Source of the DNA: Candidatus Saccharimonadota bacterium
Lineage (GTDB): Bacteria; Patescibacteriota; Saccharimonadia; Saccharimonadales; JAICHO01
Assembly: GCA_025924835.1 (NCBI GenBank)
Contig: JAICHO010000002.1
Coordinates: 604-64,603 of the forward strand
Direction of reading: 5' to 3'
Length of the DNA stretch: 64,000 nt
Shown here one piece after another: positions 1 through 64,000 of the stretch. The position numbers were made by a program, and so were the translations under genes. The notes under the pieces are model-generated. The model saw only the letters and a program-made list of their open reading frames with translations. It was not told where the DNA came from and ran no database searches. Each line of letters starts with the position of its first letter. Positions within the stretch are counted from its first letter, which is position 1.

Positions 1-1
1 A

Positions 2-1201
2 ATCGCATTGGGCCATATCGAGCAGGAGCTAGATGAACGACTTGGTTATTTTAATAAGCATGGGTTGTTACTGGAAGCTCAACGTTTGCAGCAGCGCACT
101 CGGTTTGATCTGGAGATGCTGGAAGAGACAGGATTCGTAAAGGGTATAGAAAATTATAGCCGTTATCTAACTAACCGTGAACCTGGCGAACAACCCGCCA
201 CGCTACTGGACTACTTCCCGGACGATTATTTGATATTTGCTGATGAATCACATATGACATTGCCGCAAGTGCGCGGTATGTACAATGGCGACAGAGCACG
301 CAAAGAAGTACTAGTAGAACACGGTTTTAGACTACCAAGTGCTTTGGATAACCGCCCGCTAACATTCACCGAATTTGAAAAACATGTTAATAAAATAGTG
401 TATGTCAGTGCTACCCCTGCCCAATACGAACTATCGCGTAGTCCGGAACCTGTCCAGCAGGTCATCCGCCCAACTGGTTTGGTTGATCCGCCGATTGATG
501 TTCGGCCGATCGAGGGCCAGATTGATGATCTCATAAGCGAGATCAAAGAAACGGTTGATAAACATCAGCGCGTTTTAGTGACTACACTAACAAAGAGAAT
601 GTCAGAAGACTTGACCGAATATTTACAAGAATTAAATATCAAAGTGACTTATCTGCACAGCGACGTTGATACGCTTGATAGAACTGATATTCTCCGCGAC
701 TTGCGCTTAGGTGTCTACGACGTTGTTGTTGGGATTAATTTGCTCCGCGAAGGCTTGGACTTACCGGAGGTGAGCTTGGTTGCAATCCTTGATGCTGACA
801 AGGAAGGCTTTTTACGGAGTGAGCAGGCACTGATTCAAACTGTTGGTCGTGCGGCCCGCCATCTTGAAGGGCGGGTGATAATGTATGCTGATCAGATAAC
901 CGGAAGTATGCGCCGCACCATTGACGAAACAACACGGCGCCGTGCTATTCAGGAAGCGTACAACAAAGAGCACGGTATTACTCCTACGGGTATTGCATCA
1001 GCCATACAAAAAGGTATGAACCCAGAGATGACCGAAGAAGCCAAAAAAGCTAAACTGGATTTGAAGAAAATCCCTAAAGACGAATACGGCCATCTTATTA
1101 AAGACCTGACATCCCAAATGGAGCTTGCTAGTGCAAATCTTGAATTTGAAAAAGCCGCCGAACTACGCGATATTATTACCAGCATTAAGACCAAGCTGTA
1201 A
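2..1201 (+). CDS. uvrB: Excinuclease ABC subunit B, C-terminal ~400 aa (5' end outside the window)
   Basis: The frame is open from base 2. It has helicase C-terminal motifs ([35 protein letters not shown]) and the terminal UVR motif ([17 protein letters not shown]) typical of UvrB. Confidence 0.95.
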
Positions 1202-1218
1202 TTACCAGAACACCAAGT

Positions 1219-1246
1219 TTGAACATGTGATTAATTGATCTATAAT
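1219..1246 (+). promoter_or_regulatory. Sigma70-type promoter TTGAAC-16-TATAAT for the ATPase operon
   Basis: TTGAAC at 1219-1224, a 16-nt spacer, and TATAAT at 1241-1246. Only 9 nt separate the hexamer from ATG 1256. Confidence 0.5.
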
Positions 1247-1255
1247 GCTTAGCAA

Positions 1256-3454
1256 ATGACCGAATATAGACAGTACGGCATGCAGCATTGGTACGAAGTC
1301 TATTTGTTGACCGACAAACTCGACAAAGAAGCATGGCAGAAAATTCTGTTGGGAATATCGCAGTATATAGGCTTTTTAAAAAGCTGGAAACTCGTGGTTA
1401 GCATAGAAAACAGCACGGTGCGTTACTTTATTGGTACTAATAAAGATGTGAGTTTGCTTTCTAACAATGTGGAAAATATTGTCCTGCGTCCTGTTTCGGC
1501 TGAACAAATACAGCTTCCGGAAACTCGGAGTAAGCAGCATTTTGTCACATTTGTGGGTGGTGGTAATTTTCTGGACCTGCGTGAAAAATATCAAGTTAAG
1601 CGAAGTCTGGAACTAACACACATTGTTTGTACGATCAGGACATTAAATCCAGAGAAGGCGCATGTCGCCGTCAGACTCTATTTCAAGAATTTGGCCGGTC
1701 AGCACGCTACTGCTAAAAAGACCTTATTTTTTCTGCCCTCGGTCTTGCTCAGCGTAGATTTTGTAGCTAACACGAAGTATTTGCGCAAAAAACAGCCAAA
1801 ATATCTGGATATTCAAAAAGCTATGCACATTATGCAAAGCGATAACGTTGGCGCGGTCTTTGAGGTTGATACATTTCCTTACCTGCCCAAAAATTTTTAC
1901 TTGCCACTACAGAGCTATGACTTTGATAAACACTCTTTTATTATTGGCGCCAGTGGTAGTGGCAAATCCAAGTTAATTCAATTGATCGTCAGCCGGCTAA
2001 GCTCGGCACAAGGGCTTAAGCAAAACTATCGTATCGTGGTTATTGATCCGCACGCCTCGCTGGAAGCCGATTTAAAAACCATCCCTGACACCACAATCGT
2101 TAGCTTTAAAGGACAAGATGACGGCGCGGAACTGTTCGGCGGGGCTGGAACCGATATTTCGGCAGCAACCGAACTAACCGGCACACTGTTTAAGTCATTA
2201 CTAGCAGATCAACATAATCCCAAGGTAGAACGAGTGTTGAGGTTCAGCTTGTTTGTGCTGATGACCGCGCAGGTTATGTCCCTGGACAAACTGAAGCGTC
2301 TGCTAACAGATATTGAATTCCGTAATCAAATCTTAGCCCATGTACAGGAATATGTGCCGGCGAATATCGTCAAGTTTTTTCAAACTGATTTTAATGAGCT
2401 ACGCACCCAAAGCTACAATGAAGCAATTTTGCCCATTGTGTCGCTAGTTGATGAAATGCAACTCCAGCCGTCGCTCGGCGAGCAGAATGAAAACACCAGC
2501 TCTCTCACCAAGCTTATCGGTGGCAATTTTCTGACACTGTTTTCGCTTAATAAAGTCAGCATGGGCGAAAAGGTCGTAAAAACAGTAGCCGGGCTGTTGA
2601 TTCAGCAAATCTTCTTGTTGGCCCAAGCGCGCGCCTTTAATGAAAAAATTATACTCATTGTTGACGAGGTATCTGTAGTTCAGAATCCCGCGCTGGCCAG
2701 TATTTTGGCTGAGGCGCGCAAATATAATTTGTTTGTATTTTTAACTCAACAGTACTTTGGTCAGATTGAAAAACCTTTGCAGGATGCAATATTTACCAAT
2801 GTGGCCAATTATTATGTTTTCAGAGTATCAGAAGAAGACGCTCGTGCTCTGGAGGGCAATTTGACCATAGAAATACCTAAAGAGATTTTGTTAGCTGAAA
2901 AAGCAAAAGGCAGCAAAGAGTCCGAGGTACGGGTTAAAATGCTAACCGCTTTGAACGCCCGTGAATGTTTTCTACGGCTCAGCAGCGACGGTCAGATTTT
3001 ACCGTGCGTTAAGGCGAGAACAGTTGATGCCGGTGATGATTTGCTCGCAGGCGATGTCTCAGAAGGTCTTAAGGCTTATGACCAGCCTTTGCAACAAATG
3101 CCCTCCAAGTTCATTGAAGGTTCACCTCCTGACCTAGGGCCTGTCAGTATGCATGAAGCGGCTCAAGCTGGCGCTCCTGCCAAATATTTCTCCAATGATT
3201 TATTCGCACAAGATGATGTCCAGGCGATTCTTAATCAAACTAATGCGCAACCTCCGGCCGCAGTGCAGCCACCTCCAACTGGTGTGCCTAATCTGACGGG
3301 ACACAATGCTCAGGTCAGTACACCCCACTCTACCGACAGAGTTAGTACTCCACCGCCAAAGCCACCCCTAAGTCCACCTGCCGCTACACAGCCAATGAAT
3401 CTCGCTTCGTTGCTGGCCAGCCAATCGTCATCACGCAAAAAGATAGTTAAATAA
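1256..3454 (+). CDS. HerA/FtsK/VirB4-class (DUF87-like) P-loop ATPase with an unrecognised N-terminal domain and a Pro-rich tail
   Basis: 732-aa ORF with Walker [10 protein letters not shown], then [10 protein letters not shown], a Walker B-like [10 protein letters not shown] and [13 protein letters not shown], in the order typical of HerA/VirB4-type ATPases. The first ~220 aa and the C-terminal Pro/Ser/Thr-rich ~110 aa carry no motif I recognise. Confidence 0.6.
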
Positions 3455-3463
3455 GGAATAAAT

Positions 3464-4162
3464 ATGAATGAAGCAACCGCCAAACAGATTTTAGATAAAG
3501 TCGTAGGACAAATATTTGGTTACCAAAACCCCTTAAGTTTAGAGCAAGCCGTACAAAAATTCGCGTTTGATATACGTTTGCCGCAACAGGTATATGACAG
3601 CACTACTAATGAGCCCACGTGGGCGCAATCGGTGAACCCCAGCAAATTTATTACCATGGATAATGCTCATAATCGCAGCGGTGTCGACGACTGGCTTATT
3701 CCTAAGCGCCCATTAAATGGACTGCAAGATATCTTGACGGCATGGGCGGAAACCAACCTTATGGCAACCGAAAGGCAAATAGAAAGTGCCAACATAGCCC
3801 AATCTGACAATATATATAATTCAGAGAATGTATACCGATCGATAGATATAACGCAGTCCAAAAATGTGCTCTTTAGCGACGCGGCTAACAAAAGCGAGTT
3901 TGTGGTCGCCTGCCAGCGTTCAAATGCCCTAAGCTTTTGCATCAGGACCGAAGACAGTAAGGAATGCTCCAATAGCTTTAATGTTATATGGTCCGCCAAA
4001 GTCGCAAATTGTTTCTTTGTGCAGGATTGCTACGATTTAACGGACTGCATGTTTTGTTCGCACATTACCAGCAAACAATTTTGTATAGCTAATATGCAAT
4101 ACGAAGAAGCTGAGTACCGCAAGCTCAAAGAATTAGTCGTACGCTGGATTCTTACCAGTTAG
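3464..4162 (+). CDS. Hypothetical Cys-rich repeat protein, co-operonic with the ATPase
   Basis: 232-aa ORF starting 9 nt after the ATPase stop, with AAGGAA upstream. The C-terminal half has 8 Cys in a quasi-periodic pattern (CQRSNALSFCIRTEDSKECSNSFNVIWSAKVANCFFVQDCYDLTDCMFCSHITSKQFC). I recognise no family. Confidence 0.55.
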   Translation: MNEATAKQILDKVVGQIFGYQNPLSLEQAVQKFAFDIRLPQQVYDSTTNEPTWAQSVNPSKFITMDNAHNRSGVDDWLIPKRPLNGLQDILTAWAETNLMATERQIESANIAQSDNIYNSENVYRSIDITQSKNVLFSDAANKSEFVVACQRSNALSFCIRTEDSKECSNSFNVIWSAKVANCFFVQDCYDLTDCMFCSHITSKQFCIANMQYEEAEYRKLKELVVRWILTS

Positions 4163-4183
4163 ATCTGTTATACTAACCAGGAA

Positions 4184-4477
4184 ATGGCTAAATTATCGCG
4201 GGACGATGTATTAAAATTGGCTCAACTTGCCAGACTTCATTTGACTGATGAAGAAGTCGAACAATTTGCAGCAGAAATTAGCGCTATTTTAGGCTACGTA
4301 GAGCAATTGCAGTCGGTAGACCTTAAAGACACTGAACCGACATATCAAGTAACAGGTCTTACAAATGTTATGCGGCCTGATGCCGAAATAGACTACGGCG
4401 TATCCGCGGAGGAATTGCTTAAAAACGTGCCGGCCATACATAACGGCCATATTAAAGTTAAACGGATGTTAGATTAA
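4184..4477 (+). CDS. gatC: Asp/Glu-tRNA amidotransferase subunit C
   Basis: 97 aa with an N-terminus (LSRDDVLKLAQLARLHLTDEEVEQF...ILGYVEQL) typical of GatC. It sits immediately upstream of gatA with overlapping stop and start. Confidence 0.9.
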   Translation: MAKLSRDDVLKLAQLARLHLTDEEVEQFAAEISAILGYVEQLQSVDLKDTEPTYQVTGLTNVMRPDAEIDYGVSAEELLKNVPAIHNGHIKVKRMLD

Positions 4478-5913
4478 TGAGCAGCCAATGGCAATCACTG
4501 GCCGATATGGCAGACAGCGTTCAAACAGGCCGAGTTAAAGCGGCCGATTTGGTAGCGCAAGCACTTAAAACTATAGAACAAAAAAAAGAATTTAATGCCG
4601 TAATTAGCTTAACGGCCGAGCGCGCCGGACTAAGAGCTCAGGAGATAGATCAACGCATCAAAGACGGCGAGAAAATCGGACCATTAGCCGGTATTCCTTT
4701 TATTGCTAAAGACAACTTTTTAACATATGGTGGTGAGACCACTGCGGCCAGTAATATTCTCAAGGGTTTTAACGCTCCTTATCAGGCCACGGCCATAAAT
4801 AAATTGGAAGCAGCCGGTGCGATCGTAGTTGCCAAGGCAAATTTGGATGCGTTTGCGCACGGAGGCAGCACTGAAAATAGTGACTTTATGGTAACAAAAA
4901 ATCCTCATGATGATAGTCGTGTTCCCGGCGGCTCCTCCGGCGGCTCCGCAGCAGCTGTAGTATTAGATATGGTACCCTTCGCGCTAGGCACTGATACGGG
5001 AGGTTCCATTCGTCAGCCAGCCAGCTTTAGCGGTGCGGTAGGTCTCAAGCCGACATACGGACTTGTATCACGCAGCGGCGTTGTGGCTATGGCCAGCAGT
5101 ACCGATGTTATTGGGCCGCTTGCCCGTACTGTCGCTGACGCGGCTCTGGTTCTAGACGTAATGGCCGGAAAAGATCCGCTGGATGCGACCTCAATTGACA
5201 GCAACACTGCGGGCTATACCATAAACAAGCCTGCTTCCAAAAAAATATCTGGCAAAATCGGTGTTGTTAAAGAATATATGGACTCAATTGTAGATGACGG
5301 GGTTAAGCGGCACATAGAACAAGTGATACATACCTTAGAGCAAAACGGTGCTCATATAGAAGCAGTCAGCCTGCCATCTTTACCACTAGCGCTGGCCTGT
5401 TATTACATTATCTGCCCCGCAGAAGTCAGCAGTAATCTGAGCCGTTATGACGGGCAACGCTACGGTTATACCCAACCTAACGCCCAAAATATAGAAGAGA
5501 GCTACATCTGGTCGAGAAGCGAAGGGTTCGGCAAGGAAGCCAAACGCCGAATTATGCTTGGTACGTATGTTTTAAGCAGCGGCTACTACGACGCGTACTA
5601 TAAAAAGGCCCAGCAATTGCGTACAAAAATTATACGCGAATTTGAAATGTCCTTTCAAAATGTGGACTTTCTGTTAGGCCCGGTTACGCCCACCACGGCC
5701 TTTAAAATTGGCCAAAAGGCGGCTGACCCGCTAGAAATGTATCTGCAAGATACTATGACTGTAGCTATTAATTTGGCTGGTGCGCCGGCAATGAGCGTCC
5801 CAGCTGGCAAGAGTAATGGATTACCGGTCGGCCTGCAGCTAATCGCGCCCATGCGTGCTGACCGAGAATTATTGTTGATGGCTCACGACATTGAGGAGTT
5901 GTTGTTGCCATGA
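4477..5913 (+). CDS. gatA: Asp/Glu-tRNA amidotransferase subunit A
   Basis: 478 aa with the amidase signature GGSSGGSAAAV and TDTGGSIRQPA. Confidence 0.95.
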   Translation: MSSQWQSLADMADSVQTGRVKAADLVAQALKTIEQKKEFNAVISLTAERAGLRAQEIDQRIKDGEKIGPLAGIPFIAKDNFLTYGGETTAASNILKGFNAPYQATAINKLEAAGAIVVAKANLDAFAHGGSTENSDFMVTKNPHDDSRVPGGSSGGSAAAVVLDMVPFALGTDTGGSIRQPASFSGAVGLKPTYGLVSRSGVVAMASSTDVIGPLARTVADAALVLDVMAGKDPLDATSIDSNTAGYTINKPASKKISGKIGVVKEYMDSIVDDGVKRHIEQVIHTLEQNGAHIEAVSLPSLPLALACYYIICPAEVSSNLSRYDGQRYGYTQPNAQNIEESYIWSRSEGFGKEAKRRIMLGTYVLSSGYYDAYYKKAQQLRTKIIREFEMSFQNVDFLLGPVTPTTAFKIGQKAADPLEMYLQDTMTVAINLAGAPAMSVPAGKSNGLPVGLQLIAPMRADRELLLMAHDIEELLLP

Positions 5914-6332
5914 GTATAGTTTTAATGGCAGAAGTCGTTGGCGTATTATTCGTTGTTGGCTTAATTGCTATGGTTGTGTATAGAAAACGACCCCGTCGGC
6001 TTAAGGCTGATCAATTTATGGCTAATTGGAAAGAGCTTCAGGCCTACTGCAAAGATAAGGCAACCTGGCCGCTGGCCATCTTAGAAGCCGACAAGTTGTT
6101 GGATATAGCGCTAAAAAAACGCAAGCTCAAAGGCAAAACCATGGGCGCACGACTTGTGGCGGCGCAGCGTATATTGAGTGACAATGATGATGTTTGGTTT
6201 GCGCACAATTTAGCAAAAAAAATTGCTGCCCAAAGCGATTTTAAGCTGAAAGAAACCGATGTAAAGGAAGCCCTTATAGGCTTTAGGCAAGCATTAAAGG
6301 ACATTGGAGCACTACCAAGTGAAAAATTGTAA
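5910..6332 (+). CDS. Hypothetical single-pass membrane protein inserted between gatA and gatB
   Basis: 140 aa with an N-terminal hydrophobic helix (VVGVLFVVGLIAMVVY) followed by a basic/helical region. Its ATG overlaps the gatA TGA (ATGA). Confidence 0.6.
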   Translation: MSIVLMAEVVGVLFVVGLIAMVVYRKRPRRLKADQFMANWKELQAYCKDKATWPLAILEADKLLDIALKKRKLKGKTMGARLVAAQRILSDNDDVWFAHNLAKKIAAQSDFKLKETDVKEALIGFRQALKDIGALPSEKL

Positions 6333-6419
6333 TGCGTTTAACGTGCCAACAATAGCACCTACGCGACGTATGCGAAGATATTGCTATATGTTCTCTACGC
6401 TCATGGCTACAAGGTGTCT

Positions 6420-7874
6420 ATGCTAGATCCGGAAATCCGTGCGAAGTATACTCCTACAATTGGTATTGAATGCCACGTGCAGCTTAAGACGCGCACAAAG
6501 TTATTTGCGGCTGTGAGTAACGACGCCCGTAATGCAGCCCCAAACACGCTTATTAGTCATATTTGTCTTGGTATGCCAGGAGCACTCCCAGTGCTGAATG
6601 AGAAAGTCGTTGAGTATGCGATGCAAGTAGCTTTTGCGTTCAATACAGAGCCACAACGGTATAGTCATTTTGAGCGAAAACATTATTTTTATCCTGATCT
6701 GCCAAAGGGCTATCAGATTACTCAGTTAAGCCACCCGATAATCGTCGGCGGTTATGTTGATTTGGGAATAGAAGACGAGATAAAACGTATACGAATTAAC
6801 AGAGTACAAATTGAAGAAGATGCGGGTAAAAGTACACACCCAACCGGCAAAGACTATAGCTTAGTGGACCTAAATCGCGCTGGCACGCCACTGCTTGAAA
6901 TCGTATCCGAGGCTGACATGCACACGGCAGCAGAAGCCAAGTTGTATGCGCATGAACTGTGGTTGTTAGTGCGATACGCCGGCGTGTCGGATGCTGATCT
7001 TTACCAAGGAAACATGCGCTTTGACGTTAACGTTAGCGTTAGTAAGACTGATAAGTTAGGATTACGTACGGAAACTAAAAATCTTAACAGCTTTCGCAGT
7101 GTCGAGAAGGCGACTGAATATGAAATTGGCCGCCAGATTGAATTATTGGAGAAGGGCAAAGCTATTGTCCAGGAAACACGTGGCTGGGATGATGCTAAAC
7201 AAAAGACGTTTTCTCAGCGCAGCAAAGAGGATGCGCATGATTATAGGTATTTTCCTGATCCTGATATACCGCCCATAGTACTCAGTGATGCGGCAGTTCA
7301 AACAATCAAATCGATTATGCCAACATTACCGCGCCAACTACGGCAACGTTTGCGCGCACTCAAAATTGATCCGTCGGCTACAGAGACATTGATAGAAGAA
7401 ATGCCCGCTGGCAAGCTTATTATTGCTTTGCTTGACAGCGGCTGTAATAACGACGCCGTCAAACGTATTGCTAATTGGCTTGTTACCGAAGTACAAGCGC
7501 TCGTATCGGGCGGCACGTATACATGGGAGAACTTACACCTAAACCCTGATCACCTTGTCGTATTAGCCGACATGACAACTGCGAATAAGGTGAGCTCTAC
7601 TGGCGCTAAGGCGATCTTGCATGAGTTGCTCTTAACTGGAAAAAGTCCAGAAAAAATTGCCACTGAAAAGAATTTGCTGCAAGTATCCGACGAAAGTGAA
7701 ATAGCTGCAATCGTGGCTAAGGTTTTAAGTGATAATCCGCAAGCTGCTACCGACGTTAAAAATGGCGAGATGAAGGCCATTGGTTTCTTGGTGGGCCAAG
7801 TTATGAAACAGTCACACGGTAAAGCCAATCCAAATCTGGCTCAAAAACTCATCAAAGAACAACTCGGCCAATAA
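6420..7874 (+). CDS. gatB: Asp/Glu-tRNA amidotransferase subunit B
   Basis: GatB N-terminus (YTPTIGIECHVQLKT) and C-terminal YqeY-like domain. The track ORF starts at TTG 6381, but ATG 6420 (MLDPEIRAKY...) fits the family N-terminus better. Confidence 0.93.
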   Translation: MLDPEIRAKYTPTIGIECHVQLKTRTKLFAAVSNDARNAAPNTLISHICLGMPGALPVLNEKVVEYAMQVAFAFNTEPQRYSHFERKHYFYPDLPKGYQITQLSHPIIVGGYVDLGIEDEIKRIRINRVQIEEDAGKSTHPTGKDYSLVDLNRAGTPLLEIVSEADMHTAAEAKLYAHELWLLVRYAGVSDADLYQGNMRFDVNVSVSKTDKLGLRTETKNLNSFRSVEKATEYEIGRQIELLEKGKAIVQETRGWDDAKQKTFSQRSKEDAHDYRYFPDPDIPPIVLSDAAVQTIKSIMPTLPRQLRQRLRALKIDPSATETLIEEMPAGKLIIALLDSGCNNDAVKRIANWLVTEVQALVSGGTYTWENLHLNPDHLVVLADMTTANKVSSTGAKAILHELLLTGKSPEKIATEKNLLQVSDESEIAAIVAKVLSDNPQAATDVKNGEMKAIGFLVGQVMKQSHGKANPNLAQKLIKEQLGQ

Positions 7875-7945
7875 TGGACAATGTTGGTATGAACTAGTGC
7901 GTAAAGAGCGGTGAACCTACTAATCTCACATGGTACAATCAAGCT

Positions 7946-8839
7946 ATGCCTTTACCCAAAGTTAGAAAAGCGGTTATTGCGGCGGCAGGGTTTGGAACAC
8001 GGTTTTTGCCTCAGACCAAAGCCATGCCAAAAGAGATGCTACCAATTGTTGACAAGCCAATCATCCAATATATTGTGGAGGAACTTGTTGCAGCTGGAAT
8101 CCAAGACATAGTGATCGTAACCGGTTATCATAAGCGTTCAATTGAGGACCACTTTGATGATATTAGCGGTGATCTGAGAGCTAATTTGGAGCAAGGCGGC
8201 AAATTAAAACTGCTTGAAGAAACCGACAAGATTGCTGATTTGGCAAATTTTGTATACGTACGTCAAAAGGGACCATATGGTACTGCGACACCCTTGGTCA
8301 ATGTCCATCATCTCATTGGGAACGAGCCTTTTATATATGTTTTCGCAGATGATCTTATTGTTGCGAACCCCAATTGTTATAAACAGATGATTGATTTATA
8401 TGAAGAAACCGGCGGAGCTATTCTGCCCTGCATCCGCCTAACTTCTGACGCGCAGTACGACCGTTATGGTGTACTCGGTGGCGAACTTATCAGCACCGAT
8501 GTTCTTAAAATGGATACTATCATGGAAAAGCCAGGTCGGGCACATGCACCAACTGATTTCGGTAGTGTGGGGGGCTATTTGCTCACAGCCGATGTTTTTG
8601 ACTATCTTGAACATGGGCAGAGCAAACTTGGGCCGGACCAGGAGTTCTATCTGACTGATAATGTCATACAACCAATGCTTGACGATGGTAAGTTATTTTT
8701 TGGCTGTAAAGTCAAGAATAGCGTACGTTATGACACTGGTAATAAACTTGACTACCTAAAAACAGTGGTAGATTTTGCCTTAAAACACGAAGATATCAGA
8801 GACGAATTTCGGGAGTACTTGCACGCAGTGTTACAATAA
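7946..8839 (+). CDS. galU: UTP-glucose-1-phosphate uridylyltransferase
   Basis: KAVIAAAGFGTRFLPQTKAMPKEMLPIVDKPIIQYIVEE is the GalU nucleotidyltransferase N-terminal signature. Confidence 0.9.
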   Translation: MPLPKVRKAVIAAAGFGTRFLPQTKAMPKEMLPIVDKPIIQYIVEELVAAGIQDIVIVTGYHKRSIEDHFDDISGDLRANLEQGGKLKLLEETDKIADLANFVYVRQKGPYGTATPLVNVHHLIGNEPFIYVFADDLIVANPNCYKQMIDLYEETGGAILPCIRLTSDAQYDRYGVLGGELISTDVLKMDTIMEKPGRAHAPTDFGSVGGYLLTADVFDYLEHGQSKLGPDQEFYLTDNVIQPMLDDGKLFFGCKVKNSVRYDTGNKLDYLKTVVDFALKHEDIRDEFREYLHAVLQ

Positions 8840-8848
8840 GAGATACAT

Positions 8849-9121
8849 ATGGAGAACGCTCAGCAAATATTAGTCATAATTTTAAGTATCATGCTGGCAC
8901 TATTTCTTTTGCTCGGTATATTTGCACTAACCAAGCTTATACAACTACTTGACCATTTGAAAAAAATCACAGAAAAAGCCGAAAAACTGGCTGATACCGC
9001 CGAGAGCGTCGGCGAGTTTTTTAAATATACGGCTGGCCCGGCCGCTATTGGGAAACTAGTAGCTAATATTACCGGGGTAGTATTTAAACATAAGAAAGCT
9101 GGGAGGCACGACGATGAGTAA
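8849..9121 (+). CDS. Small membrane protein, DUF948/YtxG-like
   Basis: 90 aa with an N-terminal TM helix then a helical segment. It sits directly upstream of a YtxH-like gene, as in the Bacillus ytxGH arrangement. Confidence 0.5.
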   Translation: MENAQQILVIILSIMLALFLLLGIFALTKLIQLLDHLKKITEKAEKLADTAESVGEFFKYTAGPAAIGKLVANITGVVFKHKKAGRHDDE

Positions 9122-9533
9122 CAAACGCAATATTGCTGTGGGTACCGTGTTGGTCGCGGCAGCAGGTTATGTGGCAGGATTACTGACAGCTCCAAAAAGC
9201 GGACGTGAAACGCGTAAAGACATACGCAATGCAGCTCAGAAGGCTAAAGGCGAAGCAGAACGCAAGCTAAAAAACGCTCATGGCGAGCTCACCAAGCTAG
9301 TAAACGAAGCCACAGAAGCAGCTAAGAATTCCAAGAATAAGGCCAGCGAAGAATTAAAAAAAGCAATAGAAAAGGCTGACACAGTCCGTCAGAAAACAAG
9401 GGTTATATTGTCAGCTATTCATGAAGGCGAGGCAGAAGACAAGGATCTACAAAGTGCCTTGGACGAGGTTAAAACAGCCATTAAACACTTAAAGCAATAT
9501 GCCGCTAAGCCTCAAGAAAAAAAAGCAGAATAA
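9114..9533 (+). CDS. YtxH-domain protein
   Basis: 139 aa with a TM helix followed by APKSGRETRKDIRN, the YtxH motif, and a Lys/Glu-rich coiled region. Confidence 0.7.
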   Translation: MSNKRNIAVGTVLVAAAGYVAGLLTAPKSGRETRKDIRNAAQKAKGEAERKLKNAHGELTKLVNEATEAAKNSKNKASEELKKAIEKADTVRQKTRVILSAIHEGEAEDKDLQSALDEVKTAIKHLKQYAAKPQEKKAE

Positions 9534-9780
9534 GCCAAAGCCCTCTTATGAGGACTTGGGTAAAATGTTACAAAATATCTATGAATCCGGTTATGCTGAC
9601 CGGAACCAAACGTATAAGATGAGCTTCTTTAAGGGCGTATTATCCGGACTGGGTGGAGTATTGGGGGCAACTATACTGGTCGGAATCCTGCTGTGGGTTC
9701 TTTCATTATTTAGTCATGTTCCATTATTGAACAGGTTTGTAAATAATGTTCGTCAAACTGTTACAACACAGAACCGTTAA
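9499..9780 (+). CDS. Small two-TM membrane protein (start uncertain: ATG 9499 or ATG 9565)
   Basis: The ORF has a hydrophobic C-terminal half (GVLSGLGGVLGATILVGILLWVLSLF). The 9499 start overlaps the preceding gene by 35 nt. Confidence 0.5.
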   Translation: MPLSLKKKKQNKPKPSYEDLGKMLQNIYESGYADRNQTYKMSFFKGVLSGLGGVLGATILVGILLWVLSLFSHVPLLNRFVNNVRQTVTTQNR

Positions 9781-9782
9781 TG

Positions 9783-9808
9783 TGGTACTTATATGTACCA
9801 GCGATTTT
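9783..9808 (+). terminator. Possible intrinsic terminator after the small-membrane-protein genes
   Basis: TGGTAC-ttatat-GTACCA hairpin (9783-9800) followed by gcgATTTTA. The stem is short. Confidence 0.35.
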
Positions 9809-9853
9809 AAGATAACTAGAGTAAAATAAAAGAACAAAGAGGGTATTTAGCAC

Positions 9854-12800
9854 GTGGTAAAGCAACTTCAATCAAGCGATTTTGTACATCTGCACAACCA
9901 CACCCAGTACAGTCTACTGGATGGGCTGACGCGCGTTAATCAGTTAATGGATTTTACGGCAGCACAGGGCATGGAAGCAATTGCCATGACAGATCACGGT
10001 AATATGTCAGGGGCTATAGATTTTTACAAAGAGGCAATAAACCATGAAATCAAGCCCCTCATCGGCATCGAAACATATGTGGCTGCCAGAAAACACACCG
10101 ATAAAGACGCAGCCAAAGACAAGAACCGTTATCATTTAATTATTTTAGCTATGAATGACATAGGCTACAAAAACCTTATGCGATTATCTACTATCGCTAA
10201 TATTGACGGCTTTTACTATTATCCGCGCATTGACCATGATTTGCTTGAACGCTATAACGAAGGCCTGATAATCCTAAGCGCATGTATGGGTGGTGAAATT
10301 GGCGATGCTTTAAAAGAGGGTCAGTACCTGAAAGCTAAAGAAACTGCCGGTTGGTACAAACACGTATTTGGGGATAGATATTATCTGGAAGTTCAAGACC
10401 ATGGCCATCCTAAGAATCCCATGCACAGTCAGCAACAACAAGATATCAACGAGCAAATTCTGCGCTTGTCGACCGAACTTAATATACCCGCCGTCGTTAC
10501 TGCCGACGCGCATTATTTACGTCACGAAGATCAAGATGCTCACGAGATTTTATTGTGTGTAGGCACGGGATCATTCTTAAGTGACCCGAAGCGGATGTCA
10601 CTAAAAGAATTTCCCCTACACGTAACGGAACCATCTGAAATTATTGCCAGGTGGGGTTCCGACCACCCGGATTTAATAGCCAATACTAAAAAGATTGCAG
10701 ATATGTGTCACGTTGAAATTAAGCTAGGCAGCTATCACATCCCTAAGTTTCACGTGCCTAAAAATGAAACAGAAAAAAGCTACCTGGACACGCTAACCTA
10801 TCAAGGCCTTGTGCGCCGTTACGCACCGACAACAAATCAGCAAGAAATCAACAAGCTGAGTTTAACAGGCTTAAAGAAGAAGCTTACCCCTGAAATCATA
10901 ACAAGGGCCGAGTATGAGCTCGGCGTGGTAGACGGAATGGGGTTTAACGGCTATTTTCTTATTGTTCAGGATTTTATAAATTGGGGGAAAAATCAGGGTA
11001 TTGTGTTCGGGCCGGGCAGAGGAAGCGGTGCCGGATCTATTGTTGCTTATGCGCTGCGCATAACAGAGCTTGATCCGCTTACTTATGATTTGCTATTTGA
11101 AAGGTTCCTGAATCCCGATCGCATAAGTATGCCTGATTTTGACGTTGATATTCAGGACACGCGCCGTGATGAGGTCATTCAATATTGTGTTGAACGCTAC
11201 GGCAGCAATCGTGTCGCGAATATAGTAACTTTTGGGCGAATGCAGGCGCGCAATGCCGTACGCGACGTGGCACGTGTTTTGCAGGTTCCATATACGGAAG
11301 CAGATAAATTAGCCAAAATGGTTCCCCAGCCGATTCAAGGCCGTCATATTCCGCTAGAGAAATCATTGCAGGAAAATCATGAATTAAAACATGAGTATGC
11401 CAGCAATGAGACATCGCGTATGGTACTTGATCAGGCTATACGTTTAGAAGGTACAATCCGCAGTCATGGCGTACATGCTGCCGGAGTTGTTATTGCCCCT
11501 GATGATATTGTTAACTTTGTGCCGCTTGAAATGGCTCAGAAAGGCGTCATCACTACACAATATCCCATGGGACCCATTGAAGAGCTTGGTTTGTTAAAAA
11601 TGGATTTCTTAGGATTATCAAACCTTACAATTATTAAAAATGCCTTACGCATTATTAAACGCGTTCACGGTAAAGACATAGATATCGGCACCTTGCCTTT
11701 AGATGATGCAAAAACATATGAACTTTTCCAGGCCGGGGATACGACAGGTGTTTTCCAGTTTGAATCTGCGGGTATGAAGCGCTACTTAAGACAGCTTAAG
11801 CCAACAGTATTTGATGATCTTATAGCTATGAACGCTCTCTATAGACCTGGTCCCATGCAATGGATAGATGACTTTATTTCCAGAAAACGAGGCGAAAAGA
11901 AGATAGAATACATCCATCCGGCTATGGAGCCAGCGCTTAAAACAACTTACGGCGTCATTGCTTATCAAGAACAAGTAATGCAAATAAGCAAGGAAATGTG
12001 TGGTTTTACAGGCGGCCAAGCGGACAGTTTGCGAAAGGGTATTGGCAAAAAAATCCCTGAAGTGCTTGCAAAATATAAATCTGAGTTTATTGAGGGTGCG
12101 ATAAAAACGGTGGGCGCAGATAGGACTTTAATGGAGCGGTTCTGGAAAAACCTGGAAGCATTTGCGTCATATGCTTTTCCCAAAGCACATGCCGCTTGTT
12201 ATGCCATGATCGCGTATCAAACCGCGTATTTAAAAGCAAACTATCCCGCAGAATTCATGGCTGCACTGATGACAAGCGATTATGATGACATTGATAGATT
12301 GGCGATAGAAATCACTGAATGTAAGCATATGGGGATTGAAGTGTTACAGCCGGACGTTAATGAGTCATTTAACGAATTTGCAGTGGTTCCTGATAAAAAT
12401 CAAATCCGTTTTGGACTGAGGGCGATTAAAAATGTAGGCTCCAATGCCGTTGACGAGATATTACGTGCCAGAGATACTATCGGTGCTTTTGACAACTTGG
12501 AGAGTTTTTTTACTAACGTAAATGTACGTACGGTAAACAAAAAAGCCCTGGAAAGTCTGATTAAAGCCGGAGCATTCGATAGCTTTACTGATCGTTCGGT
12601 ATTGATCCAAAATGCCGACGTGCTGCTTGCGTATGCCAGCAAGTTCCAAAAAGATGCTGCTAGCGGACAAACGGATTTGTTTGGAAATGAGATAAGTGAC
12701 GAACACACTAAGCCAAAGCTCAGGCTTAATGAAGCCGTTCCGACAATAAGTCAGCGTGAACAATTGGCATGGGAAAGAGAATTGCTAGGCCTCTATCTTA

Positions 12801-13462
12801 GCCAGCATCCATTGGCCTCATATGAGGTATTTTTAGCAGAACAAACGGTACCACTGAATACGCTCAAGCCGGAACATGATGGCAAATCACTGAGCGCGGG
12901 CGGCAATATTACTGATGTACGTGAAATTACTACCAAAAATGGCCAAAAAATGGCTTTTGTTAAACTGGCCGATCAATTCGGCGAGATAGAACTGGTACTG
13001 TTCCCTAATATCTATCAGCAGACCTTGGGTATCTGGGAACGGGATAGAATTATTTTAGCTAAAGGCAAGGTCACGTCTCAGGATAAAAATGGTATTGCAA
13101 CAGAAGAGATCAAAATGCTGGTAGATGACGCTAGAGAAATCACCGCTGAACAGGCGTCCGCCTATCAAGCCACAGGCAAAAAAGGACCGGCATTAAAAGG
13201 TCGATCTAAGCCCAAACCTAAAGCCGCGGCAGTCAATGTAAGCCCACAGAGAGTTTATGTGCGGTTAGTTTCAAGCGCAAATCAGGACAAACTAGTTTCA
13301 TTAAAGCAAACCATTGATGCTCATCCCGGAGATACCGAAGTTGTTTTAGTTATTGGCGAATCTCAAAAACAAATTATACGACTGCCCTCGCGAATCGCAC
13401 ATGATAGCGGTATAGAAGATTTACGTACCATTGTTGGATACGAACACGTTAAATTGCAGTAA
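9854..13462 (+). CDS. dnaE: DNA polymerase III alpha subunit
   Basis: 1202 aa with a PHP domain N-terminus (FVHLHNHTQYSLLDG), polymerase core motifs (FDVDI, GLLKMDFLGL) and a C-terminal OB fold. GTG start preceded by AAGAGGG. Confidence 0.95.
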   Translation: MVKQLQSSDFVHLHNHTQYSLLDGLTRVNQLMDFTAAQGMEAIAMTDHGNMSGAIDFYKEAINHEIKPLIGIETYVAARKHTDKDAAKDKNRYHLIILAMNDIGYKNLMRLSTIANIDGFYYYPRIDHDLLERYNEGLIILSACMGGEIGDALKEGQYLKAKETAGWYKHVFGDRYYLEVQDHGHPKNPMHSQQQQDINEQILRLSTELNIPAVVTADAHYLRHEDQDAHEILLCVGTGSFLSDPKRMSLKEFPLHVTEPSEIIARWGSDHPDLIANTKKIADMCHVEIKLGSYHIPKFHVPKNETEKSYLDTLTYQGLVRRYAPTTNQQEINKLSLTGLKKKLTPEIITRAEYELGVVDGMGFNGYFLIVQDFINWGKNQGIVFGPGRGSGAGSIVAYALRITELDPLTYDLLFERFLNPDRISMPDFDVDIQDTRRDEVIQYCVERYGSNRVANIVTFGRMQARNAVRDVARVLQVPYTEADKLAKMVPQPIQGRHIPLEKSLQENHELKHEYASNETSRMVLDQAIRLEGTIRSHGVHAAGVVIAPDDIVNFVPLEMAQKGVITTQYPMGPIEELGLLKMDFLGLSNLTIIKNALRIIKRVHGKDIDIGTLPLDDAKTYELFQAGDTTGVFQFESAGMKRYLRQLKPTVFDDLIAMNALYRPGPMQWIDDFISRKRGEKKIEYIHPAMEPALKTTYGVIAYQEQVMQISKEMCGFTGGQADSLRKGIGKKIPEVLAKYKSEFIEGAIKTVGADRTLMERFWKNLEAFASYAFPKAHAACYAMIAYQTAYLKANYPAEFMAALMTSDYDDIDRLAIEITECKHMGIEVLQPDVNESFNEFAVVPDKNQIRFGLRAIKNVGSNAVDEILRARDTIGAFDNLESFFTNVNVRTVNKKALESLIKAGAFDSFTDRSVLIQNADVLLAYASKFQKDAASGQTDLFGNEISDEHTKPKLRLNEAVPTISQREQLAWERELLGLYLSQHPLASYEVFLAEQTVPLNTLKPEHDGKSLSAGGNITDVREITTKNGQKMAFVKLADQFGEIELVLFPNIYQQTLGIWERDRIILAKGKVTSQDKNGIATEEIKMLVDDAREITAEQASAYQATGKKGPALKGRSKPKPKAAAVNVSPQRVYVRLVSSANQDKLVSLKQTIDAHPGDTEVVLVIGESQKQIIRLPSRIAHDSGIEDLRTIVGYEHVKLQ

Positions 13463-13507
13463 TGCTAGACGCGAATAATTCTGTATCAAGTCTTACATAT
13501 TGCCATT

Positions 13508-14512
13508 CTAGCGTATAAAACCGGTAGTTTTAGATAAAATGGCGCCGATTAGTACCATACTGACAAGTATTGTGTCCAATAAAGGATGATGCAAAACAAA
13601 TCGTTCGCTTCCTCTGATAATATGTCGTAACCCAGCCGCATGTTTAAGGAGCAACACAATCAAACAAAAGCCAGTAAGGAGACCGACACCGAATGATAAC
13701 CAGGGTGCCTTCCCGTCCGTCAGTGTCTGTGCCTTAGCAACTTTTAGCGTCTGTGGTTCCTGTGTGATCTTTTGGTCGGTTGTTACTGGCGATTTACTGA
13801 CAGGTTTATTTTCGGCTGTAGCTACTGCGGCCGCTGGTTGCTGCGTAACATTAACTGTCTTGGATGGTGCGGACGTAAGCGGTAAAGGAGCTGCAGGCGA
13901 AGCTGCGGCTTGTTGGTTGGATGCGGCCAATACCTGCGGCTTGCCGTACATAGCCACAACAACAGTTTCTGGTCCGCTGTTATTATAATCAGACCCATTC
14001 GCGAAACCGAAGCCTACGTCACTAAAATCTTTGTCCAGTAAGTTTTCCCGGTGGGGAGGACTATTCATCCATCCTATCACCGTGTCATTACTCGTATTGA
14101 ATCCGTACGCCAAATTTTCACCTGCCTTTAAATACTTGTAACCGGCATTATTAACGAAAACCCACGGTTCTTCACCATCTGGTGTGTTATGTGACCAGTA
14201 ATTGCGAGCAACCATATCATTAGCCTTTGCCTGAGCGGCAGCCGTTAAGGTTTGATTAAGCGTGAGGTCTGTTGTATTGTTTTGCTCGCGTTGCTGATTC
14301 GTGGCTACTAATAACTGATCTATGCTCATGCTAGTGGCATAAGCCAGAACGCCCGCTCTGCGATGAGCCGGTTGAGCCGTGCTAACCACAAACGTCGCAA
14401 TCACAATCAGAATTACTGGAATATATGGCCAGTAATGCCTGTGTTCACGTTTGTGGATGTGTTTTGGTTTGCTGAGCGCACGTATTTTGTGCGGCCGTTG
14501 GAGCATAAGCAT
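13508..14512 (-). CDS. Membrane-anchored CAP/SCP/PR-1 (YkwD-like) domain protein
   Basis: The N-terminal TM helix is followed by a CAP-domain-like segment (AAQAKANDMVARNYWSHNTPDGEEPW ... GWMNSPPHRENLLDKDFSDVGFGF). After that come an Ala/Pro/Thr-rich linker and two C-terminal hydrophobic helices. Confidence 0.7.
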   Translation of the reverse strand: MLMLQRPHKIRALSKPKHIHKREHRHYWPYIPVILIVIATFVVSTAQPAHRRAGVLAYATSMSIDQLLVATNQQREQNNTTDLTLNQTLTAAAQAKANDMVARNYWSHNTPDGEEPWVFVNNAGYKYLKAGENLAYGFNTSNDTVIGWMNSPPHRENLLDKDFSDVGFGFANGSDYNNSGPETVVVAMYGKPQVLAASNQQAAASPAAPLPLTSAPSKTVNVTQQPAAAVATAENKPVSKSPVTTDQKITQEPQTLKVAKAQTLTDGKAPWLSFGVGLLTGFCLIVLLLKHAAGLRHIIRGSERFVLHHPLLDTILVSMVLIGAILSKTTGFIR

Positions 14513-14530
14513 AGTGTAACTATATTTATA

Positions 14531-15031
14531 TTATTTCGCAAACCGGCAATGGTATAGGGCCATGGCTGCGGCTTGAACAACATTGAACGACTCCTTTTGA
14601 CCGAACATTGGTATTTCTACTACGGTATTACAAATTTCTAGTACGCCGGCTTCTATACCGTCTGTTTCACGCCCGACAATTAAAGCCATTCGCTCAGGCA
14701 CCTGTAGTTGGGCTAACGGTACGCTGTTCGGAGCCTGTTCTAGGCCCGCAATAACATAGGCTGCTTGTTTAAGTTCCTGAATCACAGCTGTAATATCATG
14801 GCGGTGGTTCCACTCTAAGGTTTGTTCGGCTCCTAGCGCCGTTTTTTGTATTTGGCGATGTGCTTTGGCTGCAATATGTGGCAATCGTTCATCGGGGGTA
14901 CTCAATGGATATGGCGTGTAACCTGTGAGATATACCTTCCTGACTCCTAGGCCTTCCGCTGTGCGCAACAGCGAACCGACATTATGGCAGCTTCGTACAT
15001 TGTGAATAATGAGAATTATAGCTCTATCCAT
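14531..15031 (-). CDS. SpoU/TrmH-family RNA 2'-O-methyltransferase
   Basis: 166 aa with IHNVRSCHNVGSLLRTAEGLG and a C-terminal IPMFGQKESFNVVQAAAMALY, typical of SPOUT methylases. Confidence 0.8.
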   Translation of the reverse strand: MDRAIILIIHNVRSCHNVGSLLRTAEGLGVRKVYLTGYTPYPLSTPDERLPHIAAKAHRQIQKTALGAEQTLEWNHRHDITAVIQELKQAAYVIAGLEQAPNSVPLAQLQVPERMALIVGRETDGIEAGVLEICNTVVEIPMFGQKESFNVVQAAAMALYHCRFAK

Positions 15032-15091
15032 ACGGGTAGTGTATTCATATATGTTGGTAGTGACCAGTGCTTATGTTTAAATACTTAGTAT

Positions 15092-16693
15092 ATGAGTCAG
15101 GATGCTCGACGCGATGAAGAAGCAAACACCGAACGCCGTGCCCAAATTTTGGGGCTTGTCTATACGAATACCTCGGGGACGGCTAAAAAACAGCTATATA
15201 AAGACCTACTAACCCTACATGATTTATATGCATTGCGCGTCATACCGCTTATCGCGGATGATCACAACATAACTTTCGGTGTAACCAATACGACCTCCCA
15301 GCAAACAATGCTAATGCTGAGACAACAATTTTTAGATCAGCGAGTCGGATTTACACTGATATCCGACACCGGCTTTCGGGAATACATGAAACTCTACGAT
15401 CCACCAAAAAAGATTGAATATCATGAAATAGCTTTGAGCGCAGCCGGTAGTGAAGAGCAAATTAAGCAAGTCTCTACCATCCTGGCGCAGGTTAAGGCCG
15501 ACGACATGCTGGCTTATTTGGTGCAGCAGGCTCATCGCTTGAATGCGTCTGACATTCACCTTGAGACACAGCACGATCATGCTCGCATCAGATTTCGTAT
15601 TGATGGCGTGCTCCACAGGATTGCTGAAATAGGTATAGACAAGTATCGGATACTAATTTCCGCTATTGCCACTGCGGGTAATATCTCTACTGCTGCTACG
15701 GATGCTCAGCAAGGACATATCGCGCAGCTTGTACACATGGCCGACGGCACACCGGTGGATGTTAATGTACGCCTAGAAACCGTACCAACTATTAATGGCA
15801 TTGACGTTGTGATGCGATTATTCAATTTGGATCAATCAATGTATAGCCTTGATCGGCTAGGATTGTCGGAGCACGAACGGCTCATTGTTGATGAAATTAT
15901 TGCGAAACCCAGTGGCCTTGTGCTGGTAGTAGGCCCCACTGGCTCCGGCAAGACCACCACGCTTTATTCAATGTTGAATAGCCTCAATACGGAAGAGCGC
16001 AAGATCATCACTATTGAAGACCCAGTAGAATATCAGTTTGCGGGTATCACGCAAATATCTGTAACGACCCAAAACGCCGGTCAGACCAGCTTTGCTGACA
16101 AGCTTCGGGCAGTGCTACGTCTTGATCCAGACATTGTAATGGTGGGCGAAGTACGCGATAACGATACGGCAAAAACGGCTTTGCAAGCCGCACTAACCGG
16201 GCACTTGGTCCTATCCACCTTTCACGCCAGTTCAGCGGCGGCAGCATTGACGCGGTTGATGGATGTCGTGGGTGAAAATCCTTTATTCGTGTCGGCTATT
16301 CGACTTATCATGGCCCAACGGTTGGTGAGACGTTTGGATGATTCATCCAAGGTTGCTTACCAACCGGATGAACAGACCTTAGCTTTCCTGCAGCGCATTA
16401 TTGATACTTTCCCAGCTGATACACCAAAACCGCAGCTGAGCGGGCTGCAGCTGTATAAACCAGGTAGCTCACCCGACAACCCATATGGCTTTAGTGGCCA
16501 AATAGCCTTGCGCGAACAGTTTATGATGAAGAATCAGGTCGCCGAAGTCTTATCTCAGGCACGCCGCCCGACAACCCAGGAAATAGAAGCGGCGGCTATA
16601 GCGAGCGGCATGAGGACCATGCTGCAAGACGGAGTGCTCAAAGTTATTGCCGGTCACACTACGCTGGATGAAATATTCCGTGTTATCGGCTAA
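15092..16693 (+). CDS. pilB: Type IV pilus / type II secretion family ATPase (PilB/GspE-like)
   Basis: 533 aa with a T2SSE N-terminal domain, Walker A GPTGSGKTTT, an Asp box, Walker B (DPDIVMVGEVRD) and a His box (TGHLVLSTFH). Confidence 0.85.
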   Translation: MSQDARRDEEANTERRAQILGLVYTNTSGTAKKQLYKDLLTLHDLYALRVIPLIADDHNITFGVTNTTSQQTMLMLRQQFLDQRVGFTLISDTGFREYMKLYDPPKKIEYHEIALSAAGSEEQIKQVSTILAQVKADDMLAYLVQQAHRLNASDIHLETQHDHARIRFRIDGVLHRIAEIGIDKYRILISAIATAGNISTAATDAQQGHIAQLVHMADGTPVDVNVRLETVPTINGIDVVMRLFNLDQSMYSLDRLGLSEHERLIVDEIIAKPSGLVLVVGPTGSGKTTTLYSMLNSLNTEERKIITIEDPVEYQFAGITQISVTTQNAGQTSFADKLRAVLRLDPDIVMVGEVRDNDTAKTALQAALTGHLVLSTFHASSAAAALTRLMDVVGENPLFVSAIRLIMAQRLVRRLDDSSKVAYQPDEQTLAFLQRIIDTFPADTPKPQLSGLQLYKPGSSPDNPYGFSGQIALREQFMMKNQVAEVLSQARRPTTQEIEAAAIASGMRTMLQDGVLKVIAGHTTLDEIFRVIG

Positions 16694-16706
16694 TTATTCT
16701 TGAGCT

Positions 16707-17840
16707 TTACGTAATAATTTTGGCGATCGCCGGAACGAGTCGTTTTTCCAGCACACTGGGGATAATTTTGTTATGCGTGGGTGACTTAACGAGGGCGGCG
16801 ATTACTTCCGCGGCTGCAATTTTGTGTTGGTCGGTTATTTTAGCGACATGATTATCAAGTGCGCCCCGAAAAATACCAGGAAAAGCCAGGGCATTATTAA
16901 CTTGATTCGGAAAATCACTCCGGCCGGTAGCAATGATAGCAGCTCCCGCGCTGATGGCTGCTTCAGGCATTATCTCAGGTGTTGGGTTTGCCATGGCAAA
17001 AATGATCGGGTCCTTGGCCATAAGCGCGACCATGTCTGTGGTCAAAAGCCCCGCTTTTGAAACGCCGATAAATACATCCGCGCCTCTTAGTGCGTCAGCT
17101 ATGCTACCGTGCAGATCGGCTTTATTGGTAAATTTTAACAAACTGTACTTGTCATTATTTAAATCGGCACGCGCAGAACTGATTATGCCACGTGAATCCA
17201 CGGCCAGAATCTCCGGGCTCGCGTACAGATTAAGAAGCTTCATTATGGCTGTACCTGCCGCTCCCGCGCCGACGCAGACTATCCGGCAGTCGGTCAGAGT
17301 GCGTTTGGTTACCTTCATGGCATTAATGAGCCCCGCTAGTACGACCACCGCGGTACCGTGCTGATCGTCGTGCATAACGGGTATTGGTACGGTTGCTTTA
17401 ATGCGGTCTTCCACTTCAAAACACACCGGGGCGGCAATATCCTCCAAGTTGATGCCACCAAAGCTTGGTGCAATTGCTTGTACGGCGGTGACAATTTCAT
17501 CGGCAGTGTGAACGTTTAGCACAATCGGTACCGCGTCAATCCCCGCAAAGTGTTTAAATAGCATGGCTTTGCCTTCCATGACGGGCAGTGCGCCGTATGG
17601 GCCGATATCACCCAGCCCAAGCACTGCCGAACCGTCAGAAATGACTGCCACAGAATTATTGAGCCATGTATAATCCCGTGCTTCATCGGGATGCTCGGCG
17701 ACATAACTGCTGACACTTGCTACTCCGGGGGTGTAATAGATGCTGAGCTTATCCTGTGTGTCAAGGTCATCTTTAAGCTCCACAGCGATTTTGCCTTTTA
17801 ATTCTTTATGTCGCGCCAACACTTGTGCACCTTTATCCAT
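16707..17840 (-). CDS. NAD(P)-dependent malic enzyme (short form, no PTA domain)
   Basis: 377 aa with LSIYYTPGVA, GSAVLGLGDIG, and a Rossmann motif VCVGAGAAG. Confidence 0.85.
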   Translation of the reverse strand: MDKGAQVLARHKELKGKIAVELKDDLDTQDKLSIYYTPGVASVSSYVAEHPDEARDYTWLNNSVAVISDGSAVLGLGDIGPYGALPVMEGKAMLFKHFAGIDAVPIVLNVHTADEIVTAVQAIAPSFGGINLEDIAAPVCFEVEDRIKATVPIPVMHDDQHGTAVVVLAGLINAMKVTKRTLTDCRIVCVGAGAAGTAIMKLLNLYASPEILAVDSRGIISSARADLNNDKYSLLKFTNKADLHGSIADALRGADVFIGVSKAGLLTTDMVALMAKDPIIFAMANPTPEIMPEAAISAGAAIIATGRSDFPNQVNNALAFPGIFRGALDNHVAKITDQHKIAAAEVIAALVKSPTHNKIIPSVLEKRLVPAIAKIIT

Positions 17841-17942
17841 AACACTATTGTAATGGCTTTTATCACCCGTGCCTGTTTCATTATGACAACAGATGTGGTA
17901 TGCTTGACCTAAAGAGTTAAATTATGTAAGGTTTATTGGTCT

Positions 17943-18383
17943 ATGGAATCTGTTATTCAACAAATCAATCAGAAATACCGTAAAGCACAAGTCGTAGATG
18001 TACGCTCCGGCGATACAGTAAAGGTCCACCAACGGATCAAAGAAGGCAGCAAAGAACGTATTCAGATTTTCCAAGGTTTAGTAATCCGGACCGACCGTAA
18101 AGATAGCCACACGAGCCGTATAACCGTACGCCGCATTGCTAGTGGTGTTGGCGTAGAAAAAAGCTTTATGTTACACAGTCCGTTAGTCGCAAAAATTGAA
18201 GTTACAAAACGCAGCAAAGTCCGTCGTAACTACTTGACCTACATGCGTGAGCGTACCGGAAAATCAGCACGACTTATCGGCCGCGCCTTTGATCAAGAAG
18301 CTGTGAATGCTATACCGGAGCCTGTTAAGGAAGCAACAGCCTCCACAGACGACGAGGCCACAGATACGGAAACCGAAGCCTAA
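17943..18383 (+). CDS. rplS: 50S ribosomal protein L19 with an acidic C-terminal extension
   Basis: L19 core (VRSGDTVKVHQRIKEGSKERIQIFQG...RRIASGVGVEK). It is about 30 aa longer than typical, ending in EATASTDDEATDTETEA. Confidence 0.9.
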   Translation: MESVIQQINQKYRKAQVVDVRSGDTVKVHQRIKEGSKERIQIFQGLVIRTDRKDSHTSRITVRRIASGVGVEKSFMLHSPLVAKIEVTKRSKVRRNYLTYMRERTGKSARLIGRAFDQEAVNAIPEPVKEATASTDDEATDTETEA

Positions 18384-18448
18384 GCAATCGACTTATAGCT
18401 ACGCTTTTGGTTATATCTCATCCTAACTTTTGATACTATATTACGTAT

Positions 18449-19006
18449 ATGACTGTCATTGTAGGTATTGACGAGGTTGGGAGAGGGAGTTGGGCGGGAC
18501 CAGTCGTGGCCGCGGCCGTTATACTTCATAAGCCGATTGCTGGGCTGAATGACTCCAAGCTGCTCAGCAAAAAAATGCGCATCGCATTGGCTGAAGAGAT
18601 TAAATTAACGGCTCACTACGGCGTGGGCTGGGTAAGCGCGGCTGTAGTTGACCAACATGGCTTAACTGCCGCCGTACGCTCAGCCATGCAAAGCGCGCTT
18701 GATCAGATTACCGAGAGCTATGACGAGATAATTATTGACGGTAATTATAATTACTTGTCTGAAACTCCTAAGTCGGTGTCATTAATTAAAGCTGATATGT
18801 TAATAGCTGCCGTTAGCGCGGCAAGTATTCTAGCCAAGGTCGCACGTGATCAATACATGACCGACCAGGCGCAATTATTTCCGGGTTACGGCTTTGAACG
18901 CCATGTGGGTTACGGTACGACCATTCACAGTGTGGCGCTGCAAAAGCTGGGCACCTGTGAGCTGCATCGTCGCAGTTATAAGCCCATTCAGGCAATGACT
19001 GCATGA
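18449..19006 (+). CDS. rnhB: Ribonuclease HII
   Basis: VGIDEVGRGSWAGPVVAAAV (DEVGRG active-site motif) and a length of 185 aa. Confidence 0.9.
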   Translation: MTVIVGIDEVGRGSWAGPVVAAAVILHKPIAGLNDSKLLSKKMRIALAEEIKLTAHYGVGWVSAAVVDQHGLTAAVRSAMQSALDQITESYDEIIIDGNYNYLSETPKSVSLIKADMLIAAVSAASILAKVARDQYMTDQAQLFPGYGFERHVGYGTTIHSVALQKLGTCELHRRSYKPIQAMTA

Positions 19007-19335
19007 CAAATTACGCCGCTGGCCACGACGCCGAAAAAACGGCAGCGGACTACTTAAGGCGTCACGGATACAAAATTCTGGAGCTTAATTGGCGTACAAA
19101 GTATTGTGAAATAGATATTGTCGCGCAAAAGTCAGGCATCGTGTATTTAGTTGAAGTAAAATATCGGCGGTCTATCGCATATGGCAGCGGCCTAGAGTAT
19201 ATTACGCCTAAAAAATTACAACAGATGAAGTTTGCAGCCGAAATGTGGGTAAACCATAAAAACTGGACTAAAGACTATCGATTAGCGGCCATCGGAATTG
19301 ACGGATCAGTTATTGAGCTTGTTTATATTGACTAA
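19003..19335 (+). CDS. yraN: YraN-family (UPF0102) endonuclease-like protein
   Basis: 110 aa with GHDAEKTAADYLRRHGYKILELNWR..EIDIVA...VEVKYR. The ATGA start overlaps rnhB. Confidence 0.8.
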   Translation: MTNYAAGHDAEKTAADYLRRHGYKILELNWRTKYCEIDIVAQKSGIVYLVEVKYRRSIAYGSGLEYITPKKLQQMKFAAEMWVNHKNWTKDYRLAAIGIDGSVIELVYID

Positions 19336-21931
19336 AAAAGGTTTTAACTTCTTTTATGGCACGCTTTTTCCAGGCACTTTGCCACTCGAGCATTTCGTGG
19401 CCTTGTTTATATGATCGGTCCAGTGCCGGGACCATTTTGGCGGTAAAGAACTTTTCGTACTCAGGTATAAAGCTGGTGTCGCTAAATACGCGGGCAGCAT
19501 ATATAGGCATACGGTAAAAACTGAGGTCTGTCCCCAGGTTCTCCTGCAACCACACCCAATTTTCCTTGAGCCATTCCCACGTTTGCTTACGGCCATAACG
19601 ATTTAGAAAACTGTACGCAATCCAGTAGGCGGCATCCTGGAGCCGAACGGTGTCAGAAGTAATGAGCTCCAGCGAACGGGCAATAAGCTCAGGTTGCTGG
19701 AAGCCTGTTAGTGCTGCCGCCAAAGTAACACGCTCTTCGCTCAGAGATGAAGCATTATGAAGCCTTAACAACTTATCAAATTCGGACTTACCACCAAGAC
19801 GTGCGACGGTTCCAAATACAGTCCCCCGCAAATCGGGGTCAATATCTATACCGCGCTTGACATTTTGCTGGCCGGCAGCAGTTCGTAAATCTGGTGATAC
19901 TTCATCCACCTCCCGAATAACGGCGAAGAGATCCTGACATTTTTTCACAATTACGGGCTCGTCGGCACTGGCCGCCAGCCCTAGTATCAAAGGCCGCAGT
20001 AGACGATCAAAATGACTATCAGCGTCCCTTCTATCCCAGCCTAGTCGCTGAAGCTGACTTGCGACCAGCTGCCGTATATAAGGCTTCATTTGCTCGCGCA
20101 AGCCTTCATCGTCCATGACGAGCCGCAAATTACCGATAGCCGAGACTAAACTGTCCCATACCGCATAATTATCTTCGGCTTTAAAATGGCTTAAGAAGTG
20201 AAGCGCATCGGTCGTGTCACAGTAGCCGGCTTTGGCCGATTCAAACAAATCAGTGAGCAAGCCCAATCTATCAAGTGGTGCCATATGCCCCCTGTCAATC
20301 TGCTGGCCAAGTCGCTGTAAATGACTAGCGTTATAAACCGTACGGTAAAATCCACTCTGACCAGCATTGAACTTGAGCTTTTTAGTTTCTGGTGTTTTGA
20401 GCTGTTTGGTTGCCATAGTAAGCGAATCTAGCTCTGGTTGTTCGGTCAAAAGGGGTATAGGCCAAATCTGGCTGCTGTTATGTTCGTGCGATGGATTCGT
20501 ATAAAAGCGAACCTGTTTAAGCGTGACGGCATCATCGTCAATGCTTGCCCGTAATAAGGGGAACCCGGACTGCGAGGTCCACTTATCCATAAAACTATGT
20601 ACCGGTTTACCGGAAACCTCTTGCAGGCTTGCCCATAAGTCTTTGGTTTCAGTATTACCATATTTGTGAATAGCTAAATAATGCCTTAAGCCGTCACGAA
20701 ACAGTTCGTGACCCAGATATTCGTGAAGCATATGTATCACGCTGGCGCCTTTACTGTAGCTTATGGCGTCAAAAATAGTGCGTATTTCGTCTGGATGATG
20801 TACTGTCACCTCTATTGGATGCGTATTGTCCAGGGAGTCGAGCTTAAGTGCTGGTTGCTGTTCGTCAATGACAAACTGAGTCCATACTTGCCAGTCCGGA
20901 AACATATGATCGGTGGCTAGATATTCCATCCAGCTCGCAAAGCCTTCGTTTAACCATAAATCGGTCCACCAGCGCATAGTGACCAAGTTGCCAAACCATT
21001 GGTGTGTTAGCTCGTGGGCTACCACCAAAGCGACGTACTGTTTGGTACTGAGCGAGGTGTTATGCGGGTCTACCAGCATTGCCTGTTCACGAAATGTTAT
21101 GCACCCCCAGTTTTCCATAGCTCCAGACGCAAAATCCGGCAGTGCGATGATGTCGCATTTAGGTAACGGGTAGTCAATGCCAAAATAATCATTATAAAAT
21201 TCCAGGCATTTTACTGCTGTTTCAAGTGCGAAATCAGTGAACTGAACGTTGTCCGGTGTGGCATATGCCCTAATTGTGACCCCATCCTTTGTTTTAGCCT
21301 CTTTGAAGTCCAGCTCGCCCAGGACAAAGGCTAACAGATAAGTACTCATATGTGGAGTTGGTTCAAAATGAGTTGTGGTTTGGCCGTGCGCAGTCTTTTG
21401 GCTGCGCACAGGCGTGTTGGAAAGCATTGTTTCTTTAGCGGGGCCAGTAAGTGTAAGCTCAAATACGGCTTTTGCTTCCGGCTCGTCAATACAGGGAAAT
21501 ACCTCGCGGGCATGATGTGACTCAAACTGCGTGGCTATTAATTTCTTTGATTCGCCGCCGTGTTCAAAAAAGCATGGATAAATACCATTCATTTGGCGGG
21601 TAATTTTGCCGTTAAACTCCAAAGTGACCGTGTAATGGCCGGGATACAACATAGTTTTGGTGTGCAAGCGAACTTCGTCGTATTTTTTATGATGATTGAT
21701 CCTATCCGCAACCACGTCAACATCACCTTTTTTATCATGCTTGGTGACGTGGGCGCTGATGACGGTAAGGCCATTTTGATGAAACGTCAGCCGTTGACTA
21801 GGTCGTCCTGAACGCTGGCCGTTAATAATGACACTGCCCGCAAAAGTCATATTTTCTCGGTCAATCGAAATATCTAATAGATACTTCTTGGGCTGGAACT
21901 GCGAAAACAACCTCGTCACATCTTTGCTCAT
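19310..21931 (-). CDS. pepN: M1-family zinc aminopeptidase (aminopeptidase N type) with an ERAP1-like C-terminal domain
   Basis: 873 aa with GAMENWG and HELTHQWFGNLVTMRWWTDLWLNEGFA (HEXXH-18-E). Confidence 0.9.
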   Translation of the reverse strand: MSKDVTRLFSQFQPKKYLLDISIDRENMTFAGSVIINGQRSGRPSQRLTFHQNGLTVISAHVTKHDKKGDVDVVADRINHHKKYDEVRLHTKTMLYPGHYTVTLEFNGKITRQMNGIYPCFFEHGGESKKLIATQFESHHAREVFPCIDEPEAKAVFELTLTGPAKETMLSNTPVRSQKTAHGQTTTHFEPTPHMSTYLLAFVLGELDFKEAKTKDGVTIRAYATPDNVQFTDFALETAVKCLEFYNDYFGIDYPLPKCDIIALPDFASGAMENWGCITFREQAMLVDPHNTSLSTKQYVALVVAHELTHQWFGNLVTMRWWTDLWLNEGFASWMEYLATDHMFPDWQVWTQFVIDEQQPALKLDSLDNTHPIEVTVHHPDEIRTIFDAISYSKGASVIHMLHEYLGHELFRDGLRHYLAIHKYGNTETKDLWASLQEVSGKPVHSFMDKWTSQSGFPLLRASIDDDAVTLKQVRFYTNPSHEHNSSQIWPIPLLTEQPELDSLTMATKQLKTPETKKLKFNAGQSGFYRTVYNASHLQRLGQQIDRGHMAPLDRLGLLTDLFESAKAGYCDTTDALHFLSHFKAEDNYAVWDSLVSAIGNLRLVMDDEGLREQMKPYIRQLVASQLQRLGWDRRDADSHFDRLLRPLILGLAASADEPVIVKKCQDLFAVIREVDEVSPDLRTAAGQQNVKRGIDIDPDLRGTVFGTVARLGGKSEFDKLLRLHNASSLSEERVTLAAALTGFQQPELIARSLELITSDTVRLQDAAYWIAYSFLNRYGRKQTWEWLKENWVWLQENLGTDLSFYRMPIYAARVFSDTSFIPEYEKFFTAKMVPALDRSYKQGHEMLEWQSAWKKRAIKEVKTFFSQYKQAQ

Positions 21932-21996
21932 ACTACCTCTATCTTAACATGTACGTTATCCTGGGAGTCAGACGTTATAATAAAACCGGTTATACA

Positions 21997-22025
21997 TTGA
22001 CACAAAGTACAATTGAGCATAAAGT
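21997..22025 (+). promoter_or_regulatory. Candidate nusA promoter TTGACA-17-TAAAGT
   Basis: TTGACA at 21997-22002, a 17-nt spacer, and TAAAGT at 22020-22025, about 58 nt upstream of ATG 22084. Confidence 0.4.
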
Positions 22026-22083
22026 TATAAGCGTTACTAGTCGGCCAACAGGTCGGCTTTTTTCATACAGAAAGGTGAAATCA

Positions 22084-23250
22084 ATGGATTTAGATGTTAA
22101 ACAACTGGCTTTAGCGGTTAAAACTATCGCCGAGGAAAAAAATCTACCAGAAGATATGGTACAAGAGATTGTAGAACAAGCTTTAGCGGCTGCATACAGA
22201 CGCGACTACGGTGACCGCGAACAAGAAGTGCGGGTAAGTATGAATATGAATACAGGCGAAGTTGACGCCTATATCAGTAAGGAAATCGTAGATAATGTGA
22301 CTGACGAACGGTTTGAGATTAGTCTTAAGGATGCTGGTGTCATGAAAAAGAACGCCCAGGTGGGTGATACTATTGAGATTTTTCAAAAAGTTGAATCTTT
22401 CGGCCGGGTAGCTGCTCAAACCGCCAAACAGGTTGTTTTACAGAGGTTACGGGAAGCGGAACGCGAAATTATCATGAACGAATACGAAGATAAAATCGGG
22501 ACCGTTGTTAATGGTATTGTCGGGCGCGTTGAAGGCAACATTGTTCGCATAGATTTGGGTAAAGCCCAAGGCATTATGCCCAGAAGCGAGCAGATTCAAG
22601 GAGAGCGTTACTATCCAGGTCAGCGCTTAAAAGTCTTCCTTAAGGATGTGGAACGGGGATTTCGCGGACCGCAACTGGTGGTTTCGCGTGGCAATAATGA
22701 GTTTATAGAGTGGTTATTCAGGGGTGAAGTCCCCGAAATGGAAAGTGGTGCCGTAGAAATTAAGGGTATCGCACGCGAAGCCGGAGTGCGCAGCAAGATC
22801 GCTGTGGCCAGCAGTGTCCCGGGCGTGGACCCGGTTGGAACGTTTGTGGGCGGCCATGGTACACGCGTTAATGCGGTCATGAGCGAAGTTGGTGAACAAG
22901 AAAAGATTGACATCGTGGTGTTTAATGAAGATGCCACGGCGTATATTATCAATGCTCTGAGTCCTACTAAGGTTGCCAAAGTTGAAATTGATGAAGCCGC
23001 CAAGAAGGCTAAAGTTATTGTGCCAGAGGATCAATTAAGCATTGCGATCGGCAAAAGCGGCCAGAATGTTCGGTTGGCAAGTAAGCTAACAGGCTACGAA
23101 CTCGACATAGTTTCCGAACAAAATACCGCTCCGGATCAGCTAGGTAACGAAGAGGTCAAAACTGTCGCGCCACCGAAGCTTAAGAAGAAAGAACAGCTGG
23201 AAAGCTCGCTGCTTGAAGCCATAGAAGAGCACGGCACAGAAGATAAATAA
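22084..23250 (+). CDS. nusA: Transcription termination/antitermination factor NusA
   Basis: NusA N-terminal domain, S1 and two KH domains (GKSGQNVRLASKLTGYELDI). The track ORF starts at 21949, but ATG 22084 (MDLDVKQLALAV...) with AAAGGTGA upstream matches family N-termini. Confidence 0.9.
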   Translation: MDLDVKQLALAVKTIAEEKNLPEDMVQEIVEQALAAAYRRDYGDREQEVRVSMNMNTGEVDAYISKEIVDNVTDERFEISLKDAGVMKKNAQVGDTIEIFQKVESFGRVAAQTAKQVVLQRLREAEREIIMNEYEDKIGTVVNGIVGRVEGNIVRIDLGKAQGIMPRSEQIQGERYYPGQRLKVFLKDVERGFRGPQLVVSRGNNEFIEWLFRGEVPEMESGAVEIKGIAREAGVRSKIAVASSVPGVDPVGTFVGGHGTRVNAVMSEVGEQEKIDIVVFNEDATAYIINALSPTKVAKVEIDEAAKKAKVIVPEDQLSIAIGKSGQNVRLASKLTGYELDIVSEQNTAPDQLGNEEVKTVAPPKLKKKEQLESSLLEAIEEHGTEDK

Positions 23251-23302
23251 GGTTACAGAATAGGCATACGCGGCTTTCTAATGCTTGCTAACAATTTATT
23301 AT

Positions 23303-23329
23303 TTGGCACTCTTGACCTATGAGTGCCAA
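23303..23329. promoter_or_regulatory. CIRCE-like inverted repeat (HrcA operator type) upstream of clpC
   Basis: TTGGCACTC-TTGACCTAT-GAGTGCCAA versus the CIRCE consensus TTAGCACTC-N9-GAGTGCTAA. The 9-bp arms are perfectly complementary. The spacer holds TTGACC, with ATTATA 17 nt downstream (23335-23340). Confidence 0.7.
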
Positions 23330-23390
23330 GTGGTATTATAGAAAGAGCGAAATTATTAAGATATTCGCGCGGAGGAGTGGGTAAATAACA

Positions 23391-25871
23391 ATGATGCCTA
23401 ATTCAAATGATTTTCAAGAGTTTTATAATCACCTGACCGATAATGCGTTGAACAGCCTTAAGCATGCCGACGCTATCGCACGTGGTTTTGGCAGCGCTTA
23501 TGTCGGTACCGAACACTTATTGCTTGGAGTATTGGCGCAGGATAGCAGTATGGGCGCAAAGATTTTGTCTGATGCGGGGGTTACGCTTGACCGGGCCCGT
23601 TTAGTCCTTAATTTAACGCCTAAAACATTAGTAATTAATTTGGGTGGTAAGGGCTACAGCGAAACGGCGAAACTTACGCTTAAGATGGCACAGGATGTCG
23701 CGCAAGAATTTAATCAGGAATATACGGGTACTGAGCATATTCTGTATAGCATCCTTAGCCAGAAAAATGCTCGCGCTACTAAGTTACTGGCGGACATGAA
23801 CGTCAATGTAGATGCTTTGAATAGCGAACTGGAGCAGTTCCTGAATCGGCAACAGTATGATGAAGAAAGTGAAGCCGCTACGGAAAATCGCCGTCGTACA
23901 AAAAAACAGCGAAAAACAGCTTTGGACTTTTTTGGGACAGACCTGACCTCTATGGCCCGGCAAGGAAAGCTTGATCCTGTCGTGGGCCGGGAACCCCAAA
24001 TTAAGCGCGTTATTACAATTTTGAATCGGCGTACAAAGAATAATCCGGTACTTATAGGTGAGCCGGGTGTTGGTAAGACAGCAATTGTCGAGGGTCTGGC
24101 GCAGCGCATAGTCGCAGAGGATGTGCCTGATAGTTTGTTGGACAAAAGAATTGTTATGCTTGATCTGGCGGGTATGATCGCTGGCACAAAGTATCGCGGT
24201 GAATTTGAGGAACGCCTTAAAAAGGTGATGAGCGAGCTGGAGCACGATACCAAAACTATCGTATTTATTGATGAGCTGCACCTTATAGTCGGTGCCGGTG
24301 CCGCCGAAGGGGCAATGGATGCAGGCAATATACTTAAACCGGCGCTTGCGCGCGGCAAAATTCAGGTTATTGGCGCGACAACTACTGCCGAATACACCAA
24401 GCACATTGAAAAAGACGCGGCCTTAGAGCGGCGGTTCCAGCCGGTACAAGTCCCGGAAACGACAGTCCCGGAAACTTTGGCAATCCTAAAAGGCCTACGC
24501 AAACATTACGAGGCTTTCCATGGTGTAAAAGTTAGTGACGAAGTTCTTGATGATACCGTCACCCTTGCAAAACGGTATATTAATGATCGTTTCATGCCTG
24601 ATAAAGCAATAGATTTATTGGACGAGGCAGCTGCGTATCTACGTGTGGACAAGGGGAAAACATCACCTGAAGTCCGCAAACTTCAAAAAGAGTTAAAGCT
24701 TGTGAATACTCGTATTGATGATGCGGTTGATAACGAAGATTATGAAAAGGCTGCCAAATTCAAACAGCGGGCCAGCCAAATTAACGAAGACTTAAAAAAG
24801 TTAGAGGCAAGCGGCAAAGCCGTGAAACGTCTTGTGCTTAGCAGTGAGGATGTAGCTGACGTAGTATCGCGCATGACCGGTGTCCCTGTCAGCAAGGTTA
24901 TCCGATCCGAAGCCAAGTACTTGCTTAACTTGGAAAAAACACTGAGCAAATTCGTAATTGGTCAAAGCGAGGCCGTTAGCGCTGTTGCTAAAGCTGTGCG
25001 CCGCAACCGTTCTGGGGTTGGAGCCTCCGGCCGTCCAATTGGTTCCTTTATTTTCCTTGGTCCTACGGGCGTCGGGAAGACCGAACTGGCGCGTGTGTTA
25101 GCGCGGGAATTCTTCGGCTCGGAAGATTCACTCATTAAAATTGATATGAGCGAATTCGGTGAGCACCACAATGTATCGCGCTTGGTTGGTGCCCCGGCCG
25201 GCTATGTCGGTTATGACGACGGCGGGCAGTTGACTGATAAAATACGTCGGCAGCCATACAGTTTAGTCTTGTTTGATGAAATTGAAAAAGCACACCCTGA
25301 CGTCTTCAATATGTTACTGCAGGTACTGGAGGACGGCGTTCTAACGGACGCTAAAGGCCGCAAGATTGATTTTAGTAACACGATCGTCATTATGACAAGC
25401 AACATTGGAGCAGAGCGCTTACAGAAAGAAGCGGCGCTGGGCTTCCAGGTAGACAGCCATGCCGCAAGTGAGGATTTGGACAATTTGCACGAAGCAAACA
25501 AAGAAAAAGTGCAGGATGCCCTTAAGAAAATGATGCGCCCTGAACTGTTGAACCGCATAGACAAGACCATTGTCTTCCGTGCTTTGACCAAAAAAGACAT
25601 TCTAAACATACTGGATCTACAACTTAACGAGTTGCGTACACGGTTAGCGAAGCATGGGCTAGGTCTTGAACTAAACCCAGGCGCTAAAGAGTATCTATTA
25701 GAACACGGCTATGATTCCAAAAATGGCGTTCGGCCTATGCGCCGTCTGATTCAGGATACGCTGGAAGACCATGTCGCTTTTGAACTATTAGAAAATAAAT
25801 TCCAAAAAGGCGATATCGTTAAGGTGGCAGCTCATAAAAACGAGTTAGAATATAGCGTTGTTTCTGAATAA
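23391..25871 (+). CDS. clpC: ATP-dependent Clp protease ATP-binding subunit ClpC-type (two AAA+ modules)
   Basis: 826 aa with double Clp_N repeats, Walker A GEPGVGKT and GPTGVGKT, and a UVR-like linker ([23 protein letters not shown]). Confidence 0.9.
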
Positions 25872-25894
25872 ATCCGTCATGTTACACTGACCAT

Positions 25895-26860
25895 ATGATA
25901 CGTAGTAAGCGCACAGGCGTCATCATTACAGCCCTACTTTTAGCTATCTTAGGAATGCTGTGGTGGCAACGATGGAATGTCTACGACGCGTTACGGCTTA
26001 GAAACTATCAAGCATCATCTCAAATCGTTCAATTAGCCAGTGAAGCAGGGATGAATGATCATGGGCGACATTTGTTTTATGTGTATCACCCAGAGTTGGA
26101 TGAAAAGCAGGCATTTAATCAAAATTGCAAAAATAATGAACAAACTATTGTTTTGGGTTGTTATGTAGATGGTGAGGGAATTTATATATATAACGTGACT
26201 GATCCGCGTCTGCAGGGAATAACACAAGTAACGGCTGCCCATGAAATGCTACATGCCGCCTATGGCCGATTAAATGCTAGTGACAAGACGCGCATTGACA
26301 ATTTGCTCAACCAAACATATGCAAAAATGGATAACGCCCGTCTTAAAGAAACCATAGAAGATTATAGGAAGAACGGCGCCGATGTAACCAATGAGCTGCA
26401 CTCTATTTTAGGAACAGAGACGCGTGACCTCCCGCCCGAACTTGAGGATTACTACTCACGGTATTTTAGTAATCGCACGCAGGTTGTAGAACAATCTGAG
26501 AAATATGAACAGGCATTTGAGATGCGTAAGCAACAAGTTGGTGATGACGATAAGCAATTGCAATCACTTAAGCAGCAGATAGACACTGCCCAGAATGACT
26601 TAAGTAGGCAAAAGACAAGCCTTGATCAAGACCGTGCCAGGCTTGACGGTTTGCTGGCGGCAAAACAATATGAGGCGTACAACCAGGGCGTACCTGGCTT
26701 TAATGCCAAAGTGAACAGCTATAACGCGCAAGCTAAACATATCGGACAGTTGATCGATCAATATAATAACCTGGTAGCTCAGCGTAATGCCATCGCAACG
26801 GAAGAGAGCGAATTAATACAAGCAATTGACAGCCGGCCAAGCACAGTTCCGGAACAGTAA
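25895..26860 (+). CDS. Hypothetical membrane-anchored protein with an HEXXH motif and a Gln-rich coiled-coil tail
   Basis: 321 aa with an N-terminal TM helix (VIITALLLAILGMLWW) and TAAHEMLHAAYG. The C-terminal ~120 aa has a heptad-like Q/L/D/K-rich sequence. Confidence 0.5.
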   Translation: MIRSKRTGVIITALLLAILGMLWWQRWNVYDALRLRNYQASSQIVQLASEAGMNDHGRHLFYVYHPELDEKQAFNQNCKNNEQTIVLGCYVDGEGIYIYNVTDPRLQGITQVTAAHEMLHAAYGRLNASDKTRIDNLLNQTYAKMDNARLKETIEDYRKNGADVTNELHSILGTETRDLPPELEDYYSRYFSNRTQVVEQSEKYEQAFEMRKQQVGDDDKQLQSLKQQIDTAQNDLSRQKTSLDQDRARLDGLLAAKQYEAYNQGVPGFNAKVNSYNAQAKHIGQLIDQYNNLVAQRNAIATEESELIQAIDSRPSTVPEQ

Positions 26861-26892
26861 CCGGCTTAAAAGACTTAGGTTATTATATATAC

Positions 26893-28239
26893 ATGGCCAA
26901 AAAAGACTCGGTGCGTTATGTTTGCAGTAACTGTGGCGCTGTCAGCGCGACTTGGAGCGGTCGGTGCTATAACTGCGGCGAATGGAATACCTTGCAGGAG
27001 CAGCTTGATGTAGCCAGTAAGATGACACATCAAAAGGGTCATACTCTGGCGACACAGACCGTAACAAGTTCATTGGCAAAAGATCATAAACGGCTAACGA
27101 GCAGCATTGAAGAATTTGATACTGTTTTTGGATCAGGTATTGTTGCTGGTAGTGTTAATCTAATCGCCGGACAACCGGGAATTGGCAAAAGTACATTACT
27201 GTTGCAGCTGGCGCACGCGCTAGCAAAAAAATATAAAGTTTTGTATGTCAGCGGCGAAGAATCCGCTCATCAAATCGGTATACGGGCAGAACGGCTTGGC
27301 GTAAATCAAAAGAACTTACAGTTGGCCACCAGTACCGTAGCGGATGATATTGCTAGTACCATCAGCGCCAACGCATACGATTTAGTGATTGTGGATTCAA
27401 TACAAACGGTGAGTTGCAATGACATTGCTTCGGCGGCGGGCAGTGTCAGCCAAATTACAAACAGTACGGCTCTATTAACGGCCGCCGCCAAGCAAAGCGG
27501 CACGGCGCTGATCTTAGTTGGCCATGTAACCAAAGAAGGTTCAATTGCCGGCCCCAAAGTATTAGAACACGCTGTGGATGTGGTTTTACAACTGGAAGGT
27601 GATCGGTATGGGGGTTTCAAGATACTGCGGGCCGTAAAAAACCGCTACGGCTCTACTAATGAAGCAGGTATTTTTGAAATGACAGATACGGGCCTGCAGC
27701 CTGTTGCCAACCCTTCGGCCGCATTACTGGCTGAACGACAGGCCAGTGACGGCTCTGTCGTACTTGCGACCATGGAAGGTACAAGACCGTTACTAGTAGA
27801 AGTTCAGGCGCTGGTAAATCGTACCAGCTACGGCTATCCAAAGCGGGCTGCCAGCGGTATTGATTTAAACCGTATTAATTTACTGGTTGCTATGCTGGAG
27901 CGCCGGACCAAACTTAACCTAAGTGATCAGGACATTTATATTAATATTATTGGCGGCATCCGTTTAACCGAGCCGGCAGCGGATTTGGCGATATGCATGG
28001 CAATAGCCACAGCTAGCCGGAGTATGCAGCTCAAACAAAACGCGGTCGTTTTTGGCGAGGTGGGGTTATCGGGAGAAGTCCGTCATGTACCCTTTATAGA
28101 CAAGCGAATCGCCGAAGCCAAAAAACTTGGGTTTGATCTGGCAATCGGTCCGGTGACGCGGACGGGTAACAAGGATCGTTTTTACCAAAGCGTGCGTGAT
28201 ATTCGCAGCACTTTAAATACGTATTTAGGAAAAGACTAA
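26893..28239 (+). CDS. radA: DNA repair protein RadA/Sms
   Basis: N-terminal zinc ribbon CSNCGAVSATWSGRCYNCGEWNT, Walker A GQPGIGKST, a KNRYG motif and a Lon-like C-terminal domain. Confidence 0.93.
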   Translation: MAKKDSVRYVCSNCGAVSATWSGRCYNCGEWNTLQEQLDVASKMTHQKGHTLATQTVTSSLAKDHKRLTSSIEEFDTVFGSGIVAGSVNLIAGQPGIGKSTLLLQLAHALAKKYKVLYVSGEESAHQIGIRAERLGVNQKNLQLATSTVADDIASTISANAYDLVIVDSIQTVSCNDIASAAGSVSQITNSTALLTAAAKQSGTALILVGHVTKEGSIAGPKVLEHAVDVVLQLEGDRYGGFKILRAVKNRYGSTNEAGIFEMTDTGLQPVANPSAALLAERQASDGSVVLATMEGTRPLLVEVQALVNRTSYGYPKRAASGIDLNRINLLVAMLERRTKLNLSDQDIYINIIGGIRLTEPAADLAICMAIATASRSMQLKQNAVVFGEVGLSGEVRHVPFIDKRIAEAKKLGFDLAIGPVTRTGNKDRFYQSVRDIRSTLNTYLGKD

Positions 28240-28254
28240 CGGAGGGTGTATTAG

Positions 28255-28274
28255 AGCAATGGCTATCCATTGCT
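28255..28274. terminator. Possible bidirectional hairpin between convergent radA and the PBP gene
   Basis: AGCAATGG-ctat-CCATTGCT (8-bp stem) followed by TTGT. The T-tract is weak. Confidence 0.3.
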
Positions 28275-28287
28275 TTGTCGCCAAAAC

Positions 28288-31200
28288 TTAAGGAGAAATT
28301 GTAGCTTGGGAGGACTTTTCACCCGAAGTAGTGTCCTGGGCGTAAATAGGTGTACCGGCTGTTACTCCTGTAATTGTACAACTTGAATCCGGGCCGGCCG
28401 CACACAATGGGGCAGGCGAGCCCACTCTATATATTGATACGGTACTTGTTCCGCCCGACCAACTAACTTTTGCACTAGCCGCCCCTGTGCTTTTTGCGCT
28501 CGTTATTGTTAAAGGGGTGCCGGTAGAAGGACCTCCACCGCCTCCGCTTGCCGTAATGGTCGTACTGTCAGTCGCATCGTAAAGCACACTATCAATCACT
28601 TGAACACTTAGCGATTTAGTACCACTAAAATCGGGGGTGTAGTTAAAGCTTATCGTGCCCGCACTGCTTATATTCTGTGTATTCACGATTTGCCCGTCAA
28701 TTAAGAAACTAACTGTTCCGGCGAACTGTTCCGAAGAAAGGGGATGCGTGCCAGCCGTAACGATTGCGCTTATCGCACAGCCGCTACTAGCACATGTGAA
28801 GTCGTTATTATTTAGAGTAATAGTAGGTTTGGCGTCATCACACTTATGAATGTCATCCGATTCGGTTGTGCTTCCGCCGCCTCCTTTAACAAACTTATCT
28901 ACCGAGAACGTATTACTATCGGCATTGTTAACGACCTTAATCGCACGTTGCGGCGTGCATTCGGTGGCGAGCTTGTTGCTAACGACATCAATATTTTGAT
29001 TACTACCCGTTGCTTTGCCTGGCTGCCTATACCATGATGGATAAAGATCCGTGGCTGCGCTTGGCTCAACCGAACCATTTCCGACATGGCTGCGCACTAC
29101 AAAAGCCGGCAAGGTTTGGACGCCCGCAGGTCGGACGCGTTCCTCGGGCTTAAGGTTATCGTGCATAGCTTTCATCCAGCCATCTACGATAGGTTGTGTC
29201 ATGACCTCCATGAAGCCGCTCATAACACGCTGCCGATTGTGGTAGCCCACCCATACGCCCGCGGTATATTGCGTGGACATCATCATCATAAGTCCGTCTT
29301 TGGAGTCATTGGTCGTACCAGTCTTAACACCGAACTTCCAACCCTTGTATCGCTGTGGTTTGTTCCCCGCCGGGAAGTAGCTGGCATTTGGATCACTTAT
29401 CATATCGTCAACAATATAAGCTGTCTCCGCATTAATCGCTTGAACGCCTTTGCTTGGTTTCCACTCGTCAAGAGTTTTGCCGCCCGCGTCTTGTATCTTC
29501 AAGATGTAAGTCTGCGGGATGTTTAGCCCATCACGAGAAAGCGTGGCATACCCATGCACATGCTCGTCAAGTCGCAAATACGCACCATCACCAATCGCGG
29601 ACGATGAATAACACTGTGTAGGTACGGTGTTTTTCTCATCAGAGTAACAACTGTAGTTACCTATGGTCGGGTCGGGTTGCCCGTCTGCGCCGTAATTAGT
29701 CATTAGTTTGTGCGCCACATCTATAGTTTGATCCACGCCCACCATTGTCATAGCTTTAATGGCGGGAACATTTCGTGATCCTCCTAATGCGTAACGCAGC
29801 GTCAGTGGCCCAGGAAAACGGAAATCATAATCCACAACACAGTTACCGCCCTTTTTGGCACCAGTGGTGCAAGGATAACCAGGGGGGACTGGGCCAACCG
29901 AATCATACAGCACTGAACCTGCGCCTACGTTTTTCTGGGTATCAATCAGAGCTGAATAATCATAGGGCTTAAACGAGGATCCAGGCGGCAACTCAAGATC
30001 ATGGGCATAGTTATTTTGTCCATGATCGGGGTCATTAAAGTTATCACCACCCACCAGCGCCACCACCTGTCCGGTCTTGACATCTTCTGCCACAAAAGCT
30101 GCGGTGTCACCACCTTGGCGACGAACTTGTGCCAACCCTTTTTGAACTTGCTGTTCGGCAATGTTTTGAGCGTTAAGGTCCAATGTCGTCGTTACTTTCC
30201 ATCCGCCTAATTTAACAAGCGTTGACCCTTTCGCTTTGGCCAAGGCCTCCTTTGCTGTTAGCACGAACCACGGTGCTTTAATACCGTCATAACGGTCTTT
30301 ACGGGGTTGGATCTTGGCCAAAAAGTCGACTTTTTTAGCGTCATCATGTTGTTTTTGGGTTATCATCCCCTGGTCTAGCATAAGATCCAATATATAATCG
30401 GCTCGTCCAATCAAACCGTCTTTGTCAAATTTGCTTTTATTATATGGCGAATAAAAATTGGGTGATTTAGGGATGGCGGCTAACATAGCCGCTTCATCAA
30501 GAGTGAGATCCTTGGCTGATTTATGAAAATAGTCCTGAGCGGCAGCCTCAACGCCGTAGTCTATACTTCCGTAAGGGGCTGTATTGAGATAACCTGTTAA
30601 AATCTCTTGCTTTGAATACTCTCGCTCTAGCTCTACGGATAAAATTAATTCCTTAACCTTGCGTGTAATTGTCCGATCCTTGCTCCAGTCTTGGGTAAGC
30701 TTAACCAATTGCTGGGTAATAGTTGAACCCCCCTGGGTACCGCCCTTGCCAAAAAGATCATTTACACCGGCTCTTGCAATACCCCGGACATCAAATCCTC
30801 CGTGTTTATAAAAGTCTTTGTCTTCTACGGCTACGGTAGCTTTCTTGACGTTGTCTGAAATATCTTCATCCTTAACCGGGATTCGCTTTACGGCGTTGTA
30901 GTCCTCCCACAGCAGTGTTTGACCGGTTCGGTCATAATACTGGATACTCCCCCCGATATTATTACCTGACACGTCTCTAATATTCGGCAGATCTTTACGG
31001 AAATATGCAAAAACACCTATGAGCAATAAAAATATGGCCAATGTACCAATCCCAAAAATCTTCAAAGCCATGATGGCGCCGTCTCGGCTAAACCAGTAAC
31101 GATATAGTCGTTTTGGATGCAATCTAAAAAAGAAACGCTTTACACGCGACTTTGGCATGCCGACCATACGCTCCGCTCGTTTTTGAGCATATGACGCCTT

Positions 31201-31332
31201 TCTGGCCCGTATTTTGTCCCCGATTGAACGGTTGATCTTTATGGTTTGCCCGCTTTTGGTTACAAATGTACTTTTGCTTTTACGCCCAACATTCCCGCCC
31301 CGGCGCCTGCCGCCCGTGTTTTGACTTGTCAT
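28288..31332 (-). CDS. Class A penicillin-binding protein (glycosyltransferase GT51 + transpeptidase) with a long C-terminal Ig/Fn3-like extension
   Basis: 1014 aa with an N-terminal TM helix, GT51 motifs (EDKDFYKHGGFD, GGSTITQQL, RKVKE) and transpeptidase motifs (SSFKP, KTGTT). About 260 extra C-terminal residues carry Gly-runs and beta-rich repeats. Confidence 0.88.
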   Translation of the reverse strand: MTSQNTGGRRRGGNVGRKSKSTFVTKSGQTIKINRSIGDKIRARKASYAQKRAERMVGMPKSRVKRFFFRLHPKRLYRYWFSRDGAIMALKIFGIGTLAIFLLLIGVFAYFRKDLPNIRDVSGNNIGGSIQYYDRTGQTLLWEDYNAVKRIPVKDEDISDNVKKATVAVEDKDFYKHGGFDVRGIARAGVNDLFGKGGTQGGSTITQQLVKLTQDWSKDRTITRKVKELILSVELEREYSKQEILTGYLNTAPYGSIDYGVEAAAQDYFHKSAKDLTLDEAAMLAAIPKSPNFYSPYNKSKFDKDGLIGRADYILDLMLDQGMITQKQHDDAKKVDFLAKIQPRKDRYDGIKAPWFVLTAKEALAKAKGSTLVKLGGWKVTTTLDLNAQNIAEQQVQKGLAQVRRQGGDTAAFVAEDVKTGQVVALVGGDNFNDPDHGQNNYAHDLELPPGSSFKPYDYSALIDTQKNVGAGSVLYDSVGPVPPGYPCTTGAKKGGNCVVDYDFRFPGPLTLRYALGGSRNVPAIKAMTMVGVDQTIDVAHKLMTNYGADGQPDPTIGNYSCYSDEKNTVPTQCYSSSAIGDGAYLRLDEHVHGYATLSRDGLNIPQTYILKIQDAGGKTLDEWKPSKGVQAINAETAYIVDDMISDPNASYFPAGNKPQRYKGWKFGVKTGTTNDSKDGLMMMMSTQYTAGVWVGYHNRQRVMSGFMEVMTQPIVDGWMKAMHDNLKPEERVRPAGVQTLPAFVVRSHVGNGSVEPSAATDLYPSWYRQPGKATGSNQNIDVVSNKLATECTPQRAIKVVNNADSNTFSVDKFVKGGGGSTTESDDIHKCDDAKPTITLNNNDFTCASSGCAISAIVTAGTHPLSSEQFAGTVSFLIDGQIVNTQNISSAGTISFNYTPDFSGTKSLSVQVIDSVLYDATDSTTITASGGGGGPSTGTPLTITSAKSTGAASAKVSWSGGTSTVSIYRVGSPAPLCAAGPDSSCTITGVTAGTPIYAQDTTSGEKSSQATISP

Positions 31333-31442
31333 TTGGTTATTCTACTCCCATAGGTATGTTCTTGTATTATAGCAAAATAATGCGTGGCAATGTGCGTAAA
31401 AAATAGCGGAAGCTTATTGCCGGTAAGCTATACTATGTCTTA

Positions 31443-32699
31443 ATGAGTGACATGACATTATCCGAGGAGTTAGCCTGGCGTGGATTCGCCAACCAGACAA
31501 CATTTAAATCAACGACGGAACTTGATGGGGCGCCGTTAACTTTTTACTGGGGCGTAGACCCAAGTGCGCCCTCCATGACCGTTGGGAATTTGGCTGCGGC
31601 CATGATGGTACGGCATTTTATAGCACACGGTCATAAAGCTGTTCTACTTGTTGGCGGGGCCACCGGCATGATCGGCGATCCTGACGGAAAAAGTCAGGAG
31701 CGTAGCCTCATGTCCACAGACGAAATCGGCGCAAATAAAACCGCGATTGCCACTCAGTACTCTCGTGTGTTTGGTGGCCAGGAATTTACGCTCGTTGACA
31801 ATTACGAATGGTTTAAAGACATGGGCTATCTACAATTCCTGCGCGACATAGGTAAGCATGTGCCGATGCGGCAAATGCTAGGACGCGAATTCGTGCAGAC
31901 GCGACTAAGTGAAAATGGTGACGGTATTAGTTATGCGGAATTCAGCTATGTTCTGATTCAGGCTTATGATTTCCTATATATGAACCGTGAAATGGGTGTC
32001 AGCTTGCAGCTTTGTGGGTCAGATCAGTGGGGAAACAGTATCGCGGGAGTGGATCTTATACGTAGGCTGACGGGCAATGAAGCACATGTATGGTCGGCTC
32101 CACTGATTATTAATAAAGCCACTGGCCAGAAATTCGGAAAATCCGAGGACGGTGCCGTATGGTTAGACGAAAAACTGACAAGCGTCTACCAGTTTTACCA
32201 ATTCTGGCTGAATGTAGATGACGAAGCAGTCGGTGATTATCTTAAAATCTATACCCTCCTGCCTAAAGATGACATAGAAGATGTCTTGAAAAAATTTAAG
32301 ACACACCCAGCAGAGCGCCACGCCCAAAAAACACTGGCGTATGAGGTTACGAAGCTTGTGCATGGCCAAGACAAGGCCGAAGCGGCAAGGCGTGTCACCG
32401 AGGTTTTATTCAGCGCCGCGGGTTACGGTGTGCTATTAGAAACGGATTTTGAACAGCTAAAACGGGAGTTGCCGGTTTACCAGATAAAGAGTGGCGAAGA
32501 TATGGTGGGGGTGTTGGTCAAAGAAGGTATGTTTTTTTCACTCAGTGAAGCAAGACGATTTATTGAACAAGGCTCGTTATATATTAATGGCCAAAAATTC
32601 AACAATTCTTTACTTGGTGAGGCGGATTTTATACACGGCAAATACGCAATAGTGCGACGCGGTAAAAATACGCATGCTATTTTACAGCTCGCAGATTGA
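31443..32699 (+). CDS. tyrS: Tyrosine-tRNA ligase (HIGH signature reads TVGN)
   Basis: GVDPSAPSMTVGNLAA...LVGGATGMIGDPDGKSQER aligns without gaps to bacterial TyrS. It also has a KFGKS (KMSKS) motif and a C-terminal S4 domain. Confidence 0.88.
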   Translation: MSDMTLSEELAWRGFANQTTFKSTTELDGAPLTFYWGVDPSAPSMTVGNLAAAMMVRHFIAHGHKAVLLVGGATGMIGDPDGKSQERSLMSTDEIGANKTAIATQYSRVFGGQEFTLVDNYEWFKDMGYLQFLRDIGKHVPMRQMLGREFVQTRLSENGDGISYAEFSYVLIQAYDFLYMNREMGVSLQLCGSDQWGNSIAGVDLIRRLTGNEAHVWSAPLIINKATGQKFGKSEDGAVWLDEKLTSVYQFYQFWLNVDDEAVGDYLKIYTLLPKDDIEDVLKKFKTHPAERHAQKTLAYEVTKLVHGQDKAEAARRVTEVLFSAAGYGVLLETDFEQLKRELPVYQIKSGEDMVGVLVKEGMFFSLSEARRFIEQGSLYINGQKFNNSLLGEADFIHGKYAIVRRGKNTHAILQLAD

Positions 32700-32723
32700 A
32701 TTCTGATATACTAAGACCTCGTT

Positions 32724-33503
32724 ATGCCCAATAATATACCTAAACCAACGACTAAAAAGGCCGATCAGTATGATGAGGGTAATTACAATTATCTACACTA
32801 CTGGGCTGGGCGTGATTATGAGCATGCTTCGGAAGAAATGGCAATTCGCCGGCTTCTAAAGGGTAAGCATTTTAAAACGGCCGCTGATATCGGCGGAGGC
32901 TATGGCCGACTCTGTATTTTTCTTAAAAATTTTGCGGATCATGTTACCTTGGCTGAACCGTCACGCCAACAACTCACAATCGCCAAGGATTATCTTAAAG
33001 ATCACCCGGATATTGACCAGGTTCAAACGCAGGCAGACAATCTTAAACTGGCCGATAAATCCCAGGATCTTATTACGGTGATTCGTGTCATGCATCATCT
33101 ACCTGATCCAACTAGTGAGTTCAAAGAGTTCAAGCGTGTCCTTAGCGACGACGGCTACCTGGTACTCGAAGTAGCTAACTACGCGCATGCCCGCAACCGT
33201 TTAAAGCACTTGCTCAAAGGCAAGCGCCTTCCTACCGATCCGGTAGATATTCGTTCTCAAGAAAATCGGCGTGATGATGAAATAGCTTTTGTCAATCACA
33301 ACCCTCGAACTGTTATCAGACACTTGGCGCACGCCGGACTAAGGGTAGAAAAGGTATTGTCTGTATCAAATCTGCGTAGCCCGCGTCTGAAACGGGTAAT
33401 ACCGCATGCCGTGATGCTCAGCCTGGAACGCATTATGCAGTCTACGCTGGCACCAGCTTATTTTGGGCCAAGCATCTTCTTGCTTGTCCGCAAAGCTAAA
33501 TAG
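32724..33503 (+). CDS. Class I SAM-dependent methyltransferase
   Basis: 259 aa with motif I ADIGGGYGRL and downstream acidic and hydrophobic motifs. Confidence 0.7.
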   Translation: MPNNIPKPTTKKADQYDEGNYNYLHYWAGRDYEHASEEMAIRRLLKGKHFKTAADIGGGYGRLCIFLKNFADHVTLAEPSRQQLTIAKDYLKDHPDIDQVQTQADNLKLADKSQDLITVIRVMHHLPDPTSEFKEFKRVLSDDGYLVLEVANYAHARNRLKHLLKGKRLPTDPVDIRSQENRRDDEIAFVNHNPRTVIRHLAHAGLRVEKVLSVSNLRSPRLKRVIPHAVMLSLERIMQSTLAPAYFGPSIFLLVRKAK

Positions 33504-33506
33504 CCG

Positions 33507-35561
33507 GTGATTTATACTGGTGATATGAGACTCGACAGCCCTCTGACTGACATTAAGGGAATTGGTGAACAATTAGGCAAAAAATTTGCGGTCTTGGGTA
33601 TTAAGACGGCCGGTGATTTCATTACATATTATCCTCGCAAGTATGATGACTACTCGGATATTCAAACCATAAAACAGATTAAACCCGGTATGGTGACTAT
33701 TCGGGCGACCATCAAACAAACCGTTGGCCGTTACGCTAGCCGCGGGTTGCATATCACTGAGGCGGTCGCCAGTGACGATACGGGCAGTGTCCGCTTAATA
33801 TGGTTTAACCAGCCCTATCGTTCGGCGGCTATCAAGGCCAACCAAGAATATTATATATCTGGTGAATTTGCTTTGCGGCGGCAACGTCTGAGTATCCAAA
33901 ATCCATCAGCCGAACTTGTCAGCAGCTTTCCGCTTAACACGGCCAGAATTGTACCAATCTACAGAGAAACCAAGGGATTAAAATCAGGTCAAATCAGGAA
34001 AGCCTTGGGTAGATTGGTGCCAATTATTAAACAACTTCCAGAAACACTCCCGGAATGGATAATAAACGCCGAAAGGCTCTTAAGCAGATCTGAGGCGACA
34101 CTGCAGATGCATTTTCCGGACTCCCCCCAAGAGTTAACCGCCGCCAAAAAAAGACTTGGCTTTGAAGAAGTTTTTCAACTGACATTGGCTGCGCTGCTTA
34201 ATAAATATCAACTTCTAGCCGAGCAAGCGCCCGTGGTTACCTTTACGGAGCAGTTGGCGCGTGACTTTGTTGCTCATTTGCCGTTTACGTTAACCGATGC
34301 CCAAAGACGGGTTATATGGCAGATTTATAAGGATATACAAAAACCTCAGCCAATGAACCGCCTCATTGAGGGAGATGTAGGCTCAGGCAAAACGGTAGTA
34401 GCAGCCATGGCTGCACTCATGGTGTTAAACCAAAATCAACAGGTCGCATTTATGGCCCCGACCGAATTACTGGCACGGCAGCACGCCGATACGCTATTCA
34501 ATTTGTATAAACCTCTGGGTATGAGCGAACATGTCGGACTGCTCGTGGGCGGCTTAAAGCCCACTGCCAAAGCAGAGGCTCATCAGCGCCTTGCCAATGG
34601 CGACATCAAACTGATGGTTGGCACACACGCCTTAATACAAGAAAAAGCCAACATGCATGATCTCGCGCTTGTTATTGTTGATGAACAGCACAGATTCGGC
34701 GTGGAACAACGGAAAAAACTACAGGCCAAAGCCGGGCATATGCCGCATCTCTTAAGCATGACCGCGACACCGATTCCACGCAGTCTCGCGTTAACATTAT
34801 ATGGAGAGCTGGATATCTCGGTACTTGACGCGAAGCCTGCCAATCGTAAGCCCGTGCAGTCAAAACTTGTGCCGTTAGCTGGTCGGCTAAAAATATATCA
34901 GGCGGTAGATGAGCAATTAGGTTTAGGCCATCAGGCATTTGTCGTCTGTCCGCTGATTACGGATTCTGAGTATGTAGCCAGCAAATCGGCCGAGCAAGTA
35001 TACGAGGAGTTAAAGACTGGTATTTTTAAACACCGCAAACTTGCACTCCTTCATAGCAAGCTTAAACCTGCCGAGAAGGACGATATTATGCAAGCATTTA
35101 TCAGACATGAGTATGATCTGTTGGTAGCTACCACAGTTATTGAGGTGGGCGTAGATGTCCCCAATGCCAGCGTGATGGTGATTGAAAACTCGGACAGGTT
35201 TGGCCTGGCTCAGTTACACCAGCTTCGTGGCCGCGTCGGCCGGAGTGGCCAGCAGGGTTACTGTTATTTGGTATTAAGTGATAATCAGGCACCAAAGGCT
35301 CGCATGCGTGCCTTAGAAACGTCATCCGACGGGTTCAAGCTTGCAGAATATGACTTGCAGCTGCGCGGTCCTGGAGCAATTTATGGAACTATGCAGCACG
35401 GCCAACTTGATCTTAGAGTGGCAAAATTAACCGATACGCGGCTTATAGCAGCCGCACGTACCAGAGCGCAAGAGTTTATAGATAAGCAAGAAGATTTGCT
35501 ACAATATAAAGAATTATATGAGCATGTACGTAATAACCGCACGGTTACAAATCTAAACTAA
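33507..35561 (+). CDS. recG: ATP-dependent DNA helicase RecG (alternative start ATG 33525)
   Basis: Wedge domain plus SF2 helicase motifs (GDVGSGKT, DEQHRFG, TATPIPR, QLRGRVGR). Confidence 0.93.
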   Translation: MIYTGDMRLDSPLTDIKGIGEQLGKKFAVLGIKTAGDFITYYPRKYDDYSDIQTIKQIKPGMVTIRATIKQTVGRYASRGLHITEAVASDDTGSVRLIWFNQPYRSAAIKANQEYYISGEFALRRQRLSIQNPSAELVSSFPLNTARIVPIYRETKGLKSGQIRKALGRLVPIIKQLPETLPEWIINAERLLSRSEATLQMHFPDSPQELTAAKKRLGFEEVFQLTLAALLNKYQLLAEQAPVVTFTEQLARDFVAHLPFTLTDAQRRVIWQIYKDIQKPQPMNRLIEGDVGSGKTVVAAMAALMVLNQNQQVAFMAPTELLARQHADTLFNLYKPLGMSEHVGLLVGGLKPTAKAEAHQRLANGDIKLMVGTHALIQEKANMHDLALVIVDEQHRFGVEQRKKLQAKAGHMPHLLSMTATPIPRSLALTLYGELDISVLDAKPANRKPVQSKLVPLAGRLKIYQAVDEQLGLGHQAFVVCPLITDSEYVASKSAEQVYEELKTGIFKHRKLALLHSKLKPAEKDDIMQAFIRHEYDLLVATTVIEVGVDVPNASVMVIENSDRFGLAQLHQLRGRVGRSGQQGYCYLVLSDNQAPKARMRALETSSDGFKLAEYDLQLRGPGAIYGTMQHGQLDLRVAKLTDTRLIAAARTRAQEFIDKQEDLLQYKELYEHVRNNRTVTNLN

Positions 35562-35563
35562 CT

Positions 35564-36382
35564 ATGTATAGCGGCTCAACACTTACACGAATGTCTGGAC
35601 GCGTTCTGGGCGCGCACCAAAAGATTGACCGGATAGCTAGAAAGCAGTTATCCATGCTCCTGACTAATGATGACTTATTCCCGGCCAGCGGAAAAATTTT
35701 GCACTTTGAAGGCAAGAATGGCCCGGACGCCATTAAGCGCAAGAGCCCGGCCAAAGACGAACCGTGGCATTATTTTAATCCTTTTGACGATGACGATAAT
35801 CAGTTACTGGAACTAATAACACACCACTACGAGCAATTAATAATTGAACTTAAAGCCGGCAATAATGAGCGTAGTGCCTTTGAGGCCGCTTGGCTCGCTC
35901 ACGCGCTTGTAGACGGCCTTACTCCAGCGCATCATTATCCTTACGAAGAAAAGCTCACAGAACTAAGGGGCGGCGCTGGGATAGAAACCCGCACTACGAT
36001 CCGAGCCAAATGGATTTTGCCCGGAGAAACTCGTGGTGAGCAGTTAAAAAACAACTGGAAAATGTGGGGTGCCAAAGGGTTGTTTATGACACATGGTATG
36101 TTCGAAATGGGTATTGCGACCATCATTGCGCCACTGTCATTCGGTGAACTCAGCATTAAAGACGACGATATAGTACAGCTACAGCACAAAGGTATTGCCG
36201 AGTGGTTTCGCCATATCGCCCGTGAAATCGCAGTATTGAACATGTACGAAAACTATTATCAAAAAGGCTGGACACCTAAACTTGCTTGGCAGGTTCGCCA
36301 CAAGTTAGGACCCGAACTAATCAAAACAGTTGCACTGGCGTGGTACGGTGCGCTCATAGACGCCAAACTCGTAGAAGCATGA
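35564..36382 (+). CDS. Conserved-looking hypothetical protein with His-rich motifs
   Basis: 272-aa ORF with GAHQKIDRIA and AWLAHALVDGLTPAHH motifs, faintly reminiscent of the Zn-dependent PLC/P1-nuclease fold (unverified). It is tightly packed between recG and rsmD. Confidence 0.5.
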   Translation: MYSGSTLTRMSGRVLGAHQKIDRIARKQLSMLLTNDDLFPASGKILHFEGKNGPDAIKRKSPAKDEPWHYFNPFDDDDNQLLELITHHYEQLIIELKAGNNERSAFEAAWLAHALVDGLTPAHHYPYEEKLTELRGGAGIETRTTIRAKWILPGETRGEQLKNNWKMWGAKGLFMTHGMFEMGIATIIAPLSFGELSIKDDDIVQLQHKGIAEWFRHIAREIAVLNMYENYYQKGWTPKLAWQVRHKLGPELIKTVALAWYGALIDAKLVEA

Positions 36383-36918
36383 GGGTAATAGCAGGGCACC
36401 TAGGCGGCAGGCCGTTTGATTCCCCCAAAGGTCACCGCACTCATCCCATGAGCGACAAAGTGCGCGGTGCCTTATTTAATATGCTTGGAGATTTGACTGG
36501 CCTAACAGTATTGGACGCTTTTGCTGGCAGTGGTGCGCTGAGCTATGAAGCAGTGAGCCGTGGCGCTACCGAGGTCCAGGCTATAGAGCTGGATAAGACC
36601 GCCCAAAACACCATAAAACAAAATATCGACAAGCTAGGCTTAAATGATCAGGTTGTATTATATCCTGGCAGTTGTTTACGTTGGTCGGCCCGCCACCAGG
36701 ACACACTGTTTGACGTCGTTTTATGCGACCCGCCATACGACAGAGTGCTCATAGGAGTAATTCAAAAGCTGTCACGTCATGTTAAGCCACAAGGAATTTT
36801 AGCCTTGTCATGGCCAGGACACCTCAAACAAGAATCAATCGGGGGGTTTGAGCAAATAAAGGCTCAAAGCTACGGCGACGCCCAGCTGGTTTTTTACCGT
36901 AGAATTCTGATAAAATAA
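36379..36918 (+). CDS. rsmD: 16S rRNA (guanine966-N2)-methyltransferase RsmD
   Basis: MRVIAGHLGGRPF..., LDAFAGSGALSYEAVSRGA and CDPPYD motifs. ATG 36379 overlaps the upstream stop, so the track's 36286 start is an out-of-context extension. Confidence 0.85.
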   Translation: MRVIAGHLGGRPFDSPKGHRTHPMSDKVRGALFNMLGDLTGLTVLDAFAGSGALSYEAVSRGATEVQAIELDKTAQNTIKQNIDKLGLNDQVVLYPGSCLRWSARHQDTLFDVVLCDPPYDRVLIGVIQKLSRHVKPQGILALSWPGHLKQESIGGFEQIKAQSYGDAQLVFYRRILIK

Positions 36919-36929
36919 GCCGGTCACAA

Positions 36930-37014
36930 GCGGATGTGGTGGAATTGGTAGACACGCCAGTTTTAGGAGCTGGTGCCGTAAGGCGTGAAGGTTCAAGTCC
37001 TTTCATCCGCACCA
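36930..37014 (+). tRNA. tRNA-Leu (anticodon UAG), long variable arm, CCA encoded
   Basis: Acceptor GCGGATG/CATCCGC and anticodon stem CCAGT/GCTGG with loop TTTAGGA (anticodon TAG). Also a variable arm GTGCCGTAAGGCGT, a T-arm GAAGGTTCAAGTCCTTT, and a terminal ACCA. Confidence 0.9.
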
Positions 37015-37071
37015 GGAGATATATTAAATGCTTAAACGAATAGGTTGGATAATAGTGCAGCTAATTTACAA

Positions 37072-37509
37072 TTAGCCCACCATGGTTACCCTTCCTAAAA
37101 TGGACCATTGGTCGTATATCAATTGATTGGTCTCGTAATGATTAATCTGGGTAAATACTGCTCTTAAACCATAATACTGTTCGCTGACCCCACCGCATAC
37201 CTCATCAAGGTCGGCATCTGAAGCTACTGACACCATAGACCACAAATCTCCATCTGTTGCCCTTACTGCCGAATTAATAAAGCTACGCACTCCCATTAAA
37301 TCCAAGGCGGAATATATAATATATGATCCAAGATCACGCGCTGTATTACGCATCATTGCAGGATGTTCACCAGGAAGGCCGCTTACTACGCGTGCGGGTT
37401 TATATGCAAGAGCCGCGACATAAGCTGGATCGGTAAATCCTAGTTGACTTTCTAGCTCCTCTTTACTAAATCCGATCTCTGGCAGTGGTTGTCTATAACG
37501 ATTTCTCAC
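37072..37509 (-). CDS. Hypothetical protein (orphan)
   Basis: 145-aa ORF with no motif recognised. It is the first gene of an AT-richer stretch after tRNA-Leu. Confidence 0.4.
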   Translation of the reverse strand: MRNRYRQPLPEIGFSKEELESQLGFTDPAYVAALAYKPARVVSGLPGEHPAMMRNTARDLGSYIIYSALDLMGVRSFINSAVRATDGDLWSMVSVASDADLDEVCGGVSEQYYGLRAVFTQINHYETNQLIYDQWSILGRVTMVG

Positions 37510-37663
37510 GAGGAATATGATACACTATTATAGTAAATAAATCAATATATTTGTATTATAATTTTTATTTACACTCTGCTGTTGATTTCCTTAACTATCA
37601 TAGTACAAAAAAGCATAACGTTGACTAATTCTTATATTTCAGCCACACTTACTACTGATAAAA

Positions 37664-37984
37664 ATGTCTAAACATCATACTCATAGCTACCACCAACATA
37701 AAAAGGCAGCGACAAAAAGAAAAAAAACCAAATCGCCGATTGACTATATGGTTGCTTTTTTCATGTTTATGTCACCATTGTTTGAGTTGCCCCAGGCAGT
37801 CAATATTTATACCCAGAAAAGTTCCCATACTGTATCGCTGACAACATGGATATTATTTTTTGTCGCTAGTGTTGCATGGTTAATTTATGGTGTAAGGAAC
37901 CGCCTTCGATCAATTATTATCATACAAATCATTTATATGGTTATTGAAGCGACAGTTGTAGCTGGTATAGTTCTTTATCCCTAG
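37664..37984 (+). CDS. SemiSWEET-like (PQ-loop, 3-TM) small transporter with a basic His/Lys N-terminal tail
   Basis: 106 aa with three hydrophobic helices and the PQ motif at the end of helix 1 (MSPLFELPQAVNIYTQKS). Size and topology match bacterial SemiSWEETs. Confidence 0.6.
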   Translation: MSKHHTHSYHQHKKAATKRKKTKSPIDYMVAFFMFMSPLFELPQAVNIYTQKSSHTVSLTTWILFFVASVAWLIYGVRNRLRSIIIIQIIYMVIEATVVAGIVLYP

Positions 37985-38040
37985 CTCCAGGGGCTTTAAT
38001 CTTGTGAAATAGCTCATTACTAGTTAATCTATCTATAATC

Positions 38041-38526
38041 ATGGAGCCGAGTTTAATACATTCTTTAATTGGTAATCTGGGACTGAGCCCGGATTTTTCT
38101 AATAAATTTGAGGGCTCGCCCGGTTCCAAAACAAAGCAAAAGAATAATGTCAAGCAAGGTGTTCAGATTGTAGTCAATGTCAATGGCGTCGCCGCCGAGA
38201 AGCGTAAAGAAACTACAAACAGCAAAGTCGGTACGTATAAGGAGGGCTACCATGCGGTTTTCCTTGATAACAACCAGGTCTATTTTGGTAAGTTAAAGCG
38301 TTTTGCGGACAATGCCCAATTCGTCTCATTAAAGGATGTTTATTACTTGCGTGACATTAGCGACGAGGCCGTGCTGAACTTTGATTTGGTCAAACTTGGC
38401 AGCGAAATTCATTCGCCAGAGGATGAGATGCATATAAACGTTAGTAAAATTTTGTTTTGGGAAAAACTGAAAGACAGTGGCCCAATCGTAACCGCTATCC
38501 TTAATTTTGAAGATGGTATAGTATAA
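38041..38526 (+). CDS. Hypothetical protein (start uncertain)
   Basis: 161-aa ORF. The C-terminal ~90 aa (YHAVFLDNNQVYFGKLKRF...) looks globular. No motif recognised. Confidence 0.4.
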   Translation: MEPSLIHSLIGNLGLSPDFSNKFEGSPGSKTKQKNNVKQGVQIVVNVNGVAAEKRKETTNSKVGTYKEGYHAVFLDNNQVYFGKLKRFADNAQFVSLKDVYYLRDISDEAVLNFDLVKLGSEIHSPEDEMHINVSKILFWEKLKDSGPIVTAILNFEDGIV

Positions 38527-38550
38527 AACTCAATCCGGGCAACGAGACTA

Positions 38551-39249
38551 ATGGCTACAAATACCGAATCATCTCCAGAGACCACACGACGCGAGCATGG
38601 CTTACTGCTCCGTAGAGCTTTAAAGCTGGGCACTGCAGCTTTGAGCGCCTTACTACTGTTTGGCGTGGTCGAAGCTACTCACGCCCCGACGCGGGCAAAG
38701 CGTTCGTATCATGCTGTCACCAGATGGGCAGGTACCGGTTATGATTCACTGAATGATTTATTAAACAGCTTATCCTATGAGCCCGCTCACTACGATAATC
38801 CCACCGAACAAGCTATATATGAGGAGATTGGACAAGGCAGGGCTAAACAGAAGCAGCTGCCTGTTATAGAGGGCGTGCTAGCGGTTTCCAATAACGACAT
38901 GAGGGCACAAGCTGATCAACTGCCGTCATTTGCCATACAAAATCCAGTGCTCGTGAGCATCAAAAATGGCGATCAAACCGATCAATATTTGGTAGCGCAT
39001 AATGGCCGAACAGCCGATACGCCTAAAGATCTGTTATATATCCCTCTTGCGGACGCACAATTTTGTAGCACAGTGGATGCCGTACCACGGGTCGTTAATA
39101 GAATGTTGGGTAGTAATCGACAAACCAACGGATTTGAAGCTACGGATGTCGGCACTGTCGTTTATGTGCCCGCGGATATCGCGGCTGGCTGCCAACGTGA
39201 GGTTGCCGTGTCAGAAATCAACCAGCAGACGCTCCAGCCTGCCGCGTAG
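38551..39249 (+). CDS. Hypothetical membrane-anchored/exported protein
   Basis: 232 aa with an N-terminal basic region plus a hydrophobic helix (LGTAALSALLLFGVVEA). The remainder is unrecognised. Confidence 0.45.
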   Translation: MATNTESSPETTRREHGLLLRRALKLGTAALSALLLFGVVEATHAPTRAKRSYHAVTRWAGTGYDSLNDLLNSLSYEPAHYDNPTEQAIYEEIGQGRAKQKQLPVIEGVLAVSNNDMRAQADQLPSFAIQNPVLVSIKNGDQTDQYLVAHNGRTADTPKDLLYIPLADAQFCSTVDAVPRVVNRMLGSNRQTNGFEATDVGTVVYVPADIAAGCQREVAVSEINQQTLQPAA

Positions 39250-39272
39250 GTATCAATAACTGTAAAATAGAT

Positions 39273-39301
39273 TTGCAGAACATTGACTAGTGTGGTATAA
39301 T
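39273..39301 (+). promoter_or_regulatory. Promoter TTGCAG-17-TGgTATAAT (extended -10) of the his leader
   Basis: TTGCAG at 39273-39278, a 17-nt spacer, TG at 39293-39294 and TATAAT at 39296-39301. The hexamer ends 7 nt before ATG 39309. Confidence 0.6.
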
Positions 39302-39308
39302 GTAATTT

Positions 39309-39365
39309 ATGTTTATAGCAACTAACCAGCATCATCTGCATATATTGCCGGAGTCTCTCCGTTAG
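39309..39365 (+). CDS. Candidate his leader peptide MFIATNQHHLHILPESLR (18 codons)
   Basis: ATG TTT ATA GCA ACT AAC CAG CAT CAT CTG CAT ATA TTG CCG GAG TCT CTC CGT TAG. Three His codons fall in a 4-codon run. The ORF lies between a strong promoter and an intrinsic terminator directly upstream of a hisG-like gene. Confidence 0.5.
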   Translation: MFIATNQHHLHILPESLR

Positions 39366-39387
39366 TTTGCTACTGTTTTAAATTGCT

Positions 39388-39419
39388 AACGCCGGAGCTG
39401 CTCTCCGGCGTTTTTTGTT
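39388..39419 (+). terminator. Intrinsic terminator (attenuator) in the his leader
   Basis: AACGCCGGAG-ctgct-CTCCGGCGTT is a perfect 10-bp stem with a 5-nt loop, running into TTTTTTGTT. It lies 30 nt upstream of ATG 39449. Confidence 0.8.
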
Positions 39420-39448
39420 ATTTTCAACTATTTAAATAAGGAAATGTA

Positions 39449-40417
39449 ATGATAAATGTAATTGAGGCCGCTCAGGCGGCCGAACGAATAGTAGTACCTA
39501 AGGGTGATGATAATAAAGGATGTATACAGGCATTTCAAGAAGTAACCGATATTGAAGTACCTATTTTTAGTGATCGTGCATATAAAGCCGTGTCTCAAGG
39601 TAGGGAATTCTTTTTGGTTAAAGGCAAAGACATACCTCGCATTGTTTCATCGGACCGCTTTAGTGTTGATGTTGGCTTAACCGGCTATGATTCTTATCTA
39701 GAATTTGCCGGTGTCTCAGCAGTAAACCTAGCATATCAAAAGGTTGGTCGTCCAATGTGCGAGTTTGCATTATTGGCGCCAACAGACGAAGCGGAGCGCA
39801 CGGTTTGGCTTTTAGACAATAGCATGAGTCCGCTACAGGTAGAAACCAGCTTCCCGCGTCTATTAAGCGGCTTAGCTGCCACCAGTGACTTAAACATAAC
39901 GGTCTTGAATGATGGGCTATCTGGCAGCATGGAAATTATGCCGGAGTTAAGTGGCATACGACTAGTGGCGGATTTGGTAACGAAAGGAGACACAGCAAGA
40001 GCTAACGGTGTAACACCGATTCGGAAACTTATCGATGTCTATCCAGTTTTGGTTGTGAAAGATGGTAGCCAGCCCGAGACTGACAGCCCTAGGACTTATC
40101 AGGGCATTGACGCAATTGACCAGACACTGACAGCTCGTTATCGGGCAATAGACGACCCGTCACAATCTTCATACACCATCAGGCAAATGCGTGATCCTAA
40201 TAAACGGCGGAAAAAGGTGACCGAAGAAGCAGGTGAGGTAATCATCGCATCATGCATCGGCACTACCGAGGAGCTGGTTAGCGAACTTGCAGATAGTGTA
40301 TTGGCCGGCATAATAGACTTAAAAGTTAAATCTGAAGGCCGGTTGGGACTGGGAGCAGTAATTGACGAGCTGATAGCGCGCAATGTCCGAATGACTTCCA
40401 GTGGGAGAAATCGCTAG
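39449..40417 (+). CDS. hisG: ATP phosphoribosyltransferase (short-form HisG-like) fused to a HisE-like phosphoribosyl-ATP pyrophosphatase domain
   Basis: The N-terminal ~215 aa resemble HisG (KGKDIPRIVSSDRFSVDVGLTGYD; GSMEIMPELSGIRLVADLVTKGDTARANG). The C-terminal ~95 aa resemble HisE (SYTIRQM...KKVTEEAGEVIIAS...EELVSELADSV...GLGAVIDELIARN). Confidence 0.65.
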   Translation: MINVIEAAQAAERIVVPKGDDNKGCIQAFQEVTDIEVPIFSDRAYKAVSQGREFFLVKGKDIPRIVSSDRFSVDVGLTGYDSYLEFAGVSAVNLAYQKVGRPMCEFALLAPTDEAERTVWLLDNSMSPLQVETSFPRLLSGLAATSDLNITVLNDGLSGSMEIMPELSGIRLVADLVTKGDTARANGVTPIRKLIDVYPVLVVKDGSQPETDSPRTYQGIDAIDQTLTARYRAIDDPSQSSYTIRQMRDPNKRRKKVTEEAGEVIIASCIGTTEELVSELADSVLAGIIDLKVKSEGRLGLGAVIDELIARNVRMTSSGRNR

Positions 40418-41697
40418 TGCGTACCTATACTAATCCAGGCTCGGAACAGTGGGATGCCATATCATGTCGTCCTGTGCTGAGCACGCATGGGCTTGACCGG
40501 TTGATAGCCGCAATTTTTACAAAGGTCGAGAACGAGAACGACGAAGCGCTAATTGCGCTCACAAGAAAATTTGACGGCGTAAAGCTTAAGACGTTAGTAC
40601 TGTCTAAATACCGTGTCCGCAGACTTGCTGACCAAGTCCCCGCAAAATTAAGAAAGGCTATAGACGTGGCCTTTAACAACATTCAAGCTTTTCATGTAGC
40701 GCAAATACCGGACCTAGAAAAAGAGACTGTCCGGATTGCATCAGGCGTATTGTGTTGGCGCGAAAATCGGCCAATTGAACGAGTCGGGCTGTATGTTCCT
40801 GGTGGCAACGCCCCACTTGTTTCTACGGTTTTAATGTTAGGTGTACCAGCGCAGATTGCCGGATGCAATGAATTGGTCATTTGTACCCCGCCTCAAAAAA
40901 ATGGAAATGTTACGCCTGCGATATGCTACGCTGCACTCAAAGTAGGCGCTACTAAGTTAATTACGCTCGGCGGCGCCCAAGCCATTGCGGCTATGTCGGT
41001 TGGAACAAAGACTGTACCTAAAGTAGATAAAATCTTTGGGCCTGGCAACCAATATGTAACTGCAGCAAAGCACTACGCGGTTAAATATGGCGTGGCTACT
41101 GATATGCCGGCCGGTCCTTCTGAGGTGCTAGTCCTGGCAGATAAGACAGCTAGCCCTCAGTTTGTGGCCGCTGACTTGTTGAGTCAGGCTGAACATGGGG
41201 CAGATAGCCAAGTGGTCTTGGTGTCTACTGACGAAGAAGTACTGAAATTAGTAAAGCAAGAGCTAACGATGCAACTAAAAACCATGCCTCGTTCTGCCAT
41301 AGCAAAGGCGGCTTTAGCTCATTCATTCGCTGTATATTTTGATGACATGCCTACTGCGCTTCGGTTTGTTAATACTTATGCGCCCGAGCACCTCATACTG
41401 AATATTAAAAACCCAAATGGTGCAATTGCCGCTGTTAAAAATGCGGGATCAGTATTTTTGGGCAATTATTCCCCAGAAAGCGCTGGTGATTACGCGTCAG
41501 GTACTAACCACACACTGCCAACTAATGGTTGGTCCAAAAGTTACGGCGGCGTTTCATTAGACAGTTTTGTCAAAAAGATAACGTTTCAATCACTGTCTAG
41601 GAGCGGTCTTAAAAGCCTAGCACCGACCATTGTGGAATTAGCTGAGTCGGAAGGCTTAAGCGCACATGCTGAAGCGGTGCGTATTCGACTTAAGTAA
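40417..41697 (+). CDS. hisD: Histidinol dehydrogenase
   Basis: 426 aa with LLSQAEHGADSQ, GPSEVLV, YAPEHL and GDYASGTNHTLPT motifs. The GTG start overlaps the upstream TAG by 1 nt. Confidence 0.9.
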   Translation: MRTYTNPGSEQWDAISCRPVLSTHGLDRLIAAIFTKVENENDEALIALTRKFDGVKLKTLVLSKYRVRRLADQVPAKLRKAIDVAFNNIQAFHVAQIPDLEKETVRIASGVLCWRENRPIERVGLYVPGGNAPLVSTVLMLGVPAQIAGCNELVICTPPQKNGNVTPAICYAALKVGATKLITLGGAQAIAAMSVGTKTVPKVDKIFGPGNQYVTAAKHYAVKYGVATDMPAGPSEVLVLADKTASPQFVAADLLSQAEHGADSQVVLVSTDEEVLKLVKQELTMQLKTMPRSAIAKAALAHSFAVYFDDMPTALRFVNTYAPEHLILNIKNPNGAIAAVKNAGSVFLGNYSPESAGDYASGTNHTLPTNGWSKSYGGVSLDSFVKKITFQSLSRSGLKSLAPTIVELAESEGLSAHAEAVRIRLK

Positions 41698-41722
41698 AAG
41701 TAAGCTATAATCGGAGTAAATC

Positions 41723-43030
41723 ATGGCACTATCAACCCAACCATATAAAGGCGCTCGGGATTTCTACCCGGCAGATAAGCGCATGCAAAAATATTTGTTT
41801 AGCGTCATGCGTCGTGTCTGCGAAAGTTATGGCTACGAAGAATACGACACACCTATTTTGGAGCCGACCGAGCTGTTTGCCAGCAAGACAAGTGACGAAA
41901 TAGTAAATGAACAAACCTATACGTTTACAGATCGGGGCGGACGCAGTGTTACGGTACGTACAGAAATGACACCATCAGTATCGCGCATGGTGGCGGCCAA
42001 ACGCCAGGAGCTGGCATATCCGCTCAGGCTCTACGCTATCCCGAACCTATGGCGCTATGAGCGTCCGCAGCGCGGCCGCTTACGTGAATTCTGGCAGCTT
42101 AATGCTGACATATTTGGTGTAGCCGGTTTGGCGGCCGAGCAAGAGCTCATACAACTACTTGATGACATTATGCAGGCATATGGCGCTAAGCGAGATATGT
42201 ACACCATCAAGCTAAGTAGCCGTAAACTAATCAATGCTTTCTTAGGTGAAGTTCTGGGCATGGACGAGACACAGATAACAACTATGATCCGCCTGATTGA
42301 CCGGATGCATAAAATGGAACATCCGGAATTTATTGGCCAAGCTGATGCAATATTTAGTCCTACGCAGCGTGAGACAGGTGCGAGCGAGCAATTATTCGCC
42401 TTACTTAATACCTCATCACTAGATAGTTTACCAGCTACTATCGCCAACCATGAGACATCAATTAGCATGAAACGAATAATAGAAAAACTTGAAAAAGCAA
42501 AGATTACAAACGTCGTTTACGACCCCACAATCATGAGGGGGTTTGATTATTATACCGACATTGTATTTGAAGTTTACGATACGGACCCCGAGAATAATCG
42601 TGCCATGTTCGGCGGCGGCCGCTATGATAGTTTAGTGAGTCTTTTTGGCGTAGACGCAGTGCCGACCATTGGTTTCGGTATGGGCGACGTCACGCTACTT
42701 AACTTTTTAGAGACGCATAATCTACTGCCAAAGTTACGACCTGAAACTGATATTTATATTGTTACTATCGGTGAAGCGGATGAGGCGGCTAGCAAAGCTG
42801 CAGCTGACCTGCGTGAAATGGATATAAATGTGGCATTAGACATAACGGGCCGTCAGGCAGAAAAACAGATTAAGACAGCCGAAAAGAAGGGTGTCCATTA
42901 TGTTTTATTCGTTGGTGAAAAAGAAGCAGCCAGCCAGCAATTTGTCCTTAAAGATCTAGAATCTGGAACACAGGAAACACATGGCTTGGAGCGCATTGCC
43001 AGTATAGTCAAGGATTATCGCAGCGCGTGA
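41723..43030 (+). CDS. hisS: Histidine-tRNA ligase
   Basis: Class II motifs (RYERPQRGRLREFWQ, GGGRYD) and a C-terminal anticodon-binding domain. TATAAT at 41706-41711 and GGAG lie upstream. Confidence 0.9.
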   Translation: MALSTQPYKGARDFYPADKRMQKYLFSVMRRVCESYGYEEYDTPILEPTELFASKTSDEIVNEQTYTFTDRGGRSVTVRTEMTPSVSRMVAAKRQELAYPLRLYAIPNLWRYERPQRGRLREFWQLNADIFGVAGLAAEQELIQLLDDIMQAYGAKRDMYTIKLSSRKLINAFLGEVLGMDETQITTMIRLIDRMHKMEHPEFIGQADAIFSPTQRETGASEQLFALLNTSSLDSLPATIANHETSISMKRIIEKLEKAKITNVVYDPTIMRGFDYYTDIVFEVYDTDPENNRAMFGGGRYDSLVSLFGVDAVPTIGFGMGDVTLLNFLETHNLLPKLRPETDIYIVTIGEADEAASKAAADLREMDINVALDITGRQAEKQIKTAEKKGVHYVLFVGEKEAASQQFVLKDLESGTQETHGLERIASIVKDYRSA

Positions 43031-43467
43031 CTGCTACCAACCATGTTTTAACGGGAGCCTTAATTGGCCTTACGATTCATCAGCCCGTACTGGCGGTTAT
43101 GCTGGCCATAATCTCTCATTTCTTGTTAGACGCATTGCCTCATTATGGAGCTAAAAATTTAAAGGGTCATGGCTTTAAGCTGTTGCTAGGCGCAGACGCA
43201 TTACTAGCAAGCTTTATTCTGTTAGCTTTGGTTGTAGGCAGGCCAATGGGCTGGCAGCTAGCCGTAGGATGTGGCGTCGCGGCAGCTAGCCCTGACCTTA
43301 TGTGGTTACCTGGATGGTTACGCATGCTCCATGGGCGGTCACGCGGTCGATTCAATGCCATTATGAAGATGCACAAAGAAATCCAGTGGGCGGAAAAGGC
43401 CAAAAACTATCCATTTGAAATCATCTGGCTCGTAAGCGGGGTTATCTTGCTGGTAAAATTAGTCTAA
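43027..43467 (+). CDS. Small polytopic membrane protein, YdjM/DUF457-like (putative membrane-bound metal-dependent hydrolase)
   Basis: 146 aa with 4 predicted helices and an ISHFLLDALPH motif. The start overlaps the hisS stop. Confidence 0.5.
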   Translation: MTATNHVLTGALIGLTIHQPVLAVMLAIISHFLLDALPHYGAKNLKGHGFKLLLGADALLASFILLALVVGRPMGWQLAVGCGVAAASPDLMWLPGWLRMLHGRSRGRFNAIMKMHKEIQWAEKAKNYPFEIIWLVSGVILLVKLV

Positions 43468-43479
43468 ATCTGTTAAAGT
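43465..43479 (+). promoter_or_regulatory. Extended -10 promoter TGtTAAAGT for tig, within a 15-nt motif shared with the rpsL promoter
   Basis: TAAATCTGTTAAAGT at 43465-43479 is identical to 54219-54233. The hexamer ends 8 nt before ATG 43488. Confidence 0.5.
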
Positions 43480-43487
43480 AACACCTT

Positions 43488-44768
43488 ATGCAAGTCAAAG
43501 TGAATTATCCGGCAAAAACCCAGGCAGTCGTAACGGTTATTGCCACAGAGACAGAACTAAAAGCCATCAAAGACCATGTCCTGGGCCATTTCCAGGGCAG
43601 AGTAAAAGTTCCTGGCTTTAGAGAAGGTAAAGTCCCGGCCGCCGTATTAGAAAAGCATATTGACCAAACCGCTTTACAGGCTGACTTTCTAGAAGAAGCT
43701 TTGCAGCAATTGTATTCACAAGCCGTAAGGTCACAAGAGTTACGTCCGGTAGACAACCCTGACGTATCGGTAAAAAAGTTTGTGCCCTACGATGCCCTGG
43801 AATTTGAAGCCAAAGTCGCTGTCGTCAGCAATATAAAATTGCCTGATTACAAGCAAATAAAGATAGCCAAAAAACCACTCAGCATTACTGCCAAAGACGT
43901 TGAAGCGGTACTAAAATCCCTGCAAGAGCGTATGGCCGAAAAGCATGATGTTGACCGACCGGCCAAAAACGGTGATCAAGTCTGGATTGATTTTAAGGGC
44001 ACGGACGCGAGGGGTAAGCCCGTTAATGGCGCTGAAGGTAAAGATTATCCACTATTGCTGGGCAGCAAAAATTTTATACCTGGATTTGAAGATAATATTG
44101 TTGGCATGAAAGCCAATCAAGACAAAACATTTACACTAAAATTCCCGGCCGATTATGGCGTTAAGGCACTTGCCAATAAGAATGTTACCTTTGCGGTTAC
44201 GCTTACCAAGGTACAAGAAGTCGCTAACCCCAAGATTGATGATGAGTTCGCAGCCAAGGTAGGACCTTTTAAAACTGTCGCGGAGCTAAAGGCCGATATA
44301 AAAAAGCAATTAGGTATTGAGAAACAACAGGAAGCAGATCGGGCGTATGAATCCGAGATTATTGAAGCCATAAGTGCCAAAAGCACCATGGAGATCCCTG
44401 ATGTATTAATAGACAGCCAAATTGAACGCATGGAGACCGACGAACGGCAGAATCTGACATATCGTGGGCAGACCTGGGAGGAGCATCTGAAAGAAGAAGG
44501 TCTGACAGCTGAACAGCATAAACAACAAAAGCGTCCCGAGGCAGAAGCCCGTCTAAAAGCTAGCTTTGTTCTGGCCGAAATAGCCGAAGCCGAACAACTA
44601 CAGGTTATGCCGGAAGAGCTGGAAATCCGTCTGCAGGTTCTGAAGAGTCAATACAAAGATCCACAGATGCTCGCAGAGCTGGAAAAGCCCGAAAACAGAC
44701 GAGATATTGCCGGCCGCATCCTTACCGAAAAAACCCTGACCAGATTAACAGGCTACGCAAGCTCTTAG
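43488..44768 (+). CDS. tig: Trigger factor
   Basis: 426 aa with an N-terminal ribosome-binding region (GFREGKVP), an FKBP-type PPIase middle domain and a C-terminal arm domain. Confidence 0.9.
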   Translation: MQVKVNYPAKTQAVVTVIATETELKAIKDHVLGHFQGRVKVPGFREGKVPAAVLEKHIDQTALQADFLEEALQQLYSQAVRSQELRPVDNPDVSVKKFVPYDALEFEAKVAVVSNIKLPDYKQIKIAKKPLSITAKDVEAVLKSLQERMAEKHDVDRPAKNGDQVWIDFKGTDARGKPVNGAEGKDYPLLLGSKNFIPGFEDNIVGMKANQDKTFTLKFPADYGVKALANKNVTFAVTLTKVQEVANPKIDDEFAAKVGPFKTVAELKADIKKQLGIEKQQEADRAYESEIIEAISAKSTMEIPDVLIDSQIERMETDERQNLTYRGQTWEEHLKEEGLTAEQHKQQKRPEAEARLKASFVLAEIAEAEQLQVMPEELEIRLQVLKSQYKDPQMLAELEKPENRRDIAGRILTEKTLTRLTGYASS

Positions 44769-44810
44769 CGGACGAAACCCCTATTGACACTAGTAGTATA
44801 ATATATTGTA

Positions 44811-45020
44811 ATGATAAGAACTCTCATTGAAGCATATCGTGGGTCAACAGTACGTGAGTTATACCCTGTTGTGTTAATAGGCATGGCAGCCCTGGGTGGT
44901 GCTGTATCTGAAGCGGCGCATGGTAATTTTATAGGTACAGGAGTGTATCTTGGCATAGGTACTGTTGGTATGACAGGAGCGGGTGCCATTATAATAAACA
45001 AAAATAATAATCCAAATTAG
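44811..45020 (+). CDS. Small Gly-rich hydrophobic protein (hypothetical)
   Basis: 69 aa with glycine-zipper-like LIGMAALGGAV...GTGVYLGIGTVGMTGAGAII. TATAAT (44797-44802) lies 8 nt upstream. The stop codon lies inside the clpP CIRCE element. Confidence 0.4.
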   Translation: MIRTLIEAYRGSTVRELYPVVLIGMAALGGAVSEAAHGNFIGTGVYLGIGTVGMTGAGAIIINKNNNPN

Positions 45021-45043
45021 CACTCTTGACCTTTGAGTGCTAA
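45017..45043. promoter_or_regulatory. Consensus CIRCE inverted repeat (HrcA operator type) upstream of clpP
   Basis: TTAGCACTC-TTGACCTTT-GAGTGCTAA is an exact match to the CIRCE consensus arms. TTGACC sits in the spacer, with TACACT 17 nt downstream (45049-45054). Confidence 0.8.
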
Positions 45044-45080
45044 TTTATTACACTTGAAATACATTAAGAAAGGTTAAACC

Positions 45081-45674
45081 ATGAGCGTATTAATTCCGAC
45101 TGTTATAGAGAGTGAAGGCCGATATGAGCGAGCCTATGATATTTATTCAAGACTTCTGAAAGACCGCATTATCTTTTTAGGCGATCAGGTTGACCAGCAC
45201 ACAGCTAATATTATTGTGGCCCAACTGCTATTTTTGCAGTCAGAAGACGCTAAGAGAGACATATTTTTGTATATAAATAGCCCTGGCGGCAGTGTCTATG
45301 ACGCAATGGCTATCTATGACACTATGCAGTATGTAAAGAATGACATACAAACGGTAGGGATCGGCGTGCAGGCAAGTGCCGCGGCTTTTTTGCTCAGTTC
45401 CGGCGCCAAAGGCAAACGGTTTATGCTGCCACATTCGACGGTAATGATTCACCAGCCCTCATCGGGGACGCGCGGTAAAGTTACCGACCAGGAAATTGAT
45501 TTGCGCGAATCGTTGCGTGTTAAGAAGTTACTGGAAGAGATTATGGCCAAAAATACAGGGCAGAAAACCGCTCGTATTCATGATGATATGGAGCGCGATC
45601 GCTGGATGGATGCCAATGAGGCTCAAAAGTACGGTATTGTAGACAAAGTCATTACCGCACCCCCAAAAGCTTGA
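45081..45674 (+). CDS. clpP: ATP-dependent Clp protease proteolytic subunit
   Basis: 197 aa with YINSPGGSV, the catalytic-Ser region ([14 protein letters not shown]) and MIHQPS. Confidence 0.95.
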
Positions 45675-45770
45675 CGGAATTAAAACCACTTTGATACTTA
45701 ACATTTTTACAACAGGCTAATGCTACTATTCGCTCATGGCTATCTAATTGTCTGTTGGTAAAATCATCAC

Positions 45771-46532
45771 ATGGGATTTTACGGCCTAGAAGCAGTACAT
45801 GAATTAAGCTTTATAAAAGTTGACCCGCGACGATTAACTAAGCAACAAGCTAGGCAAGTGGCCATCCTGCTCAGGCATTCTTTTATAATTGACTTCCCTA
45901 GACGCTCGGATACTGGAATTAATACAGCGGTAGGTCGTCGTGAAGCTCACAGAAGTACTATTGGAAATATAGTTCCTGGAGGCGCAGAAGGTACTAAGCA
46001 GCGTTACGCAAGACCTACAGCTATCCTTGCCTACAATCAGCAAGGGGAACTTAAGGCGTATCTTGATGCAGCTGATAATAGTTCAAGCAGGGTTGAATCA
46101 AAATACCCCAAACTTGAAATTGCTGCCAAGCTTCACTGGAAACGTTACTTAGATTCACGTTTTCACGCTTATGGCATGGTGGCTTTAGGGTCTGGCATGC
46201 GGCCCACTCCATCCAAATCATTTAAGCACGATACCGTGAATGTGCTGGACGTTATGGGTTTCATATCAGCGGAAGGTAAACCCGATGATCAGTCAGTATC
46301 TGCCTACAGTTGGACCGGTGAAGACTGGTTGGAATATACACTTGCGAGCTGGGGACTTCAAAATGCTGCCGACGATTATGTGCTTAAAGATGAATTTGGA
46401 GATGGTGACCCCGTTAAGCAAAGGCCATGGCGGCTAAGAAATGGGTTGCACATAGTCCGTGAAGAAATACTAAATAAAGAAGGTGCTCCTTTTGCATTGG
46501 AGCATGCCTTTATTAGTGCTGGTTTGGCTTAA
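45771..46532 (+). CDS. Hypothetical protein (orphan)
   Basis: 253-aa ORF with TGgTAAAAT 6 nt upstream of the ATG. No motif recognised. Confidence 0.45.
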   Translation: MGFYGLEAVHELSFIKVDPRRLTKQQARQVAILLRHSFIIDFPRRSDTGINTAVGRREAHRSTIGNIVPGGAEGTKQRYARPTAILAYNQQGELKAYLDAADNSSSRVESKYPKLEIAAKLHWKRYLDSRFHAYGMVALGSGMRPTPSKSFKHDTVNVLDVMGFISAEGKPDDQSVSAYSWTGEDWLEYTLASWGLQNAADDYVLKDEFGDGDPVKQRPWRLRNGLHIVREEILNKEGAPFALEHAFISAGLA

Positions 46533-46808
46533 ATTAAGGTACGTTGTTCGGGCTTGTGTTTAACACAATTTTGTCTGTTTTATACTTTCTTCTTGACTCA
46601 CAACTTACTACTCTGTATTCTATAAGGTAAGAAGTAGTGTATGTTGGGCGTGCTGAGCGAATATTCTGAAAGCACCAAATACTCCCAAGAATAGTAATCT
46701 TCGCGCGAAAGATAAAATTCAACAACTTATTAATTATTTTCAGAACTACATCATTTAGGCTCTTTACTATTTGATGTACTGTTCGGAGAAACGGGAGATG
46801 TGCAGTAC

Positions 46809-49800
46809 ATGGCTAAAGCTTCAGCAACTAAGAACGCCAAACAAACAAGAACTTATTATACAACCAGCGATGACGCTCTTGATCTTCCAAACCTGGTAGA
46901 CCATCAAAACCGGTCTTTCCAGTGGTTTATTGAAGAAGGTCTGGGTGAATTATTGGCAGAGATTAGCCCAATTGATGATTATACAGGTACCAAACTGACA
47001 TTGCGGTTCAAAGATTATCGCTTTGAAAACCCAAAAATGAGCGAAGCAGATGCCCGGGAAAATAACGTATCATACGAGGCGCCGCTAAAAGCGACCGTAG
47101 AGCTGACTAACAAGGTTACCGGCGAAGTAAAAGACCAAGAGATTTATCTTGGTGACTATCCTTGGATGACCACCCGAGGTACGTTTGTGATTAATGGTGC
47201 TGAACGCGTAGTCGTGTCTCAGCTGATTCGTTCTGCCGGTGTGTTCTTTACATCTGAAGCCCAAGGCACACAGAGTAAATATGGAGCCAAGGTTATACCT
47301 GGCCGCGGCGCTTGGCTTGAGTTTGAAACGGCAGCCAATGGTGCGCTCTATGTCAAAATTGACCGCAAGCGCAAGCTGGCCGTCACAACCCTTTTGCGAG
47401 CCCTGGGGATGACAGAGGCACAGATGAAAGATGCATTCAAGCATGTTGACTCCGGAAAAACCAGCTATATTGAAGCCACGGTTGAGAAAGACCCCACCCG
47501 GGGTACAAACGAGGCACTTATTGAGGTGTACCGCCGCTTACGTCCTGGTGATTTGGCTACCGTTGACAATGCGCGTGGCCTTATTGAAAACATGTTTTAT
47601 AACTTCAAGCGTTTTGACTTTAGCCGCGTCGGCCGATACAAAATTAACAAACGCTTAAACTTGGATGTTGCTAATACCATTGAAAATCGGGTTATGCGGC
47701 TTGAAGATTTAGTGGCTATAATTGCAGAAATTATTCGTCTTAATAATACGCAGGAACCTGCCGACGATATTGATAGTTTAGCCAACCGACGCGTCAAACT
47801 GGTCGGCGAACTTGTACAACGGCAGTTCCGGATCGGATTGTTGCGTATGGAGCGCAATACGAAGGACCGTATGAGCATGAGCGAGATTGAGACAGTCACA
47901 CCGGGCCAGCTTATTAATGCCCGTCCTATTGTTGCGGCAGTGCGTGAATTCTTTGCCAGCTCACAGTTATCACAGTTTATGGATCAGATTAATCCTTTAT
48001 CAGAGCTGGCGCATAAGCGCCGTTTAAGCTCTATGGGGCCGGGTGGTTTATCGCGCGAACGTGCCGGTTTTGAGGTCCGTGATGCTCATGCAACGCATTA
48101 CGGCCGTATTTGTGCCGTGGAAACACCGGAAGGCGCCAATATAGGTTTAGTTCTGAATTTGGCTAGTTATGCCCGCATTAATGATTACGGTTTCATAGAA
48201 ACTCCATACCGCAAAGTTATTAATGCCGTTACGGCAAAAGACGCGACCGGCTACATTGCCGGAGCTGACTTAGAAGACGCGGCCGGTAAGGTTATCGTTA
48301 AAGCTGGGACCAAGATTACCGCTGAAGCCGCTAAAAAACTAGCCGCCGTCAAAGATCAAATTACCTGGCCAGTCAAAGCCAAGGTTACTACTGAAGTGGT
48401 ATACCTGGATGCAAACGAAGAAGAGAGCGCCGTTATAGCCAGTGCCGGCGAAGAAACAGACGCTGACGGTTATTTTGTCAGCGAACGCGTCAGTGCCCGC
48501 AAACAACTAAAGGCAGGTGAAATTGATGCTGATGAAGTAACACATATGGACGCCTCACGAAAACAAATTATTGGCTCATCAGCCGGCCTGATTCCTTTTA
48601 TTGAGAAAAACTATGTCTATCGATCGCTCATGGGTAGTAACCAGCAGCGTCAGGCTGTACCTTTGGTACGCCCGCAGGCGCCTATCATCGGTACCGGCAT
48701 GGAAGCCCCGGCAGCGCGTAACACCGGACAATTGATTGTAGCCGAAGCAGACGGTGTAATCACTAAGGCAACCGCTGACGAAGTCGTAGTTAAATACGCC
48801 GAGGGAACAAAAACCTATCAGCCACTGCACTTCGTGAGAAGCAACGAAGGCACCAGTATCAACCAGAAAGTAGTGGTGAGTACTGGCGATACTGTTAAGA
48901 TAGGAGACTCATTGATTGAGGGGATGTCTATTTCGGGTGGAGAGTTAGCACTAGGCAAGGATCTGGTGGTCGCATTTATGCCATGGGCAGGATATAACTT
49001 TGAAGATGCCATCATTATCAGCCGAAAGCTTGTCTCTGACGACACCCTGACATCAATCCACATCGTTGACTATATGGTGGAAGTCCGTGAGACCAAGCTC
49101 GGTCCGGAAATTGTTACCCGCGATATCCCGAACGTATCGGAAGATGCGTTACGTCACCTTGATGAAGAAGGTATTGTGCGCATCGGCGCCGAGGTTCACC
49201 CCGGTGACATTCTGGTAGGGAAAATCACACCGAAAGGCGAGCAAGAATTATCGTCGGAGGAGCGGTTGCTGCGGGCTATTTTTGGCGAAAAAGCCAAGGA
49301 AGTACGTGACACGTCGCAGCGCATGAGTAACGGCAAGCACGGTAAAGTGGTTGGCGTAAAGGTGTTCAGTCGAGCTAACGGCCATGAGCTAAAAGCCGGT
49401 GTTTTGATGCAAATCCAGGTTTTTGTGGCCCAAATGCGCAAAATCGCCGTCGGTGATAAATTGGGTGGCCGTCATGGTAACAAAGGTGTTATTGCCAGGA
49501 TTTTGCCCATTGAGGACATGCCATTTATGGCGGACGGAACACCGGTTGATATCATACTTAATCCTCTTGGAGTGCCCTCACGTATGAACATTGGGCAGTT
49601 GTTCGAAACCCACCTTGGCATGGCTGCTCGGGCGCTCGGCCTTCATATAGCCAGCCCTGCTTTTGACGGTGTGAGCCCGGAGAAAATTCGTGAACTGCTT
49701 AAGCAAGCCGGTTTCCCGGAAGATGGTAAGCAGCAGTTATTTGATGGGCGTACCGGCGAAGCCTTCAAGGAAGAAACCACGGTAGGCAGCATGTATATGA

Positions 49801-50396
49801 TCAAGCTGAACCACATGATTGCTGACAAAATTCATGCCCGTTCAACCGGACCGTACACTATGGTCACGCAGCAACCACTGGGCGGCAAAGCCCAGAACGG
49901 TGGCCAGCGTTTCGGCGAGATGGAAGTCTGGGCTCTGGAGGCATATGGTGCCAGCAATACATTGCAGGAAATGCTGACAATAAAGTCAGACGACGTCTAC
50001 GGCCGCTCTAAAGCCTATGAAGCGATCATTAAAGGCACTGAAATTGTCGGGCCAAAGATCCCGGAGAGCTTTAACGTACTTGTCAAGGAACTCCAAGGTC
50101 TGGGTCTAAAGATTGACCTGGTCACGTCTAACCAACTGATTGACGCCGAGGAGGTTTTGGCAGATAACATTAAAGACGAAGCCGCGCATCTGTCGGAACT
50201 GGATGTTCCGACCCCTGTCGCATCACCGGTTGATGTCACGGAGGATATTATGGGAGACGAGTTTGTGGTGATGGAGCTTGATGACGATATCCCCGCTACA
50301 ACAGTTGTGACAATTGATCCAGATGACGGTGACGACTCGGCATTAGTGACTGCGGATGACAATGACGATAATGAACAGAAAGAGGAGGAGGTGTAG
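46809..50396 (+). CDS. rpoB: DNA-directed RNA polymerase beta subunit with an acidic C-terminal tail
   Basis: About 1195 aa with conserved beta motifs (FMDQINPLSELAHKRRLS, GDKLGGRHGNKGV, NPLGVPSRMNIGQ). ATG 46809 is preferred over the track's GTG 46800. Confidence 0.95.
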   Translation: MAKASATKNAKQTRTYYTTSDDALDLPNLVDHQNRSFQWFIEEGLGELLAEISPIDDYTGTKLTLRFKDYRFENPKMSEADARENNVSYEAPLKATVELTNKVTGEVKDQEIYLGDYPWMTTRGTFVINGAERVVVSQLIRSAGVFFTSEAQGTQSKYGAKVIPGRGAWLEFETAANGALYVKIDRKRKLAVTTLLRALGMTEAQMKDAFKHVDSGKTSYIEATVEKDPTRGTNEALIEVYRRLRPGDLATVDNARGLIENMFYNFKRFDFSRVGRYKINKRLNLDVANTIENRVMRLEDLVAIIAEIIRLNNTQEPADDIDSLANRRVKLVGELVQRQFRIGLLRMERNTKDRMSMSEIETVTPGQLINARPIVAAVREFFASSQLSQFMDQINPLSELAHKRRLSSMGPGGLSRERAGFEVRDAHATHYGRICAVETPEGANIGLVLNLASYARINDYGFIETPYRKVINAVTAKDATGYIAGADLEDAAGKVIVKAGTKITAEAAKKLAAVKDQITWPVKAKVTTEVVYLDANEEESAVIASAGEETDADGYFVSERVSARKQLKAGEIDADEVTHMDASRKQIIGSSAGLIPFIEKNYVYRSLMGSNQQRQAVPLVRPQAPIIGTGMEAPAARNTGQLIVAEADGVITKATADEVVVKYAEGTKTYQPLHFVRSNEGTSINQKVVVSTGDTVKIGDSLIEGMSISGGELALGKDLVVAFMPWAGYNFEDAIIISRKLVSDDTLTSIHIVDYMVEVRETKLGPEIVTRDIPNVSEDALRHLDEEGIVRIGAEVHPGDILVGKITPKGEQELSSEERLLRAIFGEKAKEVRDTSQRMSNGKHGKVVGVKVFSRANGHELKAGVLMQIQVFVAQMRKIAVGDKLGGRHGNKGVIARILPIEDMPFMADGTPVDIILNPLGVPSRMNIGQLFETHLGMAARALGLHIASPAFDGVSPEKIRELLKQAGFPEDGKQQLFDGRTGEAFKEETTVGSMYMIKLNHMIADKIHARSTGPYTMVTQQPLGGKAQNGGQRFGEMEVWALEAYGASNTLQEMLTIKSDDVYGRSKAYEAIIKGTEIVGPKIPESFNVLVKELQGLGLKIDLVTSNQLIDAEEVLADNIKDEAAHLSELDVPTPVASPVDVTEDIMGDEFVVMELDDDIPATTVVTIDPDDGDDSALVTADDNDDNEQKEEEV

Positions 50397-50397
50397 C

Positions 50398-53300
50398 ATG
50401 AAGCGTTACTCATCCAGCACTGATATTGCAGATTTTGACGCCGTTCGTTTAGCGGTTGCCAGCCCAGACGACATATTGGAATGGAGCTACGGTGAGGTTA
50501 CCAAGCCGGAAACCATAAACTATCGTACGCAAAAACCGGAGCGAGACGGGCTGTTCTGTGAGCGAATATTTGGACCTGTTAAAGACATTAACCCGCATGA
50601 CGCCAAATACAAGGGAGTTAGATCGCGTGAAGCGGCTATTGATAAAAACGGTGAAATTGTCACTAAGTCAATTGTTCGCCGTGAGCGCATGGGCCACATT
50701 AATTTAGCCAGCCCGGTTGCCCATATTTGGTTCTTGCGCGGCACGCCCAGCGCCATTGGTTTATTGCTGGGGATGACCGTAAAAAGCCTGGAGCGTGTCG
50801 CTTACTTTGCCAGCTACATTATCAAATCAGTTGATAAAGTTAAGCGCGACCAGCTACTAGCGGACAAGGAAGCCGAATTTGCCGCCGCCAAAGAAGCCAT
50901 TAAACTGCGCTATGAAAAAGAAGCACAAGACCCCAAAGCCAACGTAAAAGCGCTTGCCGAGGCACAGACCAAGGAACTTGAGGAAGTGAGCGAAGAGTTT
51001 GAACTGCTAAAAACACAGGTTAACAGCCTTGAAAAGCTTAATTTGATCAGTGAAACCGATTACCGTATGTTGCCTGACGGTTTACGTGAACTGGTTACGG
51101 TTGGAATGGGCGGTTCGTCTCTTAAAGACATGTTGCTGGAAGTTAATCTGGAAGAACTTATTGCCACACTAAATAAAGAAGCCGAAGAAGCCAAAGGCCA
51201 GCGGAAAAAGAAAATCATGAAGCGGCTCCGATTACTGGAAAGTATGCACCGGGCGGGTATTAAGCCCAGCAGCATGTGCGTCTCGGTTTTGCCTGTTATT
51301 CCTCCAGACCTGCGACCGATGGTTCAGCTGACAGGCGGTAGGTTTGCCACCTCCGATTTGAATGATTTGTATCGCCGCGTGATTAACCGTAATAATCGTC
51401 TAAAGAAGCTTATTGAGCTAAACGCTCCAGAGGTCATTCGCCGCAATGAACAGCGCATGCTTCAGGAAGCCGTAGACGCTCTTATTGATAACAACAATGC
51501 CCGTTCCGGACGCGCCGTAGCCGCAACAGGCCAACGCCGCCGTTTGAAATCCTTGAGCGACATGTTAAAAGGCAAACAAGGCCGTTTCCGTCAGAACTTG
51601 CTTGGTAAACGCGTGGATTATTCCGGCCGTTCAGTAATTGTGTCGGGACCGGAACTTAAAATATTCCAGTGCGGTTTGCCAAAAATGATGGCTTTGGAAT
51701 TATTTAAGCCGTTTGTGATCGGCTGGTTGATTGCCAATGAACACGCTCATAACATCCGGAGCGCGACACGCATGATTGAAACCGGCGAAACGGCTGTTTG
51801 GGATGCGCTTGATGAAGTCATCAAGGGTAAATACGTGCTTCTTAACAGAGCGCCGTCACTTCATAGGCTGTCTATCCAGGCTTTCCAACCCGTACTTATT
51901 GAAGGTCGCGCGATTCAGTTGCACCCGCTTGTGTGTAAAGGGTTTAATGCCGACTTTGACGGTGACCAAATGGCCGTACATTTGCCATTGTCCAATGCCG
52001 CGCAGAAAGAAGCCCGCGAAATCATGGCCAGCAACAAGAACCTTCTTAAGCCAGCCGACGGTTCGCCAATTTTACACATTGAACAGGATATCGTACTCGG
52101 GTGCTATTACCTGACGTACGAACGTGCTGATAACAAACAAGCCTCCAAATCTTTCATTAGCGTTGAAGAAGCGATCATGGCGCACGATGCCGGCCTCATT
52201 GGGCTGCAAGCTTACGTCCGTGTCCCCTTCCGCGGTGAGATCCGTCAGACTACATTGGGGCGGTTGCTATTTAACGAAATATTCCCCGAAGACTTTCCAT
52301 TCCAAGACGAAGCCATGACCAAAAAGAAACTGGCAGCCGTTATGGCACTCGTTTACCGTAAATACGGTCAGGATAGAACAGCCGAAATCGCTGACGACCT
52401 TAAGGATATTGGTTTTGAATACGCAACCAAATCAGGTCTTAGTATGGGTATGGGCGACTTTGCCGAAGTCACTGGCATGGAAAAAGTTCTGGCTGACGGT
52501 GAAGTACATGCCGCTGCTATTAGTGAACAGTACGAAGAAGGATTTATCACCGAAGATGAACGATATCGTTTGACGGTTGAGAATTGGACCAAGATTGACA
52601 CCCATGTACAGGAGCTTTTGGCCAAACAAATGGAGAACCATGAATCCTCCATGGCCATCGCGATTACATCGGGTGCACGTGGTAATATTTCGCAGATGAA
52701 AATGTCCGTCGGCATGCTTGGAGTATTTTCTGATGCTACCGGGCGGGCTATTGAGCTGCCTATTAAGTCAGGTTACGTTAAGGGCTTGACACCGCTTGAG
52801 TACTTTACCGGTACACGTGGTACGCGTAAGGCATTGATTGACATCGCGCTCAAGACGGCTGACGCCGGCTATCTAACCCGACGCTTGGTTGATGTCGGCC
52901 AGGATGTGTTTACTATTGACGACGACGAAACTGATCCAGGATTCGCGTTACTGCGGTCTGATGCCAAAGAAATCGGCGTCACGTATGCGTCACGCTTAGA
53001 AGGACGCTACCTTGCAACAGACTTAAAAGGTTATGCCAAAGTCGGTGAACAGCTCACCAAAGATATCGCCGTAAAGATTGAGGCCGACGACGCTGTTGAC
53101 GGGGTACGCATTATGAGCGCGCTTTCGTGCACGAGCGTCCGTGGTGTACCACAAAAATCGTATGGCACCGATCCTGCTACTGGAAATTTGGTGGAACCGC
53201 ATCATCCGATTGGTGTTATCGCGGCTCAAAGTATTGGTGAGCCAGGCACGCAGCTGAGCCTTGACTCTAAGCACCGTTCCGGTGCAGTTGTAGCTGATGA

Positions 53301-54192
53301 TACGGCTCAAGGCTTAAGCCGTGTTGAAGAGCTCTTTGAAGTCCGTACGCCGAAAGGGCAGGCATATTTGTCAGACATCGCCGGTACCGCTACCGTATGG
53401 GAAGAAAACGACCATTATGTGATTCAGGTGACGGCCAGTGATAAAGAAAAGCTGGAGTTACCGTTAAATGGTCGCAAAGCACATATTGCCAGTGGCAGCG
53501 AAGTTGCGACGGGCGACGTATTAGCCGCTCAGGAAGATCACTCAGAGCCGCTTATCGCACCGATGGCCGGAAAAGCGGAAATAACTAAAACATCTATTGT
53601 CATTGTCCCGAGCAGCAAGAGTCTGCTTCGCTACGAAATCCCCGGCTTTAAGCAGTTACAAGTGAAAGACGGCGACGTAATTGTTGCCGGTCAGCGATTA
53701 ACTAATGGTTCTATCAATTTGCATGAACTCATGCGTTTGCAGGGTGTAGAAGCGACGCAACGCTACATCATGAATGAGATCCTGCGTATTTTTGCAGGCC
53801 AAGGACAAAACATTGCCGACAAGCATCTTGAGCTAATTGTCCGTCAGATGTTCAGCCGGGTGCAAATAGAAGATGCCGGTGACAGTGACTTTGTAACCGG
53901 TGATATTGTGAGTAAGCTTGCTGTTGCCGATGCCAATGAAAACCTGGTTGCCGATAATAAACAGCCGGCTAAAGTTACCCAGCTCCTTCTCGGTATCACT
54001 AAAGCCAGCCTGTCTACTGATTCGTTCCTGAGCGCCGCCTCATTCCAGGACACAACCCGCGTCTTAATCGCTGCCGCGACCAGTGGTAAAGTAGACAAGC
54101 TCTATGGTCTTAAAGAAAATGTCATTTTGGGACGACCAATTCCTGTCGGCACGGGTTATAATGCCGGTTCCCATTTTGACGAGATTGTTTAG
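50398..54192 (+). CDS. rpoC: DNA-directed RNA polymerase beta' subunit
   Basis: NADFDGDQM catalytic motif plus bridge-helix and trigger-loop regions. ATG 50398 is preceded by GAGGAGGAGG, and the track's 50356 start lies inside rpoB. Confidence 0.95.
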
Positions 54193-54218
54193 GCGTTGCA
54201 GCGATTGCGCTGAACGAA

Positions 54219-54233
54219 TAAATCTGTTAAAGT
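54219..54233 (+). promoter_or_regulatory. Extended -10 promoter TGtTAAAGT for the rpsL operon (about 100-nt leader)
   Basis: TAAATCTGTTAAAGT is identical to the tig promoter motif. TTGCGC lies 17 nt upstream of the hexamer. Confidence 0.5.
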
Positions 54234-54339
54234 TTTTACATCAAACTAAGTGTTCCGAGCCGGTGATGATAGGATTCAGCAGAGTTGGCACTTACTGGAC
54301 CTTCACCGCAGCAGCAGAGCACACAATTAAGGAGTACCG

Positions 54340-54753
54340 ATGCCAACGATCAATCAGCTAGTTCGAAAGCCGCGCACTAAGGTGACGACTAAATCCAAAT
54401 CACCCGCGCTGCAACGCGTTGTCAATAACCTAAAGACACGTAACTATGAAAAGCCGGCGCCCTTTAAGCGTGGCGTGTGTGTTAAGGTCACGACTAAAAC
54501 ACCAAAAAAACCGAACTCCGCTTTGCGTAAAGTAGCTCGTGTCCGTCTGCAAAACGGTTATGAAGTCTGGGCTTACATTGGCGGAGAAGGCCACAATCTG
54601 CAGGAGCATGCTGTTGTCATGATCCGTGGCGGTCGCGTGCCTGATCTGCCAGGTGTGCGTTACCACGTTGTGCGTGGTACGCTTGACCTCCAGGGTGTTA
54701 GTAACCGCAAGAATGGCCGCAGCAAATACGGCAGCAAAAGGGAGAGCAAGTAA
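54340..54753 (+). CDS. rpsL: 30S ribosomal protein S12
   Basis: [12 protein letters not shown]... and [21 protein letters not shown] upstream. Confidence 0.97.
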
Positions 54754-55232
54754 TGCCACGTAAAGTTACTAAATCACTTGTACGTGTTATTCCACCAGAC
54801 CGTATTTACAATAGCGTGGCGGTACAACGACTTATAAATCGTGTCATGCTGAATGGCAAGAAACAGATTGCTGAACGCTTAGTTTATAACGGTATGCAAA
54901 AGGCAGCGGATAAACTAAAGGTTCAAAACCCGCTGGAAGTTTTTGAGCAGGCAATGAAAAACACTCAACCACATATGGAAACACGTTCACGTCGTGTAGG
55001 TGGCGCGAACTATCAAATACCATTTGAGGTAAAGGGTCAGCGCCAGAATCACCTAACTATGATGTGGTTTGTGGCTGCCGCCAGGTCGCGCAAAGGCATG
55101 AGCATGGAAGACCGGTTGGCTTTGGAGTTAATTGATGCCTACAACAACACGGGTACCGCCGTTAAGAAAAAAGAAGATACGCACAAAATGGCAGAAGCTA
55201 ACCGGGCCTTTGCCCACTTCGCCAGGTTCTAA
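54753..55232 (+). CDS. rpsG: 30S ribosomal protein S7
   Basis: MPRKVTK..., PDRIYNS, and SRRVGGANYQIP. Confidence 0.97.
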   Translation: MPRKVTKSLVRVIPPDRIYNSVAVQRLINRVMLNGKKQIAERLVYNGMQKAADKLKVQNPLEVFEQAMKNTQPHMETRSRRVGGANYQIPFEVKGQRQNHLTMMWFVAAARSRKGMSMEDRLALELIDAYNNTGTAVKKKEDTHKMAEANRAFAHFARF

Positions 55233-55236
55233 TAAA

Positions 55237-55524
55237 ATGGAAACTCGCCAACACGTAAGATCCATTAATGCTAGCCGAACAGATATCACACCTAGCTGGT
55301 ATTTGGATGAAGCGTCACGAGATGAAAGTGGACAAGTCAATATACTAAGGCTAAGTAAAATAGTAGATGCATTTCGTAACGGCAATATAAGGTTGGATTC
55401 TGCTGCTGCCGAACAACTTTTAGCCGCAGAAATGATAACTGCCAGCCTAATCAAAAATGGTGACACAACTTGGGGGCAATACCGCGAGATCTTGATGCAA
55501 GTCAGCGAGCCGGTTAATCAATAA
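55237..55524 (+). CDS. Hypothetical 95-aa protein inserted between rpsG and fusA
   Basis: ATG 55237 lies 4 nt after the rpsG stop. The track ORF (55132) extends back into rpsG in another frame. No motif recognised. Confidence 0.45.
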   Translation: METRQHVRSINASRTDITPSWYLDEASRDESGQVNILRLSKIVDAFRNGNIRLDSAAAEQLLAAEMITASLIKNGDTTWGQYREILMQVSEPVNQ

Positions 55525-55541
55525 TATAAACTGAGGTAATT

Positions 55542-57629
55542 ATGGCTGATAAGAAAACTGAAATGAAAAATATTAGGAACCTAGGGATTATTGCGCATAT
55601 TGATGCTGGCAAAACTACGACCACCGAAGGTATTTTGTACCGCACAGGTTTAAACCATAAGATTGGCGCCGTCCACGAAGGCGAGACCACAACTGACTGG
55701 ATGGCCCAGGAGCGTGAGCGTGGTATTACGATTGTGGCGGCTTCAGTGACCTGTTTTTGGAAAGGTAACCAGATCAATATTATTGATACGCCTGGACATA
55801 TTGACTTTACGGTTGAAGTGGAACGGTCCTTGCGTGTGCTTGATGGCGCATGCGTGGTCTTTGACGGCAAAATGGGCGTGGAATCACAGTCAGAAACCGT
55901 GTGGCGCCAAGCGGACAAGTACGGTGTGCCTCGCATCTGCTTTATTAACAAAATTAATCAAACCGGCGGTGATTTCTACAAATCCCTTGACTCCATCCAT
56001 AATCGCCTTAGCAAACGGGCGTTCCCCGTTCATTTACCCATTGGCTTCGAACAAAGCATCAATGGCATTGTTGACCTAATAGAAATGAAGGCTTACACCT
56101 ATAAAGAATTTACTGATAAAGCTCTTACTGAGGCCGAAATACCAGCTGACATGATCGATCAGGTTAAAAAATACCGTAGCTTACTAATTGAAAACGCCGT
56201 AGCCGAAGATGAAGCCATGCTTGAAAAATACTTTGAAGTTGGCGAAGAAGGGTTGACGGTTGAAGAAATTAAGCAAGCTATTCGTTCCGCGGTGTTATCT
56301 GGCAAGTTTTTTGCCGTTACAGGCGGGGATGGCCGTGGTGTAATTGTTGAAAAAGTTCTGGACATGGTCAATGACTATTTGCCAAGCCCGTTGGACGTCG
56401 GTTCAACGTGGGGGATTCACCCAAAGACCGGTGATGAAATTGAGCGAAAGCCTTCAGAGACAGAACCTTTTGCAGCCCTAGCATTTAAGATTACAACCGA
56501 TCCGTTTGTTGGAAAGCTGGCTTATTTTCGTGTTTATTCCGGAAAACTTACGGCTGGCTCCTATGTTTTAAACAGTTCTACTGGCGAAAAAGAGCGCATT
56601 GGGCGCATTGTACGCTTACAGGCAGACAAACGAACTGACGTAACGGAAGTCGGTGCCGGTGATATTGCCGCCATCGTGGGGCTCAAAGGTACCACGACCG
56701 GCCACACTCTTAGTGACCTCAATAACCCGATAGTTCTAGAAAGCATCACCTTCCCGGAACCACCGGTTTCAATTGCAATTGAGCCCAAGACAAAGGCTGA
56801 CCAGGAAAAAATGTCAATTGCCATGCAACGCCTGGCAGAAGAAGACCCTACTTTCCGGATTCGGGTAGATGACGAGACAGGTCAAACCATTATCTCTGGA
56901 ATGGGCGAACTACACCTAGAAATTATTGTAGATCGTATGAAACGGGAATTTGGTGTTGAGGCCAACATTGGTCAGCCTCAGGTGGCTTACCGTGAAACCA
57001 TACGTAAAGATGGGGTTGAAGTCCAAGGCAAGTTTATCCGGCAGTCCGGCGGCCGCGGGCAGTATGGTGACGTCTGGTTACGTCTAAGCCAAAACGAATC
57101 AGGTAAAGGCTTTGAATTCATCAACTCCATCAAGGGTGGTGTTGTCCCCAGTGAATACATCAAGCCTGTTGAGCAGGGTATTATTGAAGCGCTTAATAAT
57201 GGCGTACTAGCCGGCTATCCGGTCGTTGATGTCAAAGCCGAATTATATGATGGCAGTTATCACGAAGTTGACTCATCAGAAATGGCCTTTAAGATCGCGG
57301 GCTCTATGGCAATTCAAGACGGTGTCAAAAAGGCCAATCCGGTACTGTTAGAGCCAATCATGAAGGTGGTGGTGGTAACACCAGAAGAATTCATGGGGGA
57401 CGTTATTGGCGATCTGAACTCCAAACGTGGCCGGATTGAATCGATGGAAGATTTGAGCGCGGGCATTAAGGAAATAACCGCCTTTGTGCCATTGGGGGAA
57501 ATGTTCGGTTACACCACAAACCTCCGCAGTAATACCCAAGGTCGGGCCAGCAGCAGCATGGAATTGGACCATTACCAAGACGTTCCGAATAATGTGACCG
57601 AAGCTATCATAGCCAAAAACTCCAAATAA
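55542..57629 (+). CDS. fusA: Elongation factor G
   Basis: [20 protein letters not shown] and NKINQ GTPase motifs, 695 aa. Confidence 0.97.
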
Positions 57630-57755
57630 ACGTGAGCATATTCACCTCGACCAACCCTTTACAAACACCTGTCGTTAAGGTAAGATATTCCGGTAACGCG
57701 TGTGAGTTTATTAACTTATGCAAAATATTAGTAATTTATAGGAGTAACACATAAC

Positions 57756-58937
57756 ATGGCACAATTCGACCGCAGCAAACCCCACGTCAATGTAGGAACC
57801 ATGGGCCACGTGGACCACGGTAAGACTACGCTAACAGCAGCTATTACGGCCGTACTTGCCAAAAAGCTCCCCAGCGATGTTAACAAACCCGTTAAATACG
57901 ATGAAATCGACAATGCTCCAGAGGAAAAAGCTCGTGGTATTACCATTGCTACCTCCCACCAGGAATACGAATCGGAAAAGCGTCACTACGCCCACGTAGA
58001 TATGCCCGGTCACGCCGATTATGTTAAGAACATGATTACTGGCGCCGCTCAGATTGATGGTGCCGTGTTGGTTGTATCTGCAGCTGACGGTCCAATGCCA
58101 CAGACCCGCGAACATGTATTGCTTGCCCGCCAGGTTGGTGTGCCTAGTATCTTGGTATTCATGAACAAGATGGACCTAGCTGATCCAGAATTAGTTGAAT
58201 TGGTTGAAATGGATATCCGTGAACTTCTGGCTAAAAACGGCTTTGACGAAAACGCTCCTATTGTTAAAGGTTCAGCCACTAAGGCACTGGATGGTTCCGC
58301 GAGCGATGAAGACGCGATTATGGAACTGGTCAAGGCTATGGATGACTATATTCCAGAACCAAAGCGCGAACTTGACAAGCCTTTCTTAATGCCGATTGAG
58401 GACGTATTCTCTATCAAAGGCCGTGGCACAGTTGCTACCGGTCGTGTTGAACAAGGTGTTATTAAGGTTAACGAAGAAGTTGAAATCGTCGGTATCCGTC
58501 CAACAAAAAAAGTTGTCGTAACAGGCGTTGAAATGTTCAAGAAAAACCTTGATCAAGGCCAAGCTGGCGACAATGTCGGTGTCCTGCTACGCGGCATTGA
58601 ACGTGATGACATTGAACGTGGACAAGTGCTCTGCAAGCCGGGTTCCATAACGCCACACACCGAGTTTGACAGTGAAGTTTACATCTTGACCAAAGAAGAA
58701 GGCGGGCGCCACACACCATTCTTTAAAGGCTACAAGCCGCAGTTTTACTTCCGCACAACCGATGTCACCGGAGAAGTTGAATTGCCAGCCGACAAAGAAA
58801 TGGTTATGCCAGGGGACACCATTACCTTTAAAGTCAAGTTACTAGCGCCTATTGCCATGGAACAAGGTCTGCGCTTCGCCATCCGTGAAGGTGGCCGAAC
58901 CGTTGGCGCCGGTGTTGTAACCAAAATCGTCAAATAA
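57756..58937 (+). CDS. tuf: Elongation factor Tu
   Basis: [18 protein letters not shown] and NKMD motifs, 393 aa. TAGGAG SD upstream. Confidence 0.97.
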
Positions 58938-58958
58938 ATCTATAAACGAAACAATATT

Positions 58959-58999
58959 ATTAAATAGAGAGTGGCCGACCCAGCTACTCTCTATTTAAT
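58959..58999. repeat. Perfect 14-bp inverted repeat downstream of tuf (possible terminator lacking a U-tract)
   Basis: ATTAAATAGAGAGT (58959-58972), a 13-nt loop, then ACTCTCTATTTAAT (58986-58999), followed by AGACAAAGG rather than a T-run. Confidence 0.6.
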
Positions 59000-59025
59000 A
59001 GACAAAGGGATCTTGTAAGATAATC

Positions 59026-59328
59026 ATGATAGAAGTAATGCTATTAGAACACGACACCGAAGCACTAGTGCGTCCTTTTACTACTGAAGATCCTCATTCA
59101 GTCGGCAAGATCGTATTAAGACAAGAAATGCGTGACCCAGCGGGGGGTGGTGAGCGGTATGCTGTTGGTTTTGTGGACATAGAATTTACTGAGCCAGATG
59201 TGAGATCAACTGGCGTGGCTCTTTTCCCGGAAAAGGACTTGCCGTTTACTCCCGATCACCTAAATGACGAGGCTGCAAAACGGTATATTAGTTTTGGTTA
59301 TTATTTGGCGTTTCAGCGAGAAATATAG
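59026..59328 (+). CDS. Hypothetical 100-aa protein between tuf and rpsJ
   Basis: ORF only, acidic, no motif recognised. Confidence 0.4.
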   Translation: MIEVMLLEHDTEALVRPFTTEDPHSVGKIVLRQEMRDPAGGGERYAVGFVDIEFTEPDVRSTGVALFPEKDLPFTPDHLNDEAAKRYISFGYYLAFQREI

Positions 59329-59482
59329 CGGTTGGGCCGGAGTTTAAATAGGAATTGATTACTGCTATTACAAAAAATGCTGTATAATCACAGCGTAAAT
59401 TAATGGTGGTGACTAAAAGTCATTCCGATGCTTCCTAAGTAAGCTTGGAAAGATGTTACACCACAGCAGGAGTTATAACCCA

Positions 59483-59845
59483 ATGGCAGAAGCCACAAAA
59501 CCAGCTGCTAACAAAGCAGATGCCAAAACTAAAGCTGAAAGCAAACAGCGGATTCGTATCCGTCTAAAGGCATATGACCATAAGGTCATTGACCAATCTA
59601 CGAAGCAGATTGTGGATACAGCGTTGCGTACCGGCGCCACTATTGCCGGCCCAATCCCGCTCCCTACAAAGAAAACAACATATACAGTCGTCAAAAGCCC
59701 GCACGTTTATAAAAAAGGTCGTGAGCAGTTCGAAATGCGTGTTCACAAGCGACTCATAGACGTCTTTGATCCCACGCCTAAGACAATCGATAGCCTCATG
59801 AACTTATCTCTGCCGGCCGGTTGCGACGCTGAAATAAAAATGTAG
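59483..59845 (+). CDS. rpsJ: 30S ribosomal protein S10 with an ~18-aa Lys/Ala-rich N-terminal extension
   Basis: [18 protein letters not shown]...HKRLIDV. ATG 59483 is preceded by AGGAG at 59469-59473. Confidence 0.93.
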
Positions 59846-59846
59846 C

Positions 59847-60653
59847 GTGCATAGTTTTGGGGTTAGCTTTTCAATCAAATACGCCCGCGAATTAGATGTT
59901 AACCCCCGCGCTTGTTTAGAAGCTGCTTTAAAAGACCTAGGTGCACGGCGTCTTAGGCTAATGAGTTACTGGGATATACACGAGCAGAAACAGGGTGTAC
60001 ATGATTTTGGCGAACTTGACTGGCAGTTTGATCTTGCCAAAAAGTATGGTGCCAAAGTATCTTTAGCCATAGGTCTGAGGCAACCCCGGTGGCCAGAATC
60101 CCATTGGCCGGCGTGGACAAAGGATCTGGACGCTACGACGTGGCAACAATATTTATTAAATTATATAGAAACAACGGTCAGGCGCTACCGGAACCATCCA
60201 AGCCTGCAAAGCTGGCAGTTAGAAAATGAGGCGTTATTAAAATCGTTTGGCCTGCATGGAAACTATGACCGCCGCAGACTGCAACAAGAACTGCAACTAG
60301 TCAAACAGACAGACAATATGCATCCGGTTATTATGACTATGAGTGATTCGTGGGGCATACCTGTGCGAAAGCCATGGCCGGATATATTCGGAATATCGCT
60401 GTATAGACGATTTTATGATCGTGGCGCATACAGATATTCCCGCCGTCCAGCATGGTTTTATGCACTGCGCGGGCGACTAATTACACTGCTTACCGGCCGG
60501 CCAGTTTTTATTCATGAACTGCAAATGGAACCATGGGGGCCTAAAGCTACGGTAGAGCTATCTCACGATGAGCAGCGGCAGACAATGAATCCTGATTATT
60601 TTAACCAAACGGTTGCTTACGCAGCAAAAACAGGAAAGAACAATTCTCATTAA
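59847..60653 (+). CDS. Clan GH-A-like (TIM-barrel) glycoside hydrolase-like protein
   Basis: 268 aa. WQLENEA resembles the acid/base NE(P) strand, and IHELQMEPWG a possible nucleophile strand. The GTG start is 1 nt after the rpsJ stop. Family assignment is unverified. Confidence 0.45.
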   Translation: MHSFGVSFSIKYARELDVNPRACLEAALKDLGARRLRLMSYWDIHEQKQGVHDFGELDWQFDLAKKYGAKVSLAIGLRQPRWPESHWPAWTKDLDATTWQQYLLNYIETTVRRYRNHPSLQSWQLENEALLKSFGLHGNYDRRRLQQELQLVKQTDNMHPVIMTMSDSWGIPVRKPWPDIFGISLYRRFYDRGAYRYSRRPAWFYALRGRLITLLTGRPVFIHELQMEPWGPKATVELSHDEQRQTMNPDYFNQTVAYAAKTGKNNSH

Positions 60654-60681
60654 TTAATACATAAATATGAGGAGACTTTAG

Positions 60682-61152
60682 ATGCCATCCATACCCAATA
60701 ACTCATCAAACAATTCACGTCGCGGCATTGACTATATCGGCGTATCCGTCTGCGCTATCGTACATGATGGTCACGGTAAAATACTGATGATGAAGCGGGG
60801 TGCAAAAGCACGTGATGAGCATGGGCGATGGGATATTATGGGCGGTTCGATGGAATTTGGTGAACTAATAGAAGAAACACTGCGGCGCGAATTGTATGAA
60901 GAGTTAAGGACAAAGCCGCTGCGCATACAATTTTTGACTGCCTACGAGGCGCATAGGCAGCACAAAAGTGATAAAACACATTGGATAGCTTTATTGCATG
61001 GCGTTGAGGTAGATCCGAAGACAATAATGCTAGGTGAGCCAGATAAGTTTGATGAAATAGGGTGGTTTACCGCTGCCACCCTACCATCTCCGTTACATTC
61101 TCAGTTTCACAAAGCTCTGAAAGCCGCCTTGGTAGCCGGCATATTAATATAG
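60682..61152 (+). CDS. NUDIX hydrolase
   Basis: Nudix box GSMEFGELIEETLRRELYEELR (G-x5-E-x7-REUxEE). GAGGAG SD upstream. Confidence 0.8.
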   Translation: MPSIPNNSSNNSRRGIDYIGVSVCAIVHDGHGKILMMKRGAKARDEHGRWDIMGGSMEFGELIEETLRRELYEELRTKPLRIQFLTAYEAHRQHKSDKTHWIALLHGVEVDPKTIMLGEPDKFDEIGWFTAATLPSPLHSQFHKALKAALVAGILI

Positions 61153-61167
61153 TGTATACTGCTGCTT

Positions 61168-61467
61168 ATGGTTAAACGTAAGACAAAAAATAATACTAAA
61201 AAAATATCAAAGCAGCCACGTGAGCTGGACGGTATTTATATTCTTAAAATCGTATTGTATGTCATAGTTGGATCCCAATGGATTCGTCTGAGCGATACGG
61301 CCATGACCAAACAAATACCGATTCCGGCAGGATTAATTATTGGTAGCTTGTTTGCCATGCATGATCATTTTCAGATTGACAGAAAGATTGAATACGCAAT
61401 TCTATTGTTAGCTTGCTTGTTAGGCTTTTGGTCTCAAACGGGACTTCTAATAACAGCACTCCATTAG
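61168..61467 (+). CDS. Small membrane protein (hypothetical)
   Basis: 99 aa with a basic N-terminus followed by three hydrophobic segments. Confidence 0.45.
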   Translation: MVKRKTKNNTKKISKQPRELDGIYILKIVLYVIVGSQWIRLSDTAMTKQIPIPAGLIIGSLFAMHDHFQIDRKIEYAILLLACLLGFWSQTGLLITALH

Positions 61468-61676
61468 CCCGCATGGTTTGCCCGGAGTAAACCCATTTAA
61501 TTTTGTAGTTTTTGCAACATATTGACAGGAGTAGGCGTTGTCTGTTAATCTGTAATGGTATCTAAATAATATCTTGGCCTTCTATCAAGGTTTGCCATCA
61601 ATAACAGGGGCGAAAACCAGAAGAGACCAAGCGTTTTTATGTCTAGCCTTGGAGTTTGGACAATGAAGGGACGATC

Positions 61677-62288
61677 GTGAAGGCACTCATTACCAGGAAG
61701 ATCGGTATGACTAGCACCATTGCTGAGGATGGTGTAATGACTGCTATTACTTTGCTTTCGGCCACGAATAACGTCGTAACGCAAGTTAAAACCATTGAAA
61801 CTGATGGGTATACTGCTTTACAAGTCGGCGCAGAAGAATCAACTAAACATGGCAAGGCCAAGGCCGGCCACTTAAAAGCCGCCAAAGCTCAGTCCAAGAT
61901 CCTACGTGAGTTCCGTGTGCAAGATATCCCTGAAGAACTCGGCGTCGGCGCGTTAGTTGCAGCCGACGTTTTTAATATAGGCGACAAAGTTAATGTCACT
62001 GGTATCAGCAAAGGCAAAGGGTGGGGTGGCACAATTAAACGACACAATTTTCATCGCGGACGGAAAACACACGGCGGTGGTTCATATCGTCGTCCCGGAT
62101 CTATCGGCTCCATGTATCCGCAAAAGATTTTTAAGGGCAAAAAAATGGCCGGTCAACTGGGTTATGATCAAGTTACCGTGCAAAATCTGACAGTTGCTTT
62201 AGTAGATAACGATCTTGGAGTCATAGGTGTAGCTGGAGCCGTTCCGGGTCCACGCAAGGGTATTGTGCTCGTACAGGAGGCTCAGTAA
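61677..62288 (+). CDS. rplC: 50S ribosomal protein L3
   Basis: (M)KALITRKIGMTS... and the WGG...RPGSIG region. In-frame GTG 61677 gives the canonical N-terminus, whereas the track starts at TTG 61656. Confidence 0.93.
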   Translation: MKALITRKIGMTSTIAEDGVMTAITLLSATNNVVTQVKTIETDGYTALQVGAEESTKHGKAKAGHLKAAKAQSKILREFRVQDIPEELGVGALVAADVFNIGDKVNVTGISKGKGWGGTIKRHNFHRGRKTHGGGSYRRPGSIGSMYPQKIFKGKKMAGQLGYDQVTVQNLTVALVDNDLGVIGVAGAVPGPRKGIVLVQEAQ

Positions 62289-62929
62289 TGGCTGCACTGA
62301 CGTATACAAAAAACGGCACTAAAGCCACAACGGCTGCGAAGCTTGATAAGGCTGTCTTTGGAGTTATGCCAGGAAGCCATGAATTATTAAAGGCCGCATA
62401 TGTAGCCTACCTGGCAAATGGCCGCACAAGTGCTGCAAATTCTAAAACTCGTGGTGACGTTAGCGGTGGTGGACGCAAGCCCTGGAAGCAAAAAGGCACG
62501 GGCCGAGCTCGCTTTGGGAGTAGCCGTAACCCTATCTGGCGTGGTGGTGGTATTGCCTTTGGCCCAAACGGTAATGAAAATTATGCTCACAAGTTACGCA
62601 CGAACGCTAAGCGTCAAGCGATTCGGCAGGCCCTAAGCTTAGCTTCTGCCGAGAGTCGACTTATTATTATTGAAACGTTTGAATGTAAGGACGGCAAAGT
62701 AGCCGCGACTGTGAAGTTACTGAACAAAATCGGAGCCAAGGGTAACATACTCCTGGGGATTAGTGTCAAAGACGATTTGGTTATACGAGCTACTCGTAAT
62801 GTTTCCAATCTTAAAACAGTTCAAGCTAAGTATCTAAATGTTTATGACATTATGAATGCCGATACAATTGTTCTCAGCCAGAAAGCGCTTCAAATGATTC
62901 ACGAATGGCTCGGAGAGGTTAAAGCATGA
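62288..62929 (+). CDS. rplD: 50S ribosomal protein L4
   Basis: 213 aa with GGGRKPWKQKGTGRAR and position after rplC. Confidence 0.95.
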   Translation: MAALTYTKNGTKATTAAKLDKAVFGVMPGSHELLKAAYVAYLANGRTSAANSKTRGDVSGGGRKPWKQKGTGRARFGSSRNPIWRGGGIAFGPNGNENYAHKLRTNAKRQAIRQALSLASAESRLIIIETFECKDGKVAATVKLLNKIGAKGNILLGISVKDDLVIRATRNVSNLKTVQAKYLNVYDIMNADTIVLSQKALQMIHEWLGEVKA

Positions 62930-63267
62930 GCTTATCCATGATATTAAAACCGCGCGTTAGCGAAAAAGCTTATGGTCTAAGCCAAAAAGGCAACACCTAC
63001 GTATTCCAGGTACCTGGCGATGCCAATAAACTGACTATTGCTGCGGCTATCGCTGAGCAGTTCAAGGTAACTGTTGTTGGCGTTAATATTACTAATCTCA
63101 AGGGCAAAACAAAGCGCACGGTTCGTAAAGGCGGCCGATCTACCACCGGCAGTAGGTCAGATATCAAGAAAGCATACGTAAGCTTAAAAGATGGTGACAG
63201 TATTGCTATTTTTGCGAACGAAGAAGATGACTCAGCAGTTAAGCCATCGAAAAAGGATAAAAAGTAA
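62926..63267 (+). CDS. rplW: 50S ribosomal protein L23
   Basis: ILKPRVSEKA... N-terminus, position between L4 and L2, and a Lys-rich C-terminal tail. Confidence 0.9.
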   Translation: MSLSMILKPRVSEKAYGLSQKGNTYVFQVPGDANKLTIAAAIAEQFKVTVVGVNITNLKGKTKRTVRKGGRSTTGSRSDIKKAYVSLKDGDSIAIFANEEDDSAVKPSKKDKK

Positions 63268-64000
63268 TGGCAATTACCAACTACAACCCAACTACTCCGG
63301 GCCGACGCGGTATGACTTCGCAAGACATGAGCGCAATCACTACCCGTAAACCACTTAAGTCGTTAATTGTCATCAAGAAGAAAAACTCCGGGCGTAATAA
63401 CCAGGGTCGTATTACTAACCGTCATAGGGGCGGCGGAGTGCGCAAATTTTATCGGATGGTTAACTTTAAACTAGCCGAAGGCACTCAAGCAGTTATTGAA
63501 CAGATTGAGTATGACCCTAACCGCAGTGCGCGGATTGCCAGAATCAAAGATAACAATAATAAGTATCACTATATTTTGGCCGCTCAAGGCATGGCAGTTG
63601 GCCAAACAGTCGCAGCAGGCCAAGAGACGGCTATTGAAACGGGCAATCGTCTAGCGCTCAAAAACATACCCGTCGGCAGCGTTATTCATGCGATAGAGCT
63701 ACAACCAGGCCATGGCGCGCAATTAGTGCGCTCCGCTGGCAATAGCGCCCAGTTGGTTGCCCGTGACGAGGAGTACGCGCAGGTCAAGCTACCGAGTGGC
63801 GAAGTGCGCTTAATACATATTGAATGTACTGCAAGCATTGGCGTTATCGGTAACGAACAACACCAAAACATTAAAATTGGCAAAGCCGGACGTAATCGTC
63901 ACAAAGGTATCCGGCCTGGAGTTCGTGGAGTGGTCATGAATGCAGCCGACCATCCACATGGTGGTGGTGATGGTGGCCGCCACGGTATGGGCAAAGACCC
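63268..64000 (+). CDS. rplB: 50S ribosomal protein L2 (3' end outside the window)
   Basis: ATG 63268 opens MAITNYNPTTPGRRGMT...GRNNQGRITNRHRGGG. The frame is open to the window end, and the ORF is absent from the track because no stop is reached. Confidence 0.93.

Follow-up and report, generated by a model that had tools for sequence, protein, structure and literature searches.

The leader region that precedes a hisG-hisE fusion gene in the DNA analyzed here, a 64,000-nucleotide stretch from a Candidatus Saccharimonadota bacterium (the window), quite probably acts as a ribosome-mediated attenuator of transcription and a sensor of charged tRNA-His, a reading to which folding models and comparison with relatives both point. 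Sequence and computation show the elements of the device, their conservation, their potential to pair, and the dependence of the folded state on the position of a ribosome footprint. At least 61 distinct homologous leaders occur in Saccharibacteria/Patescibacteria contigs. An earlier note on this DNA had read the region as a classical attenuator, in which 1:2 and 3:4 pairing alternates with 2:3 pairing; conservation, pairing and masked folding support that reading, with three of its details revised.

The leader and its genes in the window

A 232-aa open reading frame ends with a stop codon at 39247-39249, and from there a gap of 199 nt extends to the ATG of the hisG-like gene at 39449; when the coordinates were re-read, they matched the gap described in the earlier note. 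The elements and genes given below by position all lie on the forward strand (+). The promoter claimed for this gap, TTGCAG-17-TGgTATAAT, is present: direct reading of the sequence places a -35-like hexamer, TTGCAG, at 39273-39278 and, beyond a spacer of 17 nt, an extended -10 element, TGgTATAAT, at 39293-39301, the latter also found by a consensus promoter scan. The scan calls an overlapping and equivalent site, TTTGCA-18-TATAAT with the TG (10/12 matches). The -35 site has counterparts at the unchanged position in two relatives, TTGCAA in locus L005 and TCGCAG in locus L001. No TTTA-N6-TAAA (HisR) box was seen on reading the leader promoter region of the window. Since there is no terminator between the 232-aa frame and the leader, some transcripts may enter from upstream, and such read-in transcripts may hold the leader ATG internally, without a Shine-Dalgarno sequence.

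The leader ORF, MFIATNQHHLHILPESLR, comprises 18 codons plus TAG (39309-39365) and is supported by its sequence and by 61 homologous ORFs. It starts at the ATG at 39309, 7 nt past the -10 element, and stops at the TAG at 39363-39365, the same coordinates that had been assigned to it. Its three His codons, CAT CAT (ctg) CAT at 39330-39341, are found where they had been claimed; we take them as the regulatory codons and number them -11, -10 and -8, counting from the stop. No Shine-Dalgarno sequence precedes the leader ATG in the window, and because this ATG also lies at the predicted transcription start, the -10-to-ATG geometry suggests that the leader mRNA is probably leaderless.

Toward its 3′ end the ORF contains two segments that could serve as the 5′ strand of an antiterminator: seg1, GCCGGAG (39347-39353), whose partner is seg4, and seg2, CTCCG (39357-39361; CUCCG in RNA), whose partner is seg3. 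Together with UUAG these make up what we call region 2 (39347-39365), delimited by constrained folds and the family alignment. Beyond the stop codon, seg3, AACGCCGGAG (39388-39397), and seg4, CTCCGGCGTT (39403-39412; CUCCGGCGUU in RNA), form the 5′ and 3′ arms of an intrinsic terminator hairpin (39388-39412) that consists of AACGCCGGAG, the loop cugcu and CUCCGGCGUU, and is identified by scan, energy and family alignment. The terminator scan reports 10 pairs (7 GC) and a 5-nt loop followed by TTTTGTTATT; the U-tract, TTTTGTT, occupies 39413-39419 by sequence and scan, and the energy of the hairpin is -16.7 kcal/mol. Sequence and scan thus confirm the four complementary segments of the earlier note, along with the 10-bp seg3:seg4 terminator stem and its T-run. 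A region of 124 nt folds at -38.6 kcal/mol, compared with -21.8 ± 3.2 kcal/mol for shuffled sequences (z = -5.3), and none of 200 shuffles folded as well.

The terminator hairpin is separated from the hisG ATG by 36 nt, in which the consensus scan finds no promoter-like site, and this interval supports the view that hisG expression would depend on readthrough. The hisG Shine-Dalgarno sequence, AAGGAAA (39438-39444), is 25 nt from the end of the terminator, and sequence, scan and folds reveal no pairing between the two. The hisG-hisE fusion (39449-40417; Pfam PF01634 and PF01503, NCBIfam) encodes an ATP phosphoribosyltransferase joined to a PRA-PH domain and is the first gene under the proposed control. 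Its stop is overlapped by the start of hisD (histidinol dehydrogenase, 40417-41697; PF00815, E = 2.8e-158), and hisS (histidine--tRNA ligase, 41723-43030; TIGR00442, 355 bits against a cutoff of 287) follows. The term "his cluster" used for these genes needs qualification; his genes do lie downstream, but Pfam and NCBIfam identify only the hisG-hisE fusion, hisD and hisS, not a full his operon.

A search of the whole window against Rfam at the gathering score returned only a tRNA-Leu, and a search of 39200-39500 at E ≤ 10 returned only chance-level sRNA and miRNA matches. We accordingly reject a T-box (RF00230), which has no Rfam match here and to which a leader of approximately 105 nt holding a conserved ORF does not correspond; the His_leader family (RF00514), which has no match at the gathering score or at E ≤ 10; and riboswitches, for which Rfam likewise gave no match.

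Homologous leaders and their folds

The family was assembled mainly from a metagenome DNA-pattern scan that covered only H-[IVM]-x-P-E-x-x-[GR]-stop and returned 94 stretches. About 20 of the 94 are chance matches, lying inside long ORFs or lacking a His run and terminator, and were set aside. The 61-member set consists of the distinct stretches with a 17- to 20-codon ATG ORF and a terminator; four further leaders were missed by the terminator filter and a fifth, which has a GTG start, by the ATG filter. The pattern itself fixed CCGGAG and C[CG]GTTAG, and with them the Pro, the Glu and the His at -8 of the mini-ORFs. A scan of genome contigs with a HisG alignment yielded just 7 loci; the metagenome scan was far more productive, but biased.

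The leaders share a consensus of 17-20 codons, M-x3-5-TNQHHLHILPERxG followed by the stop. His is found at -11 in 50 of the 61 and at -10 in 53 of the 61, neither position being demanded by the pattern, and every one of the 61 has at least two His within five codons, with both CAT and CAC in use. A sequence resembling a Shine-Dalgarno element is present in only 1/61, and in 42/61 a TANNNT hexamer ends 5-8 nt ahead of the ATG. The family terminator, AACGCCGG..CCGGCGTT with a T-run, begins 20-25 nt past the stop in 51/61, for the most part at 21-24 nt. In 12 of 13 distinct loci chosen by HisG protein similarity, regardless of any leader, the reading frame immediately before hisG is either a mini-ORF or a hisR gene whose tail is rich in His, and a terminator comes after it. 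Comparison with relatives had been set beforehand as a test of the attenuator, and it shows conservation of the mini-ORF together with its His codons and all four segments. The downstream genes modify the original proposal that the his cluster is the target: his biosynthesis genes are sometimes present (hisG, hisG-E, hisD, hisI and a hisH-like amidotransferase are the genes found, when there are any, between leader and hisS), but hisS follows in most loci, and the survey of downstream genes identifies it as the family-wide target.

The last seven or so codons of the ORF, with the stop, are complementary to the whole terminator, so that a long antiterminator hairpin is possible. To follow its competition with the terminator we masked a ribosome footprint from -15 to +12 of the P site, dimensions that assume a ribosome like that of E. 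coli. When the mask lies at the stop codon, the minimum free energy (MFE) structure contains the terminator in 61/61 leaders, which bears out the expectation that 3:4 pairing forms when the ribosome is there. Placing codon -11 or -10 in the A site leaves the terminator in 2/61, and placing codon -8 there leaves it in 19/61. The free RNA contains it in 29/61; since the antiterminator is already favored without a ribosome in 32/61, a default in which no translation leads to termination is not general. When the exposed ORF segment was shuffled, the antiterminator won in 6.7% of trials, as against the 59/61 observed.

These folds alter the switch in the form first proposed, in which a ribosome stalled on the His codons was expected to cover seg1: a stall at the adjacent His codons instead leaves seg1 and seg2 free. 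Pairing of 2:3 is indeed part of the switch, but not as a 5-bp helix alone; the antiterminator is a hairpin in which 2:3 is nested within 1:4. Pairing of 2:3 alone cannot match a terminator of -16.7 kcal/mol; the competitor seen in the folds is the nested hairpin, and we reject the minimal switch, with 2:3 alone and seg1 covered, on the strength of these folds.

A further helix, P1, is present in the MFE fold of the window. Its 5′ strand, region 1, is UAGCAACUAAC (39316-39326), covers Thr-Asn codons and directly adjoins the His codons on their 5′ side; its 3′ strand, GUUAG-u-UUGCUA (39361-39372), is seen in the alignment as well, includes the stop codon and overlaps seg2. The window copy is atypical of the family, with a tail that reads ...PESLR and CUCCG as seg2. 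With a ribosome on the HH codons, its antiterminator is ahead of the terminator plus 1:2 by only 1.2 kcal/mol, a margin that is small because the local seg1:seg2 hairpin is strong, and with the A site on the third His the terminator wins. In constrained folding, the check proposed for this copy, the footprint position switches the states by this slight margin, and the response of this copy may be weak or kinetically controlled.

Terminator and antiterminator pairings are preserved well beyond what slid-register controls give, with some compensatory changes. In alignment A2 the antiterminator is 86.1% paired, compared with 31-49% in slid registers, and both sides have changed at pairs 58-127, 59-126 and 60-125. 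None of 500 shuffles reached its covariation score, a control that takes no account of phylogenetic relatedness, and because CCGGAG and C[CG]GTTAG were built into the search pattern, no variation is possible in half of the antiterminator columns and the covariation hangs on few pairs. The terminator is 89.3% paired in the family alignment, with compensatory changes at 5 pairs. For P1, with the core CUAACC:GGUUAG, the paired fraction of alignment cells in the core is 87.6%, compared with 10-51% when slid; its changes are one-sided and G.U-compatible, a single pair has changed on both sides, and 6 of 500 shuffles reach its covariation score. A role for P1 as a 1:2 or pause helix is plausible but weakly supported. 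Applied to A2, RNAalifold returns the terminator and a 4-bp local seg1:seg2 hairpin drawn from invariant columns; since the program gives a single structure, it neither finds nor excludes the antiterminator.

Constraint of this kind on the RNA could be expected if the element were a translation-independent RNA switch, or a protein-binding site, with a ligand, tRNA or RNA-binding protein as its effector, the ORF being incidental. The alternative structures are strong and RNA-level constraint is visible, with third positions and pairing nucleotides kept while the amino acids at -6, -3 and -2 vary. We nevertheless consider this explanation very unlikely. Frame, start and stop are strictly maintained; third-base variation at the His positions is mostly C/T and so preserves His; and the same module occurs inside a real coding sequence, hisR, that ribosomes traverse. 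The element is also just 105 nt or so in length and matches no Rfam family, T-box and known riboswitches included.

With an attenuator as the preferred reading, we infer translation of the ORF, a leaderless start, stalling, premature termination and a regulatory outcome, which together suggest the following sequence of events. Transcription would begin at or beside the A of the ATG at 39309, producing a leaderless mRNA, and a 70S ribosome would read the 18-codon leader as RNA polymerase proceeds. When charged tRNA-His is plentiful, the ribosome would reach the TAG at 39363 with its footprint over seg1 and seg2 (39347-39365); with the 3′ end of the ORF covered, the terminator at 39388-39412 would fold and transcription would halt ahead of hisG. 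When charged tRNA-His is scarce, the ribosome would stall once its A site reached either of the two neighboring His codons (39330-39335), covering the 5′ strand of P1 (39316-39326) and leaving seg1 and seg2 exposed. Seg2 would then capture the 5′ arm of the emerging terminator (2:3), seg1 would take the 3′ arm (1:4), and the resulting long antiterminator hairpin would allow the polymerase to enter hisG-hisE, hisD and hisS. Without translation, P1 would hold the stop-codon region and the terminator would form. In other words, undercharged tRNA-His would lead to more HisRS, and to more His-synthesis enzymes where these are present, closing a homeostatic loop.

The hisR gene as a possible source

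At the position of the mini-ORF, relatives carry a protein of 105-110 aa with the PF01371 domain (HisR; YerC/YecD, TrpR family). YerC/YecD homologs number more than 1000; among the 120 best, 98 have three His in a tail of the form HHxH[IMLT][PS]PARAE. In deeper Saccharibacteria a full-length hisR of 110 aa lies before hisG or hisS and has the antiterminator of the mini-ORFs and a terminator in a similar place. These His occupy -11, -10 and -8 in full-length hisR, as they do in the mini-ORFs, and the His at -8, which the pattern imposed on the mini-ORFs, thus has independent support; TNQHHLHILPE aligns with the hisR tail N-x-HHxH-I-[PS]-P, and the mini-ORF is homologous to the last 13 or so codons of hisR. 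The features that tie the mini-ORF to hisR are the tail HHxH-[I]-x-P, a terminator, ACGCC..GGCGT, 21-26 nt past the stop, and a syntenic position upstream of hisG or hisS. Masked folding gave a footprint-dependent switch in 8 of the 8 full-length loci with a detected terminator. The two classes also covary: in mini-ORFs the ORF segment GCCGGAG goes with terminator arms ACGCCGGA..TCCGGCGT, and in most hisR tails the ORF segment CGCCAGC goes with terminator arms ACGCCAGC..GCTGGCGT. The -10-to-ATG geometry of full-length hisR, which is necessarily translated, is the same as that of the mini-ORF. The locus L018/L071 represents an intermediate form, a full-length hisR with a mini-type tail, PPERVG, and a GCCGGAGCGAGTCGGTTAG segment.

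The hisR promoters of relatives carry ACTTTAcnnngaTAAAGT (ACTTTA-N6-TAAAGT), and the HisR box as given in PMC9413887, cacTTTAnnnnnnTAAAgtg, matches this promoter box. A tblastn search of the whole window with Saccharibacterial HisR produced nothing significant. The window ORF, only 18 codons in length, lacks both an HTH domain and a HisR box and cannot be a repressor, and we reject its identification as a HisR gene, which has a Trp_repressor-fold HTH domain of approximately 100 aa.

Judging from the homology of tail and terminator and from genomic position, the mini-ORF appears to have descended from hisR, most simply by an in-frame collapse that kept the attenuator alone. We further propose, as an idea with about an even chance of being right, that in Saccharibacteria the hisR gene may serve as a "coding leader" in its own right. 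Its 11 final codons (HHxH...) and terminator would form a His-tRNA attenuator, a single transcript would join this control of hisS and his genes with repressor-operator control, and one clade would have collapsed the 110-codon gene in frame to a leaderless ORF of 17-20 codons such as that in the window. A term search of the HisR paper PMC9413887 returned no mention of His codons and a terminator combined as a module where hisR ends.

Descent from hisR might have left a neutral relic, in which the 3′ part of a deleted hisR is in decay, the old hisR terminator is leaky enough for hisG-hisD-hisS to be transcribed, and there is no capacity to sense His. The tail of the ORF is clearly homologous to hisR tails, the window has no hisR, its copy of the tail is atypical, and its energy switch is marginal. 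Yet an open frame, the distance from ATG to -10, a length of 17-20 codons and His at -11, -10 and -8 are kept in at least 61 sequences, and this conservation persists although identity among the HisG and HisS proteins has fallen to 36-60%. The complementarity between the 3′ end of the ORF and the terminator is well above shuffled expectation, and the same antiterminator is already present in full-length hisR genes. We reject a pseudogene relic on this conservation and consider it extremely unlikely.

Conservation could also reflect the peptide itself. The TnaC nascent chain stalls the ribosome in response to tryptophan, and TNQHHLHILPERxG might act as an arrest peptide of that type, sensing free histidine, or as a functional, metal-binding micropeptide, in either case doing more than report the charging of tRNA-His. 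Its consensus is unusually conserved for a leader peptide, HHxH resembles a metal-binding motif, and the Pro at -5 is invariant in both the mini-ORF and the hisR classes. Against this, Pro and Glu were imposed by the search pattern; positions -9, -6, -3 and -2 tolerate chemically diverse residues while pairing nucleotides are retained; hisR tails that read PPARAE rather than LPERxG still keep the His codons and complementarity to their own terminator arms; and stalling at the stop codon would, according to the folding results, favor termination. An active peptide thus seems to us highly unlikely, and we retain the attenuator as the explanation of the leader.

Comparison with known attenuators and implications

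The proposed attenuator shares with the enterobacterial hisL and trp attenuators a short leader ORF, cognate codons and an intrinsic terminator, an antiterminator 5′ strand that is covered at the stop and exposed by a stall at the regulatory codons, and a 1:2-type helix in untranslated RNA. It differs from them in several respects. There is no homology of sequence or structure, as judged by the absence of an Rfam match; region 2 contains the stop codon; pairing of the antiterminator extends beyond the 5′ arm to the entire terminator, loop and 3′ arm included; and the predicted start is leaderless and without a Shine-Dalgarno sequence, the main target is hisS, and the host belongs to the CPR. 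The leader has three His codons (HHxH), whereas the E. coli his leader has seven in a row. The E. coli pheST leader (pheM) places an aminoacyl-tRNA synthetase operon under a cognate-rich leader peptide, as we propose here for hisS, but it concerns another amino acid and another phylum, is Shine-Dalgarno dependent and has no homology to the present family. That stalling leads to readthrough is the textbook reading, as summarized in PMC9413887.

His-leader attenuators have been predicted in Firmicutes, before his/hisZ and a hisS paralog in the Bacillus cereus group, and before his operons in Peptostreptococcaceae and Erysipelotrichales (Naville & Gautheret 2010, PMC2965389; Ashniev et al. 2022, PMC9413887); as these papers describe them, they come from groups without HisR and T-box control. 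Like the family described here they are non-proteobacterial and have short ORFs (with 3-5 His codons), a terminator and an antiterminator, and one precedes a hisS-family gene. The published descriptions set them apart, in that the Firmicutes leaders are presented as substitutes for HisR that are unrelated to it in sequence, whereas the leader considered here is homologous to the 3′ end of hisR and, in relatives, coexists with full-length hisR. The earlier note knew of no leader-peptide his attenuation in a reduced, Gram-positive-type or CPR-like genome. Given the predictions for Firmicutes in PMC9413887 and PMC2965389, as far as these sources describe them, that claim fails for Gram-positive bacteria and holds for the CPR/Saccharibacteria setting; this setting and the hisR origin are all that is new.

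The start of the leader recalls the leaderless polycysteine short ORFs of mycobacteria, in which stalling at cognate codons reports amino-acid supply and controls downstream genes (Canestrari et al., bioRxiv 10.1101/834739). There a short ORF opens the operon mRNA, and the geometry found here suggests that this leader may do likewise. The mycobacterial type acts by sequestering or unmasking a downstream ribosome-binding site, in contrast to the canonical intrinsic terminator found here, which points to transcriptional control.

Leader-peptide attenuation is textbook knowledge in Proteobacteria and has been predicted for some Firmicutes and Actinobacteria; we found no account of it in the literature for CPR/Patescibacteria, whose gene regulation is almost unexplored. 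The family is easy to recognize, conserved, and located mostly before hisS, an essential gene. Its consensus could seed an RNA-family model for the annotation of Saccharibacteria, and it flags an 18-codon ORF that gene callers overlook. The family's tie to hisR gives an unusual glimpse of how a leader peptide originates, with the 3′ end of a protein-coding gene doubling as a cis-regulatory sensor; if the proposal of a coding leader is correct, it would document an evolutionary route by which a classical leader peptide was born from the gene of a regulatory protein. For the organisms themselves, the family implies tight coupling of transcription and translation, as well as leaderless initiation, in Saccharibacteria, and it would provide a concrete, testable case of tRNA charging being monitored in ultrasmall epibionts, which import their amino acids.

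The leader element and its genes in the window

Reading of the sequence from 39000 to 39700 finds every element claimed in the earlier note where that note had placed it. The intergenic gap is 199 nt long, between the stop of a 232-aa upstream ORF, which ends at 39249, and the ATG of the hisG-like gene at 39449. The forward-strand promoter, identified in the sequence and by a consensus scan (10 of 12 matches, with the TG), consists of TTGCAG (39273-78), a 17-nt spacer and TGgTATAAT (39293-301). Seven bases past the -10 is the ATG (39309) of the leader ORF, whose codons, ATG TTT ATA GCA ACT AAC CAG CAT CAT CTG CAT ATA TTG CCG GAG TCT CTC CGT TAG, encode MFIATNQHHLHILPESLR and a stop; no Shine-Dalgarno sequence was read between the -10 and this ATG. 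Four complementary segments lie on the same strand: seg1 (GCCGGAG, 39347-53), seg2 (CTCCG, 39357-61), seg3 (AACGCCGGAG, 39388-97) and seg4 (CTCCGGCGTT, 39403-12), the last followed by a T-run. The terminator has 10 pairs, 7 of them G-C, and a 5-nt loop, and the scan that scored it found no promoter-like site from there to hisG. The predicted fold of a 124-nt stretch has an energy of -38.6 kcal/mol, with z = -5.3 relative to dinucleotide shuffles. The sole Rfam match in the whole window is a tRNA-Leu, and 39200-39500 has no credible match even at E <= 10.

Downstream, all on the forward strand, are hisG-hisE (39449-40417, HisG and PRA-PH [HisE] domains fused in one protein), hisD (40417-41697) and hisS (41723-43030, scoring above the TIGR00442 cutoff), tightly packed and leaving no room for internal promoters. 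These genes (39449-43030) account for histidine synthesis at its first two and last two steps, and for the synthetase; none of hisI, hisA, hisF, hisH, hisB or hisC was found nearby. The his cluster of the earlier note does lie behind the leader, with its content confined to these three genes. The HisG-PRA-PH fusion is rare: a word-indexed search across 5.8 billion proteins gave 8 homologs, of which those that are named come from Candidatus Saccharimonadales. The related genome records are titled Saccharibacteria, Saccharimonadales or Patescibacteria. A 146-aa ORF without family, then tig and clpP, follow hisS.

Several neighboring features deserve mention. The 146-aa ORF (43027-43467, forward strand) overlaps the hisS stop and matches nothing in Pfam or NCBIfam; in the related contigs L001, L005 and L008, hisS and tig are likewise separated by an ORF of 146-151 aa. 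It is a conserved gene, probably co-transcribed with hisS. The window's tRNA-Leu (anticodon TAG, 36930-37014) is about 2.3 kb 5′ of the leader. Since a tRNA-Leu-like gene ends about 40 nt before the leader promoter in relatives L008/L009 (L009:2150-2235, judged by eye), the two ORFs at 38041-39249 look like an insertion between tRNA and leader. A 106-aa MtN3/PQ-loop (SemiSWEET-like) ORF at 37664-37984 (forward strand; start MSKHHTHSYHQHKK) carries CAT CAT ACT CAT as codons 4-7, an HHTH motif as in the tails of hisR, the histidine repressor gene; no terminator or leader architecture was seen there, and the motif is probably fortuitous or part of an N-terminal tail rich in His.

A family of His-rich leaders

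Contigs with HisG homologs were retrieved and the region 5′ of hisG was read, a selection unbiased as to the presence of a leader. Two forms occupy the same position. One is a mini-ORF, encoding MIYQSSQHHLHILPERLG in L001, MNIVRTNHHLHILPERLG in L005, MKYLLTNQHHVHMLPERIG in L008/9, MVYNQFNHVHILPERIG in L020 and MLKQFSNQHHVHIQPERHG in L021. The other is a 105-110-aa gene of the Trp_repressor family (PF01371) with a C-terminal tail resembling the mini-ORF: NQHHTHRPPARAE in L002, GHHTHISPARAE in L004, NHHNHISPAQAG in L014, IHHNHIAPARAG in L016, AHHGHVPPERVG in L018 and EHQGHITPAHAV in L019. In both, a terminator (ACGCC...GGCGT and a T-run) lies 3′ of the stop, and the Shine-Dalgarno sequence and ATG of hisG are 35-50 nt beyond it. 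Conservation in relatives, which the earlier note had proposed to check, holds at 12 of 13 distinct hisG loci, each with a mini-ORF or His tail plus terminator. The exception, L017 (2200-2560, Saccharimonadales), in which hisR abuts hisG and ends in NQKSSRKSGRKVTS with neither His codons nor terminator, serves as a natural "attenuator-less" control.

A metagenome scan with the pattern CAYRTNNNNCCGGAGNNNNNCSGTTAG, specifying no more than H-[IVM]-x-P-E-x-x-[GR]-stop, yielded 94 stretches, roughly 20 of them chance matches. After orientation and de-duplication, 61 distinct leaders, the window's among them, had an ATG ORF of 17-20 codons and a terminator; outside this set are four leaders that the terminator filter missed and one more, starting with GTG, that the ATG filter missed. 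The hairpins (-8 to -22 kcal/mol, n=61) begin 19-30 nt past the stop in 59 of the 61 leaders and 20-25 nt past it in 51. The peptide profile is M-x3-5-T-N-Q-H-H-[LV]-H-[IM]-[LS]-P-E-[RL]-x-G, with His at -11 in 50/61 and at -10 in 53/61; both codons fall outside the search pattern, and both CAT and CAC are used. Positions -9, -6, -3 and -2 hold diverse amino acids but keep the pairing nucleotides (for example NNG at -6 and NNC at -2). An SD-like sequence occurs in a single leader of the 61, and a TANNNT hexamer ends 5-8 nt 5′ of the ATG in 42, matching the geometry of leaderless mRNAs.

In most loci long enough to show it, tblastn searches with the window proteins place hisS 3′ of the leader, either directly, 83-170 nt past the leader stop, or after one or two genes; a minority of loci contain hisG and hisD. 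The intervening genes include HisG, HisG-E, a HisH-like amidotransferase, HisI, a GNAT fusion, an M15 peptidase and unknowns. Because hisS is mostly downstream and the his genes vary, the family is primarily a hisS leader that also serves any his genes present.

Some associated genes and promoters are less readily placed. In L026, L030, L110 and L114 the first ORF after the leader belongs to a 211-226-aa Cys-containing family (motifs PW.EVS.C and C..C; no Pfam match) that precedes a ~235-aa ORF and then hisS, and that may have an unrecognised histidine-related function. The first ORF in L049 (451 aa) has an N-terminal GNAT acetyltransferase domain, the only part detected by Pfam, and a C-terminal half whose Cys motifs (CGNAT.., ACGSGT) are by eye reminiscent of DapF-type epimerases/racemases. 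Behind full-length hisR are a 456-463-aa protein without Pfam matches and an S-Me-THD-like protein (L118/L119), or a 275-aa unknown and an LDcluster4 protein (L122/L123); these have no obvious histidine link, an attenuator tail is seen in L122, and the regulon may extend beyond hisS and the his genes. Many mini-ORF promoters (window 39283-39301; L005, L021, L052, L077, L099, L111) share ATTGAC(A)TAAGTGGTATAAT, in which TTGAC is only about 7 nt 5′ of the -10, too close for a -35; the motif might represent an operator, what is left of the old hisR -35, or a promoter element specific to the lineage.

Ribosome position and the competing folds

Each leader transcript, beginning at the ATG and extending through the hairpin, was folded with a ribosome footprint (P site -15 to +12) forced unpaired and, for stalled ribosomes, with everything 5′ of the footprint masked as well. 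The terminator is in the minimum free energy (MFE) structure of 61/61 leaders with the ribosome at the stop codon, 2/61 with the A site on codon -11 or -10, 19/61 with the A site on codon -8, and 29/61 as free RNA. Its competitor is a long hairpin: the final ~7 codons of the ORF and its stop codon are paired to the terminator region over its full length, seg2 to the 5′ arm, and seg1 to the 3′ part of the loop and the 3′ arm (consensus: GCCGGAGCG with CGCUCCGGC; UCGGUUAG with CUAAcgCCGA/G). This antiterminator wins in 59/61 leaders, as against 6.7% of trials in which the exposed ORF segment was shuffled.

Pairs were also counted on the 61-leader alignment. The antiterminator as specified has 86.1% of cells paired (31-49% in slid registers), changes on both sides at three pairs and a covariation score reached by 0/500 shuffles, the search pattern having fixed half of its 5′ strand. 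The terminator has 89.3% paired (36-49% slid) and five covarying pairs. P1, which joins CUAACC just 5′ of the His codons to GGUUAG including the stop, is 87.6% paired (10-51% slid), with one-sided, G.U-compatible changes only. RNAalifold returns the terminator and a 4-bp local seg1:seg2 hairpin. Covariation independent of the pattern is evident between classes: GCCGGAG of the mini-ORFs accompanies ..TCCGGCGT terminators, and CGCCAGC of most hisR tails accompanies ACGCCAGC..GCTGGCGT terminators.

The window's transcript (39309-39412), folded for each ribosome condition, has as free RNA an MFE of -32.1 kcal/mol, made up of P1 (39316-26 with 39361-72) and the terminator. With the A site on His8 or His9, the nested antiterminator (39347-53:39403-09 and 39357-61:39393-97) reaches -24.7 against -23.5 for an enforced terminator; with the A site on His11 or the ribosome at the stop, the terminator wins. 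The tail here is unusual, TCT CTC CGT (SLR) rather than the consensus CGN NTC GGT (RxG), which accounts for the local seg1:seg2 hairpin described in the earlier note and for a margin down to 1.2 kcal/mol; in the closest relative, L001 (HisG 75% identical), the tail follows the consensus. The window element is a bona fide family member, and it may have a smaller dynamic range or one set by kinetics.

Probable derivation from hisR and proposed mechanism

The TrpR-like gene of the relatives belongs to the YerC/YecD group, described in PMC9413887 as HisR. This histidine repressor, with the box cacTTTAnnnnnnTAAAgtg, is predicted in Firmicutes as well as in other phyla, and has in vitro validation in the case of Ruminococcus gnavus. 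All full-length Saccharibacterial loci read carry TTGACA-N5-ACTTTAcnnngaTAAAGT-N6/7-ATG; a HisR box here overlaps the -10, and the start is predicted to be leaderless. A tail HHxH[IMLT][PS]PARAE with three His is present in 98 among the best 120 homologs. The 8/8 full-length loci with a detected terminator have His codons at -11, -10 and -8, a spacer of 21-26 nt and the footprint-dependent switch of the mini-ORFs. L018/L071 is a full-length hisR gene bearing a mini-type tail and segment, and no hisR was found in the window. The simplest account would be that the attenuator arose first at the 3′ end of hisR and that, in one lineage, an in-frame internal deletion removed the repressor body and HisR box; the remnant would be a leaderless 17-20-codon sensor ORF, since maintained by selection. 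We think such an origin likely. The L018/L071 record (DATKRL010000001.1) is labelled "Candidatus Dormiibacterota bacterium", and its locus is a typical Saccharibacteria-type hisR-attenuator-hisG-hisD; the mismatch may reflect a binning or labelling error or horizontal transfer.

Conservation and the footprint-dependent folds support the attenuator reading of the earlier note, with the mechanism refined to a nested 2:3 plus 1:4 antiterminator. Comparative sequence and modelled folds make it likely that the element is a leader-peptide attenuator sensing His-tRNA, and somewhat less so that it uses this specific geometry. Region 1, the 5′ strand of P1 beside the His codons, would be covered by a stalled ribosome; region 2, the 3′ end of the ORF including the stop codon, would be left free when the ribosome stalls but covered when it terminates; the terminator would be formed by regions 3 and 4. 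When charged tRNA-His is low, the ribosome would stall on the HH codons, 2:3 would pair first and 1:4 next, and polymerase would read through, giving more HisRS and, where present, histidine-synthesis enzymes. The conserved 21-24-nt spacer would bring a ribosome at the stop near the hairpin without overlap, which fits coupled polymerase-ribosome geometry. We speculate that P1, which has weak backing from covariation, may also be a pause hairpin.

The working principle is like that of the enterobacterial his and trp attenuators, although Rfam indicates no homology. The earlier note's view that none was known in Gram-positive-type genomes is outdated: His-leader attenuators are predicted in the Bacillus cereus group, including before a hisS paralog and hisZ (PMC2965389), and PMC9413887 predicts them in some Eubacteriales/Erysipelotrichales without HisR. 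Mycobacteria have leaderless short ORFs with a sensory role, but these act on translation (10.1101/834739). The literature searched contained no description of a His leader-peptide attenuator in Saccharibacteria or CPR. What appears to be new is the phylum, how large and uniform the family is, its main target hisS, the predicted leaderless start and the probable derivation from hisR.

Follow-up and report, generated by a model that had tools for sequence, protein, structure and literature searches.

The closest described systems to the locus reported here are the enterobacterial his operon, the HisG_S/HisZ pairs, the bifunctional HisIE enzymes and the leaders found in front of synthetase-family genes. 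Short-form HisG shows basal activity without HisZ (PMC9734150), HisR is a histidine repressor of the TrpR family (PMC9413887), and a predicted His leader lies upstream of a Bacillus hisS paralogue and of hisZ (PMC2965389). The fusions covered by reviews of the his genes involve hisD, N, B, H, F, I, E and hisZ-hisG; hisG-hisE is not among them (PMC1963479, PMC10138114, PMC9413887). The DNA analysed, a stretch of 64,000 nucleotides (the window), is part of a Saccharimonadales (Patescibacteria/CPR) chromosome from a tiny-genome, Saccharibacteria-type bacterium. Its his locus keeps the ends of the pathway, that is, the first two and the last two steps of histidine synthesis (1, 2, 9/10).

Results and Discussion

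The his Remnant and Its Chromosomal Slot

The his remnant (Table 1) sits in a variable slot between a tRNA-Leu gene, which also borders the slot on the left in loci L022, L027 and L054, and the backbone genes hisS-x146-tig, within the conserved order PBP1-TyrRS-RecG-RsmD-tRNA-Leu-[slot]-HisS-x146-Tig-ClpP-RpoB. The hisS-x146-tig trio is kept in about 80 metagenome loci and forms a fixed backbone in about 70 relatives that lack his genes altogether, the state of most close relatives; in the nearest of these the slot is filled by unrelated genes.

Table 1. Features of the his locus and its borders (positions in the window).
Feature	Position	Strand	Evidence
tRNA-Leu(tag), left border of the variable slot	36930..37014	+	ARAGORN, Rfam
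Promoter-like site TTTGCA-18-TATAAT with TG extension	39272..39301	+	10/12 matches
Leader peptide ORF MFIATNQHHLHILPESLR*, His codons 39330-39335 and 39339-39341	39309..39365	+	conserved motif
Intrinsic terminator (predicted), 10-bp stem, 5-nt loop, T-run	39388..39418	+	z = -3.8
hisG.E, 322 aa, short-form ATP phosphoribosyltransferase + PR-ATP pyrophosphohydrolase	39449..40417	+	domain models, motifs
hisD, histidinol dehydrogenase	40417..41697	+	527.7 bits; TIGR00069 501 (cutoff 243.8)
hisS, class II histidyl-tRNA synthetase with anticodon-binding domain, backbone gene	41723..43030	+	TIGR00442
x146, conserved small protein, no family assigned	43027..43467	+	after hisS in most clade loci
tig (trigger factor), backbone gene at right	43488..44768	+	synteny; Pfam on L001 orthologue

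The promoter-like site was the top-scoring one within 38000-45200. The hisG.E and hisD genes overlap by 1 nt and hisD is separated from hisS by 25 nt, so that of the spacings given in the first-pass annotation the 25-nt gap stands and the 1-nt gap is in fact an overlap. The 5' end of x146 and the hisS stop codon share a 4-nt overlap, and x146, for which no family was matched in Pfam or NCBIfam, is probably co-transcribed with hisS. Trigger_N, FKBP_C and Trigger_C domains were found by Pfam in the tig orthologue of L001. Since the order hisG.E-hisD-hisS recurs on the independent assemblies L004, L005 and L006, the layout is no assembly artefact.

The Three Proteins

The first product consists of a HisG domain (residues ~1-210) and a HisE, or PRA-PH, domain (residues ~218-322). 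It scored 58.5 bits against Pfam HisG PF01634 (cutoff 25.5; residues 59-209) and 33.6 bits against PRA-PH PF01503 (cutoff 21.3; residues 236-282), with no HisG_C match at E <= 1, the C-terminus being PRA-PH instead. These matches bear out what had been proposed from the letters: a short-form HisG fused to HisE, a C-terminal domain recognised by the PRA-PH profile, and HisE carried on HisG rather than on HisI. The score against the stricter TIGR00070 was below cutoff (60.1 versus 75.75), which marks the protein as a divergent HisG member, and that against TIGR03188 (41.1) was slightly under its cutoff of 42.7. A profile built from four fusion proteins matched solved ATP-PRTs over residues ~13-230 (best E = 3e-14), and solved HisE (1yvw, 2a7w) and HisIE over residues ~220-320. 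The PRPP loop D-x-V-x-x-G-x-T-x-x-N-G and the SGS-E-x-P motif are invariant among eight clade HisG proteins, and the HisG signature motifs align with those of 1z7m, 1h3d and 5ub9; the PDB sequence closest to the window HisG is L. lactis HisG_S (1z7m). In the HisE domain the acidic metal-binding motifs EExxE...ExxD (E259, E260, E263, E279 and D282) do not vary among the four fusions and align with those of B. cereus HisE, and 3/14 universally invariant columns are altered. A low-confidence AF2 model (pLDDT 56, 4-sequence alignment) predicted helices over residues 219-317. Most likely, HisG.E still turns ATP and PRPP into PR-AMP.

The second gene was rightly called hisD (Table 1). All nine Zn, catalytic and substrate residues checked (E. 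coli numbering: Q259, H262, D360, H419, E326, H327, H367, E414 and S140) are conserved in its product; of the 133 columns that do not vary between E. coli HisD and the enzymes of complete operons, it retains 126. Oxidation of histidinol to histidine is most likely still catalysed by HisD and would be of use for salvage.

The window HisS scored 355 bits against TIGR00442 (cutoff 286.75) and 56.6 bits against HGTP_anticodon, and its sequence shows motif 2 WRYERPQRGRLREF, RGFDYYT and GGGRYD. The HisZ model TIGR00443 gave 178.9 (cutoff 271.65), on a par with E. coli HisS (171) and with a clade HisS from a his-less locus (183). A HisZ assignment was rejected on this score and on the presence of the anticodon-binding domain, in agreement with the first-pass view of a genuine HisS; for the further idea that HisS doubles as HisZ, the sequence offered nothing. 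By these scores HisS is the ordinary HisRS of the cell, encoded by a backbone gene. Neither the window nor any related operon was found to encode a HisZ. In other Patescibacteria (L103 and L106) the classical hisZ position, overlapping hisG, is taken by a gene of the HisRS type that includes an anticodon domain (TIGR00442 400 and 305 bits, respectively). A self-sufficient G.E fusion would be compatible with the complete G.E operons of L101 and L102, near which neither hisZ nor hisS lies.

Leader Peptide and Attenuator

The window leader is an 18-codon ORF with HHxH (three His codons). Across 16 aligned loci the motif (N/Q)HHxH(I/M)(L/S)P(E/A)R..* is conserved, lying in a mini-ORF in some and at the C-terminal end of HisR in others; L102 and L105 also carry it. 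A terminator was present in 16/16 leaders (dG -11 to -19 kcal/mol), its helix being 94.5% paired with three compensatory pairs, a score reached by 0/500 shuffles. In the window, region 2 (39355-39361) can pair with the 5' arm of the terminator to give a predicted antiterminator, and this pairing was obtained in the stalled-ribosome folds of 16/16 leaders. The 1:2 helix is weak (60% paired in fixed register), and the window leader matched no Rfam family at the gathering threshold. Leader peptide and terminator/antiterminator precede the operon in nearly all states described below, and hisS would therefore be co-controlled. Since L015 and L101 are without attenuator and the operons of L015, L101, L102 and L017 do not adjoin hisS, this linkage is clade-typical and not universal. 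The attenuation mechanism itself is a computational prediction.

Missing Genes and the States Seen in Relatives

No match to HisC, HisB, HisH, HisA.F or HisI was obtained by tblastn in the 64-kb window (E. coli and clade-specific queries, E <= 0.1), so the absence of hisC, B, H, A, F and I noticed earlier is real for this locus and these 64 kb, the only scope to which the loss applies. In sister Saccharimonadales the same slot holds a complete operon, HisR/leader-hisG.E-D-C(N)-B-H-A.F-I-hisS-x146-tig. Complete G.E operons were found in L016, L015, L101 and L102; the backbone of L016 is the same as that of the window, and the window locus equals L016 minus the contiguous block hisC..hisI. Wherever the G.E fusion occurs with HisI, the latter is monofunctional (6/6). 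In most relatives the his operon is directly preceded by the gene for HisR (TrpR family, PF01371), which is missing from the window. Since the cluster is a complete sister operon minus one contiguous block, it is no oddity that needs a special role a priori.

Partial states of the slot are listed in Table 2. The middle genes share an operon with hisG in 8/8 loci (L014, L015, L016, L101, L102, L103, L105 and L106), five of which were reached via HisA.F, with no selection for hisG; no cluster of middle genes only was seen among the loci found.

Table 2. Partial states of the his slot.
State	Loci
G.E-H-A.F-I-S	L014
G.E-H-A.F-I-S, hisH 5'-truncated (first 51 profile positions gone)	L105
G-D-IE-S and G-D-I-S	L008, L018
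G.E-D-S	window, L004, L005/6
G-D-S	L010, L019, L093
G-S (leader-hisG-hisS)	L001, L082
leader-H-S	L096
leader-S (attenuator directly before hisS, all his genes gone)	L040
hisS only	~60/67 informative loci

In the HisS tree the loci with his remnants are scattered, and the HisG, HisD and HisS gene trees are not in full agreement, so that operon variants may have moved by recombination and not strictly by vertical erosion. The window, L004 and L005 form a clade in 200/200 bootstraps, joined by L010 in 175/200; HisG domains are down to ~61% identical within it, and ~48% with L010.

Values of dN against L004 were 0.18 for G.E, 0.31 for HisD, 0.18 for HisS and 0.19 for Tig, with dS saturated. The HisG of the most reduced operons has lost 8-11/31 deeply invariant residues, and the window group 5-6/31 in G and 2-3/14 in E, a signal without significance once ascertainment was removed. 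Likewise, the acceleration of HisG relative to complete-operon lineages was not significant in a relative-rate test. With dN like that of essential neighbours, intact catalytic residues and a clade-wide layout, HisG.E and HisD are, as far as sequence can tell, not decaying.

Origin of the Remnant

The locus is probably an eroded complete operon, from which hisC...hisI and hisR were lost and in which hisG.E and hisD were left between the attenuator and hisS. The ancestral slot would have held hisR, the terminator/antiterminator, hisG.E, hisD, hisC(N), hisB, hisH, hisA.F and hisI, reading into hisS, and in the window lineage the contiguous hisC...hisI block and hisR would have been deleted. When charged tRNA-His is scarce, ribosomes would stall at the HHxH codons and region 2 would pair with the 5' arm of the terminator, allowing read-through into hisG.E, hisD and hisS, and probably into x146 and tig too; with tRNA-His plentiful, the terminator would form.

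What benefit HisG.E brings without the downstream enzymes is unexplained by this erosion, unless the middle genes are encoded elsewhere in the genome. Such a complete pathway, with hisC, hisB, hisH, hisA.F and hisI at another site and the window as the regulated 'ends' of a his regulon that has been split, seems rather unlikely to us. It would suit the purifying selection on G.E and HisD, as strong as on HisS and Tig, their unbroken catalytic residues, the lack of significant acceleration in HisG and the old, inherited G(E)-D-S layout; because G.E, its E domain included, is constrained like an essential gene, a dead-end product is hard to reconcile with the data. The operons unlinked from hisS (L015, L101, L102 and L017) indicate in addition that his genes do move. 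Against it stand the 8/8 loci with middle genes and hisG in one operon, with no middle-only cluster, and the states of Table 2 for which a split regulon makes no sense: hisH alone (L096), a truncated hisH (L105) and hisG alone (L001, L082). It is very improbable that hisG.E and hisD no longer function and are on their way to deletion, hisS and the attenuator alone being of importance. The slot has eroded to nothing in most relatives, L105 shows a deletion scar and invariant residues have been lost in the counts given above; but the ORFs are intact, dN (0.18, dS saturated) equals that of the essential neighbours, motifs and metal ligands are retained, the arrangement is conserved across a divergent clade with 200/200 support, and the invariant-column signal loses its significance without ascertainment.

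A role beyond de novo synthesis gains interest from the strong purifying selection that acts on G.E and D. In a tentative reading, which we regard as possible, the middle genes would be absent genome-wide and selection would keep the pathway ends, HisD for scavenged histidinol and HisG.E for a HisRS-linked or nucleotide-related function. The histidinol would come from a host or community, and the histidine made from it would supply the co-transcribed HisRS. HisRS is inhibited by histidinol. In the extreme form of this reading the genuine HisRS would also serve the short HisG in the manner of HisZ, as a bifunctional synthetase of an ancestral-like kind, which we consider improbable. Such a partnership would account for hisG being retained beside hisS more often than any other his gene (it is kept in most partial states, G-S included), and the resemblance of the short HisG to the HisZ-dependent L. 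lactis enzyme, the lack of a HisZ in any of these operons and the HisRS-type gene in the hisZ position of L103 and L106 are in line with it. The HisZ-model score of 179 is nevertheless matched by HisS of E. coli and of the his-less clade locus (171 and 183), hisS-x146-tig is fixed in the ~70 his-less relatives, complete G.E operons lie far from hisS in L101 and L102, the leader-hisH-hisS and leader-hisS states show hisG to be dispensable beside hisS, and the basal activity of short HisG does not require HisZ (PMC9734150).

The locus is a clear case of stepwise pathway loss, but not a novel kind of system. Together with its relatives it gives an unusually clear many-state picture of the dismantling of a biosynthetic operon in ultra-small CPR genomes, in which the regulatory front end survives erosion and would control the essential downstream hisS. 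Steps 1, 2 and 9/10 have long been retained with the middle missing, a concrete 'patchy pathway' case that points either to a metabolic hand-off with a host or to a split regulon. For this group the fusion reviews do not mention the hisG-hisE fusion complemented by a monofunctional hisI, the hisA-hisF fusion, widespread in Patescibacteria, or a repressor gene with a 3' end that also serves as attenuator leader.

Comparison with Known Systems

Complete relatives share the gene order G-D-C-B-H-A-F-I with the enterobacterial hisL-hisGDC(NB)HAF(IE) and, by prediction, the short His-codon ORF with, behind it, antiterminator and terminator hairpins that exclude each other. The leader has three His codons (HHxH) as against seven in the enterobacterial one and in many relatives forms the C-terminal end of the HisR repressor; moreover, E is carried on G and not on I, A and F are fused, the operon runs on into hisS and the window lacks C through I. 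In common with the HisG_S/HisZ systems (L. lactis 1z7m, T. maritima, P. arcticus and A. baumannii; PMC9734150, PMC10795190), the catalytic domain is of ~205 aa, HisG_C is absent and the operon contains a HisRS-family gene, whereas the neighbour here is a bona fide HisRS and the HisG C-terminus is a HisE domain. The MazG-like PRA-PH domain with its EExxE...ExxD acidic motifs is that of bifunctional HisIE (PRA-CH + PRA-PH), but its partner is HisG (step 1) and not HisI (step 3), so that the consecutive steps 1 and 2 are joined. As in the leaders of the Bacillus hisS paralogue and hisZ (PMC2965389), a synthetase-family gene stands behind a leader rich in its own amino acid; unlike them, hisS here inherits the attenuator of the his biosynthetic operon, which in L040 lies directly before hisS. 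Finally, in contrast to plain HisR (PMC9413887), the 3' end of Saccharimonadales hisR bears the His codons of the attenuator, and the window keeps the leader mini-ORF only.

The three genes of the cluster

The window sequence placed all three ORFs exactly where the first-pass annotation had put them, and the HisG-HisE fusion that it had claimed was borne out. In the product of hisG.E, the fused hisG-hisE gene, both the HisG (58.5 bits, residues 59–209) and the PRA-PH (33.6 bits, residues 236–282) Pfam domains were found above the gathering score, with no match to HisG_C in the Pfam search. Since the protein missed both of the more stringent NCBIfam thresholds (TIGR00070, 60.1 against 75.75; TIGR03188, 41.1 against 42.7), it is a divergent family member. 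A profile built from four fusion proteins matched solved ATP-PRTs over the N-terminal two thirds, and solved HisE (1yvw, 2a7w) and HisIE over the last ~100 residues. Taken alone, the G domain of the window protein most resembled 1z7m, the L. lactis short form that depends on HisZ. A structure model (AF2, four-sequence alignment) was of low confidence (pLDDT 56). The third gene encodes a genuine HisS, as had been proposed: besides having the anticodon-binding domain, it scored 355 on the HisS equivalog model (cutoff 286.75) and failed the HisZ model (178.9 against 271.65). One base is shared by hisG.E and hisD, a gap of 25 nt separates hisD from hisS, and GC content is uniform along the locus.

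Features of the window and of related loci (L numbers) on other genomes or metagenome assemblies
Feature	Locus	Position	Size	Remarks
ORF	window	37072–37509 (minus)	145 aa	
w161	window	38041–38526		81% identical in L004; absent from other relatives examined
w232	window	38551–39249		no Pfam or NCBIfam family
Promoter-like site	window	39272–39301		best of the region
Leader ORF	window	39309–39365	18 codons	MFIATNQHHLHILPESLR
Terminator	window	39388–39412 plus T-run		strongest of the region
hisG.E	window	39449–40417	322 aa	Pfam HisG and PRA-PH
hisD	window	40417–41697		HisD model, 527.7 bits
hisS	window	41723–43030		passes HisS equivalog model; anticodon-binding domain
x146	window	43027–43467		small hydrophobic protein; start overlaps hisS stop codon; no Pfam/NCBIfam family
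purH next to complete hisG.E operon	L101; L015	13042–21476; 11610–13280		
hisA.F (hisA-hisF fusion)	L015; L016; L101/L102/L103/L105/L106	7744–9219; 14931–16406; 10001–11476	491 aa	single protein
hisC.N (HisC plus phosphatase domain)	L016; L102; L106	12225–13754; 7268–8815; 7882–9414	509–515 aa	histidinol-phosphatase-like (HAD/PNK3P) domain
hisR with His tail	L005; L007; L008; L014; L016	239–571; 1008–1334; 2918–3283; 9558–9920; 9540–9908		
hisR with His tail	L017; L032; L102; L105	6809–7174; 7737–8105; 4597–4962; 8043–8372		
HisR, two non-his genes, hisS	L032	7737–10937		
hisA.F and hisS with frame breaks	L014	11549–14654		
HisRS-type gene	L103; L106	4086–5375; 4818–5999		other Patescibacteria; directly upstream of unfused short hisG, overlapping

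Complete operons in related genomes

The window and its relatives have in common the gene order PBP1-TyrRS-methyltransferase-RecG-w272-RsmD-tRNA-Leu(tag)-slot-HisS-x146-Tig-ClpP-...-RpoB, the slot being a variable region. This shared order marks the window as part of a Saccharimonadales-type chromosome. In L016, which has this backbone, a complete operon was found (HisR(TrpR-like)-HisG.E-HisD-HisC.N-HisB-HisH-HisA.F-HisI-HisS-x146-Tig), and the window layout equals that of L016 minus hisR and minus one contiguous block from hisC to hisI. The same complete hisG.E operon is present in L015, L101 and L102 at other chromosomal places. In L015 hisG and hisE are in frame with one stop codon between them, an arrangement that illustrates how the fusion forms or comes apart. 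HisI was the cyclohydrolase alone (100–110 aa) in all six operons combining fused or adjacent hisG and hisE with hisI; thus, HisE merely swapped its partner within a normal pathway.

The frequency of this architecture had been put forward as a check on the earlier reading. It is rare and unnamed, since an exhaustive representative search recovered only roughly 15–20 full-length clusters among 1.84 billion proteins. Close relatives of the fusion are few: a set of 5.8 billion proteins gave 8 matches and about 185,000 species-representative genomes yielded 7 loci, all from Saccharibacteria/Patescibacteria MAGs bar one contig labelled Dormiibacterota. Public databases already contain the fusion and list both of its Pfam domains as precomputed matches; it is not among the his fusions given in PMC1963479, PMC10138114 and PMC9413887.

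The L016 contig (DATKRL010000001.1) is labelled 'Candidatus Dormiibacterota', yet it has the Saccharimonadales backbone PBP1-TyrRS-RecG-...-HisS-x146-Tig-ClpP-RpoB and was probably mis-binned or mislabelled. Besides purH, L101 has purB, purC, purK, purE and purD beside the operon; therefore, some fusion-bearing Patescibacteria are far less reduced than the window lineage appears. More than 120 HisA.F clusters at ≥52% identity were found, mostly unnamed or labelled Patescibacteria, and versions of ~700 aa carry an added GATase (HisH) domain (P0234, P0275, P0277). In L015 and L103 the histidinol phosphatase is encoded by a separate gene.

States of the slot

The slot (fusions written with a point, S for hisS) contained G.E-H-A.F-I-S in L014 and also in L105, where hisH is scarred by a deletion of its first ~51 profile positions; G-D-IE-S in L008; G-D-I-S in L018; G.E-D-S in the window, L004 and L005/L006; G-D-S in L010, L019 and L093; and G-S in L001 and L082. 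A leader, hisH and hisS remain in L096, HisR/leader, two unrelated genes and hisS in L032, and a leader directly before hisS in L040. The backbone hisS is constant, and so is the leader wherever any his-related part survives. A scan centred on the HisS of the clade gave 80 loci, 67 of them with enough upstream sequence; about 60 of these 67 had hisS-x146-tig without any his gene or leader. In the nearest his-less relatives of the window the slot is filled by unrelated, non-conserved small genes. His-remnant loci are scattered in the HisS tree; a single ancient loss behind all middle-less operons was not retained, monophyly reaching only about 50% bootstrap.

The left part of the window slot (37015–39250) holds three ORFs. 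Most of the clade keeps x146 in its place between hisS and tig. In the L014 MAG, hisA.F and the essential hisS are split into several frames, in all likelihood through misassembly and not because they are real pseudogenes.

The leader region

The leader region is predicted to be a classical leader-peptide attenuator in design. The leader peptide motif and the terminator are kept in 16 aligned loci, the motif being either a mini-ORF or the C-terminal tail of HisR; L102 and L105 have this HisR tail and terminator too. Each of the 16 aligned leaders contains a terminator, with energies between −11 and −19 kcal/mol. When a stalled ribosome is placed on the third His codon in the model, the segment immediately ahead of the stop codon pairs with the terminator 5′ arm in the best fold of every leader (16/16). 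The terminator helix is 94.5% paired with three compensatory pairs and beats all shuffles and slid controls. The attenuator 1:2 helix, only 60% paired in fixed register, is not claimed. A search of the window against Rfam at the gathering threshold returned tRNA only, neither a T-box nor an Rfam His leader being found. Because no terminator separates the attenuator from hisS, this gene is most likely co-regulated with the his genes of the window; in L040 the attenuator would serve hisS alone. His leader peptides before hisS-family genes have been predicted earlier in bacilli (PMC2965389).

HisR repressors of the TrpR family have been described before for his operons (PMC9413887). The tabulated hisR genes end in the His-codon motif ..HHxHI(S/P)PAR(A/V)(E/G)*, followed by the terminator, and the 3′ end of the repressor gene thus doubles as an attenuator leader peptide. 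The 18-codon leader of the window looks like the residue of such a tail after loss of hisR. In L032 the two genes that follow the His-tail attenuator encode a 226-aa protein of unknown function and an aspartoacylase-like protein of 236 aa; here the attenuator front end has apparently been reused for different cargo.

Maintenance of hisG.E and hisD

HisG.E and HisD are very unlikely to be relics, judging by dN, intact residues and motifs, and a supported clade. With synonymous sites saturated between the window and L004, dN was 0.18 for HisG.E (G domain 0.18, E domain 0.15) and likewise 0.18 for HisS; Tig gave 0.19 and HisD 0.31. In HisD, each of the nine Zn, catalytic and substrate residues checked is intact, as are 95% of the 133 columns that do not vary from E. 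coli through the enzymes of the complete operons; the HisG signature motifs and the HisE acidic ligands are likewise kept. In the HisG tree the window, L004 and L005 form a clade (200/200 NJ bootstraps) to which L010 is sister (175/200), and the HisG and HisD trees both place the proteins from complete operons in a clade of their own (200/200). The supported clade and the conserved residues therefore indicate that the truncated layout is old in the lineage and maintained.

Where complete-operon fusions have invariant residues, the window keeps 66% of them in the G and 51% in the E domain, which reflects phylogenetic distance, as calibration with HisS and Tig showed. For columns invariant across two deep clades the figures were 25/31 (G), 11/14 (E) and 95% (HisD), in a test biased by column choice. 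Tajima's relative-rate test on HisG was not significant, and the suggestive signal of shifted constraint on G and E was lost on calibration and in the relative-rate test.

Fate of the middle genes and the role of HisS

The reported lack of middle genes in the 64 kb held: tblastn with E. coli and clade-specific queries gave no match to HisC, HisB, HisH, HisA.F or HisI in the whole window, even at E ≤ 0.1. These genes could instead lie elsewhere in the genome, the window cluster being one part of a split regulon, and the strong constraint on HisG.E, above all its E domain, would suit such an arrangement. True loss is favoured because the middle genes, wherever found, share an operon with hisG (8/8 operons, 5 of them found via HisA.F, i.e., without selecting for hisG), and because a lone or truncated hisH makes no sense as part of a split regulon. 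Thus, hisC, hisB, hisH, hisA, hisF and hisI are probably absent from the whole genome of the source organism. If so, HisD would salvage histidinol and supply the co-transcribed HisRS.

The first-pass annotation also raised the idea that HisS doubles as the regulatory partner of the short HisG, in the manner of HisZ. None of these related operons contains HisZ, and the HisRS-type genes of L103 and L106, in the classical hisZ position, keep the anticodon-binding domain and the catalytic motifs (400 and 305 bits on the HisS model); they could be HisZ with all HisRS features kept, or the HisRS of the cell within the operon. However, the HisZ-model score of the window HisS (179 bits) is ordinary, being the same as for HisS of E. 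coli (171), of L016 with its complete operon (168) and of L040 without his genes (183), and a HisZ-like specialisation was rejected on this ground. Moreover, hisS-x146-tig is backbone, and complete hisG.E operons occur away from hisS (L101, L102). The sequence thus lends no support to a double role, which we consider improbable.

Comparison with known systems

The literature search found no paper pairing Patescibacteria with histidinol dehydrogenase, and nothing relevant on histidine biosynthesis in Saccharibacteria. The clade system differs from the enterobacterial his operon in the hisG-hisE and hisA-hisF fusions, in the HisR tail serving as leader and in the predicted read-through into hisS, and the window also in its lack of hisC to hisI. 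The two are alike in working, both having an attenuator in front, a predicted one in the clade, and the short-form HisG is shared with the HisZ-dependent enzymes.

Follow-up and report, generated by a model that had tools for sequence, protein, structure and literature searches.

Genes and predicted elements of the rpsJ-rplC region

The window analyzed here comprises 64,000 nucleotides of one contig from a Candidatus Saccharimonadota bacterium. Within it, the ribosomal protein genes rpsJ and rplC are separated by three ORFs on the same strand and a 209-nt spacer, which together span positions 59847 to 61676 (+). These genes, their coordinates, and the length of the spacer were described correctly in the initial annotation of the region, as were the families of the first gene (clan GH-A TIM-barrel fold) and the second gene (NUDIX hydrolase). 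The intervening ORFs are real genes, with 2182 homologues found for the first and 421 for the third. The following genes and elements were recognized in the region:

59381–59388, + strand: predicted −10 region of the rpsJ promoter (TGTATAAT), read from the sequence
59406–59464, + strand: structured rpsJ leader RNA (GUGGUGACUAAAAGUC…hairpin…GAUGUUACACCAC), recognized by covariation
59483–59845, + strand: rpsJ (S10, 120 aa), with AGGAG upstream of the ATG and the stop codon TAG at 59843–59845; PF00338 Ribosomal_S10, E 7.5e-36
59847–60653, + strand: clan GH-A-like (β/α)8 glycosidase-family gene, 3'-truncated (268 aa versus about 300); Pfam GH42 6.4e-6, GH2_C 6.8e-6
60682–61152, + strand: NUDIX hydrolase, MutT-like, single-domain, 156 aa; PF00293, E 2.7e-19
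61153–61160, + strand: −10-like box (TGTATACT) with TATACT at 61155–61160, its end lying 7 nt upstream of the start codon (ATG) of the membrane protein gene
61168–61467, + strand: small membrane protein, 99 aa, recognized by its homologues as a member of a Saccharibacteria family without annotation
61468–61676: spacer of 209 nt before rplC
61475–61493, + strand: terminator-like hairpin with T-rich tail just after the membrane protein gene, a consensus scan match only
61505–61551, + strand: putative promoter block of the rplC operon, with GTAGTTTTTGCAAC at 61505–61518, TTGACA at 61522–61527, an 18-nt spacer, TG at 61543–61544, and TAATCT at 61546–61551
61573–61638, + strand: rplC leader, attenuator-like, with a long interrupted hairpin (61573–61631) followed by TTTTT (61634–61638), recognized by covariation
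61677–62288, + strand: rplC (L3), GTG start, PF00297, first gene of a rplC-rplD-rplW-rplB… unit

The S10 protein of the window is 77–94% identical to the S10 proteins of 80 Saccharibacteria species. The GTG start of rplC gives the L3 N-terminus MKALITRKIGMT, and the rplC stop codon is overlapped by rplD.

The first intervening gene begins with a GTG at 59847, 1 nt after the S10 stop codon. This spacing, in a gene without a Shine-Dalgarno sequence, makes the translational coupling to S10 that had been proposed for it plausible. The N-terminus of the 268-aa protein aligns with the N-termini of its homologues, which are single-domain proteins of typically 295–315 aa. The proposed TIM-barrel glycosidase-like fold was confirmed for the family by the weak Pfam matches to GH42 and GH2_C and by structure prediction for a full-length homologue with 64% identity (P0006; AF2 pLDDT 90, pTM 0.90), whose model contains eight β/α units and retrieved clan GH-A enzymes exclusively among the top 50 Foldseek hits (best E 1e-10). 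The acid/base motif of the clan, QLENEA (N127-E128), follows strand 120–125, after β4, and the nucleophile E224 (IHELQ) lies in strand 220–226 at the end of β7. N127-E128 and E224 do not vary among 40 sequences and occur in the window copy as well. A complete barrel, however, is not encoded in the window. Homology to the relatives stops at about residue 263, and the conserved tail '..YLWGLEWWYWL..W..', which forms β8 and the last helices (267–270 and 272–296, respectively, in the P0006 model, with the WGLEWW motif), is missing; no remnant of it was found downstream. The loss corresponds to a deletion of about 420 nt, mapped relative to the related locus L085, and because it removes β8/α8 the gene is probably a defective, inactive remnant. 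On the other hand, the truncated ORF is still open and has kept all family-invariant residues up to the break, so that the protein could retain some function. Insertion of the NUDIX gene as the cause of the truncation was considered and dropped, since L085 combines a full-length GH gene with a NUDIX gene in this order; a deletion accounts better for the truncation.

With GH42, GH35, GH5, GH10, GH158, GH164, and PslG/GH39 the family shares the (β/α)8 barrel, the Asn-Glu pair after β4, and the Glu that ends β7. It differs from these clan GH-A families in its size of only about 300 aa, its single domain, and its marginal matches to each of them (E about 1e-5, partial coverage). GH42 β-galactosidases are multi-domain enzymes of about 650–700 aa. 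In the window protein, the GH42 profile PF02449 covers residues 41–131 only (profile positions 33–140 of 376, 26 bits), and the NCBIfam GalA/GalB models score 17–21 bits against a cut-off of 900. The protein cannot be placed in a CAZy family. Some databases name homologues of this gene GH42 β-galactosidases; annotation of the 268-aa 'β-galactosidase' at this locus should mark the protein as truncated and its GH-A family as unassigned.

The second gene has its own Shine-Dalgarno sequence, GAGGAG at 60669–60674, as the initial annotation stated. Its product belongs to the NUDIX superfamily (PF00293, 69.9 bits versus a cut-off of 21.1), and the Nudix box can be read as G55-x5-E61-x7-R69-E70-L71-x-E73-E74, with Y as the residue after L71 and the final G replaced by R76. 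The nearest solved structures are 4dyw (3e-11), NUDX1, NudI, and NUDT15. The likeness to these MutT-like proteins consists of the NUDIX fold and the box with its intact catalytic REx2EE, whereas the scores against the MutT-like equivalogs are far below the NCBIfam cut-offs. All NCBIfam equivalogs stayed below their thresholds for this protein, including the models for MutT (8-oxo-dGTP diphosphatase) with 27.3 versus 97.9 (TIGR00586) and 24.6 versus 148 (NF008044). PADLOC detected no defence system among the locus proteins, the only match being one at the level of the NUDIX domain to the candidate PDC-S07 (1.3e-10, residues 23–91).

The third gene belongs to a family of proteins of about 95 aa with the invariant residues H65, H67, D71, R72, K73, and E75. 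None of the 421 homologues contains a Pfam domain, and neither the membrane protein nor orf100 matched Pfam or NCBIfam. AF2 predicted three helices (pLDDT 76), and the best Foldseek match of this model in the PDB reached an E of only 0.28. The TATACT box 7 nt before the ATG, noted in the initial annotation, gained comparative support: in 19 of 34 loci a TAnnnT box ends 6–7 nt before the start codon of the membrane gene (15 of them with TGn), compared with 0–5 loci for each other offset. This recurrent distance suggests a leaderless mRNA, of which the −10-like box is the probable promoter.

Variable gene content between rpsJ and rplC in Saccharibacteria

The interval was surveyed in 80 loci, which represent the closest relatives by S10 and are not a balanced sample of the class; cargo ORFs in the gap were called mechanically. 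Across 74 related Saccharibacteria species, the distance between rpsJ and rplC ranges from 134 to 5395 nt (median 1406), as compared with a median of −1 nt at the rplC-rplD junction. Only five of the 74 species have a gap of at most 230 nt, and the two genes are split in the other 69. The separation, taken for an exception in the initial annotation, is therefore the rule in the relatives compared and an old feature of their genomes, and 'lineage-specific' was a fitting label for it. With regard to the split itself, this is the observation that the initial annotation had named as a refutation, an ancient insert shared by relatives. We found no earlier account of this arrangement in the literature on Saccharibacteria in connection with the S10 operon, ribosomal leaders, or rpsJ.

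The content of the gap differs in almost every species. The commonest occupant is the membrane protein (38 loci), followed by NUDIX (11 loci) and GH proteins (4 loci), and the remaining clusters are mostly singletons. Pfam assigned 14 of the 114 cargo ORFs to NUDIX, three to β-lactamase-like proteins, two to adenosine deaminase, and two to HAD, with single cases of CTP synthase, guanylate kinase, WhiB, PLD, and reverse transcriptase. Gap ORFs of at least 100 aa are mostly co-oriented with rpsJ (109 on the plus versus 24 on the minus strand). The set found in the window recurs in two loci, in the order rpsJ-GH(302 aa)-NUDIX-membrane-rplC in L085 and as rpsJ-HisPhos-GH-…-HAD-NUDIX-membrane-rplC in L086. 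Upstream of the gap, tuf directly abuts rpsJ in seven loci (e.g. L028, L038, L064, and L072).

These data bear on the origin of the three-gene set. According to one scenario, raised in the initial annotation as a recent insertion, a mobile element or genomic island would have carried the cassette horizontally into a previously intact rpsJ-rplC operon. The adjacency of the two genes in most bacteria, exemplified by the gene order in E. coli (PMC3616713), would agree with such an event, as would the lower GC content of the membrane gene (0.373) and the reverse transcriptase in the cargo of another species. However, the shared genes and their order in L085 and L086, at 61–68% protein identity, indicate vertical inheritance, and the split itself occurs in 69 of 74 species. 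Neither GC and GC3 (0.463/0.420 for GH and 0.459/0.439 for NUDIX versus a genome background of 0.470/0.457) nor codon use revealed a foreign signal in these two genes. Integrases, transposases, and flanking repeats are absent from the locus, and a repeat search yielded only chance matches of 12–19 nt. A recent horizontal insertion is thus highly improbable, and inheritance of the set is the preferred explanation.

The initial annotation had alternatively considered a functional linkage. A specific connection between a sugar-active enzyme and the ribosome is unlikely, because the gap content varies almost from species to species and the GH-A-like gene is truncated. A linkage could also concern the membrane protein, and perhaps NUDIX, which would be kept beside rpsJ and rplC for ribosome-coupled, growth-rate-linked expression or for an action on translation. 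Conceivable examples are a NUDIX role in RNA 5'-end processing or nucleotide sanitation and a contribution of the membrane protein to ribosome-associated membrane insertion. This would be in line with the occurrence of the membrane gene after rpsJ in 46 of 82 loci and directly in front of the rplC promoter in 19 of 42, with the recurrence of NUDIX, often just before the membrane gene, with the prevailing co-orientation of the cargo, and with nucleotide metabolism as a theme of several cargo genes. Yet the membrane gene is lacking here in about 40% of the species and NUDIX in most, and the majority of the cargo clusters are singletons of unrelated functions. A homologue of the GH-A-like gene (P0079) is found at an unrelated locus in another genome. 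The −10 box of the membrane gene implies that its expression need not depend on rpsJ transcription, and no known family, structure, or defence-system model resembles its product. On balance, such a linkage is unlikely, and a permissive site with inherited but exchangeable cargo explains the gap better.

Predicted promoter and leader elements of rpsJ and rplC

A 'tGTAnAAT' box is conserved in the relatives at the position of the predicted rpsJ −10 region. A fragment from the equivalent region upstream of rpsJ of N. lyticus TM7x served as the promoter of a resistance gene in Saccharibacteria (PMC10633639). Between the box and rpsJ lies the leader RNA, for which RNAalifold predicted 16 pairs, 10 of them with compensatory changes, from 39 species (alignment A7). 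In this alignment 95.7% of the cells are paired, compared with 28–53% in slid controls, with a covariation score of 0.470 versus at most 0.118. A model of the leader (R2) returned 48 strong matches (E of about 3e-6 or better), each in a different locus and all upstream of rpsJ. The minimum-energy fold of the window sequence equals the consensus.

The spacer before rplC was initially described as untranslated. Its length of 209 nt is correct; it is not empty, as a conserved block with the features of a promoter and a structured leader lie within it. Among 54 species, the TTGACA and TG.TA motifs of the promoter block are invariant or nearly so, and the sequence TGnTA(A/C)TCT is conserved at a distance of 18 nt from TTGACA. 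The −10 hexamer TAATCT agrees with TATAAT at only three of six positions and would be weak, and a consensus promoter scan called neither the rplC nor the rpsJ promoter in the window. We considered whether the block belongs to the RNA structure and rejected this, as RNAalifold predicted no pairs within it; its conservation therefore appears to act at the DNA level.

The rplC leader contains 17 pairs, 15 with compensatory changes (RNAalifold, alignment A3, 64 species), and 89.7% of the cells are paired versus 30–47% in slid controls. Its covariation score of 0.435 was reached neither in the slid controls (at most 0.117) nor in any of 500 shuffles. All 75 matches of the corresponding model (R1; E <1e-4) occur once per locus and always just upstream of rplC, with no match elsewhere in 938 kb. 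The stem of 17–18 pairs is followed by TTTT(T), and these T positions are at least 90% conserved in the 64 species, which is the form of an intrinsic terminator or attenuator. Both leaders share with autoregulatory r-leaders a conserved, covarying structure in the predicted 5' UTR of r-protein genes. As single sequences, neither folds better than shuffles (z = −0.66 and −1.84), and the case for structure thus rests on covariation. In a search of Rfam 15 against positions 58800–62000 with E up to 5, neither leader was matched and three chance-level matches occurred elsewhere in this range; at gathering thresholds, the whole window contained one tRNA only.

Most likely, the rplC leader functions as a protein-responsive attenuator. 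The hairpin and U-tract could instead be a mere intrinsic terminator of the unit formed by rpsJ and the cargo, without any regulatory leader, and the rplC operon would be expressed from the nearby promoter regardless or by partial read-through. A stem plus TTTTT is the standard form of a terminator, and in some loci the last cargo gene ends at the promoter block without another terminator. In L001, for instance, the membrane gene runs straight into this block, so that the terminator-like hairpin seen after the membrane gene in the window is not general. However, the invariant TTGACA/TGnTA block precedes the hairpin, which lies just 30–150 nt before rplC and is not followed by any conserved promoter-like sequence; all rplC transcripts would consequently have to traverse the hairpin. 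Furthermore, species with only 60–73% identity in L3 share conserved bases that are unpaired or bulged (AGGUC, the AA bulge in GAAACC, and the AACAG loop). Such conservation is unusual in plain terminators. We regard a terminator without regulatory function as quite unlikely and favor the attenuator.

Two further ideas on the rplC leader gained no support. In a comparison with E. coli 23S rRNA for possible mimicry, its consensus best matches positions 2448–2467, a non-significant resemblance (57 of 200 shuffles score as high), and short-loop variants without the AACAG loop exist. An antiterminator pairing between an upstream ACAGRGGT copy and the inner stem found no support when the window and L011 were inspected by eye.

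A proposed two-unit model and its relation to known systems

With a probability of about 0.7, we interpret the locus as an 'S10 operon' divided into two units with a variable gene bay in between, in which the three-gene set of the window was inherited. The conserved signals suggest that rpsJ and rplC are transcribed as separate units in this genome and in nearly all of the 74 related species. The first unit would start at the rpsJ promoter (TGTATAAT, 59381–59388) and carry the structured 5' leader (59406–59464), and the second would start at a near-consensus promoter (TTGACA, 18 nt, TGnTAATCT; 61522–61551) and carry the hairpin and U-tract (61573–61638), which may also block read-through from upstream. 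The promoters, terminator, and coupling are predicted here from sequence conservation. Since rplC has its own conserved leader and predicted promoter, the intervening genes would lie between two transcription units and not inside one, at variance with the earlier view that they are coupled to the most highly expressed operon. The region from the rpsJ stop codon to the rplC promoter would be a permissive bay, in which the turnover of accessory genes, mostly same-strand ones, has differed from lineage to lineage. In the window, the GH-A-like gene would be translated on the rpsJ transcript, with ribosomes probably re-initiating at the GTG, the NUDIX gene would be translated from its own Shine-Dalgarno sequence, and the membrane protein, putatively transcribed from its own −10 box, would be the oldest as well as the commonest occupant. 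The promoter-plus-hairpin block is kept even in the five species with gaps of 134–230 nt (clearly in four of them), which identifies it as the ancestral content of the rpsJ-rplC junction.

The leader upstream of the E. coli S10 operon mediates control by L4, which causes termination there and blocks translation (PMC3616713). Common features are a structured 5' leader, a hairpin with a U-run, and an operon containing rplC-rplD-rplW-rplB…; the E. coli leader precedes rpsJ, however, whereas the hairpin described here is located before rplC, and the leader of rpsJ is a different and unrelated one. Together with the lack of Rfam 15 similarity in positions 58800–62000, this sets the rplC leader apart from the E. 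coli type. An L4 r-leader candidate of Archaeoglobi, for which L4 was suggested by analogy as the ligand, resembles it in its position directly upstream of rplC, rplD, rplW, and rplB (Eckert & Weinberg 2020, PMC7247131). This archaeal candidate is a different motif without an Rfam match in the window, and the list in the same study contains no Saccharibacteria/TM7 motifs.

More tentatively, and at somewhat less than even odds, the two covarying elements may constitute new, Saccharibacteria-specific classes of r-protein leaders. The rplC attenuator would answer to a protein of its own operon, by analogy L4; should the weak similarity to positions 2448–2467 of 23S rRNA be genuine, L3 or L16 would come into question. 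The rpsJ leader would be a separate regulator. The move of the control point from rpsJ to rplC would then have opened, behind the strong rpsJ promoter, a class-wide bay for accessory genes of these epibionts with reduced genomes.

Few gene orders in bacteria are as conserved as that of the str-S10-spc cluster. In cyanobacteria, plastids, and archaea, S10 is part of the str cluster (rps12-rps7-fus-tuf-rps10), and the likeness to Saccharibacteria consists of an rpsJ that follows tuf and is detached from rplC. Most Saccharibacteria differ from these orders in that rpsJ has its own promoter and leader and rplC is 0.1–5 kb away, with variable accessory genes in between. A whole class whose str-S10-spc cluster is interrupted upstream as well as downstream of rpsJ and serves as a variable gene bay indicates that relocated regulatory elements allow such an order to loosen. 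To our knowledge, almost no cis-regulatory RNAs have been described in Patescibacteria, for which both structures are well-supported candidates in r-protein regulation. Saccharibacteria are now transformable, which makes the candidate leaders testable, and the working TM7x fragment published as an 'rpsJ promoter' tool already contains a variant of the rpsJ leader (PMC10633639).

Accessory genes between rpsJ and rplC in the window

The initial annotation had described three non-ribosomal ORFs that split rpsJ from rplC. Every coordinate of this observation checks out, and its interpretation holds in part only.

Features of the window from fusA to rplC
55542-57629, fusA (window gene calls)
57756-58937, tuf (window gene calls)
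59026-59328, 100-aa orphan ORF between tuf and rpsJ
59406-59464, rpsJ leader structure with covarying stems, 3' of a TGTAnAAT box (whole region 59381-59482)
59483-59845, forward strand, rpsJ (Pfam S10 match)
59847-60653, 268-aa ORF, first of three ORFs 3' of rpsJ and on its strand, which precede a 209-nt spacer
61573-61631, rplC leader, a long, interrupted hairpin followed by TTTTT
61677-62288, forward strand, rplC with GTG start (Pfam L3 match), followed by rplD and rplW

The S10, L3, and NUDIX families were verified by Pfam (NUDIX, E 2.7e-19), and homologues and related loci place the organism in the Saccharibacteria. The 268-aa ORF starts with a GTG 1 nt past the S10 stop, the NUDIX gene has a GAGGAG 7 nt 5' of its ATG, and the 99-aa ORF is preceded by a TATACT ending 7 nt 5' of its ATG. 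The 268-aa protein shows weak Pfam matches to GH42 and GH2_C (each E ~6e-6), and the profile of its family (2182 single-domain homologues of ~300 aa) matches GH42, GH10, and GH5 structures only marginally. The AlphaFold model of P0006, a full-length homologue 64% identical to the window protein, is a (β/α)8 barrel (pLDDT 90, pTM 0.90), its top Foldseek matches all belong to clan GH-A (GH35, GH158, GH42, PslG, GH164, GH2, and GH5; best E 1e-10), and the family has an invariant Asn-Glu after β4 and Glu on β7. Thus, the proposed glycosidase fold is borne out at the clan level, and no CAZy family was assignable from the family profile, Pfam, or Foldseek. The window copy is truncated: homology stops at residue 263 of ~300, and the otherwise intact ORF lacks the conserved tail with β8 and the final two helices. 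In L085, one of two related loci with the window's three genes, a full-length GH gene is followed by a ~330-nt spacer and then by the NUDIX gene, and DNA comparison with this locus revealed that ~420 nt of this stretch are missing from the window. The window copy is probably defective. Directly after the full-length GH gene, L085 (4048-4281, − strand) and the second such locus, L086 (4893-5138, − strand), have a called 77-81-aa opposite-strand ORF, which falls in the stretch deleted from the window and has no Pfam match on record.

In the NUDIX protein the REx2EE box is intact, and the nearest solved structures are MutT-like single-domain enzymes; the protein scores below all NCBIfam equivalog cut-offs. 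In the 99-aa membrane protein, whose family numbers 421 unannotated proteins (~95 aa), the motif H-x-H…D-R-K-x-E is invariant, the N-terminus is rich in Lys, and three helices are predicted. Neither a family match (Pfam, NCBIfam) nor a fold match (Foldseek of the model) was found for it. The TATACT box reported before its gene gains comparative support, as a TAnnnT box ends 6-7 nt 5' of the ATG in 19 of 34 loci (15 of these 19 with an upstream TGn) and occurs at every other offset in 0-5 loci. This pattern suggests a dedicated promoter, which might give a leaderless or near-leaderless mRNA. In the comparison of the window (61153-61170) with 34 related loci, the extended −10-like box is followed by a conserved tGCTa-ATG-GCt-AAA context.

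The rpsJ-rplC gap across Saccharibacteria

With S10 as query, 80 species-level loci were retrieved, and the gap was measurable in the 74 with full matches to both rpsJ and rplC. It ranges from 134 to 5395 nt (median 1406 nt), exceeds 500 nt in 67 of the 74 loci, and is <=230 nt in only five. The rplC-rplD junction, by contrast, is overlapping or abutting in nearly all loci. Gap content varies from species to species. The commonest occupant is the small membrane protein (38 loci by clustering; 46 of 82 by tblastn), followed by NUDIX, whereas the GH gene is rare. The remaining genes, mostly singletons, encode β-lactamase-like proteins, adenosine deaminase, HAD and His phosphatases, CTP synthase, guanylate kinase, WhiB, PLD, and one reverse transcriptase. 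Among gap ORFs of at least 100 aa, 109 have the orientation of rpsJ and 24 the opposite one. In the alignment of cargo ORFs, three gaps carry β-lactamase-family ORFs and one an RVT_1 ORF, perhaps the sign of a group II intron or retron in the bay.

A recent insertion had been considered for the window. Since GH, NUDIX, and membrane gene occur in the same order in L085 and L086, the composition is native, and flanking repeats around the three-gene stretch are absent, the arrangement is instead inherited and lineage-wide. The three genes are ordinary accessory cargo for the lineage, one of them damaged. Of interest are the class-wide splitting of the S10 cluster around rpsJ, the resulting variable bay, and two structured leaders that are well supported and match no Rfam family; in the literature searched on Saccharibacteria, no description of split, bay, or leaders was found.

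Putative promoter block and candidate leader before rplC

The "untranslated spacer" before rplC is not empty. Across species it contains a conserved block, in the order GTAGAAT…CAAC, TTGACA (invariant), an 18-nt spacer (TGn included), TGnTA(A/C)TCT, and GGTAT, and then the hairpin. Compensatory changes occur in 15 of the 17 hairpin pairs, 89.7% of cells are paired versus 30-47% with slid partners, and the covariation score is 0.435 versus at most 0.117 in controls; 0 of 500 shuffles reached the observed values. The covariance model yielded 75 matches at E below 1e-4, some of them in loci outside the seed alignment. The matches are one per locus, each on the coding strand and immediately 5' of rplC, and none occurred away from rplC in the 938 kb searched. 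Rfam 15 contains no match. No pairing was found 5' of the hairpin, which fits conservation of a putative promoter at the DNA level. Because most minimal-gap species retain the block, the ancestral junction would have been rpsJ stop, promoter, leader, rplC. As all rplC transcripts must cross the hairpin and U-tract, and the unpaired bases are conserved, we infer a candidate attenuator-type leader. It may be a functional analogue of the L4-responsive S10 leader of E. coli (PMC3616713) and a positional analogue of the Archaeoglobi L4 candidate (PMC7247131).

Immediately 5' of TTGACA, the conserved GTAGAAT(N4)CAAC (window 61505-61518) is similar to the TGTAnAAT −10 form of rpsJ and the membrane gene, and a further promoter in tandem with that of rplC, or an UP-like element, could therefore lie here. 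In the leader, the loop together with the 3' strand (61600-61625, AUAACAGRGGUAGAAACCGCC) is like E. coli 23S rRNA 2448-2467, in the peptidyl-transferase central loop and helix 89 5' strand (AUAACAGGCUGAUACCGCCC); this likeness has no statistical support (57 of 200 shuffles scored as high), and the loop is absent from some variants of the leader.

The rpsJ leader and the tuf-rpsJ interval

The rpsJ leader has invariant GACUAAAAGUC and GAUGUUAC segments between its covarying stems, with 95.7% of cells paired versus 28-53% for slid controls and a covariation of 0.470 versus at most 0.118. Its model gave 48 strong matches, all 5' of rpsJ, and no Rfam match was found. Other lineages carry a variant (GAGAACUCG…GAGGUUAC), as does the published 'rpsJ promoter' cassette of N. 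lyticus TM7x. Since this TM7x fragment served as a working promoter in genetic work on Saccharibacteria (PMC10633639), rpsJ presumably has its own promoter.

Expression of rpsJ would then start from its promoter and leader, with the truncated GH gene translated via re-initiation after rpsJ and NUDIX via a Shine-Dalgarno sequence of its own. For the membrane gene, transcription would come both with the rpsJ unit and from the gene's own −10 box. The rpsJ unit might end at a terminator-like hairpin (61475-61493), at the leader hairpin, or at both, and the rplC promoter and leader would begin the large ribosomal-protein operon.

The tuf-rpsJ interval, counted between the tuf stop and codon 21 of rpsJ, is highly variable too (34 to 2548 nt across Saccharibacteria loci L005-L084). 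In seven loci (e.g., L028, L038, L064, and L072) tuf directly abuts rpsJ and the leader is absent. The 100-aa ORF in the window's interval has a low GC3 (0.366). Pfam, NCBIfam, and PADLOC searches did not match it, tblastn against 84 related loci recovered no homologue, and it may not be a genuine gene. In two related loci, L012 (5698-5775) and L009 (5506-5583), the leader matches are displaced upstream by 230-420 nt relative to their usual distance from rpsJ, and an insertion may separate leader and gene.
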